The notes under the pieces are model-generated. The model was not told the origin of the DNA. It did not search any database and saw only the letters and a list, made by a program, of their open reading frames with translations. Of a DNA stretch of 64,000 nt, positions 1 to 64,000 are shown in pieces. Source of the DNA: Mustelus asterias (lineage: Eukaryota); contig NC_135805.1 of assembly GCF_964213995.1 (NCBI RefSeq), forward strand, positions 106,950,001-107,014,000, given 5' to 3'. Both the position numbers and the translations under genes were made by a program. Numbering within the stretch: the stretch's first letter is position 1; every line of letters starts with the position of its first letter.

Positions 1-189
1 GATCATGCCGGGGCTAATGGTGAGCCACCTCCACCACTGCAAAACACACCACGGAGGGCTGGAAAAGTTCCACCCCTAATTCTGAAGAGTCTATGAACAG
101 ACTTTGATTTGTTGGGCAGGGCTTTTGGCCAGATGAGGAACTGAAAGTGTTCCACAATCGAGGTCACGAGTTGTCATGTGTTCACAGAT

Positions 190-1200
190 GCAGTAGGAGG
201 CGGGTCACACAGCGGTATTATCTAACTCTTTCAGAGACAAGGCTCTGGCAGAATTTCATGCTGAACACACGGTTATAGTCAGTAAGAAATCCACAGCCAG
301 GTGTTTTGTTTATTGGTCTGGGGCAGAGAGTGACCCAGCACCCAATGTATATTTAACAAACCGCAGGAATACACCAACAAAAACTGCTTTACACCAATGT
401 CAGGCGTGACACACCCATTTCAAAGAGGGCTTGTGGACTTTTACTAAAAGGAAAATGACAATTTCTTGGTGCTTATTGACGGCTACTCAAAGTGGACTGA
501 AGTAAAGCATATGAATCAAAACACCAATGCTCAAAAAGACAATAGATCTTAGATTCTTACCATGCAGAAGGAGGCCATTTGGCCCATCGAGTCTGCACCA
601 ATCACAATCCCACCCAGGCCCTATCCCTGTAACTCCACATATTTACCCTGCTAGTTCCCCTGACACTGAGGGTGAATTTAGCATGGCCAATCAAGCTAAC
701 CCACACATCTTTGGAGTGTGGGAGGAAACCAGAGGAAACCCATGCAGACACAGGGCAAACGTGCAAATTCCACACAGTCACCTGAAGCCGGAATTGAACC
801 CAGATCCCTAAGACAGCAGTGCTAACCACGGTGCTACCATGCCGCCCCAGAATGAAGCAAGATCCATTTTTGCCTATAATGGTTTACTGGAGGAGCTTGT
901 CTCAGATAACCACCGTCAATTTAATTCTACTTTGATTCTGAATTTCATGAAGCAAATTAGTATCAAGCACAACCTCACTCTTCCAAGTAATCTGACAATA
1001 AATGGAGCAGCAGAAAGATCTGTGAGAATAGTCAAGGAGCAAGGACTGCACGGATGTTCAAGTTTCGTCATGAAGCAGAGTAGCTAATTTTCTGCTGAAG
1101 TCTGGAACAACCCCGCACTCACTACATACACCTGCTGGGCTCTTAATGAAGTGATGATTATGAACAAGTTTCAGTTTAGTTTTATAAAATTAGATTGCTA
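190..1200 (+). pseudogene. Degenerate Ty3/Gypsy integrase relic, split by a SINE at 541-848
   Basis: Manual translation gives LAEFHAEH..KKSTARCFVYWSG (HHCC region) and NFLVLIDGYSKWTEV. After the SINE, ORF 839-1087 gives RSIFAYNGLLEELVSDN...NGAAERSVRIVK, matching the Gypsy integrase D,D,E core. Stops and frameshifts present; ends approximate. Confidence 0.8.
541..848 (-). mobile_element. HE1-type tRNA-derived V-SINE with CR1-type tail
   Basis: Minus strand starts GGGGCGGCATGGTAGCACCGTGGTTAGCACTGCTG, has a GGGTTCAATTCC B box and the GGGTTTCCTC..TCCTCCCACAC core, and a 3' tail GGGCCAAATGGCCTCCTTCTGC shared with CR1 3' ends in this window. Confidence 0.9.
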
Positions 1201-2446
1201 AAGTTGTGTGAAAACAGTTTAATCAGAGATATCAGTACAACGCAAACAAAAAGAGATGAATAGTTTCAGAAGAAATGAACATTTGTTTTCTGTGACGCCA
1301 CACAAGAAATACAACCCCATCCCTAACACTTCCTCTAATCTCGCCCGTGTTACTGACTATTTCAAGTATTTTAATTCTTCCTAATATATGATTCGAAATG
1401 ACCTGTCGTTAATTTAAGTTTACATTTCTGACAATATTTTCCTGGATTAATTTGGAGTTCTTATTCAGAAAGGCTTCCTGTTTCTGATGACAGAAGATAA
1501 TGAGGATGAAGCAGAGGGAAAAGGCCTGACATTCACGGGAAAGCGGCACTGGAGGGAGGGAAGGTTGGAAACTCATCCCGTCAGCCTGAGAAAAGAGGCT
1601 ACGTCTTAATGTGAATGCCTTGCAATGAAGAAAAAACGAAACATATCAAAGCTCTAACATTCTGACAGAATACGGATGGAGAAGACTGTTGCCACACACC
1701 TTGGCAACCCTTATGAGGCCATTAAACCTCTTCCCACACTGTTTGGCACTGATTGCCTTTGCAATTTCCTTCCATAACATCTGTGGCCTCTTTTCATAGA
1801 ACTTATGCTGCTCTCAGTCCCCAAGGAGCCATTCCCTTACTTGTCCTTGTTTCTTCAAATAAAACAGCTACTGACACACCTGTCGTTTGGTTGTCTTTCT
1901 TTTAGCAATAAGGTGGGAGGCAGTGATCAGGAAGGGGTTGGAAGCCAAGGCGGTGGAAGGAGGGGTGTGTGGATTTTGACACGGTTGCAATTACTGACTG
2001 ACAGTCGCCCATGGTTTTAAGTCAAGTAATTTTCAGTTAAGTAATTATCTTTACAAGATTTAACGTTTTGGTAATGGCTGCAGCCGTCCCTTTAAGGAGC
2101 AGTAAAGCTGCCGAGAAGAAACTGAATGTCCTCTGCAAAACCGCCACCAGCGGTGGGAGCACTGAAAGGAAGGAATAGATCTGTCTATGAAAAGTTACAG
2201 CAGCTGGTGTTATTGTCACACCTCAAGGAATATCTCGAAACATTACCAATGTCACAAAAATGTTGCTAACCATTGACAACAGGAAATAAGAGTCCTGAAA
2301 ACATTTGTATAAATACGCTTATCCCATTCATTCCACTGAACATTTTATGTACATCGATGAGGTGACCTTTAATCTGCCTTCATTCTAGAGGTTCTGTAAT
2401 CTTTCGTCATGTAACTACCGTCCCCTTCACCCTCCCTGTTAGCCTG

Positions 2447-2742
2447 TGATGCACGATATAACTCACGAGGCTAGAGGTACTCGGGGAAATAAAGGCTTTT
2501 ATTGACTACAACAATAGAGCTACCATATATAATACACGATCCCAGACTGAAGGGTCCCAGACAGAGCAGTGACCTTTATACCTCTCCCAGGAGGCGGAGC
2601 CCAACTGGGATGTACCATAAGAACTATATTACAGGTAGAACAGCCCAACCCTAACACCAACAGTAACATATATACAGACTCATAGTACTGGCCAGACCCT
2701 GGCTCAGCACTACCTGGTGGGAACCAACAATGGTTCACCACA
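2447..2742 (-). repeat. 3' LTR of the Gypsy element
   Basis: Near-identical to 6857-7152; minus strand reads TGTGGTGAACC...GCATCA. Confidence 0.97.
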
Positions 2743-2756
2743 TTCACCCCTCCTTT
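2743..2756 (-). promoter_or_regulatory. Polypurine tract (plus-strand primer)
   Basis: Minus strand AAAGGAGGGGTGAA directly precedes the TG start of the 3' LTR. Confidence 0.9.
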
Positions 2757-2805
2757 GAAAACAAAGGCCGGCGGGGTACAAAACACAGAACAATTGTTCA
2801 TCAGT

Positions 2806-5800
2806 CTATAGGTTCAGAGGGTCTGGGGGACCGCACCGTCGTTGTGACCTCCTCAACACCGGCGATGACACTGGTGTAGGCACTCGTGGTGGCGTTCTCC
2901 CCAAGGCGGTGTCCAACGGCTCCTCCAATGTCTCACGGGCCGGTAGACACCGAGGTGGTGACAATCCGCGAAACTCGGACACGCCTTGAAGTGGCGACCA
3001 TCTCCTGGACTCAGGCAAGCTGTACACGGGAGTAAAAGGGTTAAGTGATGGACCCGATGCTGCCCGCGCCGTGTCAGGAGGGGAAACAATAGTTGGGGGG
3101 TCTCTAACAGGAGGTATGGGAGCGACAGGGGTTTCCAAGCCCCCTGCTGGCGCCAGGTCTCGAATCGAGACCGTGCCCTCTCGCCCGTCAGGATATGCCA
3201 CATAGGCATATTGAGGGTTGGCGTGGAGGAGATGGACCTGTTCAACCAAAGGGTCGGACTTGCGGGTCCTAACATGTCGCCGCAGGAGGACAGGTCCTGA
3301 GTACGTCAACCAAGACGGTAATGAGGTCCCAGAGGAAGACTTCCGAGGGAATGAAAACAGTCTCTCATGGGGAGTAGCATTGGTTGCCGTACACAGGAGT
3401 GAGCGTATGGAGTGGAGCGCATCAGGGAGCACCTCTTGCCAACGGGAGACTGGAAGGCCTTTAGACTTCAACGCCAGTAAGACAGCCTTCCAGACTGTAG
3501 CATTCTCACGTTCAACCTGTCCGTTACCCCTAGGGTTGTAGCTCGTGGTTCTACTAGAGGCAATTCCGTATGAGAGCAGGAATTGCCTCAAGTCATCGCT
3601 CATGAACGACGAGCCCCTATCGCTATGGATATAACAGGGGTACCCGAACAGGGTGAAAAGATCACGAAATGCCTTGATAACCGTGGCAGCGGTCATATCG
3701 GAACAAGGAATGACAAAGGGGAATCGTGAGTACTCATCAACCACATTGAGGAAGTACACGTTCCGATCTATCGAGGGAAGGGGGTCCTTAAAATCTACAC
3801 TCAGTCTTTCGAATGGACAAGTGGCCTTAACGGGTTGTGCCCTGTCAGGTCGGTAGAAGTGCGGTTTGCATTCCGCGCATCCCCGGCAGCTTCTGGTTAT
3901 AGACCTGACATCCTCCACCGAGTAGGGTAGATTCCGGGCTTTTATGAAATGGAAGAGCCGAGTGACCCCCGGATGGCAGAGGTCATTGTGGAGAGCCTGC
4001 AATCGATTCTCCTGCATACTAACGCATGTTCCACGCGACAGGGCATCCGAGGGCTCGTTGAGTTTCCCTGGACGATACATGATGTCGTAATTATAGGTGG
4101 AGAGTTCGATTCTCCACCTCAAGATCTTATCGTTCTTGATCTTGCCCCGTAACGTGTTATTGAACATGAACGCCACGGACCGCTGGTCCGTGAGCAGGGT
4201 GAACCGTTTTCCCGCCAAGTAATGGCGCCAATGCCGGACGGCCTCCACAATGGCCTGGGCCTCCTTTTCCACCGCCGAATGTCAAATTTCGGGGCCTTGG
4301 AGAGTGCGAGAGAAAAAGGCGACGGGCCTGCCCGCCTGGTTAAGTGTGGCGGCCAGGGCGAAATCAGATGCATCGCTCTCCACCTGGAAGGGGATGGACT
4401 CATCGATAGCGTGCATCGTGGCTTTCGCGATGTCGGCTTTTAGTTTTTCAAAGGCCAAACGAGCCTCTGGTGCTAGGGGAAAAGAGGTAGACTTGATGAG
4501 CGGACGGGCTTTGTCCGCGTAATTGGGAACCCACTGTGTGTAGTAAGAGAAGAAGCCTAAGCATCTTCTCAGTGCTTTTGCACTAGTGGGCAGGGGAAGT
4601 TCGAGGAGGGGACGCATACAGTCTGGATCAGGGCCAATGACCCCGTTTTCCACCACGTATCCGAGGATAGCTAGGCGGCGCGTGCGAAATACACACTTCT
4701 CCCTGTTGTACGTCAGATTCAGGCGAGATGCAGTGTGTAGGAATCTAAGAAGGTTGGCATCGTGGTCCTGCTGGTCATGGCTGCAGATGATGACGTTATC
4801 CAGGTACGGGAAGGTAGCCCGCAGTCCGTTATGGTCCACCATTCGGTCCATAGCACGCTGGAAGACCGAGACCCCTTTCGTGACACCAAAAGGAACCCTT
4901 AGAAAATGGTACAAGCGACCATCCGCCTCAAAAGCCGTGTATTGTCGGTCCTCTGGGCGAATGGGGAGCTGGTGGTAAGCAGACTTTAGGTCGATGGTGG
5001 AGAACATCCGGTATTGCACAATCTGGTTGACCATGTCAGATATGCGCGGTAGGGGATACGCATCCAGCTGCGTGTATCTGTTAATGGTCTGACTATAGTC
5101 TATGACCATCCGGGGTTTGTTCCCACTCTTGACCACCACGACCTGCGCTCTCCAAGGACTAGCGCTAGGTTGTATGATCCCTTCCTTGAGGAGCCGCTGA
5201 ACCTCAGATCGAATGAAGATCCGATCCTCAGCGCTGTAACGCCTGCTCTTAGTCGCGATGGGCTTGCAGCCTGGCACGAGCTTCTGGAATAAAGAGGGTG
5301 TGGTAATCTTAAGCGTCGAGAGGCTACAGGTGGAGCGCGTTGGGCAATTTAGAGGCTGCGAGTCTCCCACTGAAAGCGGAGGGAGTGGCCCACCATACTG
5401 TAGGGTTACGCTCTTCAAGTGGACCATGAGATTTAGTCCTAGGAGAATTGGCGCGCAAAGGTGCAGTAACACCAGGAGCTTGAAGCTCTCGTAAACCGTG
5501 CCCTGCACTGTCAGATTTACCACGCAACTCCCTAGCACGGTGACAGACCGGGACCTTGACGCCATCAAAATTGTCTGCTTGACAGGCTGAATCCGGAGGC
5601 CACACCGCTTCACGGCGTCTGGGTGAATGAAGCTCTCCGTGCTCCCGCTGTCAAACAGACAATAAATCGTGCATTTGTTTTCCTGTATGTCCATCATGGA
5701 CTTGTCGAGTCTGTGAGGCTTTGCCTGGTCCAGGATGATCGACGCCACCGTTGGTTCGTGGGCGCCACTGCAGGCAGCTGAGATGGATGATGATGACCCC

Positions 5801-6033
5801 TGCTGGTCATTCGCGGTCGGTGCCGACCAAAATGGCTGCCCCCATAGGTCGCACGTGGGCGATGGCGCCAAAACCAGCAGCCCATGGTCGTCGCGCGTCT
5901 CTTGTGACTCCGTCGTCTGGAATGGCGACGTCCTGGCCTCGCACGTGGAAGAAGCCCTTGACGATGCCGACGACGAGGAAACCGGCTCCGGGGAGTCACA
6001 CGCCGCACTGCTGTTCCTGGATGGAAGTTTGGA
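2806..6033 (-). pseudogene. pol: Gypsy pol (protease, RT, RNase H, integrase); one in-frame TGA at 4282-4284
   Basis: PR: CLFDSGSTESFI. RT: SPWRAQVVVV, IDLKSAYHQ, PFG, YLDN. RH: VESDASDFA, EKE, LTDQRS, SDALSR. IN: HNDLCH..CRGCAEC, VDFK, HSDRG, NGQVER. ORFs 4282-5871 and 2806-4272 are in the same frame, reading GPEI-TGA-HSAVEKE. Confidence 0.95.
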
Positions 6034-6801
6034 TCAGCATACCTTTGAATAATGCCCCTTCTTGCCGCAGGCGGAGCACAACACCGCTTTAGTGGGACAT
6101 CGCTGCCGAGGGTGCTTCACTCCCCCACAGAAGTAACACCACGGGCTGCCTGGAGCTGCTGCCGTCGTCAGGCCCGAGGGTGGGAACGCAATCACGCAGT
6201 TTTTCGGTCCCGCTGAATGAAGTGGGGTCTGTGACTGCCCCTGCCACGTTGTCTCCACGTGGTCGTCGGGGTACATCGCCAGACTTTTGGAGGCCGTTTC
6301 TAGCGCATCCGCTAGCTCTATGGACTTAGTGAGATCGAGATTACCTTGCTCCAACAGCCGAAGGCGGATGTAAGACGAGCCGATTCCCGCCACAAATGCA
6401 TCTCGAGCGAGGTCGTTCATGTTCTGGTCTGCCGACACTGCTTTGCAGTTACAGCCCCTGGCTAGCTGTAGGAGCTCGCACGCGTACTTTTCCATCGTTT
6501 CGCCGGGCTGCCGCCGTCGAGTGGCTAAGAGATATCGAGCATGCATCTCGTTCGGCGGTTTAATGTAGCACTTCTTCAGAAGCTCGAGGGCCCCTTTGTA
6601 GTCGGTGGCCCCACGGATCACTAAATATGCAGCGTCGCTCACCCTCGCGTGGAGGCCCCGGAGTCTGTCGGCGTCGGTGGTGACCGCTGCGGAGGCTTCG
6701 AGGTAATCCTGAAAGCATTTCAACCAGTGGTCGAAGGTGTTCGAGGCGCCCGCCGCACGTGGGTCCAACGTAAGCCGTTCGGGTTTAAGCATTTGCTCCA
6801 T
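6034..6801 (-). CDS. gag: Gypsy Gag with two C-terminal CCHC zinc knuckles, in frame with pol across a TGA
   Basis: 255-aa ORF with RRRQPGETMEKY, ARDAFVAGI, CYFCGGVKHPRQRC and CSACGKKGHYSKVC. 6033-5871=162, so pol continues in the same frame. Confidence 0.93.
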   Translation of the reverse strand: MEQMLKPERLTLDPRAAGASNTFDHWLKCFQDYLEASAAVTTDADRLRGLHARVSDAAYLVIRGATDYKGALELLKKCYIKPPNEMHARYLLATRRRQPGETMEKYACELLQLARGCNCKAVSADQNMNDLARDAFVAGIGSSYIRLRLLEQGNLDLTKSIELADALETASKSLAMYPDDHVETTWQGQSQTPLHSAGPKNCVIAFPPSGLTTAAAPGSPWCYFCGGVKHPRQRCPTKAVLCSACGKKGHYSKVC

Positions 6802-6840
6802 GTTCTCTGTGTCGTTTTTTTTTCAACGAAGAGAGTTCAA

Positions 6841-6855
6841 TTGTAGTCAATAAAA
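6841..6855 (-). promoter_or_regulatory. PBS-position sequence complementary to the element's own LTR (6907-6921); not a tRNA PBS
   Basis: Minus strand TTTTATTGACTACAA lies 1 nt after the 5' LTR end, lacks the TGG of tRNA-3'-end PBSs, and is the perfect reverse complement of LTR TTGTAGTCAATAAAA. Confidence 0.8.
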
Positions 6856-6856
6856 T

Positions 6857-7152
6857 TGATGCGCGATATAACTCACGAGGCTAGAGGTACTCGGGGAAAT
6901 AAAGGCTTTTATTGACTACAACAATAGAGCTACCATATATAATACACGATCCCAGACTAAAGGGTCCCAGACAGAGCAGTGACCTTTATACCTCTCCCAG
7001 GAGGCGGAGCCCCACTGGGATGTACCATAAGAACTATATTACAGGTAGAACAGCCCAACTCTAACCCCAACAGTAACATATACACAGACTCATAGTACTG
7101 GCCAGACCCTGGCTCAGCACTACCTGGTGGGAACCAACAATGGTTCACCACA
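6857..7152 (-). repeat. 5' LTR with TATA box (6985-6990), Inr-like site (~6958) and AATAAA (6908-6913)
   Basis: Minus strand GGTATAAAGG, then T(T/C)AGTC about 30 nt downstream, then GTCAATAAAAG. Confidence 0.95.
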
Positions 7153-7162
7153 GCCTGCACAG

Positions 7163-7423
7163 TCTGGCACAGTAGTTAGCATTGCTGCCTCATAGCGCCT
7201 GACACCTGGGTTCGATTCCCGGCTTGGGTCACTGTCGGTGTGGAGTTTGCACGTTCTCCCCATATCTTCATGGGGGTGCTCTGGTTTTCTCCCACAGTCT
7301 GAAAGCTATGCAGGTTAGGTGCATTGACCTGAACAGGTGGCAGAGAGTAGCAACTACAGGAATTTCACAGTAACTTCATTGCCGTGTTAATGTAAGCCTT
7401 ACTTGTGACTAATAAATTAACTT
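7163..7423 (+). mobile_element. V-SINE, alternative-tail (type B) subfamily
   Basis: HE1-like head and core followed by tail CACAGTAACTTCATTGCCGTGTTAATGTAAGCCTTACTTGTGACTAATAAA. Confidence 0.85.
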
Positions 7424-9724
7424 GAAAGTCTTGTTGCTTTTCACTGCATCTTATCTAAAGCACGACTCTGATTTCTGTGGTGCGGTGACCAGAATTGAAC
7501 ACAATATTTCAAATGTGGTTTGACCAGTGAATCAGAGAGCCTTCGCACAGCCTCCAGGGACCTGTACTTTCCTGTTCTGGTTACACAAACTGGTGAATCA
7601 CTTGTAGCTCTTTCATTTTATTTTTTATTTTTCTAGAGGTCACAGGGATTATAAGAAAATTACAAATCTTTGGTATTAAACAAAGGGCTTTCATCACAAA
7701 TCAGGAAAGTGTTGGAAATTATTTGCAAAGACCATGAAAAAAAAGTCCTGGAGGAATTTCATGCCAGTATCATTTTCAGGGAATTAAATGAATAGGCAAA
7801 ATGAGACAGAACTTTTAAAAAAGCTCCCTTCAGGTAGAGGGCAGAAGGACACAGTTAGGGTTTTAAGGTTCTGAATGGATATCCAAGTATGGACATACAT
7901 GATGCAGCAAACCTATCACTATCTGATGACGCAGTGCGGCGTAATTTTAACTTGTTAGATAAAAGCACTCTAAGACATGGGATACGTGGTATCGGACTGG
8001 GAGAAGAATCAGTTCATGCTGGCTTGTCATACCTTGTGCAAGGAATGACTCCTTCATTGGAATGGGTAGGCCCAAGGTCCACCTGATATTGGACTGAGGC
8101 CCTCATTTACATTGGTGTGTCACCCCCAGCAGCCCTCAAATAGACCTTGGAGTAAGAAGGAGGCCAAATAGGAGAGGGAAGAACGAAATGATCAGGACAA
8201 AGAGGAAGAAATTGTTGGGAATAAAGTGAGAAGGAAGGATCAGGAGGACGGAGGAGTAAAGACTGAGTCGAGGGAGTCAGCACTCTGGAGCAGGGAGGCA
8301 GTGATTGAGAGAGGAAGAAAGGGTACAAATGGAAAGGGTCGGCAGCGATCAACCGGAGGGGGCAGAGGGAGACAGTGAAAGGGAGGTGGGGGGGCAGCGA
8401 TCAGGAGGGAGAGGCAGCGATTGGTTGGGGGTGAGGAGGTGGTAGTGATCAGGTGGAGGGGAGGGACAATAAGTGGGTGGAGAGGGGGAAAGGGCGACCA
8501 GGTGGAGGGAGAGAATTCATGATCGGAAGGAAGTGGGAGGCGATCAAGAAGATAGGGAGAGGGGGTGGGGTTGACCTTCAGGGTTCTGTGGTTTCAATAT
8601 GGAGCCAGGTGTAACATTCCTGCTCTTTATGGTTCCACATTCAGGAATGTGCTTTTTATAAAACTCACCATGTTGTTGGCAGATCCCGGGTTATGTCGAA
8701 TGTAGACCTGGCTATCCTACCCCTGTCTGATGCCAGCTGCATTCAGGGTAGTCCAATTTTACAAAATGCACCTCAGACAGATATTAGTCCCTCTATTTTT
8801 ATGTGCAAAGGATCGTTTTTAGGTATAGGCCCTTCTCAAACTGATTGCAATATGATGGGCACGACACCCAGAATGAGTGGGCATTTGCTTCCCGCTATAT
8901 TGCATACTTTTATGCCCATTTTACATTGAAAGAATAACTTCAGAATATTGCAAAAGCTGTGAAAAACTAATTGAGAATAATAGATTTTACATACTGATTT
9001 ATAGATACAGATATCTATATTATCAGGAAGGAACAGAGTGAACATTATGGCCACTTTAAATGATAAGGAAATTGATTTTAAATAATAATCAATGATATTT
9101 ATTGTCTGAAATTATTTTGGCAGAATTTTACCACGGGTATCTGTTCTTTACAGAATTGTAAAACGCACACATCAACAGTGTGTTTATTTGGTGGAATTTT
9201 TTAAATTCAAATTGTACAAAAACATTGACAAAAATTGCTGAAAGATACCTTTGCCGTAGCTCCTCAATGTTTGTTGCACACAAAGGAAGTGGGCTGTGAT
9301 TGCAGTAGAAATGCAATCCGTGGAGGGGTATCAAGTTGTAATATAGGACAGATGTTACCCACCGTGGTTATCATGCTTCAGGCTCCTCACAATGCTCAGT
9401 TATTTCCCATTAACTCAGTCAATGGGCTCACAATCATGAATTTCTGCTCCGATCACAGGTACTTGGTGTTGATGAGTTGAAGAAATGATTCAGGGATCCT
9501 GTTAAGTTTTAATGCAGGAGATGTGAATAAAGTAATGAGAGATAGCAGGGAGCAAGTTGGGAAAGAGGCTGGGAGTGTGAGCATCTGCCTGAAATCTATG
9601 GAGCCAACATTTCACGCAAATTGACCCTGAGTAACAAGGGATTTGTGTGAAGCTTGAAGGAACATTCTCTTGTTTTCTGCTTGGAATGCACCTCATAGAA
9701 ATCAGCTGCAAAATTTGGCTGTGT

Positions 9725-10370
9725 GTCATAGAGGTTTACAGCATGGAAACAGGCCCTTCGGCCCAATTTGTCCATGCTGCCCAATGGGACCAGGAGTTCA
9801 CTGGTTGAGGGAAATACTGGTATCCCAACCACTCCTGGAGTGGCATACAATGATAACCATGGTGATGAGGAGCTTTCAGCCTCTACCAATATTTCAGGCA
9901 ATGAGTCCCAGATCCCCGTAACCCTCTGGGTGAAAACATTTCCTTTTGAATCCTCTCTAAACGTCTTACTTCTTATCCTCAATCCATGCCCCCTATTTAT
10001 GGACCTCTCACCAAGGGGAAAAGGGCCTTCCTATCCATTCTATCGATACTCCCCATCGTTTTATACACTTCAATTATGTCTCTTCACAGCCTCATCTGTT
10101 CCAAAGAAAACAATTGAAGCTCATTAAATATTCCCTCATAACTAAAATTTGTCAATCCAGGCGACATCCTTGTAAATCTCCTCTGTACTCTCTCTAGTAC
10201 AATCATACCTTTCCAATAGTGCAGTGACCAAAGAACGCACGGTACTCCAGCTGTGCCCTTACTAGTTCTAATGTAACCTCCATGTTGTTATATTCAATAC
10301 CTTGGATAATAAAGGAAAATATCCCATATGTCTCTTGATTCCCTTCAGGAATCTGTGGACAGACTGCACC
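9725..10370 (-). mobile_element. CR1-clade LINE 3' fragment
   Basis: ORF track FTQRVTGIWDSLPEILVEAES, plus the CR1 3' UTR TTGGGCCGAAGGGCCTGTTTCCATGCTGTAAACCTCTATGAC on the minus strand. Confidence 0.85.
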
Positions 10371-10543
10371 TCTTTTTCCCCACAGGCAGGTTAGGTTAAA
10401 ATCACCCCTTTGTTTTAGCTACCCCATGCCCTCAAAAAATTATTCCTATGTCAGGAAATGGGCACAGCCAAACATTATCTCATCATTGTTCCAATTATAG
10501 AGGTTAATGGTAACCTGAGAGAAGTCACCCCTTGCTGCACTGG

Positions 10544-11300
10544 TGAGGCATATTATCTAAATGGTGAGAGATTGCAGAGCTCTGAGGTGCAGAGGGATCT
10601 GGATGTCCTAGTGCATGAATCACAAAAGGTTAGTATGCAGGTATAGTGAGTAATTAGGAAAGCTAATAGAATGTTGTTCATTGTGAGGGGAATTGATTAC
10701 ACACGCTGGGAGGTTATGCTTCAGTTGTATAGGATATTGGTGAAACCACATCAGGAGTATTGTGTACAGTATTGGTTTCCTTATTTAAAGGAAAATGTAA
10801 ATGCGTTAGAAGAAGTTCAGAGAAGGTTTACTTGACTAACACCAGGAATGGGCAGGTTGTCTTATGAGGAAAGATTGGAGAAGTTACGTTTGTATCCATG
10901 AGAATTCAGAAGAGGAAGAGGCAACTTAATCGAAACCTTTAAGTTCCTGAGGGTTATTGACGGGATGGACGAGGGAGGCGACGTTTCCTCTTGTCAGAGA
11001 ATCTAGATCTAGTGATCGCTGTTTAAAAATAAAGGGTCGCTCATTTAAGACAGAGGTGAGAATTTTTTCCTCTCAGAGAATTGCAAGTCTCTGGAATTTT
11101 CTTCCTCAAAAGACAGTGGAAGCAGAGATCTTGAACATTTTTAAGGCTGAGCTAGATAGATTATTGATTAACAGGGGGGTGAAAGGTAGGCAGGAATGAA
11201 GTTGCAATTAGATCAGCCATGGTCTTATTGAATGGCAGATCAGGCTCAAGGGGCTGAGTGGCCTACTCCCGCTCCTAATTCGTATGTTCGAATGTATGTA
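10544..11300 (+). mobile_element. CR1-clade LINE 3' fragment
   Basis: YYLNGERLQSSEVQRDLDVLVHESQKVSMQV and FSSQRIASLWNFLPQKTVEA; 3' UTR ends in short (GTATGTTC)-like repeats. Confidence 0.9.
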
Positions 11301-12537
11301 TTCCATGCCAACCATCCTTCTGGCCTTAAGTGACAGGGCCAGTTTAGTGCCATAACACTGTGGATTCATACTATTAGAAACTGGGTGGAGCTGACCAAAT
11401 TTATTCATGTAGCACTCTTCCTGCTGGGAGGTAGAGGGTGTGTTGCCCTTAAAGGGTGTGGTGATTGTCCCTTTAAGGGCAAAACAGCAGAGTAAGGGTC
11501 AATTATAACAGGGGTTCAATACAAGAAGGAGTCAAACTCAGCACCAGGAGTAAGCAGTGTGGCATCGCATTACACACCCAGATCTCAGCTCATATTTTCT
11601 TTAAAAGAAAAACACAAAGAAACTTTCCACTTTGACATTTCCAGTAACGGGCCCGCCATTTTCCTATAACCCCACCCGACAGGCAAGGCACCACATCAAG
11701 AACCCGAAAGTATAAAATTGGCCACCAGAGCAGAGTATGTATGGGAAATTTATAAAATGCTTACTCTACTTTTTGGTCGGTTATCAAGAGAGTTTAACCA
11801 CAAACACTAGATCAGCGCTGAGCGACAAATTATTAGAAGAAAACATTTTTGACAGGAAATGGGTTGGGGAGGCCCCAACTGGGTTTCAATTCAATATTCT
11901 AATGTCACATAAAATGACTGAATTATCAGGCACACGGAGAGAATCACACCTTCCACTTTCCTTTACTGTACAGTTGTTTATTCACATTTTAATGGTTTTG
12001 TAGGGGAATTTGTAATTCAAATGTAGGGGGTGGGGATAGCTATGGGTGAGTAAGGATGGACTGAGTCAATATTGAACATTTTTTCATTTTTCCCAGCTCT
12101 CGAGACATTTGTCAATAGCAGCATTAAGCACCAGGGGTCGGGTAAATGTCAATTCAGAGTAAAGCCCTTGGCCGGGATTTTCCAGTTCACCCCATTAGTG
12201 GGTTTAATCGCGGGGTTGGGGGAGGCTTGGGGGGCACACGGCGGGGGCGGGGGAACAATGCAGCAAGAAGTGAAAAATCACATCCCCACTGGCATGAACT
12301 GTCACTGGGAATGTGCACTCTTGCCTTCTTGGGTTGTCGCCATTCCCACCAAAGGCCAGCATGAAGGGATCCCATTAGTGGGATTCAAATAAAGACCTGA
12401 CTGGAATTGACCTACCGTTTTCCATTTATCCATGTCGCCAGTGGAATTCCAGGTCAATATGGCATGAACATGTCGGGATTCACCAGGAAGAAGTGCTGGA
12501 CAGCCTGTGGAGATCAGAAGATGGAGGCGCCCAGCGA

Positions 12538-13850
12538 CTATAGAATCGTAGAATCGTAGAATCATACAGCGCAGAAGAGGCCCTTCCGCCCATCGAGTCC
12601 TCACCGACACATTAGAAACACCTAAACTCCCACCTAACCCCATCTGCCAGCACTTGGCCCATAGCCCTGAATGTTATGATGTACCAAGTGCTCACTCTGA
12701 TACTTTTTAAAGGATGTGAGGCAACCCGCCTTCACCACCCTCCCAGGCAGCACATTCCAGACCATCACCACCCTCTGGGCATAAACATTTTTCCTCACAC
12801 ACCCCCTAAACCTCCTGCCCCTCACCTTGAACATATGTCCCCTTGTGACTGACTCTTCAACCAAGGGGAACAGCTGTTCCTTATCCACTCTGTCCATGTC
12901 TCTCATAATCTGTACACCTTGATCAGGTTGCTCCTCAGTCTTCTCTGTTCCAACGAAAACAACCCAAGTCTATCCAACCTCTCTTCATAATTTAAATGTT
13001 CCATCCCAGGCAGCATCCTGGTGAATCTCCTCTGCACCCACTCCAGTGCAATCACATCCTTGACCAGAATTGCACATAGTACTCTAGCTGTGATCTCACC
13101 AAAGTTTCATACAACTCCAACATGACTTTCCTGCTTTTGTAATCGATGCATCGATTGATAAAGGCAAGTGTCCCATATGCCTTCTTCATCAGTCTATTAA
13201 CATGCCCTTCCGCTTTCAGAGATCGATGGACAAACACACCAAGGTCCCTCTATTCCACAGAACTTCCTAGTGTCCTACCATTCATTGACTACTTTTTTGT
13301 CAAATTACTCCTTCCAAAGTGTATCACCTCACACTTTTCAGGGTTAAATTCCATCTGCCACTTATCTGCTCATTTGACCATTCCGTCTATATTTTCTTGT
13401 AGCCCAAGACACCCCGCCTCACTGTTAACCACCCGGCCAATCTTTGTGTCATCCGCAAACTTACTAATCCTACTCCCCATATTGTCATCAATGTCATATA
13501 TATAAATGACAAATAATAGGGGGCCCAACACAGATCCCTCCATTGGACATTGGCTTTCAGTCAGTAAAGCAGCTTTCTGTCATCACCCTCTGTCTCCTAC
13601 AACTGAGCCAATTTTGAATCCACTTGATCAAATTACCCTGTATCCCATGTGAATTTACCTTCTTTACAAATCTCCCACATGGGACCTTGTCAAAGGCTTT
13701 GCTGAAATCCACATAAACTACATCGACTACCCTCGTCTACACACCTGGCTACCTCCTCAAGAAATTCAATCAAATTTGTTGGGCATGACCTCCCTCTGAT
13801 GAAGCCATGCTGACTATCCCTGATCAAGCCAAGCCCCTCCAAGTGGAGAT
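12538..13850 (-). mobile_element. CR1-clade LINE fragment (RT C-terminal half to 3' end)
   Basis: [42 protein letters not shown] and AQRVVMVWNVLPGRVV; (ATTCTACG)n tail near 12540. Confidence 0.92.
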
Positions 13851-14826
13851 AGATGCTCTTCTTTGGCAGTTTCTCTCAGACCATAGACCCTGGAATACCA
13901 CAGTAAGTAGGGGTGAGTGGAGAATCATCCATGTGGGTTTTCACACTGCAGGAGATTCCAGGAGGTTGATCTTCTTGCCGCAGGATGACAGCTGCATTAG
14001 GTACCGTTGGCCAGTGCTGCTCTGTGCTGGGTGTAGTGCAATGATTAGATGGGGTGGAGAGGAATGAAATGGTGAGATGAGTGTGGAGGCCTGGAGGGTA
14101 GTGAGGGACATGGGGGTGGTAGCGGAAAGAGGGAGTAGCTTCAGGGGTCTTGCAATGGGTGAGCTGGTATGAATCTGCAGAGTGGGAGGGCGATGGTGGA
14201 GTGGGGACTGCAGGTTGTGCAGGTGTGAATGGGCATGGGGGAGAAGAGTGGAAAGATGTTCAGAGGGAGGGGTTCATTGTGTCAACTGATAGATCCTGGG
14301 TGGCCATAATAATAGAATTACTGACAGGAAGGGATGGGGAGGGTTAAAGGGGGGTGGTGGATGAAGGTCCTGTGATGACAGAAGAACGCTGAGGGACACA
14401 GCAGTAAAACCAGATTCTGGGGGTAGGACAGATGAGGGATTGGGATGTGTCTATTGTCACGGGGGTGGGTTCCTCAGGGGACATGGACATTCATCTGCAC
14501 AAGATAGTGGATGGCGGGGAAGGTTTGTAGGGTCACTGTGGGTAGGTTAAAGCTCACAGGCCAATGGTTTTGGGGGGAGGTTAACGTGGGCCACATGGGT
14601 TGGAAGGTGTTGGTTTCCACCTGGACTGTTTCATGCACCATGGCGACTTTCAATTTCTCTTGATCCTCGGGGTGTAGATGTGGAGATGCTGCATGGCAGT
14701 TGGGTCAGTGGGGGTGGGCGGAGCAGCAGATCAGCTCAGCTGGACAACTGAAGAGGAACTCCAGCACATTGTACTGACAATGCTGGGACAATTCAACAGC
14801 ACTGACTACCCTGGCCACTTTCTGCC

Positions 14827-14898
14827 GTGGAGATGCCGGTGTTGGACTGGGGTAAACATAGTAAGAGTTTTAACCTGGTGTTGTTAAAACTCTTACTG
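14827..14898. mobile_element. Mini PLE family-A insertion (tail plus short inverted pLTR)
   Basis: GTGGAGATGCCGGTGTTGGACTGGGGTAAAC..GTAAGAGTTTTAAC / GTTAAAACTCTTAC; flanked by CACTTTCTGCC (14816-14826) and CACCTTCTGCC (14899-14909). Confidence 0.85.
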
Positions 14899-15384
14899 CA
14901 CCTTCTGCCATACAGATTTGCTCACATTGCTAGTCCTCTCCTTCCATCCTCAGGATACAAGCCTCCTTCTGGCCTCGATTGATGGCAGAATTAATTAGGC
15001 AAGGATTTGGTGCAAATTCCCACCTATCTCTGCAGGGGGAAACGCTCCCGGTTCCCACTCGCGCAATGGTATATAGACCCAGAATGGAAACTCCCAGCCC
15101 TTGTTTCAGTTAAGTATGATTGACCCATCTCTCCTGTGCTCACTGTTACTATATTCAAGGCACTATATAAATACACCATGCTGTTGTTGCTATTTCTATT
15201 AATGTCAAACCAGCTAAAATACACTTTACTGCAATGCAACTTCCATATTTTCTGAAAGATAGAGGACAATTCCACAGACAGAGGCCCGTGAGTATGATGC
15301 GAAATGCAGCACCCGGGCATTGTAACACTCTCGACCTGCAGGATGAAACCAGGGCACCCAGTATTCACAGCCAATTTCACCCAG

Positions 15385-15717
15385 CTTTAGTGGTAATGTC
15401 ACTGGACTCGTGATCCAGAGACCCAGCCTCATGTACTGGGGACATAGGTTCAAGTCTAAATCTGGAATATAAAGCCAGTCTCAGTAATGATGACCAAGAA
15501 ACTATCATTGATTGTTGTTAAAAAAGAAGGAAACCTATCTGTTTCACTAATGTCCTTTAGGAAAGGGAATCTGTTGTTCTGACCTGGTCTGGCCTACATG
15601 TGACTCCGGGCTCATAGCAATGTGATTGACTCTCAGCTGGCCTCTGCCTAGCAAAGTTCAAGCAAAATTAGGGACAGGCAACAAATACTGGCCTAGCCAA
15701 CGAGGCCCATGTCCCAG
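15385..15717 (+). mobile_element. tRNA-derived SINE family C (degenerate)
   Basis: Shares the TTCACTAATGTCCTTTAGG..TGGTCTGGCCTACATGTGACTCC core with copies at 31057, 41837 and 55553. Confidence 0.8.
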
Positions 15718-16709
15718 GCCTTCTGGAGTTAAGCAATCCAGGGTGATCAATGGGCATTCGATTCATGTTAGTAAATATTGGTTCGTTATGTATCATGGGT
15801 ATCATAGTATCACGACAGTCCGACTTTAGACACTTTACTGAAACTAGCTCGGTGCATCTGTCGTACTGATTTCACACAAATATTTATATCACCATAGATG
15901 TAAGTTCCATGTGAAAATTCAGATATAACACCAATATTAAACTTCTACAGATCTGACCCATTAATACACCTCACCCGCCCCCTCTACAATAGTTTGCTGT
16001 TTCTATTTCTCACACTATTTTGTGCCACGCCACAGCAGATTCAAAGGAGTGTCCTGCACATTACTGTAATCAGGCATTCAGATCTCGGCAGGGTGCTTTA
16101 TTATTATACTTTAGGGGACTTCGCACGAGCAAAAGAAAATGTACAAAATCTACATAAAATTCTCATAAACATACCCCTGACAAACACAAAATTTCCCCCA
16201 AAATAAACTCCTCTGTATTCAGTCATCTTTCCAAGCTTCTGTAGGCAAATGGCAATTAACTGTGGAAGGAAGTGCTACAACAGCAGAGTTTTATTTATTG
16301 TTTAAATATGTTGCCTCAAATTTTACCTCGAATAGTTTCCTCCAGGTTCAATTGCTGCCTCTTTGTTATCTACTGTATCATAATGTATCAATAATACAAT
16401 CTAGGTTGTCAGCCGAGTTTATGTTTAACAAGAAGATGGCACAGATACAGGGGCAGTGTGCAACACAGACCAAAACATGAGTGCATTAGAAGCTGCGTTA
16501 CAATTGAGGAATCCTGATAAGATCACAGTTTCAAGCATGAACCCCAAAAGCTGCCTGTTTTTATATCATACAGCAAAGTGAAGAAAGTGGTGAAAGAGCT
16601 CAGCCGTTTCACAAAGTATGGTAGAAATGGCCAGTGTTACATGACGAATACTTCACTGAGTGATACTGGAAACATGTCCTTATCTCACACTGACACAAGA
16701 CAGGTGTTC

Positions 16710-17386
16710 TCTATGAATGGTATGCTTTGTCTGTATAGCGCAAGAAACAAAAGGGGGGCGATTCTTCTCGGGAGACTCAAGCGGAGGCTGTGTAGCCGGC
16801 TCCCCGCTGGACGTCACGGCCTCTGCGCGTCTCCGGCCACCAGATTTCCGGCGCCTTCAGCATCCGGCCAGGAGGTCAGGGGTAAGGGGGTGTGCCCCCA
16901 GGCATTGTCAGCTTGGTAGTGCCAGCCTGGCCCCCAGCACTGTCCAAGGGGCAAAGTGGCAATGCCCAGGGGTCACCCAAGGGTGGAGGGGTTGCAGGGC
17001 AAGCGATGCAGGGCTGCGGGACTGGCCAGTGACCAGGAGGCCGGCAGTGCACATTACTGTAATCAGGCATTCAGATCTCGGCTCTGACAGATCGGCGCAT
17101 GCGCAGTGGCCCGCTCAGCGCTATGCTGCTGGACTCTCCAGTGGGAATAGGCCCCGTCCACTGATTTTTAATGAGATTCACACTACACTACTCTACACTA
17201 GTAGAGTGCGTAGTGAGAGTATGGGACATTCATTTTGAAAACCCCGCTGAAAAAAACCAGTGGGATTTACTCCAGTTTTTACATGAAATCAACAATTAGA
17301 ATTCTTTTGGGAGAATTCCACCCAATACTTTTCACAGTTTACAAATACACGTGACAATAATAAATCAAATCAAACCAAATCAAATA
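16710..17386 (+). mobile_element. LINE 3' end (probably Rex-Babar type) split by a MITE
   Basis: CTATGAATGGTATGCTTTGTCTGTATAGCGCAAGAAACAA | AATACTTTTCACAG..CACGTGACAATAATAAA(TCAAA)n. Clade assignment rests only on the tail style. Confidence 0.55.
16753..17323. mobile_element. Harbinger-type non-autonomous DNA transposon (GC-rich MITE)
   Basis: Termini GGGGGGCGATTCTTC / GGGAGAATTCCACCC resemble the GGGYGGRATT TIR of other copies; the element cleanly interrupts a LINE tail. Confidence 0.7.
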
Positions 17387-17391
17387 AATTC

Positions 17392-18170
17392 AGAGTCATA
17401 GAATTTTACAGCACAGAAAGAGACCCTTCAGCCCATCATGTCTATGCCAGCCACCAAGCACCTATGAATTCTAATCCCATTTTCCAGCACTTGGTCTGTA
17501 GCCTTGTATGCGGTAGCATATCAAGTGCTCATTAAATACAACCCTTTAACCTAATGTTATTTAGAAATGTTGAACTCGGAACGCAGTAGGGTGCTGATGG
17601 ACTAGTTCTCCAATAGTTTAGTACTATGGGAGTGAAAGAACATAAGAACTAGGAATAGGCAATTCAGCCGCTCGAGCTTGCTCCACTATTCAATACAATC
17701 ATCGCTGATCTCATCTCGGCCTCACTTTTCTGTCCATTCTCCATAACCCTTCAACCCATTTCTAATTAAAAATCTGTCTTTCTCCTTAAATGTACTCAAT
17801 GTCCCAGAATCCTCTGCACTTTGGGGTAGTGAATTCCACAGTTTCATGCCCCTTTGAGAGAAGTAATTTCTCCAAATATGCTACCCTTATTTTAAAACTA
17901 GACCTCTTGTTCTAGATTTCCCCACAAGAGGAAGCATCCACTCATTGTCTACTTTTTCAATACCTTTTATCATCTTATATACCTCAATTCGATCTTCTTT
18001 CACTCTTCTAAACTCAAGAGAGTATAGGCCTAAACTGTTCAATCTCTCTTCATAAGACAACCCCCTCATCTCTGGAATCAATCTAGTGAACATCCTCTGA
18101 ACTGCCTCCTATGCCATTGCGTCCTTCCTCAAATAAGGGGATCAAAACTGTTAACAGTTCTCCAGGTGCC
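17392..18170 (-). mobile_element. Two adjacent CR1 3' fragments (17392-17540, 17636-18170)
   Basis: FTRLIPEMRGLSYEERLNSLGLYSLEFRR; two CR1-type 3' UTRs. Confidence 0.85.
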
Positions 18171-19975
18171 GATGTGGCTTCACACCAACAATTCCCAACA
18201 CAATGAGTTATGGAGCAAAGGAATTAAACTGGAACTGAGCCACTACTGGCAGCTCACCTGGGAGTGGAATTGAGACTGCCATTGGTAAAGTGTGAACATT
18301 TAAAGGAATTATGATAAATGGTCTCTTACAGTTGGATCGCAACAAGGAGACAAGTTTTCAAACATAAAGACAAGAAAGACGGCTGATCCTCTAAGTTATT
18401 TGATATTGCTTTTAGCTACATGAGATATGCTATTTGTTAAAATTGTGCGAACGTATAAATTTGCGTGAATGGGTTAAAACAGCACACAGAGGAATTATAT
18501 CCACAGCTGTCTGAGTTGAGCTGACACATGATGAGCCTGTCTGCCGGTAGGGGTGGTGCTGTGTGTGTGTGTGTGTGTTTGGAGGGGGGTACGGTGCGGT
18601 GTTTAGTAATCTGGGAAAAATCAGGAAAATCACAAAAGGAAATCCCTCTTCAAAATTAAAACAGCAACAATGGAGAACAGTGGGACATAATGAGGGAAAA
18701 TTTTCTCCCAGAATTATAAAATCAGTAACCCCTCAATAATGGCATCGTCACACATTGCGCAGAGGAAAGCATCCCCTAATGTATCCTAGTCGTGATTAAG
18801 ACCTTCATCGCAACCTTGTAAATTTGTCACTTGTGCTTTAAGAGCTCTTACTCCTTTACGGGACAAACTGCATTCTAACTATTCCCCACTGTATCTCCTC
18901 TAATCTTAAGAGGTATGGGCTTGTCTGACTGCGGCAATCTCTGAAGAGCTCCAGTCTATTTTGTTCAGCCACAAGACAGGACTATACCAAAGTGATAGCC
19001 CAAGTGCGAATGATATCTGACAGTGTATTACTTACGTGTCAGTGCATGAGTAGCTTCCTTGGAATGAGCCAATTTATTTTTATTTTCATTAATTTTAATG
19101 GGAAAATGGGCTTAGCAGACTGGGTAATACATGTAATTTACACCTTATCTTGACGAAAGTAGACATAACAGCTTGAGTGTTAAGCTCCAGAAATCTATTT
19201 GAAACCTTTCAGTGGATGCTAAATCTTTCTCTGACTTCAAATCCTTAATAACCTTGTCAGTGAAATAGTTTATCAGTATTCTACAGCAAGCCTTTGAACT
19301 GTTACTAGTCAGCCTCCATCCAGCTAAAATCTGTAATTGTCTATTAATAAGAAAACATGTGTAGATGTTTTAGGAAGGGATGTACGTTTAGTTTACATGT
19401 TACAATTTTTTGTAAAGGCTGGTCAATTTCCTTTCGAGTTCGGTGTGCATTAGTCCTTGAGGGAATATTGAAAAAGGTCTATTTACTCTGGACTTACTGA
19501 AGTGAATCTGCTATTAGTCCTCGGTCTGAATGTAGTTAATAAAAAAAATTACATTTCTATGAATGGTAGTGTAATGTTCGCCTAAATAGAAACAGTTACT
19601 GCACTTCAAAAGTGAGTGATCGTGTGAAGCAATTCATATTTTCCTTTATGCTTCAGCGTGTTAAGATGTGAAGTTAGGACCACATGATGCAAGGCAAGAA
19701 CTCTGTCATTTAATTTCAATACATCCAGAACAGACTAACGACTGAAGACTTTTGCTCACTGACACGGTGTGAGAAATTCAGTTGTGCTGTGGCTGCTTTA
19801 CAATCGCAAAATGGCCGTCCAGAAATCCATTCAGCACATGAGTACTCACTCTGCTACAAACCTGCCAGAGGAGTGAAGGATCCTGCTCAAGCATCAGGGC
19901 TTGTGATTGAGGTAGGAGAGAGCCTTACTACCTACAAATAGGGATTGTTGTCTCCAAAAGCAACATTTTAACTAT

Positions 19976-20199
19976 ATAAAAGCAAACTACTGCGGATGCT
20001 GGAATCTGAAACCAAAAGAGAAAATGCTGGAAAATCTCAGCGGGTCTGGCAGCATCTGTAAGGAGAGAAAAGTGCTGACATTTCGAGTCCAGATGACCCT
20101 TTGTGACAAAGGGTCATCTGGACTCGAAATGTTAGCTCTTTTCTCTCCTTACAGATGCTGCCAGACCCGCTGAGATTTTCCAGCATTTTCTCTTCTGGT
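19976..20199. mobile_element. PLE family-B palindromic pLTR insertion
   Basis: Inverted arms of about 95 bp centred on CCCTTTGTGACAAAGGG (~20105), with a one-sided tail. 14-bp direct repeat AACATTTTAACTAT at 19962-19975 and 20200-20213. Confidence 0.88.
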
Positions 20200-20723
20200 A
20201 ACATTTTAACTATGTTATTTATTTGTATCGTGCTGTGGGATTGTGCAAGTGTGCTCTTCCCAGCTCCGTAATAAATTCTCAGAGGACTGTCAGATGTTGC
20301 TTAGCTGATGTGAATCCCAATTACCTCCATCCCACACCAACTTCAGAACTTCAGGATTGTACTTAGGGGTTACCATTGACCAGAAACTGAATTGGGCTCG
20401 TCATGTAGGGACTGAAAGTCTTAGGACTGAGGCTCAAACCACCCCCCTCCCCCAACCCTATCCAACTGGGGACTCACTGACTACCTGTTTCAGCTTGTGT
20501 AGCATTGATCACTTTTGCTCCTACTTTGACCCCTAAACAATTGAAATCCCTATTCATGCCTTATCTACCTTTAGACTTTATTATTTCAATCCCTCTTTTG
20601 GTTTTTCATTCCTCATGAGTTCCATTCTTCCAGAATATAACAGATATTATCGCCGTCCCCCCCTCCCCCATACTGCACCATTCCAACTCTGGTCTTTTGT
20701 ACATTATTTTGAGGTTAGCCTAC

Positions 20724-21066
20724 GCTCAGTGGCAGAACTCTCACCTTTCAGATTTGAGCACATAATCTAGGCTGACACTTTAGTGCAACCCTGTGGGAGC
20801 ACTGCACTGAGGTGTTAAACCGAGGCCCCATCTGCTCTCTCAGGTGTACATAAAAGATCCCACAGCACTATTCAAAGAAAAGCAGGTAGCATTTATCCCT
20901 CAATCACCATCAGTACAAACAATTTACATAGTCATTTATTGCACTGCTGTTTGTGGGACCTTGGAACAGTGACTACGTTTCAAGGTAATATTGCATTGGC
21001 TGGGAATTGTTACTGGGATACCCCGAGGTTCTGAAAGGTGCCACATAAATGCATGTTCTTCCTTCA
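20724..21066 (+). mobile_element. Deu-domain SINE (SacSINE1-like)
   Basis: GTTAAACCGAGGCCCCATCTGCTCTCTCAGGTGTACATAAAAGATCCCACAGCACTATT...TTTATCCCTCAATC...CTGTTTGTGGGACCTTG matches the Deu domain as I recall it; tail TGAAAGGTGCCACATAAATGCA. Confidence 0.8.
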
Positions 21067-22844
21067 TGTGCCGTTGCATTTCTCTATAGTCCAACAGTGA
21101 ACGCTGAGACTATAAATTACTTGACATAAATGTTCTTTATTTCTCTATTTAGAATTGTTGCCTCAATCATTTATCAGTATGCCTTATAAAAAAACTGAAG
21201 GATTTGCACATGGAGTTTGTGTGAGATATCATTATCCACAACATAAATTTGGGAGTTATTGTTACAGGCCAGGGCAGGTAAGGTGAACTCTGATTGTAGG
21301 GACCACTTGTTTGAGCATCCCAGGAGACAGAGCCCTAAAAGAATATCTAGAACAGACCTGAAACTTGGTTGAGGTATCAGACAATAAAATGTCCATGGCA
21401 TTATCCACCTTTAATTCTGTCAGGAAAGGTGAGGGGGGGATAAAAATCAGCATGATGAATAATCAATCACTAGTCTTAACACTGTAATGAATTTGAATGA
21501 GGGCAATCCAAAAATTCAGAGTTGTAAAGCCAAGTAAGAAACTGAAATCTGACAAATATCCCTTCACTAAAATGTATGTTTTCCCTCCATTGCCCCACTA
21601 AGATCACCTGCATTTCCAACACTGAACTGCTAGAGAGTTATTTGAATGCCTGTCATTTGACACTCAGGGAATCGCATCAATGCCCATCACCGCCACCATC
21701 CCCACTCCAGTGAATCACATGCATTTCTACGACTAGACCATAGAAGAATAATTTGCATTTCTATCATTAAATTGTCTCAGGAAGTCAAATAAGTAGCCAT
21801 CGCCCTATCACGAGGGAATCAGATGTATTCCCATCACAGGATCACAAATTTCCTCCACTAGACTACATGGAAATCAAATAGATGTTCTTCACTAGACTGC
21901 CACACAACTGAATGTGTACAGTCTTTGCATAATGATAAAGAATCCTCCACTTAACCATCGCAATTATAGAAAAATGATAACAAATGAGGCAAAGGAAATC
22001 CAATTCACCTGTATCTTTCGATTCTTTTGCTATTCTGGTCAGAACTGTATTCACACCGCACATTTCTCTTCCAAAGGTAGATGCAAGGCAATGAATTACT
22101 TTGGAAGTGTTCTACCCACCAGTTCGTGTCCAGCAAGATCCCATCACCAGAAATGAGATCATGGCAAGTTTGTTGTTTTTTTTGCTGGAATGGCTGAAGG
22201 GTACATAGTGACCAACGTACCGGAGGATTCCCAAACATGTCTTCAAACAATGCCATGGGATCTTTTCCTGCTACTTGAACAGGACCCACATAAATATCAG
22301 TCTGGATGATGTGTCAAGTCCAGTTGTGTGGCTTGAACCTTTCTCCAGAGGCAACAGTGCTACCATTCATCCAAATTGACACAAATAAAAAAAAATAAAC
22401 TAGCATTGCCTATAAACAGAAACACAAACCAGCAACTTGTTGCTCTGTACTCACAACATGTCCAAATGATTATAACTGGGCCAAGATTAATATTTTTTGG
22501 AATGTTTGAATTTTGTCCCAATTCAGACCACTCTGAACTTGGAATTTTAAACTTGCTGCTCATCTCCAGTTGGCAGGCTATCAAAGTCTTGGTTGCCTGG
22601 CTAAGATTATTGCCATTTGGGATTATATTGGGCATTAACTGAATAGAAACTTTGAACGAGCAGTTTGTTGCAGCAAACTTACAAGAACAATTTCAGCCTC
22701 GTTCCAACTCAGATTGAAAGTTTACAATAATATTGTAACTTTATGCACCGTGGAAAATGTTTACTTGCTGGTATGACACCATTAATTTCAACCACTTCAA
22801 TTTCACTTAGAAATACATAACATTTTACATAACATACATAACAT

Positions 22845-23139
22845 TGGTTAGCACTGCTGCCTCACAGCGCCAGGGACCTGGGTTCAATTCTGGCCTCGGG
22901 TCATTGTCTATGTGGAGTTTGCATGTTCTCCCAGTGTCTGTGTGGGTTTCCTCCGGGTGCTCCGGTTTCCTCCCACAGTCCAAAGATGTACAGGTTAGGT
23001 GGATTGGCCATGCTATATTAGTGTCAGGGGGACTAGCTAGGGTTATGGGGATAGGGCGTGGGTGGGATTGTGGTCGGCGCAGACTTGATGGGCTGAATGG
23101 CCTCCTTCTGCACTGTAGGAATTCTATGATTCTATGATT
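22845..23139 (+). mobile_element. HE1-type V-SINE
   Basis: TGGTTAGCACTGCTGCCTCACAGCGCCAGGGACCTGGGTTCAATTC head; (TTCTATGA)n tail. Confidence 0.92.
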
Positions 23140-23553
23140 TTCAAATTGCAGTACATGATTTATTAATTTGTGCACAATTGAACAGTTTAATCTGATTATT
23201 TATAAATACACATTGTTCACTCGTGAACCTACAGGAGTGGATTTCTTTGGGGAAGAGATAACATTGAGAATGACGCGAGGATTTCTAAAGTTTGTATTCG
23301 GAATTCCGCATCAACCACCTGGGCAGACAGGAAAGACCTCCGTTTAATATTCTTTCTTAAGAGCTATCCACCAACAGTGCATCATGGTCACAGTGTTAGG
23401 TATGAGCTCAGATTACTCCAGATGGGAGCTGAATGTGCCGCTTCAAAGATGAGATACTAGAAACTGAACTGAACACTAATGACTGGAAAGGGCTGTGGTG
23501 CAGCAAAGATACTGTTGGTCAGGGAAGCATTGTCCTTCAGTTTAATTCTAGAT

Positions 23554-23851
23554 TGATGCGTGATTAAATCACTCGGGAGGCTAGATTGTACCCGGTAAAT
23601 AAAGGCTTTTATTACTAACAAGAATGGAGCATACTATATACAATACAATCCCAGACCAAAGGGTCACCAGGCAGTGCAGTGACCTTTATACTTCCCCAGG
23701 TAGGCGGAGCCAACTGGAGTGTACCACAGAACAATATCAACAGGTAGAACAGCCCAACCCTAACCCCAACAGTAACATATCTACAAACACCCATAGTGCT
23801 GACCATCCATGGCTCAGCACTCATAGTGGTAACCAACTATGGTTCACCACA
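23554..23851 (-). mobile_element. Solo LTR related to the 2447-7152 Gypsy LTRs (different subfamily)
   Basis: 298 bp, colinear with the 296-bp LTRs, same termini (TGAT.../...GGTTCACCACA). Flanks TAGAT / TAGAC form a 5-bp TSD with one mismatch. Confidence 0.93.
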
Positions 23852-24485
23852 TAGACCAATACACTATATAACTCCTATCTTTAGTGCAGGGTGTTAGAAA
23901 ATTTAACCTCTACCCTCCACATTACAACCACTATTTTACACACCTCACCCTCTCCATTGTCACATCTCAACACTCATTATCAATACTGCATTTGTCTCCT
24001 AACAGCACGATTCCCATGATTGCTGGGCCTCAGGCAGGTTGATAATACAAGATAATGTAGGACGGGCATATATGCGTATTAACACATATATCAGTCCTTC
24101 AATAAAATATCTGATCACTTAACTTCACCTGCATGATGTATGTGTTCTTAAACAATTTTGATGTTCGTAGGACTGGCCTTGTACGGAAGCATTTGCAGAA
24201 TATTTATTATGGAAGCTCATTTTGATTAAATACTTGGTCCCATCAATAAACATATGGGTAGTTTCATTCTAAATCCAGTACAGCTTTTAGTAGCAATGCA
24301 GTTTAAATTGCACTTGCTGATCTCCATGGTGTCGGTGAAGACCAAATGCAAGGAGCAGGATTAGAATTTCCCCTCCTTCAGTGCTGTGGATCATCAGCTT
24401 CTCTGACACCCAACGATCACAGTTACCTAAGCCAGGTTTGGCACTCTAGGCCAGTTACCTGCCCACACTGGGCCCAGAACTCTTT

Positions 24486-24621
24486 GACTGGAATTCTACA
24501 GCTGTGTATGCCCCGCCGCCGCTGCCAGCGAGAATGGAGAATTTGACGCTCAGCCAAATCTCTATTCACTGCAGGAGGATGGGCGAATCCTGACTGCGAG
24601 CGAGATCGGAGAATCTGACCC
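24486..24621. mobile_element. Short Harbinger-type MITE
   Basis: Degenerate TIRs GACTGGAATTCT / GGAGAATCTGACCC; TTT on both flanks (3-bp TSD). Confidence 0.6.
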
Positions 24622-24833
24622 TTTGTCTATTCTTCTGGATGTCTAAGTCCACCAGGAAGTTATAGGCAGAACACAGGAGTTTATTCTAGGGGCCCCTGTC
24701 ACTTTTCTCTAACGCTGGCATGCTCAAGTCTCATATTTCACTGTAAATGAAGGAATTACATCTAGAAATAGTCAACTTTGAATAAGATCTGTGAGTTTTT
24801 AAAATGGACATACAAGACAAAGATGGCTGAGGA

Positions 24834-25870
24834 TGTTATGTCAGTCACTGGTCAGTCAGACAAGAAGCCACCTGGGGGAGCTCAGCTTTTACAATGGTGG
24901 CTGTTAATTGCTGGTGGGTGATACTCTGAGAGACAATGGAACCCACCCTGTTTCCAGACAAAGATACCTCTAAAGTATTCAAAAACTAATTGCCATCTCC
25001 GGTGGAGACAATGGGAGATAATGGGAGATGAGTATCACCTAATCAAGAAATATCCTGTGTGCAATGTCCCAGATGGATTTGTGGATTTTGCCTTCCAGGA
25101 ATATGCAAAGTCTGGGGAAAAAAAAACAGCTGAATAGCTGGCCCAAGTGTGTGCGTGTGTGTGTATGTATGTGCATGCGTGAGCTAATGCTGCAGTGTCA
25201 GAATGTGTGTGACACAAGAAAAAGTCAACCAACAGTCGTACCCCTGCAAAAGGCTTTTGAAGGTACATCTTTCTCTCTTTCTGATTGTGGAACTAAGCCA
25301 AGGCAGCAAAGAGCACAGCTGAAACTGAAACAAGGTGGCTTCTCAGTGAAACTGCAAAACACCGGAATCTTGAAACCGACTATTCGCCTGCAGAAGCCAG
25401 TGCTACCAGAATCATGAATTGCAATAACTACAGCATTCAATCATCTACTCATGAATCAAGGACTGTTTCGTATACTTTTTGTTCACTTACTTTGGACTCA
25501 TTTGCCTTTTCTAATCTGTGTAAATGTATATGGATGTGTTTTATCATTTTCTTATGTTTGGTAGTTAATAAATTCACTCTTTTTTTAACTTAAGAAAGCC
25601 TGGTTAAATTTGTTCATTTTAAAACATAAATATTGGGCCTGAGTAAGAGGCATTGAGATGAATCTTGTTGCCATCAATAGAGTGAGTTGAATAGCAGAAG
25701 GGAGCCAGTTGATCTCTCCTCATCTGGGGCATAACAATTTGAGGGGTATCCCAGCTGGACATGAACAAATTGGGGCACTTGCCTGGGTTTTTAACAAATT
25801 GTGGACTTGTGCTGAGATAGTTCCCATAGAGGGGAGAAACGGTTAAAAATTGAGGGATCTCATCCGGGTT
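24834..25870 (+). mobile_element. Old LTR (~24834-25736) followed by a degenerate tRNA-Pro-like PBS
   Basis: TGTTATG...CATAACA termini and an internal AATAAA. Downstream TGAGGGATCTCATCCGGGTT resembles TGGGGGCTCGTCCGGGAT. Related pieces recur at ~27640-27700 and ~28501-28560. Confidence 0.5.
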
Positions 25871-26739
25871 AACAAACCTCACCTGGGGACTGGTTGAGAC
25901 AACTGTCTCAGGGAAAATAACAGATGTATTTCCTATAAATCAGTAGAGGTAATGCAGCTCCAACATTGCCCGGCAATGCATAAGAAAGTGCATTATAATG
26001 GTACTAATGCAAACTCTGCAGAGTTCAGGACTTGTTTTAACAAAAGCATAATGAAATTTGACCAGGAGTTAGACGCGAGTCAGACAGGGAAACAGCAAAG
26101 GAAAGTTGGAACCTCAGGAACATTGATAGTATTGACATGTACAGACGTTCCTAGAAGTGGCATTGAGGGGTACGGAGGTGCTATTTGTATAGACCCTGGA
26201 CATCAATGGGAAGGAAAATGGAGGAAACAACTGTCAGCTCTGAGGCATAATGAATATCAAATTCCAGCTCCCAAGGGAAAGACAGATTCAGTGGTGGGGA
26301 TTAACGCAGAGTTATGAGATTTGTATAAGGTTGGTTTTATTGAAAGCAATAATATAACTTTCAATATATTTATGTTGGCTTGATGGCTAGCGTGTGGTTT
26401 GGAACAATGCCAGCAGCAAGGTTCCCATTCTCGTTCTGGCTGAGGTAGACTTGGGAATGGTCACCTCACCCTGCCCCTGAGAGTGGAAAGGGTAACCACC
26501 ACTGACAACAAACTACCAAGACCGAGATGAAGCATCAGCAGACAACGAGGCAATTGGATCTGCCTTTGGGCAGAGAACACATGATGTGACATCAATATAA
26601 TAAGAAAATGGATAAGAGAATAATGCGGTCAACAAAACTGGTTAAACACTCGATGGAATAATTGAGTTGACTGCACGGTTCTCTGGAATTCTCTGGTTGG
26701 TGATGGGATGCTGTTATCTGCTTGTACAATAACTGCTTG

Positions 26740-27025
26740 AAGTTTAAAATTTATATATTAGTGTCACAAGTCGGCTTACATTAACACTACAACGAAGTTA
26801 CTGTGAAAATCCCCTAGTCGCCACACTCCGGTGCCTGTTCGGGTACACTGAGGGAGAATGCACCTAACTAACACATCTTTTGCACTGTTGGAGGAAACCG
26901 GAGCACCCGAAGGAAGCCCACGCAGACACAAAGAGAACGTGCAGATTCTGCACAGACAGTGACCCAAGGCTGGAATCAAACTCAGGTCCCTATCATTGTG
27001 AGGCAGAAGTGCGAACCACTGTGCC
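26740..27025 (-). mobile_element. V-SINE, type B tail
   Basis: HE1-like head plus GGCGACTAGGGGATTTTCACAGTAACTTC..TTGTGACACTAAT tail. Confidence 0.88.
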
Positions 27026-27153
27026 AGCAATGGAAGAAATTCTTGGTTAGTTTTGGTGATGTGTTCATTTTATGCAGGGTATCCTCCTGCAAAACCTATA
27101 AGCTCTTCACTGAATTGGTGCGGCATGACAGGAATTCTTACCTCATCGACTCC

Positions 27154-27352
27154 ACAGAATCATAGCATCCCTACAGTGGAGAAGGAGGCCATTCAGCCCA
27201 TCAAGTCAGCACCAACATTCCAACAGATCATCTCACCCAGACCCGATCCCACAGCCCCACACATTTATCCCACTAATCCACCTAACTTACACATCTTGGG
27301 ACACTGAGGGACAATTTACCATGGCCAGTCCACCTAACCTGCATATCTTTGG
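27154..27352 (-). mobile_element. HE1-type SINE, 3' half
   Basis: Matches the 3' half and tail of the other HE1 copies. Confidence 0.8.
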
Positions 27353-28601
27353 ATGTCCTTGAATATGCCTTGAAGCCACCATGTGCAAAAGCAAAACAAA
27401 GCATAACTAGCTCCACAGATTATGTGATACAAGTATAAGACAATACATAACAGTGATTTCACGGCACTTGGAATCTGGCGCTCCCATGATCACTCAGCAT
27501 TACATCTGCACAAGATATCTTTTGCAGTTTGACAGCTGTTGAATATACTGTATATTAAAGCCCTCTGCTTCTGTCAGCTGATGCCCTGACCCCGAAGTGG
27601 CGGCAGAAACTTGTCAACACTTCCCGTCGCGTGATCGGCCAAGAAGCCACCCTGGGGAGCTCAGCTCTTATGATGGTGGCTGTTAATTGTGGTAAGGAGA
27701 AATTGACGACAGTAATGGAAGATACAATCTGCAATTGGAAAGTACAAATGGAAAAGCACAGAGGCATAAGGAGGCAGAAAGCAGTTGGCTTCAAGGCTAT
27801 AATGATCTCTCTGGAGGCAGAATGATGCTCTCAAAATGGCCAAGGCTTGGCTCTCACAATTCATATAATCTTTGCCCCTTGAGTGTACTAGAGCTTTGTA
27901 ATATACTTCCGTTCATCTGTTATTCTTTATCTATATTGTGGTGCACACAAACGTAATTCTGCGCACAGTAATGGATATGAAGTCGATATGATTGCAGCGT
28001 GGTTCAGTTCAAAGGAAATGTTTTGATGTTAAATTGTTTGACATGCAAACTTCATTTCCAGAAACTAATCCTAATTTGTTCCGAGGGAAGGCAGGTGAAG
28101 AGGTTACATCCTACAAACATTAATGCTTTCAGGTATTCAAAAAAAAATGGTCCATGTGAAATAGCTTTTTCTGATGACTGTTCTTATTATCTGACTAAAG
28201 GCACATCAGAAAAATACAATAGACAGAATTACATATGTCCAGCAGATGGAAATTTCAGCTCAAACAATTTATGTGGTAATAAAAAAATATGCATTTGACA
28301 GAATTTAACAGTGGGCAAATATGATTTAAGTAACTGCATGGCGCACCACTCAATTCCTCCAAGCCCAAGGGAAATAAACAGAAAAACATTTACTGTAGGT
28401 TGTTGAGCTTTCCTTCCTTTTAAAACTGCTGTTGCATCTGGCACTGAGTCGAGTATACAGTAGCTGCAGCAGGTACACAGCGCTTTTAGTACACAATGCG
28501 GGACTCATTTGCCTTTTCTCATCCTTGCGAATGTATATGGATGTGTTTTATAATTTTCTTGCATTGTAGAAGAGCTGCTTAGGAAACATCAAAAAATTTC
28601 T

Positions 28602-29071
28602 CCTCAGTGACCGGGACTTGATGGTTTGAGTTATAAGGGGAAGCTGGATAGACTGGGACTTCTTTCCCTGGAGCATAAGAGGCTGAGGGGTGATCTTACT
28701 GAGGTCTATAAAATAATGAGGGGCATAGATCAGCTAGATGGTCAACATCTTTTCCCGAAGGTAGGGGAGTCTAAAACTGGGGGGCATGGGTTTTAAGTGA
28801 GAGGGGAGAGACACATAAGGGTCCAGAGGGGCAATCTTTTCACTCAGAGGGTGGTGAGTGTCTGGAACAAGCTGCCAGAGGTAGTAGTAGAGGCGGGTAC
28901 AATTTTGTCTTTTAAAAAGCATTTAAACAGTTACATGGGTAAGATGTGTATAGAGGGATATGGGCCAAATGCGGGCAATTGGGACTAGCTTAGTGGTTAA
29001 AAAAAAAGGGCGGCATGGACAAGTTGGGCCGTTGGGCCTGTTTCTATGCTGTAAACCTCTATGACTCTATG
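28602..29071 (+). mobile_element. CR1-clade LINE 3' fragment
   Basis: NLFTQRVVSVWNKLPEVVVEAGTILSFKKHLNSYM; 3' UTR with (CTCTATGA)n. Confidence 0.92.
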
Positions 29072-30430
29072 TATTGCATGCAACCATTCAGGGCCTGATT
29101 TAAAAAGCCATTTGTGGAATGTTCCATTGTGTTAAAGGTGCTACATCAGTGCAAGATGTTGTAACTATTCAGATGCAGTTTCCAATGTGCCACAGTGCAT
29201 TACAATGCCAGTATATTACAACAGTGACTGAACTTCTAAAATACTTTATTGGTTGCAAAGCACTTTGGAACGTCCTGAGGTTGCGAGAGGCACTATCAAA
29301 AGTCTTCCTTTCTTTCCATAAATTGCCTCGGAAAAAGCGCTTCTGCTATGGCTGCAAGCCAGTTCCACTTTAGGGTTTTGTAATTACTTTCCGAGGTTTT
29401 CAATGAGAGAAATAAAATCATCTTCACAGCTTGCTGACATGACCCTTAAATACTTAATAACATTTCCCTGCATCTGTGGAACTCAATGTTAAATACCTTT
29501 TTGCTTTACTTATGCCAAGTACTGGCTGGAGTCTAATACGATGTCGCACCAACAATACGAACAAAGCTCATTGTCTTCCAGCTTGTTAATTGGAGTTTGG
29601 TAACATCACACCAGTCAGAAATGCATTTAAACCAGCACTGACTAACGTGTTACCCTGATATTGCTCTTGAGGAGGCAATCACTTTCATGCTATCAAAGTT
29701 GGTGACAGATGGTGCGGATGTTATTTTACACATGCCACTGCACTGTTGAATGCACGAGACTAAAACAAAGGACCATGGATGCTGGAGATGTTCAGAAAAT
29801 GTTGGAAATACTCAGCCGGTTAGGCAGCATCTATGGGGAGGACCACAGAGATAATTGGGTTGGATTTAACATCAGCAGCAGGGCTCCCGCTGCCGGGGTT
29901 GAAAGCCAGGGCAGCGTTTTGCAGCAGCTATTACTGCAGCTGCACCTGGAGGATGAGGATGTATCGATTGTCGTGCAAACCTCAAAGGTCAGGTAAGTAG
30001 GGTCTGGGTGTACTGCGGCCAGGCAGGTAGTGACGGTCCCATCAGCAGCTGGCAAAATGCCCACAGAGTTCGAGCAAGGCGCCTAATTTGCCACTTAGAA
30101 TCAGTTTTATGTTTTCTTTGGTCAGATAGAAATACCTAATTTCATTATATTTGTAAGAAAGCAACGCTTTCCATTGTGTTTTTGTTTTCTTTCTCCAAGT
30201 GAATCCATTATGTTCTTGATGATCCTCGATACCATTATCATGCTAACCAGGAGTTTCCAAACTGTGGAACATGTTGTCCTGCGTGTAGTGAGGTATCAAT
30301 GGAGGGTAGAAATTGTCTAATGGCGGATTTAAGGTCTAATACAAACTCCAAATAATTTTCCCCCTTATCTATTGTTTTTCATTAACTATTGCTTTCATTT
30401 TGCATGTGTGAGGAAATAAAAATTCAGGAT

Positions 30431-30616
30431 AAAAGCAAATTACTGCAGATGTTGGAATCTGAAACGAAAAGAGAAAATGCTGGAAAATCTCAGTAGCTCT
30501 GGCAGCATCTTATAAAGCTTTGACAAAGGGTCACCTGGACTCGAAACATCAGCTCTTTTCTCTCCTCACAGATGCTGCCAGACCTGCTGAGATTTTCCAG
30601 CATTTTCTCTTTTGGT
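30431..30616. mobile_element. PLE family-B inverted pLTR insertion with hammerhead-like motif (30516-30554, +)
   Basis: Same sequence family as 19976-20199. 16-bp direct repeat AATAAAAATTCAGGAT at 30415-30430 and 30617-30632. Confidence 0.88.
30516..30554 (+). ncRNA. Minimal type-I hammerhead ribozyme variant (U3-A8 core), partly decayed
   Basis: AGCT-TTGACAA-A-GGGTC-ACCTG-GACTC-GAAA-CA-TC-AGCT: stems I and II pair. Confidence 0.6.
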
Positions 30617-31056
30617 AATAAAAATTCAGGATGCTTCCTGGGGAATGCTTGTTCTGCATGTTGTGTTTTTCCCAAATGCAAGGACATGAAGTGTGAGCCA
30701 GGGTGGGCTGGAGTGTTTGTCCCAGCAGAAGGGATCTCGATGTTATTTGATCATCAGTGACTCCTTAGCCTGTGGTTTGAGCTTCCTAGCATAGGCTGGA
30801 GGTCCTCATGGTGGACTGGTCCTCTTCCAAACTACTTGGAGCCAGCAGGGTCACCCCAGAGCAATGCACCAGCCAAAAGAAGGAGACCAACACCTTTTGC
30901 CCAGAGCAACAAGACAAGCCACCAGTACTTTCCTGAGATCACAGTATTCCCAGTTGGAGATGGATGGGTCAGGAGGAGGGGAGGGAGGTGTATAGTGGAG
31001 TGGGATGGTGGGGATGGTTTGACAGCTCCAGATTGCTCTGGGGCTGTCAAACCAGG

Positions 31057-31399
31057 GGAAGCAATGGCCTAGTGGCATTATCTATTAGCCCAGAAACTCA
31101 ACTAATGTTCTGGGGACCCAGGTTCGAATCCCGCCATGGCAGATGGTGGAATTTGAATTCAATAAAAAAAAATCTACCGATGGCCACGAAACCATTGTTG
31201 ATCGTCAGAAAAAACCCATCTGGTTCACCAATGTCCTTTAGGGAATGAAATCTGCCATCCTTATCTGGTCTGGCCTACATGTGATTCCAGAGCCACAGCA
31301 ATGTGGTTGACTCCCAACTGCCCTCCAAAGGCAACTAGGGATGGGCAATAAATGCTGGCCAGCCAGCGACGCCCATGTCCCATGAATGAATTAAAAAAA
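31057..31399 (+). mobile_element. tRNA-derived SINE family C (near full length)
   Basis: A box TGGCCTAGTGG, B box GGTTCGAATCC, tail GGGCAATAAATGCTGGCC..CCCATGAATGAATTAAAAAAA. Confidence 0.88.
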
Positions 31400-31949
31400 C
31401 TTCAAGTGGAGCCTGATTCCTCTGGGACTCTACTGCAGATCAGTTCGAAGGAGCAAGGATGAATGTTTCACAATACCATGTGATGCAGAATGAGAAACTC
31501 CACTGAAAACATTACTGATTTTGGTATAAAATTCAGAATTTACATGCTCTTAGAAAGAAAATGTAACTCTCGATTCACAGAATCTTAATCTACACAGCAT
31601 TTAACATTCCAATAACAAAATTTTCAATTACATTGAAATGAAGCCTGTGCATGATGCATTAACATTTAAAAGAGTATTGTCTTGATGAAAAAATTTTATT
31701 GATTTGTGTCCAGGTACGACACATAAACCTGAAAAGTAAATTCAAATAAAAGTGTGCATTCATTTAACACCTTAAACATTAAGAAAAGCATCTCACAAAC
31801 GGTGGTTGACAGGGAAAAAGATGCATCTTATGGAGGGAGACATTAATAGCGGATGGTCAAACCTTTCCCAAAATGATAGGTTTGGTGAAGATTTTAACAG
31901 GAGAGACTGATGGACATTAGTGGAAGTTAGGAGGAGAGTGGAGCCAATC

Positions 31950-32260
31950 TCATAGAATCCTACAGTACAGAAAGAGGCCATTTGGCCCATTGAGTTTGCA
32001 CTGACCACAATCCCACCCAGGTCTTATCCCCATAATCCCATGCATTTACCCTCACTAGTCCCCCTGACACTAACATGGTCAATCTACCTAACCCACACAT
32101 TTTTGGAATGTGGGAAAAAACCGGAGCACCTGGAAGAAACCCACGCAGACACGGGGAGAATGTGCAAACTTCACACAGACAGGGACCTAAGCCGGGAATC
32201 GAACCCGGGTCCCTGGCGCTGTGAGGTAGCAGTGCTAACCATTGTGCCACCGTGCCACCC
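31950..32260 (-). mobile_element. HE1-type V-SINE
   Basis: Full head GGGTGGCACGGTGGCACAATGGTTAGCAC through the CR1-type tail. Confidence 0.92.
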
Positions 32261-35042
32261 ATCTATAGAAACAATCTACTGTTCAAACTATCACCTATGA
32301 TTTCAAACGTTATAATCCCATGCTTGAACAACATCATCTGTCACATTATTGGCCAGGAGTACTATTAATCCATTGTTTAAGTTATATATTTGTATACTGC
32401 TTTGTAAATTTTGTGCAATGCTAATGCATTAGAGGGGTTAAAATGTTAAAACTGGTAGGCATTTGGGCTGCTGATAGATTTGGAAGGAGGTATATTATAA
32501 GCAATGTTTGGAACTTCTGCTTTAGATTATCTTAATGGTTTTTCTCCCTATCAACAAAGTTTTAATTCTTTACAAACGCAGAATTGTATAAGTTGATTGG
32601 AAGAAGTCTAACTTGCGTTGCTTATTATTAGAGGTTTTGTTAGTTTATGCCACAGTGTATTTTTCCATTTGGGTTATTATGAGTTTTCTTCCTTTAAGTG
32701 AATCAATCCTTTTTTACTACCATCACTTTTTAAACCCAAGTAAAAACATCTCCTAGTTTCTGCATTAAAATAAACACGAAAGTGTCAGATATGAATGTGA
32801 CTCCTGTGAGAGGTTTGTAGCTTTCTCTGTGGTACCTGAAACCTTGGTCTGCACATGGTGGAGTTTATTTGTGTAACATTATGGCAGTTAACTTTAAGTG
32901 TTAAGTGTGTCCATGTGTTGGCAGAGCGCGCATGAACTTGAGAGTCCTGTTGCATTAATAGGACTGATCTTCCTGAAGGATGTGTGATAAATCCTGACCA
33001 GGGTTAATGTAGGATGACAGACCGAAAGCCAAATTCCCTTTAATGTAGTCTCATTAGGAAGCTCTGTTGTAGGTGTCTTCCCCCTAACTCTGAGAGCATG
33101 TGTGCCAGAACTAGTGGGATACCACATTGCCAGCTGCTGAACATGACACTTCTGACTATGTTGCTGAACCCCAGCAGGTGACATCTGTGCTGCAGCCTTT
33201 CATCCTTGCATACTTCGGATGGCTGGCTACCTGCGTGGTGTAGGAACCCTAGGAGGCTCAAGTGAAAGGAGCCAGTCTGTTCCTCCCAGCTGGGCTTTCA
33301 TATCTGCAGGCTGTGGATTCCCACACTGTAGCTCCCAATGTCAACACTTCTGCAGTCAAGTACTTCTTTGTCTGCCCCGGAGTCATCTGATGTCCACAGG
33401 CAGAGCCTGCCCATCCAGAGAACATAAACCATCTGAGCATTTGGAACAACAGCTATTGCGATGCATCTGCACAGTTAATGAAACTCGTCAAAATGTATCA
33501 TAATACTGAAACAGTCAGTTGCATTACATTTTTGCTTATATCACAAAAGACTGAGGGCTTTGGTCACCTATCTTACTCAGTGAATTTATTTGTCTGATAA
33601 TGCTCCTGTGAAGTGTCTCGTGGTGCTGTACTATATTAGGGACACTGTATAAATGCAAGCCTGTATAAATATACATCTATATTGGAGCAATGCAGCCTGA
33701 CAACAGGCACCTTTCCTCTCCCTCACTGCAGTCACTTATCCTATTTAGGTCTTGGCTTATTCTGAGGCTTTAATAAAACTTTTAGGGCTAATCTCTATAA
33801 AATTGGGGAACCTATAATGGTGACTGGTCTTCTTTCTGGCAGTGTATCTATTGCTTGCGGTTGCAGCATTGACATATTTCTGGGGCTGGCAGTGGTAAGC
33901 TCCCTTTGCGAGGCAGAGACCTGATGGGCAGCTTATTCTGCATTCTTCAAGAGTTCTTGCCCAAGAGAATGTGTTGGAGTCACAGCAGAATAAGGAGTGA
34001 AGGTCCCATGTTAATCCGCCCCTGATTAAATTGTAAGCGTTACGGCTGTGATTGTGAGTGTGACAAATCCAGTTTTCCCTTCCTTCCTTCCTGCCATTTT
34101 GTTATCCAGTAGCCTGGTTGAGAACGAATGGAATGAATCCAATAAAATGCCACGCCTGTCATTGTGTGGTGGAACTAACAATCTTTAATCTCGAAGTTTC
34201 GAAGGGTCTTGGCCAACTCTCAAGGGCGGGACTCCCTTTGACTGATGGGGAGAAGTCCAACCCTCAGTTTGTTCAGGCCGCCCTGTGTTTCAAGGCAGTG
34301 GAGGCTGATTGAAGATCTCATGTGGGCAATAATTGATCACATATAGCCTGCAATAGGCCTAAGGATGGCCGGGCTCATGCACACCTTCCCCACTCCCTAT
34401 ATTAGGGTGACTGATTTGGTGTTGGGTGTTATTAGTGCGAGGTGAGCAATATGTCATCTCCCGCTCTCCCGTAAAATCCAGCCTATAGTTTCACTGTTGC
34501 TTTATTTAGTGCCACATAAAAGGATTTTCTCAATACTGACACACCTCTATGACAAATCTGGTTGATTTGTTACCTGGTACTTCAGAATAAAGTCCAAGCT
34601 CCATTCAACTGTCTAACTCCCTTTTTTTAAACCTCCCTTATTTGAGGGAACAACACCTGGCATCCAATCTGTATCTACGTTAAGGCTAACATCATATTGG
34701 TCGTGGCAACTTTGAAGGCGTTCTGTGTCGTCACCTGGAACAGATTCTGGGCCACTGCTATACATTAATGAAGAACTTACATTTACCCCTTGGACAATTG
34801 GTGTTCTGCTTTGGGATCTTCAAGAAACCCTGTATTCAGCATGGAAATATATTGGCAGCAACCAAAACTTCACAATCATGAAGAACTCTAACTCTAGTTC
34901 TGTTGCATGACTGTTCTATGTATGTAAAAGCTCTGTCATGTGACATAATGATGTGGAGATGCCGGCGTTGGACTGGGGTAAACACAGTAAGAAGTCTCAC
35001 AACACCAGGTTAAAGTCCAACAGGTTTATTTGGTAGCAAATA

Positions 35043-35079
35043 CCATAAGCTTTCAGAGCGCTACTCCTTCATCAGATGG
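35043..35079 (-). ncRNA. Minimal type-I hammerhead ribozyme motif
   Basis: CCAT-CTGATGA-A-GGAGT-AGC-GCTCT-GAAA-GC-TT-ATGG. Confidence 0.75.
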
Positions 35080-35103
35080 AGTGGAAATGTGCACATTTCC
35101 ACT

Positions 35104-35140
35104 CCATCTGACGAAGGAGCAGTGCTCCGAAAGCTTATGG
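35104..35140 (+). ncRNA. Minimal type-I hammerhead ribozyme motif
   Basis: CCAT-CTGACGA-A-GGAGC-AGT-GCTCC-GAAA-GC-TT-ATGG: intact core with perfect stems I and II. Confidence 0.85.
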
Positions 35141-35503
35141 TATTTGCTACCAAATAAACCTGTTGGACTTTAACCTGGTGTTGTAAGACTTCTTAATGTG
35201 ACATAATCCCACACATTATCACTATCTAGCCCTTGACCTGTCACATTTGGCTTGTCAGGACCTTCATCACAAAATATCACAAAAACATGCATATTTGAGG
35301 TACAAGGTGTCTCACTTATTTCCAACATCTGCTCAGAGACAAAGATTTTACCATTATTTCCAATTAATCACGAAGAATCAACAGTTTGATTACCATGTTT
35401 GGCACGTACTGTTTTAACATCATGACCTATGAATTTACCAGGGCCTTCTCAATCCTTATACTATTGGACCAAATCTCCTGAATTGAACACAGTCTCAGAT
35501 GGT

Positions 35504-35628
35504 CGGTGGGATTTTATGGCCTCACTCATCTCAAAACTGCAAAATCCTGCCCAAGGTCAACGGACCTTTCCATCGTCCGTCCCTTGCCTGCTCCGATTCC
35601 CATGGCAGGCGGGATGGTAAATTCCCCT
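35504..35628. mobile_element. ~130-bp Harbinger-type MITE
   Basis: Homologous to 36786-36912 and 53962-54097 (shared AGGTCAACNGACCT core, GGTGGGATTTT end). Confidence 0.75.
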
Positions 35629-36439
35629 TCCCTTATGTCAATTTTCTCCAAACTTTCTCTGAAACCTCAGCTTTGCTAATATCCGATCTCCCTGCACGCA
35701 AATCATTTAAGTGCTCAGAGAAATTAACTAATTGAAATACTTTCTAAAGAAGAAGGATTATCACAAAAAATAAAAGGTTTTTTGGGAATTTAGGATAGGA
35801 TTAAAGCCGAGTCTTTAGATGCTTACAAGCTTTTATTTACACAGTCACACACACACCTTCAATTCAAATATCTGCTCTGTGCAGGTGAATCCCCAGTTAA
35901 TGCTCACCACCTGAATGTAATTAAACACCTAATTAATATACAATTAACAATTAGACTCTCCTCTAGTTAGTGGTACATCTTGCCTTCATCGCTGTGCAAA
36001 ATTCTGAACTCAGTGGGGATCCCTGTTCATACAAGATATCTGTCAGAGACCTCACACAGTCACGTGGGACTTTTTAATTTGATCTTTACATCATAAGATA
36101 GGTCTTTTTATTCTGAGTAAAGTTAAAGAATTTATTTTCCTGAAAGAAAGTCTGTCATTGTTTTTAATGACTATTTCTAAACATAAATGTCATTTAATTT
36201 TACACATGGAGTAAATGGTTCTCGTTGAGCCTGTTTTCCAGGCAGAAACTTGAGGGAACAACATCTGGCGCTCAATCTGTACCTACGTTAAGGCCTTCAT
36301 AATGTTGGTAGAAACAGGCTCTGGGCCACTGCTACACATTAGTGAAGGACCGCCATTTACCCTGCTTGGGCAATTGGTGTTCTGCTTTGCGATCTTCAAC
36401 AGGTTTTCTTGGCTTTACAATGCTCATGTGCAAAAATGT

Positions 36440-37290
36440 TCACATTCGAAGCCAATGCCTTTCTAGAACAGGTAGAAATTACTTTTGATAATTTAAAGGA
36501 TCTGTCCCTTGAAGAACTGAAAAATGTAGCAAAGGAGTTGAAGTTAAAAGTTTTCTCCTAAAGCCAGGAAACTTGAACTTTTAAAGCTTGTGACCCGGCA
36601 ATTAGATTGCACACCTGGAGAATTCACAGCAGACATCCCAGCGTTAGTGAAATTACAATTAGAACAGAAATGGCTAAAGCTAGAATTCTAGCAAGAGAAA
36701 GAGAGAGGAACTATCTCCTATCCCCGTAACCCCACTTATTAACCATAGTTAATTCCCCCTAATCTAAACATCCTGGGACACTGAAGGCAGGGATTTCCGG
36801 CTGCGCTCGCCCCAAAACCGGAATATCTTGCCCGAGGTCAACCGACCTTTGCACAGTCCTCCCCCCGCTCGCTACGATTCCTGTGGCTGGCGGGACGGGA
36901 GAATTCCCCCCCAGTGGCCAATCCACCTAACCTGCACATCTTTGGAGCGTGGGAAGAAACCGGAGCACCCGGAGGAAACCCACGCAGACATGGGGAGAAT
37001 GTGCAAATTCCACACAGAGAGTGACCCAAGGCCAGAATCGAACCCGGGTCCCTGATCCTGAGGCCAGCCAGTCCACATCTGGGAAGAGGTATGACACCAC
37101 TTTAGCAGTACATGATGTGGGAGAAACCTCTCTCATTAAACAAAATCCCTATTGTCTAGCTTCAGAGCAACTGACTCACGTACAGGAGGAGATCAAATAT
37201 ATGCTGGAGCACAAACTAATTGAGCCCAGTGACAGGAGCTGGAATTGCTCAGTTGTGCTCGTGCCTAAGCTGGATGTCTCCTCAAAGTGG
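36440..37290 (+). pseudogene. Gypsy relic: gag N-terminus and RT N-terminus, internally deleted, with SINE and MITE inserted
   Basis: EANAFLEQVEITFDNLKDLSLEELKNVAKELKL..RKLELLKLV (gag-like), then HDVGETSLIKQNPY...EEIKYMLEHKLIEPSDRSWNCSVVLVPK (Gypsy RT start). Confidence 0.75.
36715..37052 (-). mobile_element. HE1-type SINE interrupted by a MITE (36786-36912)
   Basis: SINE sequence resumes on both sides of the GGCAGGGATTTCC...GGGAGAATTCCCCC insert. Confidence 0.82.
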
Positions 37291-38217
37291 TAAACTGGTG
37301 AACTAGGAGCGTCCATTTATACCTCTCCTCTGGTGGAGCACGAAGACTATCCCCAAAATGATTATCCCGAATGCTGAGGTGACCTTAAAGCAGAGATCTT
37401 TGTGCAGCAGGGCAATTAATCAGATTTGTTGGTTCCAGTGTAAATTGTGCACTAGAATCTCACAGAAGTCAGATGTGGCTAATCATAAATCTCCCAAATT
37501 TGAAATGGGGGTGCATTGGAAAGTAAGTTCCTTAAAAAGTATTGTACAATTAGGAAACATGTTATCAAAGTTACAGCATTTCATGGTCTCTACTTAGTGA
37601 GGTTTGAGATGTTAAACCACTGGGACAAAAAAATTGCTAATTAGGTTAAATTTGAGGTATCGCAGTGCAACACAGAAGAAAAGCAACAGCAGCAATTTAA
37701 TAATTAGAAACACTCTATATATCTGAGCTTGCTGCTGCTGCTTGTTATTATATAGCATTGGTCTCCAGCACAGGGCTGTTTTACTGTATTATAAAACACC
37801 ACCAAGTGAGTTCAAGGCAGGTACAAATTGGTTTATTAGCCACTGAATTTGCTGCTGTTGCTGTTTTTTTTCCTTTGCTTCAAAGTCATTTGTATTTATT
37901 TGAGCAAATTCTTTTCACGTATCATTGCGTCTCAAAATCAGCAGTTCACCAGTTGATTGATGGAGAATTTATTGAATTGGAAAAGCAGCGTGTCTGAAAA
38001 ATAGGTTTGCATGTAAAATAATAAATAATTAAACAGCAGAGCAGGAGTTTTTGGTTTGCAGGGAAAAGGAACAAGTTTATCAATTCAGTTGAGGAACTGC
38101 TATTTTAGTTACCTCAGAAAAATATTCTGCTGGGGTCCACAGATCTGGATAAAGTGTAATTTCACAGGCCCTTGAACTCAATTCAACATTGTTGTTGGCT
38201 GTATAAGAGTATTTAAT

Positions 38218-38301
38218 GTAAAGGCAAAATACTGCGGATGCTGGAATCTGAAAGAAAAACAGAAAGTACTGGAAAATCTCACCAGGTCTGACAACATCTG
38301 T
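38218..38301. mobile_element. PLE family-B pLTR fragment
   Basis: AAAGGCAAAATACTGCGGATGCTGGAATCTGAAA..GGAAAATCTCACCAGGTCTG, as at 19976 and 30431. An older copy lies at ~29760-29845. Confidence 0.8.
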
Positions 38302-38770
38302 CAGTAAGAGTTTTAACAACACCAGGTTAAAGTCCAACAGGTTTATTTGGTAGCAAATGCCATTAGCTTTCGGAACAGGCTGTTCCTTCGTCAGATGGAG
38401 TGGAGAAATGCTCACAAATAAGGCATACGGAGACACAAACTCAAGTTACAGAATACTGATTAGAATGCGAATCTTTACAGCTAATCAAGTCTTAAAGATA
38501 CAGACAATGTGAGTGGAGAGAGCATTAGGCACAGGTTAAAGAAATGTGTATTGTCTCCAGACAGGACAGCCAGTGAGATTCTGCAGGGTCCAGGCAAGCT
38601 GTGGGGGTTACCGATAGTGTGACATGAACCCAAGATCCCGGTTGAGGCCGTCCTCATGTGTGCAGAACCTGGCTATCAGTCTCTGCTCAGCGACTCTGCG
38701 CAGTCGTGTATCATGAAGGCCGCCTTGGAGAACACTTACCCGAAGATCAGAGGCCGAATACACGGGCATT
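38302..38770 (-). mobile_element. PLE family-A 3' fragment (GIY-YIG C-terminus, 3' UTR, pLTR without tail)
   Basis: SASDLRVSVLQGGLHDTRLRRVAEQRLIARFCTHEDGLNRDLGFMSHY; homologous to 42831-43684. Confidence 0.92.
38360..38398 (-). ncRNA. Minimal type-I hammerhead ribozyme motif
   Basis: CCAT-CTGACGA-A-GGAACA-GCC-TGTTCC-GAAA-GC-TA-ATGG. Confidence 0.85.
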
Positions 38771-39484
38771 CTAACCGTCCCCCACACAGTCCCGACTCTT
38801 CCCCCACAGTGCCTACCCCTCCAGCAGGCTGACCACCACCCCCCCATGGCTGCGTCCCCCCAGCCCACCCTGATCCCTGCCCTCCCTCCTTCCCCCACTG
38901 ATCCCTATGCAGAGTGGCAGCAGGACCTGCCACTCATGCCCCATCAGGCCCTGCCCCCTCATGTGCCCTGCCCCCTTGGCACTGCCCGATGCACAATGGG
39001 TAGTGCCAAGGTGCCTCCTGGGCATTGGTACTTTGCCCCTTGGGCAGTGCCAAAAGGTACAGGCTAACACTGCCCAGGGTGCCCATGCTCAGGGTGCATC
39101 ACCCCCCGCCACCCGCTGCTCAACCCCTTGGGGGGCCCCAATTGCCTCCCCTTCACTCCAGCGGTGTCGGGCTGCTACTTCCCCGAAAGTAGGGAGTTAC
39201 TGTAAGCCCCGCTGGAGTGAAACACTCTGGCTGGGGAGGGGGGAGGAGATGTTAGCGGGCCCAGAGACTTCAGTCCCAGGCCCGCTATTAGCATTTAAAT
39301 GATATTAAAATTATGATTTAAATATTCAACCCGTCTCCCCACCGATTTCTGGCGCAGAGCAGACACCGCCGGAAATCCAGCGCTGGGAAGTGCTATCATA
39401 GCTGGAACGCATGCGCAAATCCCGTGGGATTCTCCCGGCCCACTGCGCTGAAAAATTAACACAGCGGGATAGGAGAATCAACCC
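38771..39484. mobile_element. Harbinger-type non-autonomous element, right part
   Basis: GC-rich interior with TGCCC/GGCA motifs like 16753-17323; ends GGAGAATCAACCC. Confidence 0.6.
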
Positions 39485-40596
39485 CACCCCCACTCTCATA
39501 TCCTTTCACAGTTTCCCTTCTCTCAAAAGCTGGCACCATTACATTAACAAAAGTATCAGCCATTTCTTGACCATGTTTACTCAGGTGACATGAACATACC
39601 GAAAAGCAATGAATGGCTTTACTCAGCTTCCTTGGTGCACTCTTTAACAAAACCAATGGAGCAAGTACTGCTGCAAATAAGCCTCAATGTGAGAGCTGCT
39701 GAGATGTCCGATGGTCAAATGGTTACATTTTAGGCTTAGCGACATCCGTGTGTCGAGTTCTTACCCCTTATATTACTCTCTGTTCAGCTGCCCTCATTCT
39801 GGCTCGGTTTAGCCATGCTGCTGTCAAGTTCAGGTGGAATCCATTGAATGTGAATGCTATCAATAGGCAGAGGGCTTATCGCTCAATGTTCTGCTCAGTT
39901 AAAAGCTTTGTAATGTTACAGCAAATCGAGTTGTCGAACGTTAGTGACCAGGACATATGCTCCGGCACATGGCCAGAGAATGAGAACCAAACAGCTTATG
40001 GATACCAGATTTTCACACCTAAGTGTGTTATCTATGGGAAAACACAGGTTTGTGGAAAGTCACAATACTCGTGTTTAAAACAACAGTTGAAATATCTAAA
40101 ATGCAAACAGTTAAAGTATCAAAGGGAATCACTGCACTTTTCACCACCGCTGTACTTGCAGGGTGCACCATAATCAGAACTGACATTAAAGCTTAGACAA
40201 CCCAGAATAAGCTTTTAATAGTTAACCAGTCCAACTGCAACAGCAAAAAAGTCCAACTGTGTCTTGTAGTAGTGCATGGGAGGGTTGCCTATAACAGAAA
40301 TAATAGGCAGCTGCATATTTAACCTCCAATAAGTGTAGTTGAGGATGAGTTCCAGCTCTTTGTCACCAATAGAAACATTTCTAACAGTAGAAATCTCAGA
40401 ACCCCTTTACCATAATTGGTTGTTGATCTACAGATGCCTTGGACATGCATCATTCTGTCACCTTTCTACTTATGTCATAATAACCAAAGACAAGCACTTG
40501 TGATGGGTCTTCTCAAGTCTCACACACAACCACAGGAGGCTCCTGGAAGTGGCCTGACATAATTTTGTCATTGATGTTCCTGTGGGGATGAACTAG

Positions 40597-40635
40597 TGGA
40601 ACTTGTTTACCCCAGTCCAACGCCGGCATCTCCAC
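40597..40635 (+). mobile_element. 39-bp tail-only PLE family-A insertion
   Basis: TGTTTACCCCAGTCCAACGCCGGCATCTCCAC between perfect 12-bp repeats GGGATGAACTAG (40585-40596, 40636-40647). Confidence 0.88.
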
Positions 40636-40714
40636 GGGATGAACTAGGCCAACATCTGACACAGCTGAAGGCCATGAACTCAGCTGACTGAGAGAGCAAA
40701 GTTGTGTCTCACTG

Positions 40715-40856
40715 GTTTTTTTCTGTCATGGGATGTGGGCATTACTGGCTAGTCCAGTATTCATTGCCCATCATTAGATTCCCTTGAGAAGTTGGTGATG
40801 AGCTGGCATCTTGAACTGCTGTAATTCACATGGGGTAGCTACACCCATAATACTGT
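40715..40856 (-). mobile_element. LINE 3' end sharing the tail of SINE family C
   Basis: Minus strand TTCAAGATGCCAGCTCATCACCAACTTCTCAAGGG..ATGGGCAATGAATACTGG..CCCATGAC(A)n. The last ~55 nt match the family-C tail; the upstream part does not match the SINE. Confidence 0.6.
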
Positions 40857-41836
40857 GGAAAAGACCCATATCTCAGACCCCACAAATTTCACTTCACTTT
40901 CCCGCACTATTTTCAATAGACACCGAGGCCAGTGTTCTATGACCTCGCGTGGGCGAGACTCGTAATATGCTGCCTGAGGCTAACAGAGAATTCCGTTCTG
41001 TGAGACTTGCGTGGTGGTAAAATTCTGACTCTAGATGTCATTAGCCCAGGATACTGAATTGCTTTTAATTGCTTCCAGAATGATTAAAATCTTCCCACAC
41101 TTCCCTGTGCCTTTTAAGCCACCTACTTTGTTACCGTGCTGATAATTGGGAGTACTTTCTTTCTCTATATTTGCTGCTAATGTGGCTCTTCGCAGCTCTT
41201 TAGCCTGTCCCTCTGTCTTTCACCGTAATGGTTTATATTCTCATGTTCTCTCTCTTCTTTTGGCTTTTGCCGCTTTTCTTATTTTTATTTATTTGCTCTT
41301 TCTCTCTTGTCTCACCCCGCCTGCCACTCTTGTTTTTTTTTTCACTATTCTCCTCTTCTCTTGTTTCCAGGATTTTGAGTGGCACCTTTATTGGTCTGAC
41401 CCCAAGTTAATGAGCAGCACATGTTCTGTCAAAACGAATAAAAAAGTTATTTAATAACTCTGAAACTTATACAACAATAGTGTGATTATTCCAGCAGTCT
41501 GGTGGTGACCTGGGAAGCATGCAGGAACAAGTATCTGTATCCATACACCAACTGGATTCTCGTTTGAGATGTATACAGTTCCGTATAGGTAGCAGCACTA
41601 CTCAATCATGTCGATTAATGGAATTACACAATTTCAGTGTGCTGCAGGCTTGTGAATCCACACAGTCGGCAGAATGTACTGTTCCCAGCTAATGGTAGTG
41701 AGACTCCAGTTTTACTGGATTTTCCGTTCTGTCAATTTTTACTGCTGCTTCCCATGATGCCCTTCTGCGTTTTCTGAGTGTTCTTACTTTTGGGCTATAA
41801 AGTTGGGTTTTTATGGGCCAGCTTAAAGTCCATTTA

Positions 41837-42197
41837 TTTATTTATTTTATACATTCATGGGACATGGGTGTCGCTGGCTGGACAGCATTTATTGCCCATC
41901 CCTAGTTGCCCTTGTTCAGAGGGCAGTTGAGAGCGAACCACATTGCTGGGCTCTGGAGTCACATGTAGGCCAGACCACGTAAGGATGGTAGATTTCCTCC
42001 CCTAAAGGACATGAGTGGACCAGATGGGTTTTTATGACAATGGCTTCAATGTCATCAGCAGATTCTTAATTCCAGATATTTTTTGTTGTATTCAAATTCA
42101 ATCTGCCGTGGCGGGATTCAAACCCAGGTCCCCAGAACATTAGCTGAGTTTCTGGGTTAATAGTCCAGTGATAACATCACTAGGCCATCACCTCTCC
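41837..42197 (-). mobile_element. tRNA-derived SINE family C
   Basis: Reverse-complement homolog of 31057-31399. Confidence 0.88.
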
Positions 42198-42830
42198 TTA
42201 TTGACACATGCTGTGAAGTAATTTTCCAATAGTCCACCATGCCTTTTCTGGGTTGGATGGCTGAGAAAATTGAGTTCTTCCAAGGACGTCCATGCAGCCG
42301 CCAAAGACTTCTGTTTTCCAAATCAGCCTTCAGTCAGCCTACAGGGGAACAGGGAGCCAGGACAGAATCGAAATGTGGGAGAATGGCATGCCCACAAATT
42401 GTGACCCAAAAGTAAACACACCTACAGGCTTGCTCTCCCTTGCCGTTTAATTATTTCAGCTGAGGTAAACAATCGTTATTTTGTACTCAATCTAATTTCG
42501 CCTGACATTTCCTAAGAGGAGACTCTACTGCAAACTGTACCTTATTTTCTTGTTAGATTGATTGTAGAGGCAAGCATTTAAATTTTGTGAGGGTGTTTAG
42601 TGAAGTAGTGCATGGAACAAGGGGAGGGGTTGAATGTGCAGAGTCTACTGGTGCGGGTGCAGCTTCTAGCTTCTGAACCACAGTGTTTAAATTTGATTTA
42701 AGTTTATTTATTAGTGTCACATAGGCTTACATTAACACTGCAATGAAGTTACTGTGAAAATCCCCCAGTTGCCACACTCTAGCGCCTGTTCAGGTACACT
42801 GAGGGAGAATTTAGCATGGTCAATGCACCT

Positions 42831-43684
42831 ATGATGTGGAGATGCCGGCGTTGGACTGGGGTAAACACAGTAAGAAGTTTAACAACACCAGGTTAAAGTC
42901 CAACAGGTTTATTTGGTAGCAAAAGCCACACAAGCTTTCGAGGCTCTGAGCCCCTTCTTCAGGTGAGTGGGAATTCTGTTCACAAACAGAACTTATAAGA
43001 CACAGACTCAATTTACATGAATAATGGTTGGAATGCGAATACTTACAACTAATCCAGTCTTTAAGAAACAAAACAATGGGAGTGGAGAGAGCATCAAGAC
43101 AGGCTAAAAAGATGTGTATTGTCTCCAGACAAGACAGCCAGTGAAACTCTGCAGGTCCACGCAACTGTGGGAGTTACAAATAGTGTGACATAAATTCTGA
43201 TTCTAGGATCGCATGATAAAGACTCAGGAGGAAAAAAGCAGAAATATTTATGTGAAATAGTGTGACATAAACCCAATATCCCGGTTGAGGCCGTCCTTGT
43301 GTGTGCGGAACCTGGCTATCAGTTTCTGCTCCGCGACTCTGCGCTGTCGTGTGTCGCGAAGGCCGCCTTGGAGAACGCTTACCCGAATATCAGAGGCCGA
43401 ATGCCCGTGACCGCTGAAGTGCTCCCCAACAGGAAGAGAACAGTCTTGCCTGGTGATTGTCGAGCGGTGTTCATTCATCCGTTGTCGCAGCGTCTGCATA
43501 GTTTCCCCAATGTACCATGCCTCGGGACATCCTTTCTTGCAGCGTATCAGGTAGACAACGTTGGCCGAGTTGCAAGAGTATGTACCGTGTACCTGGTGGA
43601 TGGTGTTCTCACGTGAGATGATGGCATCTGTGTCGATGATCCGGCACGTCTTGCAGAGGTTGCTGTGGCAGGGTTGTGTGGTGT
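42831..43684 (-). mobile_element. 5'-truncated Penelope-like element (Neptune-like GIY-YIG endonuclease, 3' UTR, pLTR and tail)
   Basis: PCHSNLCKTC...YSCNSANVVYLIRCKKGCPEAWYIGETMQTLRQRMNEHR...EHF...AEQKLI...GLNRD is a PLE GIY-YIG domain with a Cys-rich linker. Confidence 0.95.
42929..42965 (-). ncRNA. Minimal type-I hammerhead ribozyme motif
   Basis: CAC-CTGAAGA-A-GGGGCT-CAG-AGCCTC-GAAA-GC-TT-GTG. Confidence 0.8.
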
Positions 43685-44336
43685 CTAACCAGCATTCATT
43701 TGGACTGTGGGAGGAAACCGGAGCACCGAAAGGAAACCGCTGCAGACACGGGGAGAACGTGCAGGATCCACACTGACAGTTACCCAAGCCGGGAATCAAA
43801 CCCGGGTCCCTGGCGCTGTGAGGCAACAGAGATAACCACTGTGCCACCGTGCCGCCCCAAAGGTGATGATCTCCACTGCAGTGGAAGGGAGGGGACCAGG
43901 CAGCAACCAGATGATCCCCACAAGGCAGAGGAATAACGAATGTCCAATCACTTGTTGGCATGTCTGCAAACAGCTAGGTTGGAGATGTTCACCAGCAAGG
44001 GCCTGGCAGCATGTTGATACCTATCCTCGTTGTTACAGGTATCCATATCACGAAAACTGTGGCTTAGAAGTCTTTATTTGATGGCTCCAATCTAATTTCC
44101 AAGTATCCCAGTACATTATACCTCATTATACTCTGGATTTATTATTCCTCCAGTGGACATGCCAATGAGCTAACTTGTCAAATTCTGGGCAAACAGCTTT
44201 GCAGACCAGCGTTAGGCACAACTCCCCTCACATTGTGAACATTTCTCACCACATAGAAGCGAGGGGCCAAATGATTCAGAATTTTGTACAATTCAAGGAG
44301 TAGCAAGAATCCATTTGTCGATACGACTAAATAGAC

Positions 44337-44883
44337 CTGAATGAAACGTAGCCACTGTTGTAATGTAGGAATGATGTGGAGATGCCGGAGTTGGACTGGG
44401 GTGGGCTCAGTAAGAAGTCTCACAACACCAGGTTAAAGTCTAACAGGTTTATTTGGAATCACGAGCTTTCGGAGCGCTGCTCCTTCATCAGGTGAGTGAG
44501 ATTCCCCAATGAAGAAAGCAGGAAACACGCAGCCAATTTACATACAGCAACGTGGTAATAACTGATAATCTACGTGATATTTTTTGAGGGATAAATATTG
44601 GCCAGGGCACCAAGGATAACTCTCCTGCTCTTCAACATATTAAGAAGTTTAACAACACCAGGTTAAAGTCCAACAGGTTTATTTGGTAGCAAAAGCCACA
44701 CAAGCTTTCGGAGCTCGAACACTCCACATCACTTCAACATATTGCCAAGGAATCATTTACATCCACCTCAGAGGCCAGATGCAACCTCTGTTTTAACAAA
44801 AGGTGGCGCCTCTGATAGTGCAACACTCCCTAAGCACCGCACAGGGGTATCAGCCTAGATTGTTTTTCATTTGCTCAAATCTC
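44337..44883 (-). mobile_element. Deu-domain SINE interrupted by two PLE family-A insertions (44371-44500, 44642-44731)
   Basis: TTGAGGGATAAATATTGGCCAGGGCACC..CTCCTGCTCTTC is the Deu domain in reverse. The second PLE piece is flanked by CTTCAACATATT (44630-44641, 44732-44743). Confidence 0.8.
44459..44495 (-). ncRNA. Minimal type-I hammerhead ribozyme motif (canonical CUGAUGA core)
   Basis: TCAC-CTGATGA-A-GGAGC-AGC-GCTCC-GAAA-GC-TC-GTGA. Confidence 0.85.
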
Positions 44884-46605
44884 ACGGTCTCAGACTCTGA
44901 AGTAAGAAGGCAACTGCCTGATCCACAGCTGACGCTCAAATAAAGTGAAATAAACGGAAGGAAAGGAAGATTTGATTGAGAGAAAAAGAAATGAGACAAA
45001 ATGGAAAGGCATAAAGTAAATGTTAAATTTTACAGTTTTTAAATCGCCAATAACATTTAAGCCCTGAGGAATGGGACTCCACACTAGTAGAAGTTAATTT
45101 TCAGTTTGGTAGGAATTAACACCCATCACTTTGCTAAAAGGGCACTTCGAGTGAAATGGACAAGTCCTAACTTACTGTAATGAGTTTAGTTCTATCTACT
45201 TGTAAATCCAACAATTTCATGCCCTTCAATGCATGTCGATAGTGAGGCTGATAGCGAGATGCAATTTTCATAAAACTAATTGCGTAGCATTGGACAACAA
45301 CTTTTGGGTATTTGAGCCATCCACATGCCTCTCGCCTTTTGCGTCTGTGCATAAATAATTACTTTTGTCTTATCATTACTCTGGCAGGAAAATCTGGGCC
45401 AATACTTTCTGTTGGAATATAAGAATCTTTGAGAAGATGAAAAGCACGTTTTCCCCAACAAACCTTCCCCAAATTCATTAATCTCAAATCTGGTGAGCTG
45501 ACTTCTCCCCCCTTTCCCTCAATGGCTCTCCCGAACCATATCTGCGTACCCCCTATTCAGCTTGATTGCCGAAAGAAATCCCTAGTGATACCCTTCCTTT
45601 AAAGTTCTGTCGAATATTCCTTTGCCCCACTGCCTTCCACACTTTCAGAATGTGGCATCTGACTTGCAAACTTCCTAATAGAGTAAGTCATCTGCTGTGA
45701 TTTTACTTTATTGCAACAAATGTGCTTTAAGATCCAAAATCTGGGTGTGGATTGGAGAATATCAAGGGTTGGGACTGGAACAGGGAGCCGAGTGAGGAAC
45801 GCAGTGTTCCTGCGGGAGAGGGGGGTGGAGAGAAGCAAGCACATAAAATCATAGTGGGAGACTTCAGAAAACATATGGGATTGTGATGGAGATGGGGATT
45901 TATGTCTTTTCCTTTATGTATGCTCAGAGGGGGGGCGGGGGGGGGGGGGGGGTTCCACTATGCCCTCAGTCCACATATGTGGAGCAAACGGTTTTATTTC
46001 TTCTGAGGATCTGATGCATCAAATCCTATCTTGTGAAAAAAATAACTGCAGGTGGTCAGCTAAGCAGGGTAAAATATAAAACTTGACCTCAACTTGGATG
46101 GTTTTGCATTTCGTCATTTCCTCTCCTTCTTGCCAAATCCGTGTGAAAATTAATATTATGTTAAATGGTTTTGTGTACACAACATCTATAGAATGTCAGA
46201 ACTCGGCTGAGCTGAGAGTGTAAGTATCTCATATCCAGCATATGGAAATCTTCTCAACTATCCCGAATTATATTCAATACTATAATTATACTCCCATTCT
46301 CCGATCAGATTTTCACTCGTCCACGTTTATTACATTTATGGGTGTCATGGTGTTTGTGTGTCACATCTAATGTTTGACTTGACTATATGACAAGAGATCA
46401 TTTCTAATTTAGGGCAATTTTAAAATGTATTCATGCACAAGCAAATTAATTTTAATGTAGATTAAAATGGAAACCCACTGTGATAATTTGCAGCAATTTG
46501 CATCATGTAAACAGTTGTCATCAAAACCTTCCTAATTGCACTGGTGTAAAAAAAAATTTACATCACAGATTTAACAGGAATGAAAGATACCCGAGCTCAT
46601 AAATG

Positions 46606-46825
46606 CAGAGAATCATAGAATCCCTACAGTGCAGAAGGAGGCCATTCGGCCCATCGAGTCTGTACCGACCACAATCCCACCCAGGTCCTATTCCCGTAAC
46701 CCCATGTATTTACCTTGTTAATCCCTGTGACACTAGGGTCAATTTAGCGTGGCCAATCAACCTAACCCGCACATCTTTGGACTGTGCACCTGGAGGAAAC
46801 CAGAGCACCCGGAGGAAACCCACTC
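46606..46825 (-). mobile_element. HE1-type SINE, 5'-truncated
   Basis: Matches the 3' two-thirds of other copies. Confidence 0.88.
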
Positions 46826-49238
46826 AGAGTTAAAACATTTTGGCTCAGCTTTGATTCTCACACTTGGCAAAACCGGGCCGGCGAGTGCTGGGTGGGTTTG
46901 GGGTGGGGGAGGGGGGGGGGTGGCAGGTCAGGGGCACTGCCAGCAACCGAAACGGAGCAGGGAACTCAAATTCACCACTCCTTTCTTGCTCTGATCAGTC
47001 CAACGTCAATTATAAACAACAACCATCAAGAGTGCGTGCACCAAGCCAGCAGAGTCCGGTTTAAATATGCAAGTCAACCCTCACCTAATCTCCTATTTTA
47101 ACCTGAGGCCTGAGAGGTGGAGCAGTGGTCATTTCCCTGCCAGGCCCATCCTGATGGAAAGAGCAGCCAGGGCCAGAGGAAGCAAGGCTAAGCTTTTAAC
47201 ATTTCATTTGGTTCCTTGTGGACCAGGAGACTATGGGCCTCACAAAGAGGCCAGAGGCCCCCGCTCCCCCCCCCGCCCCCCCTCGCCCAGTTTATCCTTC
47301 CCCTTTCCGCCACTCCCCGCTGGGATTGCCCCCTTGCTGCGCTTTCTCCAATCTGCTCACCTTGTGCCACGCGATTAAAGAAAAATGATGGTCATGAGGA
47401 AATTCACTGTACACCTTCGAGTAGTGCTGGGTAATCTCTTATGTACACTGGACAGGCTGGAGGGGCTCACTTAACGTTGCTTCCAAAAGACAGTCAACCC
47501 CCCCACCCACAGAATTGCAGCTTGCCCTCAGAGCTGCATTGGGTTGTCAGTCTCGACCTTGTGCTCAGCTCTCTGGGGTGGGAATGGGAATGGGAAAAGC
47601 CACTTTCTGACTCTGATGTGAGTGTGGTAACAAGCTGACTGCGGGTGTGGTGGGGCAGGGGATGGGCGGGTGTGGTGAACTTAGCTTGGCAGATCTCAGC
47701 ATGTCTCTGTGGGACTCCCTTAATCCCATTCCCACCTGGAAGAACAGGAATTTCTACCCAGAAAGCACAACAGCTGGAATTGCTTCCAGCAGTAGGAGCG
47801 GTGCTGGTGCCGGAGGTCACTTTAATCATCATGCACAAATGGTTCAATAATGTGTCGGCAATCAATGGACATCGTTATTTTATATGTTTACAAACTCAAA
47901 CAAATCGCTCAACACTTTTTTTCTATTTGACCAGTTGGAAGACCCTTTATTTCTTAAAGAATCATGAACAAGAACTAAATACATTTGTTCTTTTTTAAAC
48001 CAAAGTTTGAATATCAGAATATACTTCTGTCCATTTCTAAGGGAATCAGAGTTCATTTTGGGTGGCTTTTCTGTGTAGTGTTTGGAGTGGATAAAGCCAC
48101 CTGCATTCAGCAAGACAGAAACAGCTTTATAAGATTAATTTTCACCTCTATATTCCTCAGTCGTTTTACGCAACTAATGCTGCAACATACTGTGGACCTT
48201 GTTATGTGCATCTTGGAATCATGATCTGTATGAAAAGAGCTTTGTCCAGATTGAGCTTCAGGTCATAAGGGGTAAGGTTCATGGCTACCAAAGGTCAAAC
48301 CTGATCAATAACCTGTTAATATCACATTGTCTGCTCTAACGAGTTTTGGTGTTAGGTTTGGTTCATGCATGGCTGGAAGGTACGACTGACCTGTACTTTC
48401 CATCACTGTCAATCTCTTTCTGGCCGTTGCTGTCAGCTGTGAACAAAATGCCTTTGAATGGAACTTTCTACAACATACCTTTTCTCTGAAATATCAATTT
48501 CCCCGAACTGTCGATATTGCCCAGCTGAAATCCCTTGTAGTGGAATTTGCCCAGTCTGACAGCATTCCAGAGCAGTGGATTCAAACAGGGAGCTCCTTCA
48601 TATCCACCAACATTTATTACCAGGGGAACCAGGAGATATGGTGCAATAGACAGAGTCCTTGCACTTCTTCCAGGGGGGTGAAAAGCTCTCTTGCCCGCTT
48701 TCTGTATGGGTCCAATATGGAATGAGTTTCGCAGCACATGAGCATGATAACATCTCTGGTTGGCAAGATGTAACTATTGTGGTGCCACAGGGTTCGGTCT
48801 TCGGGCCCCAACTATTTACAATCTACGTTAATGACTTGGATGCAGGGATAGTAGACACATAGAAACATAGAAAGTAGGTGCAGGAATAGGCCATTTGGCC
48901 CCTCGAGTCTGCACCACTATTCAATATGATCATGGCTGATCATGCACCTTCAGTGTCCCACTCCCATTTTCTCTCCATACCTCTTGATCTCTTTAGCCAC
49001 AAGGGCCACATCCCGCTCCCTCTTGAACATATCTAACAAACTGGCTCCAACAGCTTTCCGTGGTAGACAATTCCACAGGTTCACAACTCTCTGAGTGAAG
49101 AAGTTCTTCCTCATCTCAGTCCTGAATGGCTTATCCCTTATGCTTAGACAGTGACCCCTAGTTCTGCACTTCACCAACATCAGGAACATTCTTCCTGCAC
49201 CTAGCCTGTCCAGTCCCATCAGGATTTTATATGTTTCT

Positions 49239-49567
49239 CATACAATCATAGAATCCCTCCAGTGCAGAAGGAGGCCATTCAGCCATCGAGTTTGCACTGA
49301 CAACAATCTCAGCCAGGCCCTATCCCCGTAACCTCATGTATTTACCCTGCAAATCCCCCTGATACTAAGGGGCAATTTAGCACAGCCAGTTAATCTAACC
49401 TGCACATCTTTGGAGTGTGGGAGGAAACCGGAGCACCCAGAGGAAACTCACGCAGACACGAGGAAAATGTGCAAACTCCACACAGATAGTGACCCGAGGC
49501 CAGAATTGAACTCGGGTCCCAGGCGTTGTAAGGCAGCAGTGCTAACCACTATGCACAGTGCCACCCA
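49239..49567 (-). mobile_element. HE1-type V-SINE
   Basis: Full-length copy inside the minus-strand CR1. Confidence 0.92.
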
Positions 49568-49920
49568 GAAAATAGGTGCATGAGATGAGTTCTATGAGAT
49601 CCCCTTTCATTCTTCTAAATTCCAGTGAGCACAAGCCCAATCAATCCAGTCTTTCTTCAAATGTCAATCCTGCCATTCCAGGAATCAGTCTGGTGAAGCT
49701 TAGCTGGAATCCCTCAATAGCGAGAATGTCCTTCCTCAGACGAGGAGATCAAAACTACACACAATACCCAAGGTGTAGCCTCACCAAGGCCCTGTATAAC
49801 TGCAGCAAGACATCCTTACTCCTTTACTCAAATCCTCTTGCTATGAAAGCCAGCATGCCATTAGTTTTCCTCACCACCTGCTGTACCTGCATGCCAACCT
49901 TCAGTGACTATTCCACCATG

Positions 49921-51582
49921 TCGGTATTCACAAAGGAGAGGGATGTGTTGACTGGGAGTGTCTCGGAGGGGAGTGTTGAAAATCTCCATTACAAGGGAGG
50001 AAGTGTTAGGTTTTTTAGGGAATATAAAGACTGACAAATCCCCAGGGCCTGATGGAATCTATCCAAGGCTGCTCAGGGAGACGAGAGATGAAATCACTGG
50101 GCCTCTGACGCAAATCTTTGTCTCGTCACTGGACACAGGTGAGGTCCCAGAGGATTGGAGGATAGCTAATGTGGTCCCGTTATTTAAGAAGGGTAGGAAG
50201 GATAACCCGGGAAATTATAGGCCGGTGAGCTTGACGTCCGTGGTCGGGAAGTTGTTGGAGAGGATTCTTAGAGATAGGATGTATGCGCATTTAGAAGGGA
50301 ATAAACTCATTAACGATAGTCAGCATGGTTTTGTGAGAGGGAGGTCATGCCTCACTAACCTGGTGGAGTTTTTTGAAGAAGTGACTAGAATGGTTGATGG
50401 GGGAAGAGCTGTGGATGTCGTCTATATGGACTTTAGTAAAGCGTTTGACAAAGTCCCTCATGGTAGGTTGGTGCAAAAGGTTGGATCTCATGGGATAAAG
50501 GGGGAGGTGGCTAGATGGGTGGAGAACTGGCTTGGTCACAGAAGACAGAGGGTGGTAGTGGAAGGGTCTTTTTCCGGCTGGATGCCTGTGACTAGTGGTG
50601 TTCCGCAGGGCTCTGTATTGGGACCTCTGCTGTTTGTGATTTATATAAACGATCTGGAAGAAGGTGTAACTGGGGTGATCAGTAAGTTTGCGGACGACAC
50701 GAAAATGGCTGGACTTGCAGATAGTGAGAAACATTTTCAGAGGCTACAGAAGGATATAGATAGGCTGGAAATTTGGGCAAAGAAATGGCAGATGGAGTTC
50801 AATCCAGATAAATGCAAAGTGATGCATTTTGGTAGATCTAACGTAGGGGGGGAGCTATACGATAAATGGCAGAACCATAAAAGGTGTAGATACGCAGAGG
50901 GACCTGGGTGTGAAAGTCCACAGATCCTTGAAGGTGACATCACAGGTGGAGAAGGTAGTGAATAAGGCATATGGCATGCTTGCCTTTATAGGACAGGGCA
51001 TAGAGTATAAAAGTTGGGGTCTGATGTTGCAGTTGTATAGAACGTTGGTTCGGCCGCATTTGCAATACTGCGCCCAGTTCTGGTCGCCACACTACCAGCA
51101 GGACGTGGAGGCTTTAGAGAGAGTGCAGAGGAGGTTTACCAGGATGTTGCCTGGTATGGAAGGGCTTAGTTATGAGGAGAGATTGGGTAAACTGGGGTTG
51201 TTCTCACTGGAAAGACGGAGGATGAGGGGTGACCTAATAGAGGTGTATAAAATTATGGAAGGCATAGATAGGGTGAACGGTGGGAAGTTTTTTCCCAGGT
51301 CGGTGGTGACGTAGGTTTAAGGTGAGGAGGGGGAGGTTTAACACGGATATCAGAAGGACGTATTTTACACAGAGGGTGGTGGGGGCCTGGAATGCGCTGC
51401 CGGGCAAGGTGGTGGAGGCGGACACACTGGGAACGTTTAAGACTTATCTAGATAGCCACATGAACGGAGTGGGGATGGAGGGATACAAAAGAATGGTCTA
51501 GTTTGGACCAGGGAGCGGCATGGGCTTGGAGGGCCGAAGGGCCTGTTCCTGTGCTGTATTGTTCTTTGTTCTTTGTTTGTTC
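49921..51582 (+). mobile_element. Young 5'-truncated CR1/HER1-type LINE; RT domain with a frameshift near 50850
   Basis: KSPGPDGI, NYRPVSLTS, QHGF, DFSKAFDKV, GVPQGSVLGPLLF, KFADDTK. The C-terminus continues in ORF 50910-51314. (TTCTTTG)n tail. Confidence 0.96.
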
Positions 51583-52721
51583 TATAACAGCCAGGTCACG
51601 TTGGACTTCCCCTTTTCCTAAACTGCCACCATTCAGATAATAATCTTCCTTCCTGCTTTTGACACCAAAGTGGATAACCTCACATTTATCCACATTATAT
51701 CGCATTTGTCAAGTATTTGCCCACTCAGCCAGCCTGTCCAAGTCACTCTGCAGTCTCAGCATCCTCCCCACAGCACACACTGCCACCCAGCTTAATGTTG
51801 TCTGCAAATTTGGAGATGTTGCATTCAATTCCTTCATCCAAATAATTAATTATACCGCGAACAGCTGGGGTTCCAGCTCTGAACCCTGCGATACCCCACT
51901 AGTCACTGCCTGCCACTCTGAAAAGGACCCGTTTATTCCCACTCTCTGCTTCCTGTCTGCCAACCAGTTCTCTATCCTTGTCAATAAATTACCACCAATA
52001 CCATGAGCTTTAATTTTGCTCTCTGATCTCTTGTGTGGGACCTTGTCAAAAGTCTTTTGAAAGTCCTTTTTGAGGTCGCATCCTTAAATTCTGGAAGATT
52101 TGTCAAGCACGGTTTCCCTTTAGTGAATCCATGCTGACTTGGACTGATCCTGTCACCCCTTTCCAAACGCTCAGTTATTACATCCTTAATAATTGACTTC
52201 AGCATTTTCCCCAACACCAATGTCAGGCTAACCAGTCTATAATTCCCCATTTTCTCTCTCTCTCTCCCTTTTAAAAAAGTTTGGGTTACATTAGCTACCC
52301 TCCAATCCACTGCAACTCTTCCAGAGCCTATAGAATGCTGGAAAATGATCACCAATGCATCCACTGTTTCTCGGGCCACTTGCTTGAATACTCTGGGATG
52401 CAGAGCATCAAGCCCTGGGGACTTATTGGGTTTTAATCCCAGCAATTTCTCCAATCCCAGCAATTTCCCCATAGCCAAATTTTCATGTGGCACTAAAACA
52501 GATGGGATAGTAAGTTGAAATAAGAAATTCACAAACGGATATGAGTAGGTTAAGTGAATGGGGCAAAATTTGGCGAATGGCTTTTAATGTGAATAAGTGG
52601 TAGGAAAAATATAAAGGCAAATTATTACCTAATTGGAGAGAAAGTTCGGAGCGCTATGGTGCAGAGGGATCTGGATGTCCTCATGCATGAGTCGCAGAAA
52701 ACCTGTGCGCAGGTACAGCCC

Positions 52722-53620
52722 AATCCGAGAATATTGTCCGGAAGAATGGTGAGCCCATGTCCCCACTAATCCAATACTATGACAATATCTTGAACAATGC
52801 AAGCACCTCACAGTCATTGACTTTCTCATCTTCAATGAGAGAATTGTCATACCAAGAACACTTAGGATTAATTTTTCAAAAGCTTCGACAAGGTCATCTA
52901 GGATTACCAAAATGTTGTGTGAGAGTGCAGCAATCAGTCTGGTAGCCAGGCATTACTTGCTGTATAGAAGAATTATTCCTAACTGTCTTACTTGTGCTGT
53001 AAGCAACCAAGAGCAAAAAGAACCACTATTACCTTCTACTTTTCCATCAAGGCATGGGAGCACCTGGGAACGGACATACTGAATTTAGAGATTAATCCTT
53101 CCTTATTGTAATTGATTACTATTCGTGGCGGATTGGAGTAAACAGATTGCATTGTATCAGAACCGAAACAGTCATCCAGTCTCTCATGGAATTTATGCAA
53201 TACATGACATTCCAGATATCCGACACTAGGTTCATAATTTGCTAATGAGCTATTCCACAATTTTGCAAATGAATATGGCTTCTTTCAAATTCACCTTCCT
53301 ACCCTCAAACAAGTGGAGAAGCTGAGAAAAGGATATGAACTGTCAAAGATTTGTTGAAGGAAATTAAGACCTTAATCTAGCTCTTCTGAGTTATCGAGCC
53401 TCTCCACTACGAAATGGTTTCTCACCATCAGAGTGAGAATGGGCAGGAGAGTGAGAACACAGTTTCCATCTCTAGAACAAAAACTTAGACCCAATATTGT
53501 CACGAACCAGCCTGAGAGGGTAAAACAGTGTGAGGAAGATCAGAGGAGCAACCAGGCTCGGAACTTTAATCACAGACATAGAGCATGAGATACCAAGCTG
53601 AAGCCAGGGTGACTGACAGA
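52722..53620 (+). pseudogene. Degenerate Gypsy integrase relic
   Basis: RIVIPRTLR..KLRQGHLGLPKCCVRVQQSVW*PGI, PSRHGSTWER, IDYYSWRI, PQTSGEAEK, LALLSYRASPLRNGFSPSE. Confidence 0.85.
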
Positions 53621-53961
53621 AGGAAGGCACAATCATTGAAAAACTCCACAATCAAAATTGAGACAGGATTGAGACAGGTCAGGCTACAATAAGGAGAAAA
53701 TGCAACTTATCCTTGGAGAGAAAGCCAATAGAAACTTGGGCTTATTACTCAGGTCCTGATGAAGAAGAGGAATGACTGACTCAGAGCTCTGCAGCCACCC
53801 AGGAGAAGATCACTCACATCCACAGAGGAGAGAATGTGCAATATCATTGATTTCAAAAGGAGGTCAGAACAAGATCAGGGAGATTGGTCAAGGCATCTCA
53901 TCTCTGTAAAGCCTGAGTCTTTTGGGGAGATGAAGGAGGATGTAAGTATGATAGAGATAAA

Positions 53962-54097
53962 GGGTGGGATTTTCCAGCCGCGTGCGCCCCAAGACCGGAA
54001 ATTCCTGCCGGAGGTCAACGGACCTCTCGATGTCCACCAAATGTTCTGTTCCGCCTGCTACAATTCCCACGGCAGGTGGGATGGGAAAATTCCACCC
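53962..54097. mobile_element. 136-bp Harbinger-type MITE
   Basis: TIRs GGGTGGGATTTTCC / GGAAAATTCCACCC (13/14 match); 3-bp TSD AAA. Confidence 0.85.
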
Positions 54098-55552
54098 AAA
54101 GACTTGTGGGATACATTGGATAAAGAGTTAACATCAGAAGCGCACATGATGCTGATGAAATACAGATGTCAGATCACATGACTGAGAAGTAAGAAAGTCC
54201 TGGAAGGAGGAGAAGCTCCAAAGCTGTGTCATTTTGTAAATGTCTGAATACTTGTTGTAAATAGACAGTAATCATTTTGAGAAACGACAGACTCGAGCAG
54301 CATACTGTGGGAGAATAGGCAATCTCCAAAAATCTCGTCTAGACCCCGACCACACAACAAAAAATTGACTCTGGTATATTTAACCTCAGAATCAGAAATG
54401 CAAAGTCCATGTTTTGCCACCACTTCTTCTCAACACCACTTAATATCCAGAAGAGGAAAGTTTACACCCACTGTGTACAATGGCTACGGTCACTTTCTGC
54501 AGCAGGAGCATTTGGGTAATTGGAAAAGAAAGGGGTGAAGGAAAGAAAGTTTAAAAATTGGCGAATCTGAGGGGACAAAGGAAAGGAGGGCTGAAGCTAT
54601 GTAATGTTTTGTAGGAGGAAGTGGGGAAGCTGAAGAAAGTCCTGAGGGGACGGAGAATGCCACCTGGAATGAAAAAGTGCTGCCGTGGGGATTGAGATTG
54701 GATTGATCAGAGTGGATATTAGCCAGATAAACTGAGGGTACCTGATCGGTTCCATCTTGCACTGAGGTGGGACAAAAGCAGCCAACACAAACTAGAAGGG
54801 TAGGAGAAGGTGTGTATCTCCGATCCTGAAATCCCATGGGAAGTTTCGCAACGACATGGCATAATGTTGGAGGGAAACCAGTGAGCGATCTCGTCCATCG
54901 TAAGATCTGAACCTTACTCCTGCATCTTGCTGCAAATCAGTGGGTTAGTCGTGGCAACAGCAGGAAAGCTGGGACAGAGAGGCCTCTCTCTGACCATATA
55001 ACATCTCTTCCTCTCTGATCCCCACTGCCAAGGCTGCCAGCTCCCCTTGCTGGAGGTAACTGCCCAGGGGATCACATTAGGTCCAGACTCCTACACAATA
55101 TTTTCTGTTGCTCTTGAGGAAATGGCGACAATCCCCCCACCAAAGGCTGTTGAATGAAGCTCGCTTTAGAAGACCAATCTGTCAATGAAAGAGGTGTTAC
55201 TGCTTCCCGCGCTAACTAACCAAGCATAGCATCAGACTGAAAGCCAAACTCCTAATGCAGTGAAAGGGATATGTAGCCATAGAAACTATTTTTGATTCAG
55301 ACAGTGATGCTGCTGTCATTATCTAATTTTGAATGAGAGTTGGGAAATTGCCCAGCGTCAGTAATACTTGTATAAATATAATCACTGTTGAAGTTTATTC
55401 AACACAAACATTAACAAAACAGTTAAATCACGGGCTGAATGAGTGCACAACATTTTAAACTGTCACAAAATAATCTCCAAAGAGATTACAAGGTATTTGC
55501 ACTGTCTGATTAGCGAACTACAATCCTAACATTGTAAAGTTGGTAGGTTTAT

Positions 55553-55833
55553 TTCATATTCATTCGTGGGGCATGGGGGTTGCTGGCTGCCCAGCATTTA
55601 TTGCCCCTCCCGAGTTGCCCTTGGAGGGCAGTTGATTCTCAACCACATTGCTGTGGCCCTGGAGTCACATATAGGCCAGACCAGGTAAGGATGGCAGATT
55701 TCCTTCCCTAAAAGACATTAGTGAACCAGATGGGTTTTTCCCATAATCGACCATGGCAGGATTTCAACCCAAAACACCAGCAGAGTTTCTGGATTAATAG
55801 TCTAGTGATAATACCACTAGGCCATTGCCTCCC
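55553..55833 (-). mobile_element. tRNA-derived SINE family C
   Basis: Homolog of 31057-31399 with an internal deletion. Confidence 0.85.
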
Positions 55834-56465
55834 TTGCTGAAACCTGGGGCTAGATTTTTGAAGACTGACAGGAGAAGGACTGGGGGTCTGAAATTTCCCA
55901 CTGCTGCTTGGCGTGCCTGTTTGCTGGCCCAATTCTGACCTTGTGCCATTTTAGAAAAGATCAGGTCAGAGAGCAGAATGGTTATCTGCCCATAAGCAGA
56001 TGGCGGGGAGCCACTCAAAGTAAATAAGGGGTCCAGTGAGGCTCCTGTCCCGCATTGACTGGAGTTTTCCAGTCAGCACCTAGGCCTCATGCAGTAGGCC
56101 CGACATTGGAGTTGCTGATGCATCAATGCTTGAGGGCCACCTATTGACCCTCTAGCCTCACACCCTCCACCTGCTGTCCATAATTCAGCAACACTGACAA
56201 ATCATGTTTGGGGTCTACTTCAGATGCAGTGTGGAACTGACACCCAGAGACTCTCCTAATGTCTTATTGCCAAGCTTAAAATGAAAATCCAGCCCTCAGA
56301 AACTCTCACCTTTTCAGTCAACTTCATAGAAGTGGATGAGAAATCCAGTTCCTATTATACAATTTGTACTCAATCATGGACATATTGACTCCCCAAAGCA
56401 CAGGAGACAGAGAAAGATCATGTGACTGGATTGCATGCCCGTAAGAAAGCGGCACTCAATCCCAG

Positions 56466-56687
56466 AAGAATGAAAGAACTACATTTATATAGTGCCTTTC
56501 ACGTCCTCAGGATATCCCAGAGAACTTTGCAGCCCAGGAAGTACTTCTTAAAATGTAGTTACTGTTGGAAAGTGTAGGAAACAAGGCAGACAATTTGCAA
56601 ACGGCAACGAGATAATGAGCAGGGAATCCATTTACAGTATAAATAGCCGGGACACCAGGAAGAGCTTCCCTGCTCTACTTCAGAATG
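56466..56687 (-). mobile_element. Deu-domain SINE 3' part
   Basis: CATTTATATAGTGCCTTTCACGTCCTCAGG tail and GGACACCAGGAAGAGCTTCCCTGCTCT core. Confidence 0.7.
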
Positions 56688-56864
56688 GTGGATCAGTGAG
56701 AGAGCAGCATCTGGGACTGGCCAAGGAGGGGACTTGCCCCTCAAGGTAGCGTCCAGTTATACCAAGAGAAAAGCAATGTTGAAAAAGCTGCAAGTCAAAA
56801 GCATGTGAGGTGGATTTTCCCTCTGGTCTTCTGAACGCCCACCTTCAGGGGGATTTGGGGAGAT

Positions 56865-57080
56865 CCTTTTCCCCCAGAGGGTGGTGCGAATCCGGAGCAC
56901 ACTGCCTGAAAGCGTGGTAGAGGTGGAAACGCTCACATTTAAGAAGCATTTAGATGAGCACTTGAAATGCTATGGACTGTGCTGGAAAATGAGATTAGAA
57001 TAGAAAGGTGCTTGATGGCTGGTGAGACATGATGGGCCAAAGGGCCTCTTTCAGTGCTGTAAAGCTTTATGACTCTATGT
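56865..57080 (+). mobile_element. CR1 3' fragment
   Basis: CAGAGGGTGGTGCGAATCCGGAGCACACTGCCTGAA...GGGCCAAAGGGCCTCTTTCAGTGCTGT..ATGACTCTATG. Confidence 0.8.
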
Positions 57081-57612
57081 CAAGCTTCAACATGGGTCAG
57101 AAGTTTAAAGTTAATTTATTAGTGTCACAAGTAGCCTGACATTAACACTGGCGCTGTGAGGTAGCACTGCTAACCACTGTGTCACCGTGCTGCCCTCGGC
57201 ATGCATTGTGTGGGAAAAAGTCATCTGCAGAGAGTGAGCACATGAATTGTAAGAGAGAGGGCCTGCATCCTGGAGGTCAGTCAAAAGTGTTCCCAGCACT
57301 CACACAATAGCACTTACCCACAGGCCAGACCATCACTGTGGCCCGTTGACCAATCCAGTTATTCCCTTAGGCTTCTCCCTGGAAAATCTGCATTTGCAGC
57401 TGGGAATAATGTCAAAGCCGGTGGCAGTTGGTGCTGTTACAAAACAATCTTATTGCGACAGCAGTCAAATCCCAACATCTATATTCCAAGAGAGAAAAGT
57501 AGCAAGGAATAATCTTTAGTATCCTTATCTCTGCTTGGGAACCGCATGGCAATTGCCAGTAAATCATCCTCTGGTAAATGTCCTCATTGACAGATCAATA
57601 TTTGGAATCAAA

Positions 57613-57923
57613 TGGGTGGCACGGTGGTACAGTGGTTACCTCTGCTGCCTCACAGCACCAGGGACCCGGGTTCGATTCTGGCCTTGGATAACCGTGTGTG
57701 CGGAGTCTGCACCTTCTCCCCGTGTCTACGTGGGTTTCCTCCGGGTGCTCCGATTTCCTCCCACAGTCTGAAAGACGTGCTGGTTAGGGTGCATTGGCCG
57801 TGTTAAATTCTCCCTCAGTGTACCCGAACAGGCGCCGGAGTGTAGCAACCAGGGGATTTTCACAGTAACTTCATTGCAGTGTTAATATAAGCTTACTTGT
57901 GACACGAATAAATAAACTTTAAA
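57613..57923 (+). mobile_element. V-SINE type B, full length (a head-tail deletion derivative lies at 57100-57195, minus)
   Basis: GGGTGGCACGGTGGTACAGTGGTTA head; GGATTTTCACAGTAACTTCATTGCAGTGTTAAT..TTGTGACACGAATAAATAAACTTTAAA tail. Confidence 0.9.
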
Positions 57924-59949
57924 GCAAAAATCCAGAGAGACACTCAGAAGCTTCTGTGGAAAGAGAGAGGGAAGCTGCCTGTGCTTTTATTACAGTTTCC
58001 TCACCATTTCTGAGTTTCTCCAGATTATTTGTTGTGAAACTCTGAAATTGTACTTCACCCCGTCCGAATCGTTTGTTATCCCAATCTCAAATTGCTCACC
58101 ATCATCCAGTTTTTCATGAAACAGATGAATAAAACAAGGGTCCTTAAAATGATCACTCAATGTTTGAAATTCTCTGAATGCTACCAGATGACCCCAAATT
58201 AAGGAGACTCTCACATTCACTCTCTCTGCTGCACAGCCTGTAATGAACATGTCTTTATCACACGTCAAAGCTTTTCACAAGGACTCAACTCAGATTCTTG
58301 GTTGGTAACTGATGAAGTTATCCTTCCAAATCCTTACATACACATACAGGTATATACACGCTCCAAAATGGATAATATCAGCAAATTTAGATCCACTACA
58401 GCTGTAAGTGGCTTATTTTATATCCATTAAGCCCAATTAAATCTTGTTGCAAAAGATAAACATTTTTCTCCATCCACACACCTTTAAGTGAAGATACTTT
58501 TATACGTTTGTCGAGGGTGATTTTGAGTCCACGCTCTCCGTCCGCGGGATTGGCGACGCGTGTGCAGAAACTGGAGACATGGAAAGCATGATTCGTACCA
58601 GCGAGTTTCCGAGTTCCGATCTTTCAGCCCCCTGGCCGTTGGAGTGGCGTGAAACACTCGCCAGGAAGCTGATTTTAATACATTAGCATGTCCTTAGCGA
58701 GTACTTTCTCCAGAACGACCCCCCTCACTGGATATTCAGCGGGCACTGGCGTGACATCACACTGGCACCTTTACAACAGCTCCGCCTGACACCTTCATCT
58801 CTGAGGAGGAGTTCAGAGGTGAGCACTCAGCCAGCCAGCAATGTCTGGGATGTGCACTGCTCAGGGAACACTGGAGAGAACTTGGGGTGGGTGGGGGGGG
58901 GGGGAGGGGGGAAGACAGATAAGTGCAACTTGGAGACGTGGTCCCAGAATCGCCATTTTGGGGAGTAGGGTTGACAGGGGTCACTTGCAGGCCTCACCTT
59001 CCCTTCGTGTCCTTGTTTTAAAGGGGTTGTGAAGGTTGGTCTGCAGGCTCCTTCCTGGGTTCCTGTCCATATTGCAGCTGATGGAGTGCCCTTCCTTAGT
59101 GAGGGCTGGCAGGAGATGGGAGAGCTGAAAACAAGACGCTCAGCATGGGGGTAGCTGTGAGTTACCCGGGAGGGATCCCACGTGAGGCCGCGCTGTCAGG
59201 GCAGAGTAGGGCAATTCAGGAATGGGCTGTGTCTCCCCTCGTGTGGCCTGAAGGGCCTCACACTCGGTGGAGGATGACTGGCACCCACACTCAGGCAGCA
59301 GTGTGAGAACAAAGGGGAGAAGCTGCCCGGAAGTCCCAAACCAATTGTCAGGGGTGCTTGAGTGTAGCGGCCAATCTCAATGGGTCATGGAAGGTTGCTC
59401 AGCTCTGCACCTCTTGTGACCCGGGAGAAACAGGGGGGAATGCACTGGATATGCAAATTGCTGGCCTCACAAGATCCAGATGTGCCTCGTCTTGGCTGAA
59501 TAGCCACCCCAGCCTCCCCTTGCTAGTGGTTATGCTGCGCAGCCGAAAAGCACAGCCATTTAATGGAGGCCACCTTTTAACCCTTTGCAATCGAATGGGT
59601 CCACGCACTGCATCCTGCTGGAGTCGACAGGGACCAATGTGGAAATATGGCTATAGTGTCTGAGTGGAGGGTGTGAGGGATGGCGTTGAGGCAGCTACTG
59701 AGTGAGCTACCATTGGGTGATAGTCCCAGAGAGATTGAGGGAGGAAGGTCGGGACTCTCTCAAACCCATATAGCTCACTGTGGTTTTTTCTTCATTACAG
59801 TGCATGGTCTGGAGCATCATGGACCTTGTCAAGTTGGCTATTCTTATTGCCATGGAGTGGCCCAGAGACACTGCTGTGGCACAGCACCTGGTCAGGACCA
59901 GCGCCTTGCAGAGCAGAGAGGTTGGGCCTGTTGGTGTTCTGGGAACAGC

Positions 59950-60990
59950 ACTGCAGATGCGTAAGTACCACCCGAGGGTATTGCAGTGTCGGTTATTGTA
60001 CTTGCAGGTGTCACAGATGCAGTGCCGTAGAAGGCTGCATCTGTCCCAGGGGACAGTGGGCCACCTCTGGCAGACCTTGCAAGGGCTGGCACCATATGGA
60101 ATGGGAGGCCACCCCCTGTCTGTGACCCTTAAACTCACAGCCACTCTGAATTTCTACACAAGTGGCTCATTCCAGGGCAGCACGGGCAACCTGTGTGGCA
60201 TCTCTCAGTCAGTCACACACAGATGCATCCGGGAGCTAACAGATGCCCTTTATGCAAGGGCTCACATTTATATCAACTTGGATTGGGACCAGGTGAGCCA
60301 AGATGCCAGGGCCATGGGCTCCGCCACCTTAGCAGGCCTGTCCCAGGTGCAATGTTTTATTGTCTGCTTCCATGTGGCCCTGTGTGCTCCATGGTGCCAC
60401 ACGGCGCCGTTCATGAACCACAAGGAATACAGCTCCCTCAGTGTGCAGCTCATCTGTGACCACACGGTGCGCTTCATGCAGGTGTGTACCCATTTCCCAG
60501 GGTGCATCCATGACAGGTAGATTGTTGGGTGCTCTCAGATCACAGCCATCTTTGAGGGAGAGCGGCGGCTGGAGGGATGGCTTTTTTGGGACAAGGGGCA
60601 CCCTCTCAGGAGGTGGCTGATGACACTAGTGTGGAGGACACAAACTCCAGTGGAGACTCGTTACAGTGAGGCTGGCGCTGCAATGTGCGTGTTGCTGGAA
60701 CAGGCGATTGGCCTGCTGAAGATACGGTTCTGGTGCCTGGGCCAGTCCGGGGGAGCAGGGCGGGGGGATCCCTACAATACAGCCCCCAGAAGGTCTCCCA
60801 CATTGTCATGGTCTGCTGTGCTCTCCACAACATGGCGCTGCAGAGGGGAGACCATCTGGACCTGGCAGAGATGGAGGAGCACCACCTCTCCTCAGATGAG
60901 GAGGATGTCGAGGAGGGCGGTGAGGGTGACCACGCAGAAGAAGAAGCGGAAGGAGCCCAGGCCGTGGACAGGGCCCGACTGGGCTGATGC
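59950..60990 (+). pseudogene. Harbinger (HARBI1-family) DDE transposase pseudogene
   Basis: QCRRRLHLS, LNFYTSGSFQ..CGISQS, SLSVQLICDH, FPGCIHD*, GWLFWDKGHPLRRWLMT, EQAIGLLKIRFWCL, LQYSPQKVSHIVMVCCALHN. Stop at 60518-60520, frameshift ~60760, first catalytic D lost (IVCFH in place of IDCTH). Confidence 0.93.
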
Positions 60991-61416
60991 ACAAGGGATG
61001 GCCTCACAGCATCTCTTCGGGGATGAGCAGGACTAGGAGTGACTAGCTGTTCCACCATGGGGACTAACATCTCACCAGTTATGTGGTGCCAGCAGTTTGC
61101 TCCCATGCCGTTGCAAGGCATCATGGTCAGGATGCTGAAGCCATTAGCCGGACTCTGCGGGAGAATGATGATGACTTGCATTGAGGATAGAGCAATGCTC
61201 CTCTCATCCTCAGCGATATGTCTGACTCCTGCCTGACAGAGAGCTTAACATGTCCTGCCATCGAATGGGCTTATCACAGGGCTCAGAGGAGTGAAAGGGA
61301 GTTCACCCTTCCATGAATGGGGGTTGGGGTTTGGCTCGCTGGGGTGCTGGCAGTGGCAGCGCCTCCTTACTTTGTTGCCAGTGTGGTTGGGACATAGCAC
61401 TGCCATTCTCACACTC

Positions 61417-61562
61417 TAAGAAGTCTCACAACACCAGGTTAAAGTCCAACAGGTTTATTTGGTGGAGTGGGTTTTGCTACCAAATAAACCTGTTGGACTT
61501 TAACCTGGTGTTGTGAGACTTCTTACTGTGTTTACCCCAGTCCAATGCCGGCATCTCCACAT
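61417..61562. mobile_element. PLE family-A inverted pLTR insertion
   Basis: 13-bp direct repeat CATTCTCACACTC at 61404-61416 and 61563-61575. Confidence 0.9.
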
Positions 61563-61970
61563 CATTCTCACACTCCACAGTAACGAGGCACTGGGTGAGC
61601 ATGGTGGTTCCCCAAGCTTGGTGGCATGAACAGACTCTGTGGGTGGCTCTGTGGGTGACCAAAGTGAATTTTAATGCCAAACATTCAAAGCAAAATGGTG
61701 ACCTATCTACACTAGTGCCTATATTCACCTGTGCCCACTAAGTGCCTACAGTTTCTTAATTTTCCTGACCTTCCCACTACGTCTAGTTGTATTCCTAGGA
61801 TGCGCAGCTGAGGTTGAGGCGGTCTGCTGACTTCCACAACGTTTTGCCTGGGGTGACCTTGGCGGGTGTTCCCTGGATGGCTGGGACTTTGAGGGTCCAG
61901 GCTTGCTGTCAGGCAGACTGATGTTTGACTGCTTCCCTCTTTGATGTCCAGGGCTGGGGGTGGTGTCACT

Positions 61971-62143
61971 GTAAGAAGTTTAACAACACCAGGTTAAAGA
62001 CCAACAGGTTTATTTGGTAGCACAAGCCACCTTTTGCTTTTGCTACCATGGCTTTTGCTACCAAATAAACCTGTTGGACTTTACCCTGGTGTTGTTAAAC
62101 TTCTTACTGTGTTTACCCCAGTCCAACGCCGGCATCTCCACAC
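61971..62143. mobile_element. PLE family-A inverted pLTR insertion
   Basis: 12-bp direct repeat GGTGGTGTCACT at 61959-61970 and 62144-62155. Confidence 0.9.
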
Positions 62144-62155
62144 GGTGGTGTCACT

Positions 62156-62739
62156 CCCAGGGAGGGGGTGTCAGATGGGCTGGAGACATCCATGGTCCCC
62201 TGGCTGGAGGACCCTGGGCTGTAACTCCTGCCAATCCTCTTCCTTAAGGAGCAGAAGAGCCTCCGTGCTTTTCCATGGGAAAGAGGAACAGCTGGAGTGA
62301 GACCCAGAAGCCACGCCATCCTCTGGTGTTGACACTTGTGGATTCCCACCAATGCCTGCACCATGCAGTTGAAGCCCTCAGACATGGCAGTCTTGAGCTG
62401 AACCATGGTGTGGACATCTCCTGCCAAGGAGAGCACGTCCTGCGCCAAGGTCTCCACTGAGGATGCCACCCTCGCAGTATTGGCCTGGCTGCGCTGCTGT
62501 GACGGCACCAACTCCACGGAGAGAAGGCGATGGGTTTCCTCCTGTTGGCCTTGCAGCCCATGGAGGGCTGCTGCCATCTCTTCCCAATGCTTGAAACTCT
62601 ACTTTTGCAGCTTCAGCAACTGTGGGATGACTGGGCCCAGGGGCACATCATCAACAAGGGGCTCAGCAGAATCCACTCCATCCAGCAGCCTGGTCAGGAG
62701 TCTCTCTGAAAAGCGAGGTGCGGATTTCCTGGCTGCCAT
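62156..62739 (-). pseudogene. Harbinger ORF2 (Myb/SANT-like DNA-binding partner) relic with the Myb domain mostly deleted
   Basis: ATG at 62739 gives MAARKSAPRFSERLLTRLLDGV (Myb/SANT-like first helix), joined in frame through one TAG to the heptad-rich LSVELVPSQQRSQANTARVASSVETLAQDV... Confidence 0.7.
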
Positions 62740-63420
62740 TGCCTACAGTCGATCTGGGAAGTGCTGGGGAGATGTTTATACGGAGCTCCCCTGTGATTGC
62801 AGTGATTACGTTGTGGTGGGACGGGAGAATCAGAGGGAACATGCCGCAGGTGCAAAGTGATTCTCATGGGCATAAATATTTTTACTAATGCAGCATAAGA
62901 TTCAGTCCGAAATCACACTGGCACCATCGGGGGAATCACTCCATTTTTGACCAACACTCTGCCATTTTTGGGTAAGATTCCGCCTGTAGTCCAATGACCG
63001 ATGCAGCAAATTTTCTGGAACCTCTTCTAAGTATTTATTCAAACCAATTAAAAATCTCTGGCATCCTCTGAATATCTGCCACATGCTTCATCTCAACCAT
63101 TTTACCAAATATACATGGGCTTTGTTGTAATATTTGATTCAACAGAAGTTTCTGTTCCAGAACTATTCCAGAACACTGGTGGTGAAATTGGTTCTATGCA
63201 CTGGTGTCATATGGATGATAATGAAATGGCAGCCCATTTTCCACTCCATGTGACCTTCTTTTCCATTGAAATTATTATTAAGAGAATTGGATCTCAGTTT
63301 TGTATCACCATCCAAGACCAATTCCACCTCCGCTCTCTTTTTAACCCTTCTATTATCAGCAGGCATTCACTCTGTTGGTGTTGTAGCGCAATGGGTAGTG
63401 TCGCTGCCTCTGAGCCTGAA

Positions 63421-63833
63421 GTGGGAGGGTGGTGGGGGGGGTGTTGGGGGTGTATGGGGTGGTTGGGGGTGTGGTGGGGGATGTGTGGGGGTGGTTAGGG
63501 GGTGTGTGGGGGTGTTTGGGGGGAGTGGTGGGGGGGGTTTGGAGTGTGTGTGGGGAGTGTGTGGCGGTGTTGGGGGGTGGTTGGAGTGTGTGTGGGGGGT
63601 TTGGGGGGTGTGTGGGGGGATATGTGGAGTTAGTTGGGGGGTAGGGGGTGGTTGGGGGGGTGGTTGGGGGGTTGGTGTGGTGGGTTTGGAGGGTGTGTGG
63701 GGGTGGTTGGGAGGGTGGTGGGGGGGGTGTTGGGGGTGTGTGGGGGTGTGTGGGGGGATATGTGGGGTTAGTTGGGGGGTAGGGGTGGTTGGGGGGGGTG
63801 GTTGGCGGGTTGGTGTGGGGGTGTTGGTGGTGG
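63421..63833. repeat. G/T-rich low-complexity tandem tract
   Basis: Nearly all G and T, with dense G4-G8 runs and an internal higher-order duplication (~63603 vs ~63743). Confidence 0.95.
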
Positions 63834-64000
63834 GAAGCAGTTCCTCGGTTCAATCCGGCCATTAAGCCCAGTTTAAATAGCAAACTCCAGGAGCAACACT
63901 AAGTGCTGGGGGCTCTGTAACGGAAGGAGTGATTAGGCCTGCAGCTCAGGAATGGGGGAGATCGAGAGAATGGAGCAGTGCTGGAAAGAACAGCTTCCTG

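Follow-up and report, generated by a model that had tools for sequence, protein, structure and literature searches.

Probable self-primed reverse transcription in an animal Gypsy lineage whose putative primer carries the poly(A) signal

We analysed a window of 64,000 nucleotides from the shark Mustelus asterias (NC_135805.1, positions 106,950,001 to 107,014,000) and found that it holds a member of a Gypsy lineage that very likely primes reverse transcription with its own RNA. Two observations carry this conclusion: lineage-wide covariation between a segment of the LTR (the arm) and the putative primer-binding site (PBS), and fold-back insertions that pivot at this site. A first-pass annotation of the same DNA had proposed either self-priming or occlusion of the 5' poly(A) signal. 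Covariation and fold-backs strongly support the former, with an internal arm, while occlusion as the sole role of the helix has become unlikely.

The element is an LTR retrotransposon of 4.7 kb on the minus strand (2447-7152 of the window; table 1). Its two LTRs are identical at 290 of 296 positions, and two in-frame stops (6034-6036 and 4282-4284) interrupt its gag-pol frame. The element shows the features of Ty3/Gypsy (Metaviridae), i.e. LTRs of the form TG...CA, a polypurine tract (PPT), a target duplication and the order PR-RT-RH-IN, and the best relative of its RT among solved structures is that of Ty3 (E = 9e-38). A Pfam scan found no chromodomain in it, in agreement with the first-pass annotation. 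The U3 contains a 35-nt unit (7040-7080 in the window), present in one to several copies, which differ between elements and between the halves of fold-back insertions. A short interspersed repeat lies beside the 5' LTR at 7165-7400 and has an inverted relative at 714-780.

Table 1. Features of the retrotransposon, in coordinates of the window.
Feature	Position	Strand	Remarks
3' LTR	2447..2742	-	second arm copy at 2497-2511, no PBS behind
Polypurine tract	2743..2756	-	ends GAA, then 3' LTR
gag-pol, single frame	2806..6801	-	two CCHC knuckles, PR-RT-RH-IN
RT catalytic motif YLDN	4795..4806	-	Asn in place of second Asp
PBS (putative)	6841..6855	-	exact arm complement; no TGG; fold-back insertions pivot there
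Loop	6856..6906	-	51 nt: GCC after arm, remaining R/U5, LTR-end CA, one-base spacer
Arm	6907..6921	-	15-nt LTR segment ending AATAAAA; likely self-primer, from sequence
Predicted leader	6922..6958	-	37 nt, 5' of arm; placed by TATA/initiator spacing
Leader motif	6924..6930	-	predicted pairing with gag start codon region 6801-6795
Initiator-like TTAGTC	6955..6960	-	predicted transcription start 6958
TATA box (predicted)	6985..6990	-	from sequence; spacing kept in 6/6 shark families examined
5' LTR	6857..7152	-	296 nt, TG...CA; direct repeat of 2447-2742
Target site duplication	7153..7157 and 2442-2446		5 bp

On the minus strand, the 5' LTR closes with GCATCA at 6857. It is followed by a single A (6856) and then by a 15-mer (TTGTAGTCAATAAAA on the plus strand, 6841-6855), and TGG is absent. 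This 15-mer is the exact reverse complement of LTR positions 6907-6921, from which it is separated by 51 nt, and the arm includes the poly(A) signal AATAAA (6913-6908). Over 20,000 shuffles of the LTR in two-letter blocks, anchored complements averaged 3.1 nt and never exceeded 9 nt, whereas the real one has 15. The RNA fold has a z-score of -2.76, and none of 200 shuffles was as stable. Sequence and shuffles thus uphold the earlier description of a perfect 15-nt complementarity with a 51-nt loop, AATAAA in the arm and no TGG; the claimed gap of one nucleotide between the helix and the LTR/U5 edge is the single A.

We searched the M. asterias genome (G000) with the window DNA and with Gag proteins (59-100% identity, one of 42%); proteins that NCBI labels as M. 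asterias match this genome at 100%. This yielded 160 loci, from which we scored 152 copies in five families, leaving out four duplicates and four loci without a recognisable arm or junction. The spacer A follows the CA in all 152 copies (with an anchor tolerating two substitutions). Counting from the 3' terminus of the arm, each of positions 1-13 of the arm:PBS helix is a Watson-Crick pair in 141 to 151 of the 152 copies. Pairing then ends sharply: position 14 is paired in 138 copies, position 15 in 123 and position 16 in 5. Compensatory change, which had been named earlier as a check of the proposal, preserves the complementarity lineage-wide. We identified 14 distinct fully compensated haplotypes across the five shark families, several of them inside families of about 95% protein identity. 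Four further ones were found later, so that this single host holds 18 PBS variants, every one of which matches the LTR of its own element. No G-U pair is fixed at positions 1-13; G-U occurs as scattered single-copy states, accounting for 11 of the 48 unpaired-or-wobble cells. For 20 haplotypes that were hand-picked, and so biased to intact helices, 259 of 260 cells are paired, with 51 changed on both sides and none on one side (G-U), while slid controls pair at 34-50%. Such strict Watson-Crick change without wobble intermediates would be expected if the primer is copied into the PBS as template. In one copy (L167), the arm is tandemly duplicated in the 5' LTR.

The same geometry (arm, GC, loop, CA, one base, PBS) is kept in eight distant families, whose RT is about 52-70% identical where measured. 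Among 56 metagenome loci, those with an intact 5' junction form at least five families that share it, with a perfect helix of 10-16 bp in three and one mismatch in L129 and L146; some copies are decayed (e.g. L110, L144). Three of five loci in MAG contigs add three families, with helices of 13-14 bp and loops of 39-51 nt, and the other two have no junction. No relative of the lineage was present in the viral contigs searched, nor in a first MAG scan. Across families, the loop measures 39-54 nt, and 10 of the 12 representatives have GC right behind the arm (it is missing in L356 and in one F3 copy). The 3' end of the arm carries AATAAA or ATTAAA in all families except L122 (ATCAAA), where the non-canonical ATCAAAA is matched by compensation in the PBS. 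The five MAG loci (L355-L359), filed under bacteria, are either animal-type retrotransposons of the lineage or host DNA; two of them, L355 and L356, each a contig made up of one element with terminal repeats, are likely contaminants. By label, protein relatives come from corals, anemones, a damselfly, an ant, a prawn, a nematode, sharks and rays; the distant helices were seen in metagenome and MAG contigs. The precomputed domains of 120 listed relatives (P0028-P0147) include no chromodomain, and 99 of these relatives have the RT motif Y[LMI]DN. Those with YxDD are scattered among the YxDN ones in a quick, poorly resolved RT tree of lineage members and one outgroup. A literature search returned no paper linking YLDN with a retrotransposon.

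A second line of evidence comes from aberrant insertions. A search for the pattern 'LTR end, then complement of arm and leader' retrieved 13 fold-back insertions (L217-L229) in the shark genome, in three families (11, 1 and 1), whereas the reversed-pattern controls gave no match. In the first family, this is 11 fold-backs against 383 normal junctions, about 3 per 100. All 13 have the same structure: an LTR, one A, and an inverted copy that runs from the 3' terminus of the arm through leader and U3 to the first base of the LTR. None ends at the predicted start site. Target duplications of 5 bp, each different, flank 11 of the 12 fold-backs with both ends; the exception is L222, and L221 has lost its left end. 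Two additional fold-backs, L410 and L417, have lost the left stem. The two halves differ at family-polymorphic sites in L222, L223 and L226, in the number of U3 repeats in L223, L224 and L229, and at a family-polymorphic leader site in L222 and L225. The differences in L222, L223, L224 and L226 point to two templates. The fold-backs are best explained, and most simply, by plus-strand strong-stop DNA (U3-R-U5-A-PBS) whose 3' end annealed to a second molecule's arm. On such mispaired DNA, run-off synthesis would yield two exact U3 ends for integrase. This origin would require minus-strand synthesis to have started at the 15-mer from a primer with the sequence of the arm. In line with such an intermediate, about half of Tf1 cDNA retains a single-stranded copy of the PBS at its 3' end, according to the available part of PMC11042837. 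Fold-backs are a genomic read-out of a reverse-transcription intermediate, which can be searched for in any genome without experiments.

The position of the arm in the transcript depends on the start site. The start at 6958 given in the first-pass annotation is a fair prediction from sequence, as the spacing of TATA box and initiator recurs in all six shark families examined: an initiator-like A lies at +33/+34 from the TATA box and 51-53 nt before the 3' end of the arm. This constant spacing predicts an internal arm, lying 36-38 nt into the transcript. The putative duplex between leader and gag AUG, with G-U allowed, is better than for shuffled leaders (p < 0.05) in 5 of 12 families, among them four of the five shark families; it is not supported in the other seven, in two of which (L129 and L357) the script had set the anchor wrongly. 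The LTR of L356 has only about 59 nt ahead of the arm.

How would an internal arm become a primer? We lean towards a cut in the 5' copy of R that frees the arm. The 5' end of the RNA would fold so that the arm pairs with the PBS; the complementarity is seen and the folding predicted. The RNA would then be cut at or beside AAUAAAA|GCC, probably by the RNase H of the element as in Tf1, so that a 3'-OH would lie within one or two bases of U5. The end of the primer is uncertain by one base: PPTs finish in AA ahead of TG, and with a symmetrical two-base end its position would move. Strong-stop DNA would cover the 51-nt loop and presumably jump to the roughly 10-30 nt of R between the signal and the poly(A) site. 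The primer, with its 5' tail of 37 nt, would probably need trimming. Plus-strand strong-stop DNA would end in a copy of the arm and rewrite the PBS each cycle, which would explain the strict Watson-Crick covariation; mispairing of this copy with the arm of another molecule would give fold-back insertions with two U3 ends. We favour the 5' cut because of the proximity of arm and PBS and because of the precedent of Tf1, whose RNase H cuts between bases 11 and 12 to produce an 11-nt primer (as described in the accessible text of PMC7175516).

A less likely, though serious, possibility is that the primer is the 3' copy of R, or a short LTR transcript acting in trans. The arm near the 3' end of the RNA would pair with the PBS, its tail would be cut or trimmed, and strong-stop DNA would reach the cap. 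The first jump would be a snap-back onto the primer's own leader, with RNase H then trimming it back to about 15 nt. This route would give the jump 52 nt of R and yield a 15-nt primer naturally, and it agrees with the continuation of all 13 fold-backs through U3. On the other hand, the 5' arm lies 51 nt from the PBS and, by the predicted fold, should pair first. Direct read-through of a 3' primer should also produce fold-backs with a long overhang on one side, instead of the two exact U3 ends that they have, and the leader-site difference between the halves of L222 and L225 argues weakly in the same direction.

The two routes make different predictions: crossovers and truncations should lie at AAAA|GCC if the 5' copy is cut, and at the start site if the 3' copy primes. 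Among 153 distinct copies of 160 loci, in linkage between two subfamilies, r2 is 0.73-0.82 between arm and loop and 0.48 between the arm and a site just before the predicted start, a comparison confounded by nested ancestry. Linkage thus does not favour a crossover at the 3' end of the arm; if anything, with the same confounding, the tighter link of the arm to the loop than to U3 leans to 3'-copy priming. Truncation junctions show no clear excess at the arm end over the start site, the arm start or mid-loop. Patterns for the arm end gave 7, 8, 0 and 8 matches, about eight of them non-collinear junctions and two (L405 and L414) LINE insertions; controls gave 3 + 1 matches at the start site, 2 at the TATA box and 3 + 8 in mid-loop (about six junctions). 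In two more controls, other subfamilies overwhelmed the signal (212 and 92 matches, with 30 loci fetched for each and 6 and 5 examined). Junctions at the predicted start in L398, L401, L455, L465 and L481 are as the 3'-copy route would have it. None of three pattern matches for a 2-LTR circle was such a junction. Two of the start-site loci, L398 (G000:C442:71271-74300) and L401, are rearranged solo LTRs; in L398, the arm is separated from the loop by the PBS and internal leader, and the locus has a 5-bp duplication. Isolated or mis-joined pieces running from the GCC after the arm to the CA of the LTR occur in L396, L411, L413, L416 and L418, and are not clearly commoner than control-site junctions.

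The classical geometry of Tf1, in which the packaged RNA starts at the arm and its first 13-16 nt serve as primer, appears improbable. It would account for the sharp end of pairing at 13-16 bp and for the short U3 of L356, and alternative start sites exist in Tf2 (available part of PMC5341516). However, TATA box and initiator place the start 36-38 nt upstream in all six shark families, no TATA box lies at the right distance from the arm, and a leader motif is predicted to pair with the gag AUG.

We also give little credence to a helix that only hides the 5' poly(A) signal while another, unseen primer starts synthesis. The signal at the 3' end of the arm in all families but L122, and a partner strand present at the 5' LTR alone, would suit such a function. 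Yet there is no other primer site, L122 compensates a non-canonical signal, and fold-backs pivoting at the PBS would go unexplained. In a purely structural helix, fixed G-U pairs should also be tolerated, as in the leader:AUG duplex, and none is fixed at positions 1-13. Occlusion is nevertheless plausible as a second role of the self-priming helix, which would hide the signal in the 5' LTR only.

Annealing of a host tRNA fragment or small RNA to the 15-mer is very improbable: half-tRNA priming does occur in some copia lineages (available text of PMC6317226), but one host contains 18 PBS sequences that each match their own LTR, TGG is absent, the longest match in a partial set of 26 tRNA genes with seven anticodon labels is 6 nt, and an Rfam search, the other half of the check suggested earlier, gave no match near the gathering score. 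At G000:C16 97.2-98.7 Mb (L363-L392), genes for tRNA-Lys(TTT) and tRNA-Thr stand in tandem arrays that repeat about every 1.8 kb. It is just as hard to credit that quasi-palindrome correction or replication fold-back made the inverted repeat and the fold-backs at the DNA level, with no role in reverse transcription: inverted repeats do provoke deletions, and L220, L410 and L417 have lost part of one stem, but fold-backs stop exactly at the LTR start where a DNA fold-back would copy flanking DNA, their target duplications contradict such an origin, their halves differ at inherited sites, and the register is fixed across phyla.

As far as the accessible literature goes, self-priming had until now been shown only in the fission-yeast element Tf1; for chromoviruses and one group of plant copia elements it was a prediction. 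That literature consists of parts of PMC3601003, PMC5006619, PMC6934838, PMC6317226, PMC8556966, PMC6238403, PMC2582038, PMC4558846, PMC11042837, PMC4600332, PMC7175516, PMC5341516, PMC2864245, PMC11673190 and PMC2148107. In these parts, self-priming is described only for Tf1/sushi, Tcn1 and TAR copia elements; Repbase Reports, subscription journals and supplements may mention the present lineage. Our results very likely add an abundant animal lineage, of another geometry, to the self-primed elements. They bear on the frequency with which LTR elements gave up tRNA primers and on whether RNase H can free an internal primer. In practice, LTR annotation based on the PBS overlooks such elements.

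Several known groups resemble the lineage in part. The window element has traits of the Mag lineage (A, B and C clades) of Ty3/Gypsy: two adjacent CCHC knuckles, a short element, a 5-bp duplication and no chromodomain. Mag elements are tRNA-primed and have a YxDD RT. Kinship with Mag, proposed in the first-pass annotation ('Mag-like'), is possible. In HIV-1, the polyA hairpin hides the 5' poly(A) signal, and the U5:AUG duplex pairs the leader with the gag start codon. The HIV-1 helix lies within R and the primer is a tRNA, whereas the partner strand in the window element is the PBS, found only after the 5' LTR. Three other clades do not accommodate the element, as far as the available parts of their descriptions allow. 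CsRn1 elements have a CHCC Gag motif, a tRNA-Trp PBS and a 4-bp duplication (PMC2582038), while the window element has CCHC, no TGG and a 5-bp duplication. Integrase precedes RT in Gmr1 (PMC2582038), unlike the PR-RT-RH-IN order found here. Kuafuorterviruses (Troyka) have an IADD, VADD or LADD motif (PMC11673190) where the window RT has YLDN. One locus, L349, is a decayed Gypsy with a YIDD RT about 32% identical and apparently integrase before RT, as in Gmr1. In the RT of Ty1, the change D211N at the second Asp of YXDD kept polymerase activity in vitro, though 223-fold slower, and abolished transposition unless RNase H suppressors were present (partial text of PMC2148107). The present lineage, in which YxDN is the usual natural state, is abundant and seems to tolerate the Asn that cripples Ty1.

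A PBS complementary to the LTR has likewise been predicted from sequence in the chromovirus Tcn1 and in the TAR copia elements Houba and Osr-1. They belong to another clade or superfamily, and the accessible part of that report (PMC6317226) mentions neither overlap with the poly(A) signal nor fold-backs. The closest parallel is with Tf1/Tf2 of S. pombe, Tj1 and the Tf1/sushi chromoviruses, which also lack a tRNA site and have a PBS complementary to their own R and the Ty3/Gypsy domain order. They differ in the chromodomain (and SH3/GPY-F module) after integrase, which the window lineage lacks; a search for chromoviruses in the host genome gave one partial RT from 15 stretches. Moreover, Tf1 takes its primer from the very 5' end of the transcript, while the arm, of 13-16 nt, is predicted 36-38 nt inside it, ends on the poly(A) signal and goes with an RT that is mostly YxDN, in hosts that by protein labels are cnidarians, arthropods, a nematode, sharks and rays. 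The earlier label 'non-Tf1' therefore suits the lineage, given the lack of a chromodomain, and the predicted geometry, but not the chemistry, which is probably Tf1-like. Taken as a whole, the evidence tips slightly towards a broader reading. Independently of other elements, a large non-chromoviral animal Gypsy lineage with a YxDN RT may have come to prime without tRNA, from the segment of R that bears the poly(A) signal and that would lie either some 37 nt into the transcript or at its 3' end. One helix would then both silence 5' polyadenylation and start reverse transcription, and self-complementary plus-strand intermediates would integrate as two-U3 fold-backs at about 3% of normal junctions.
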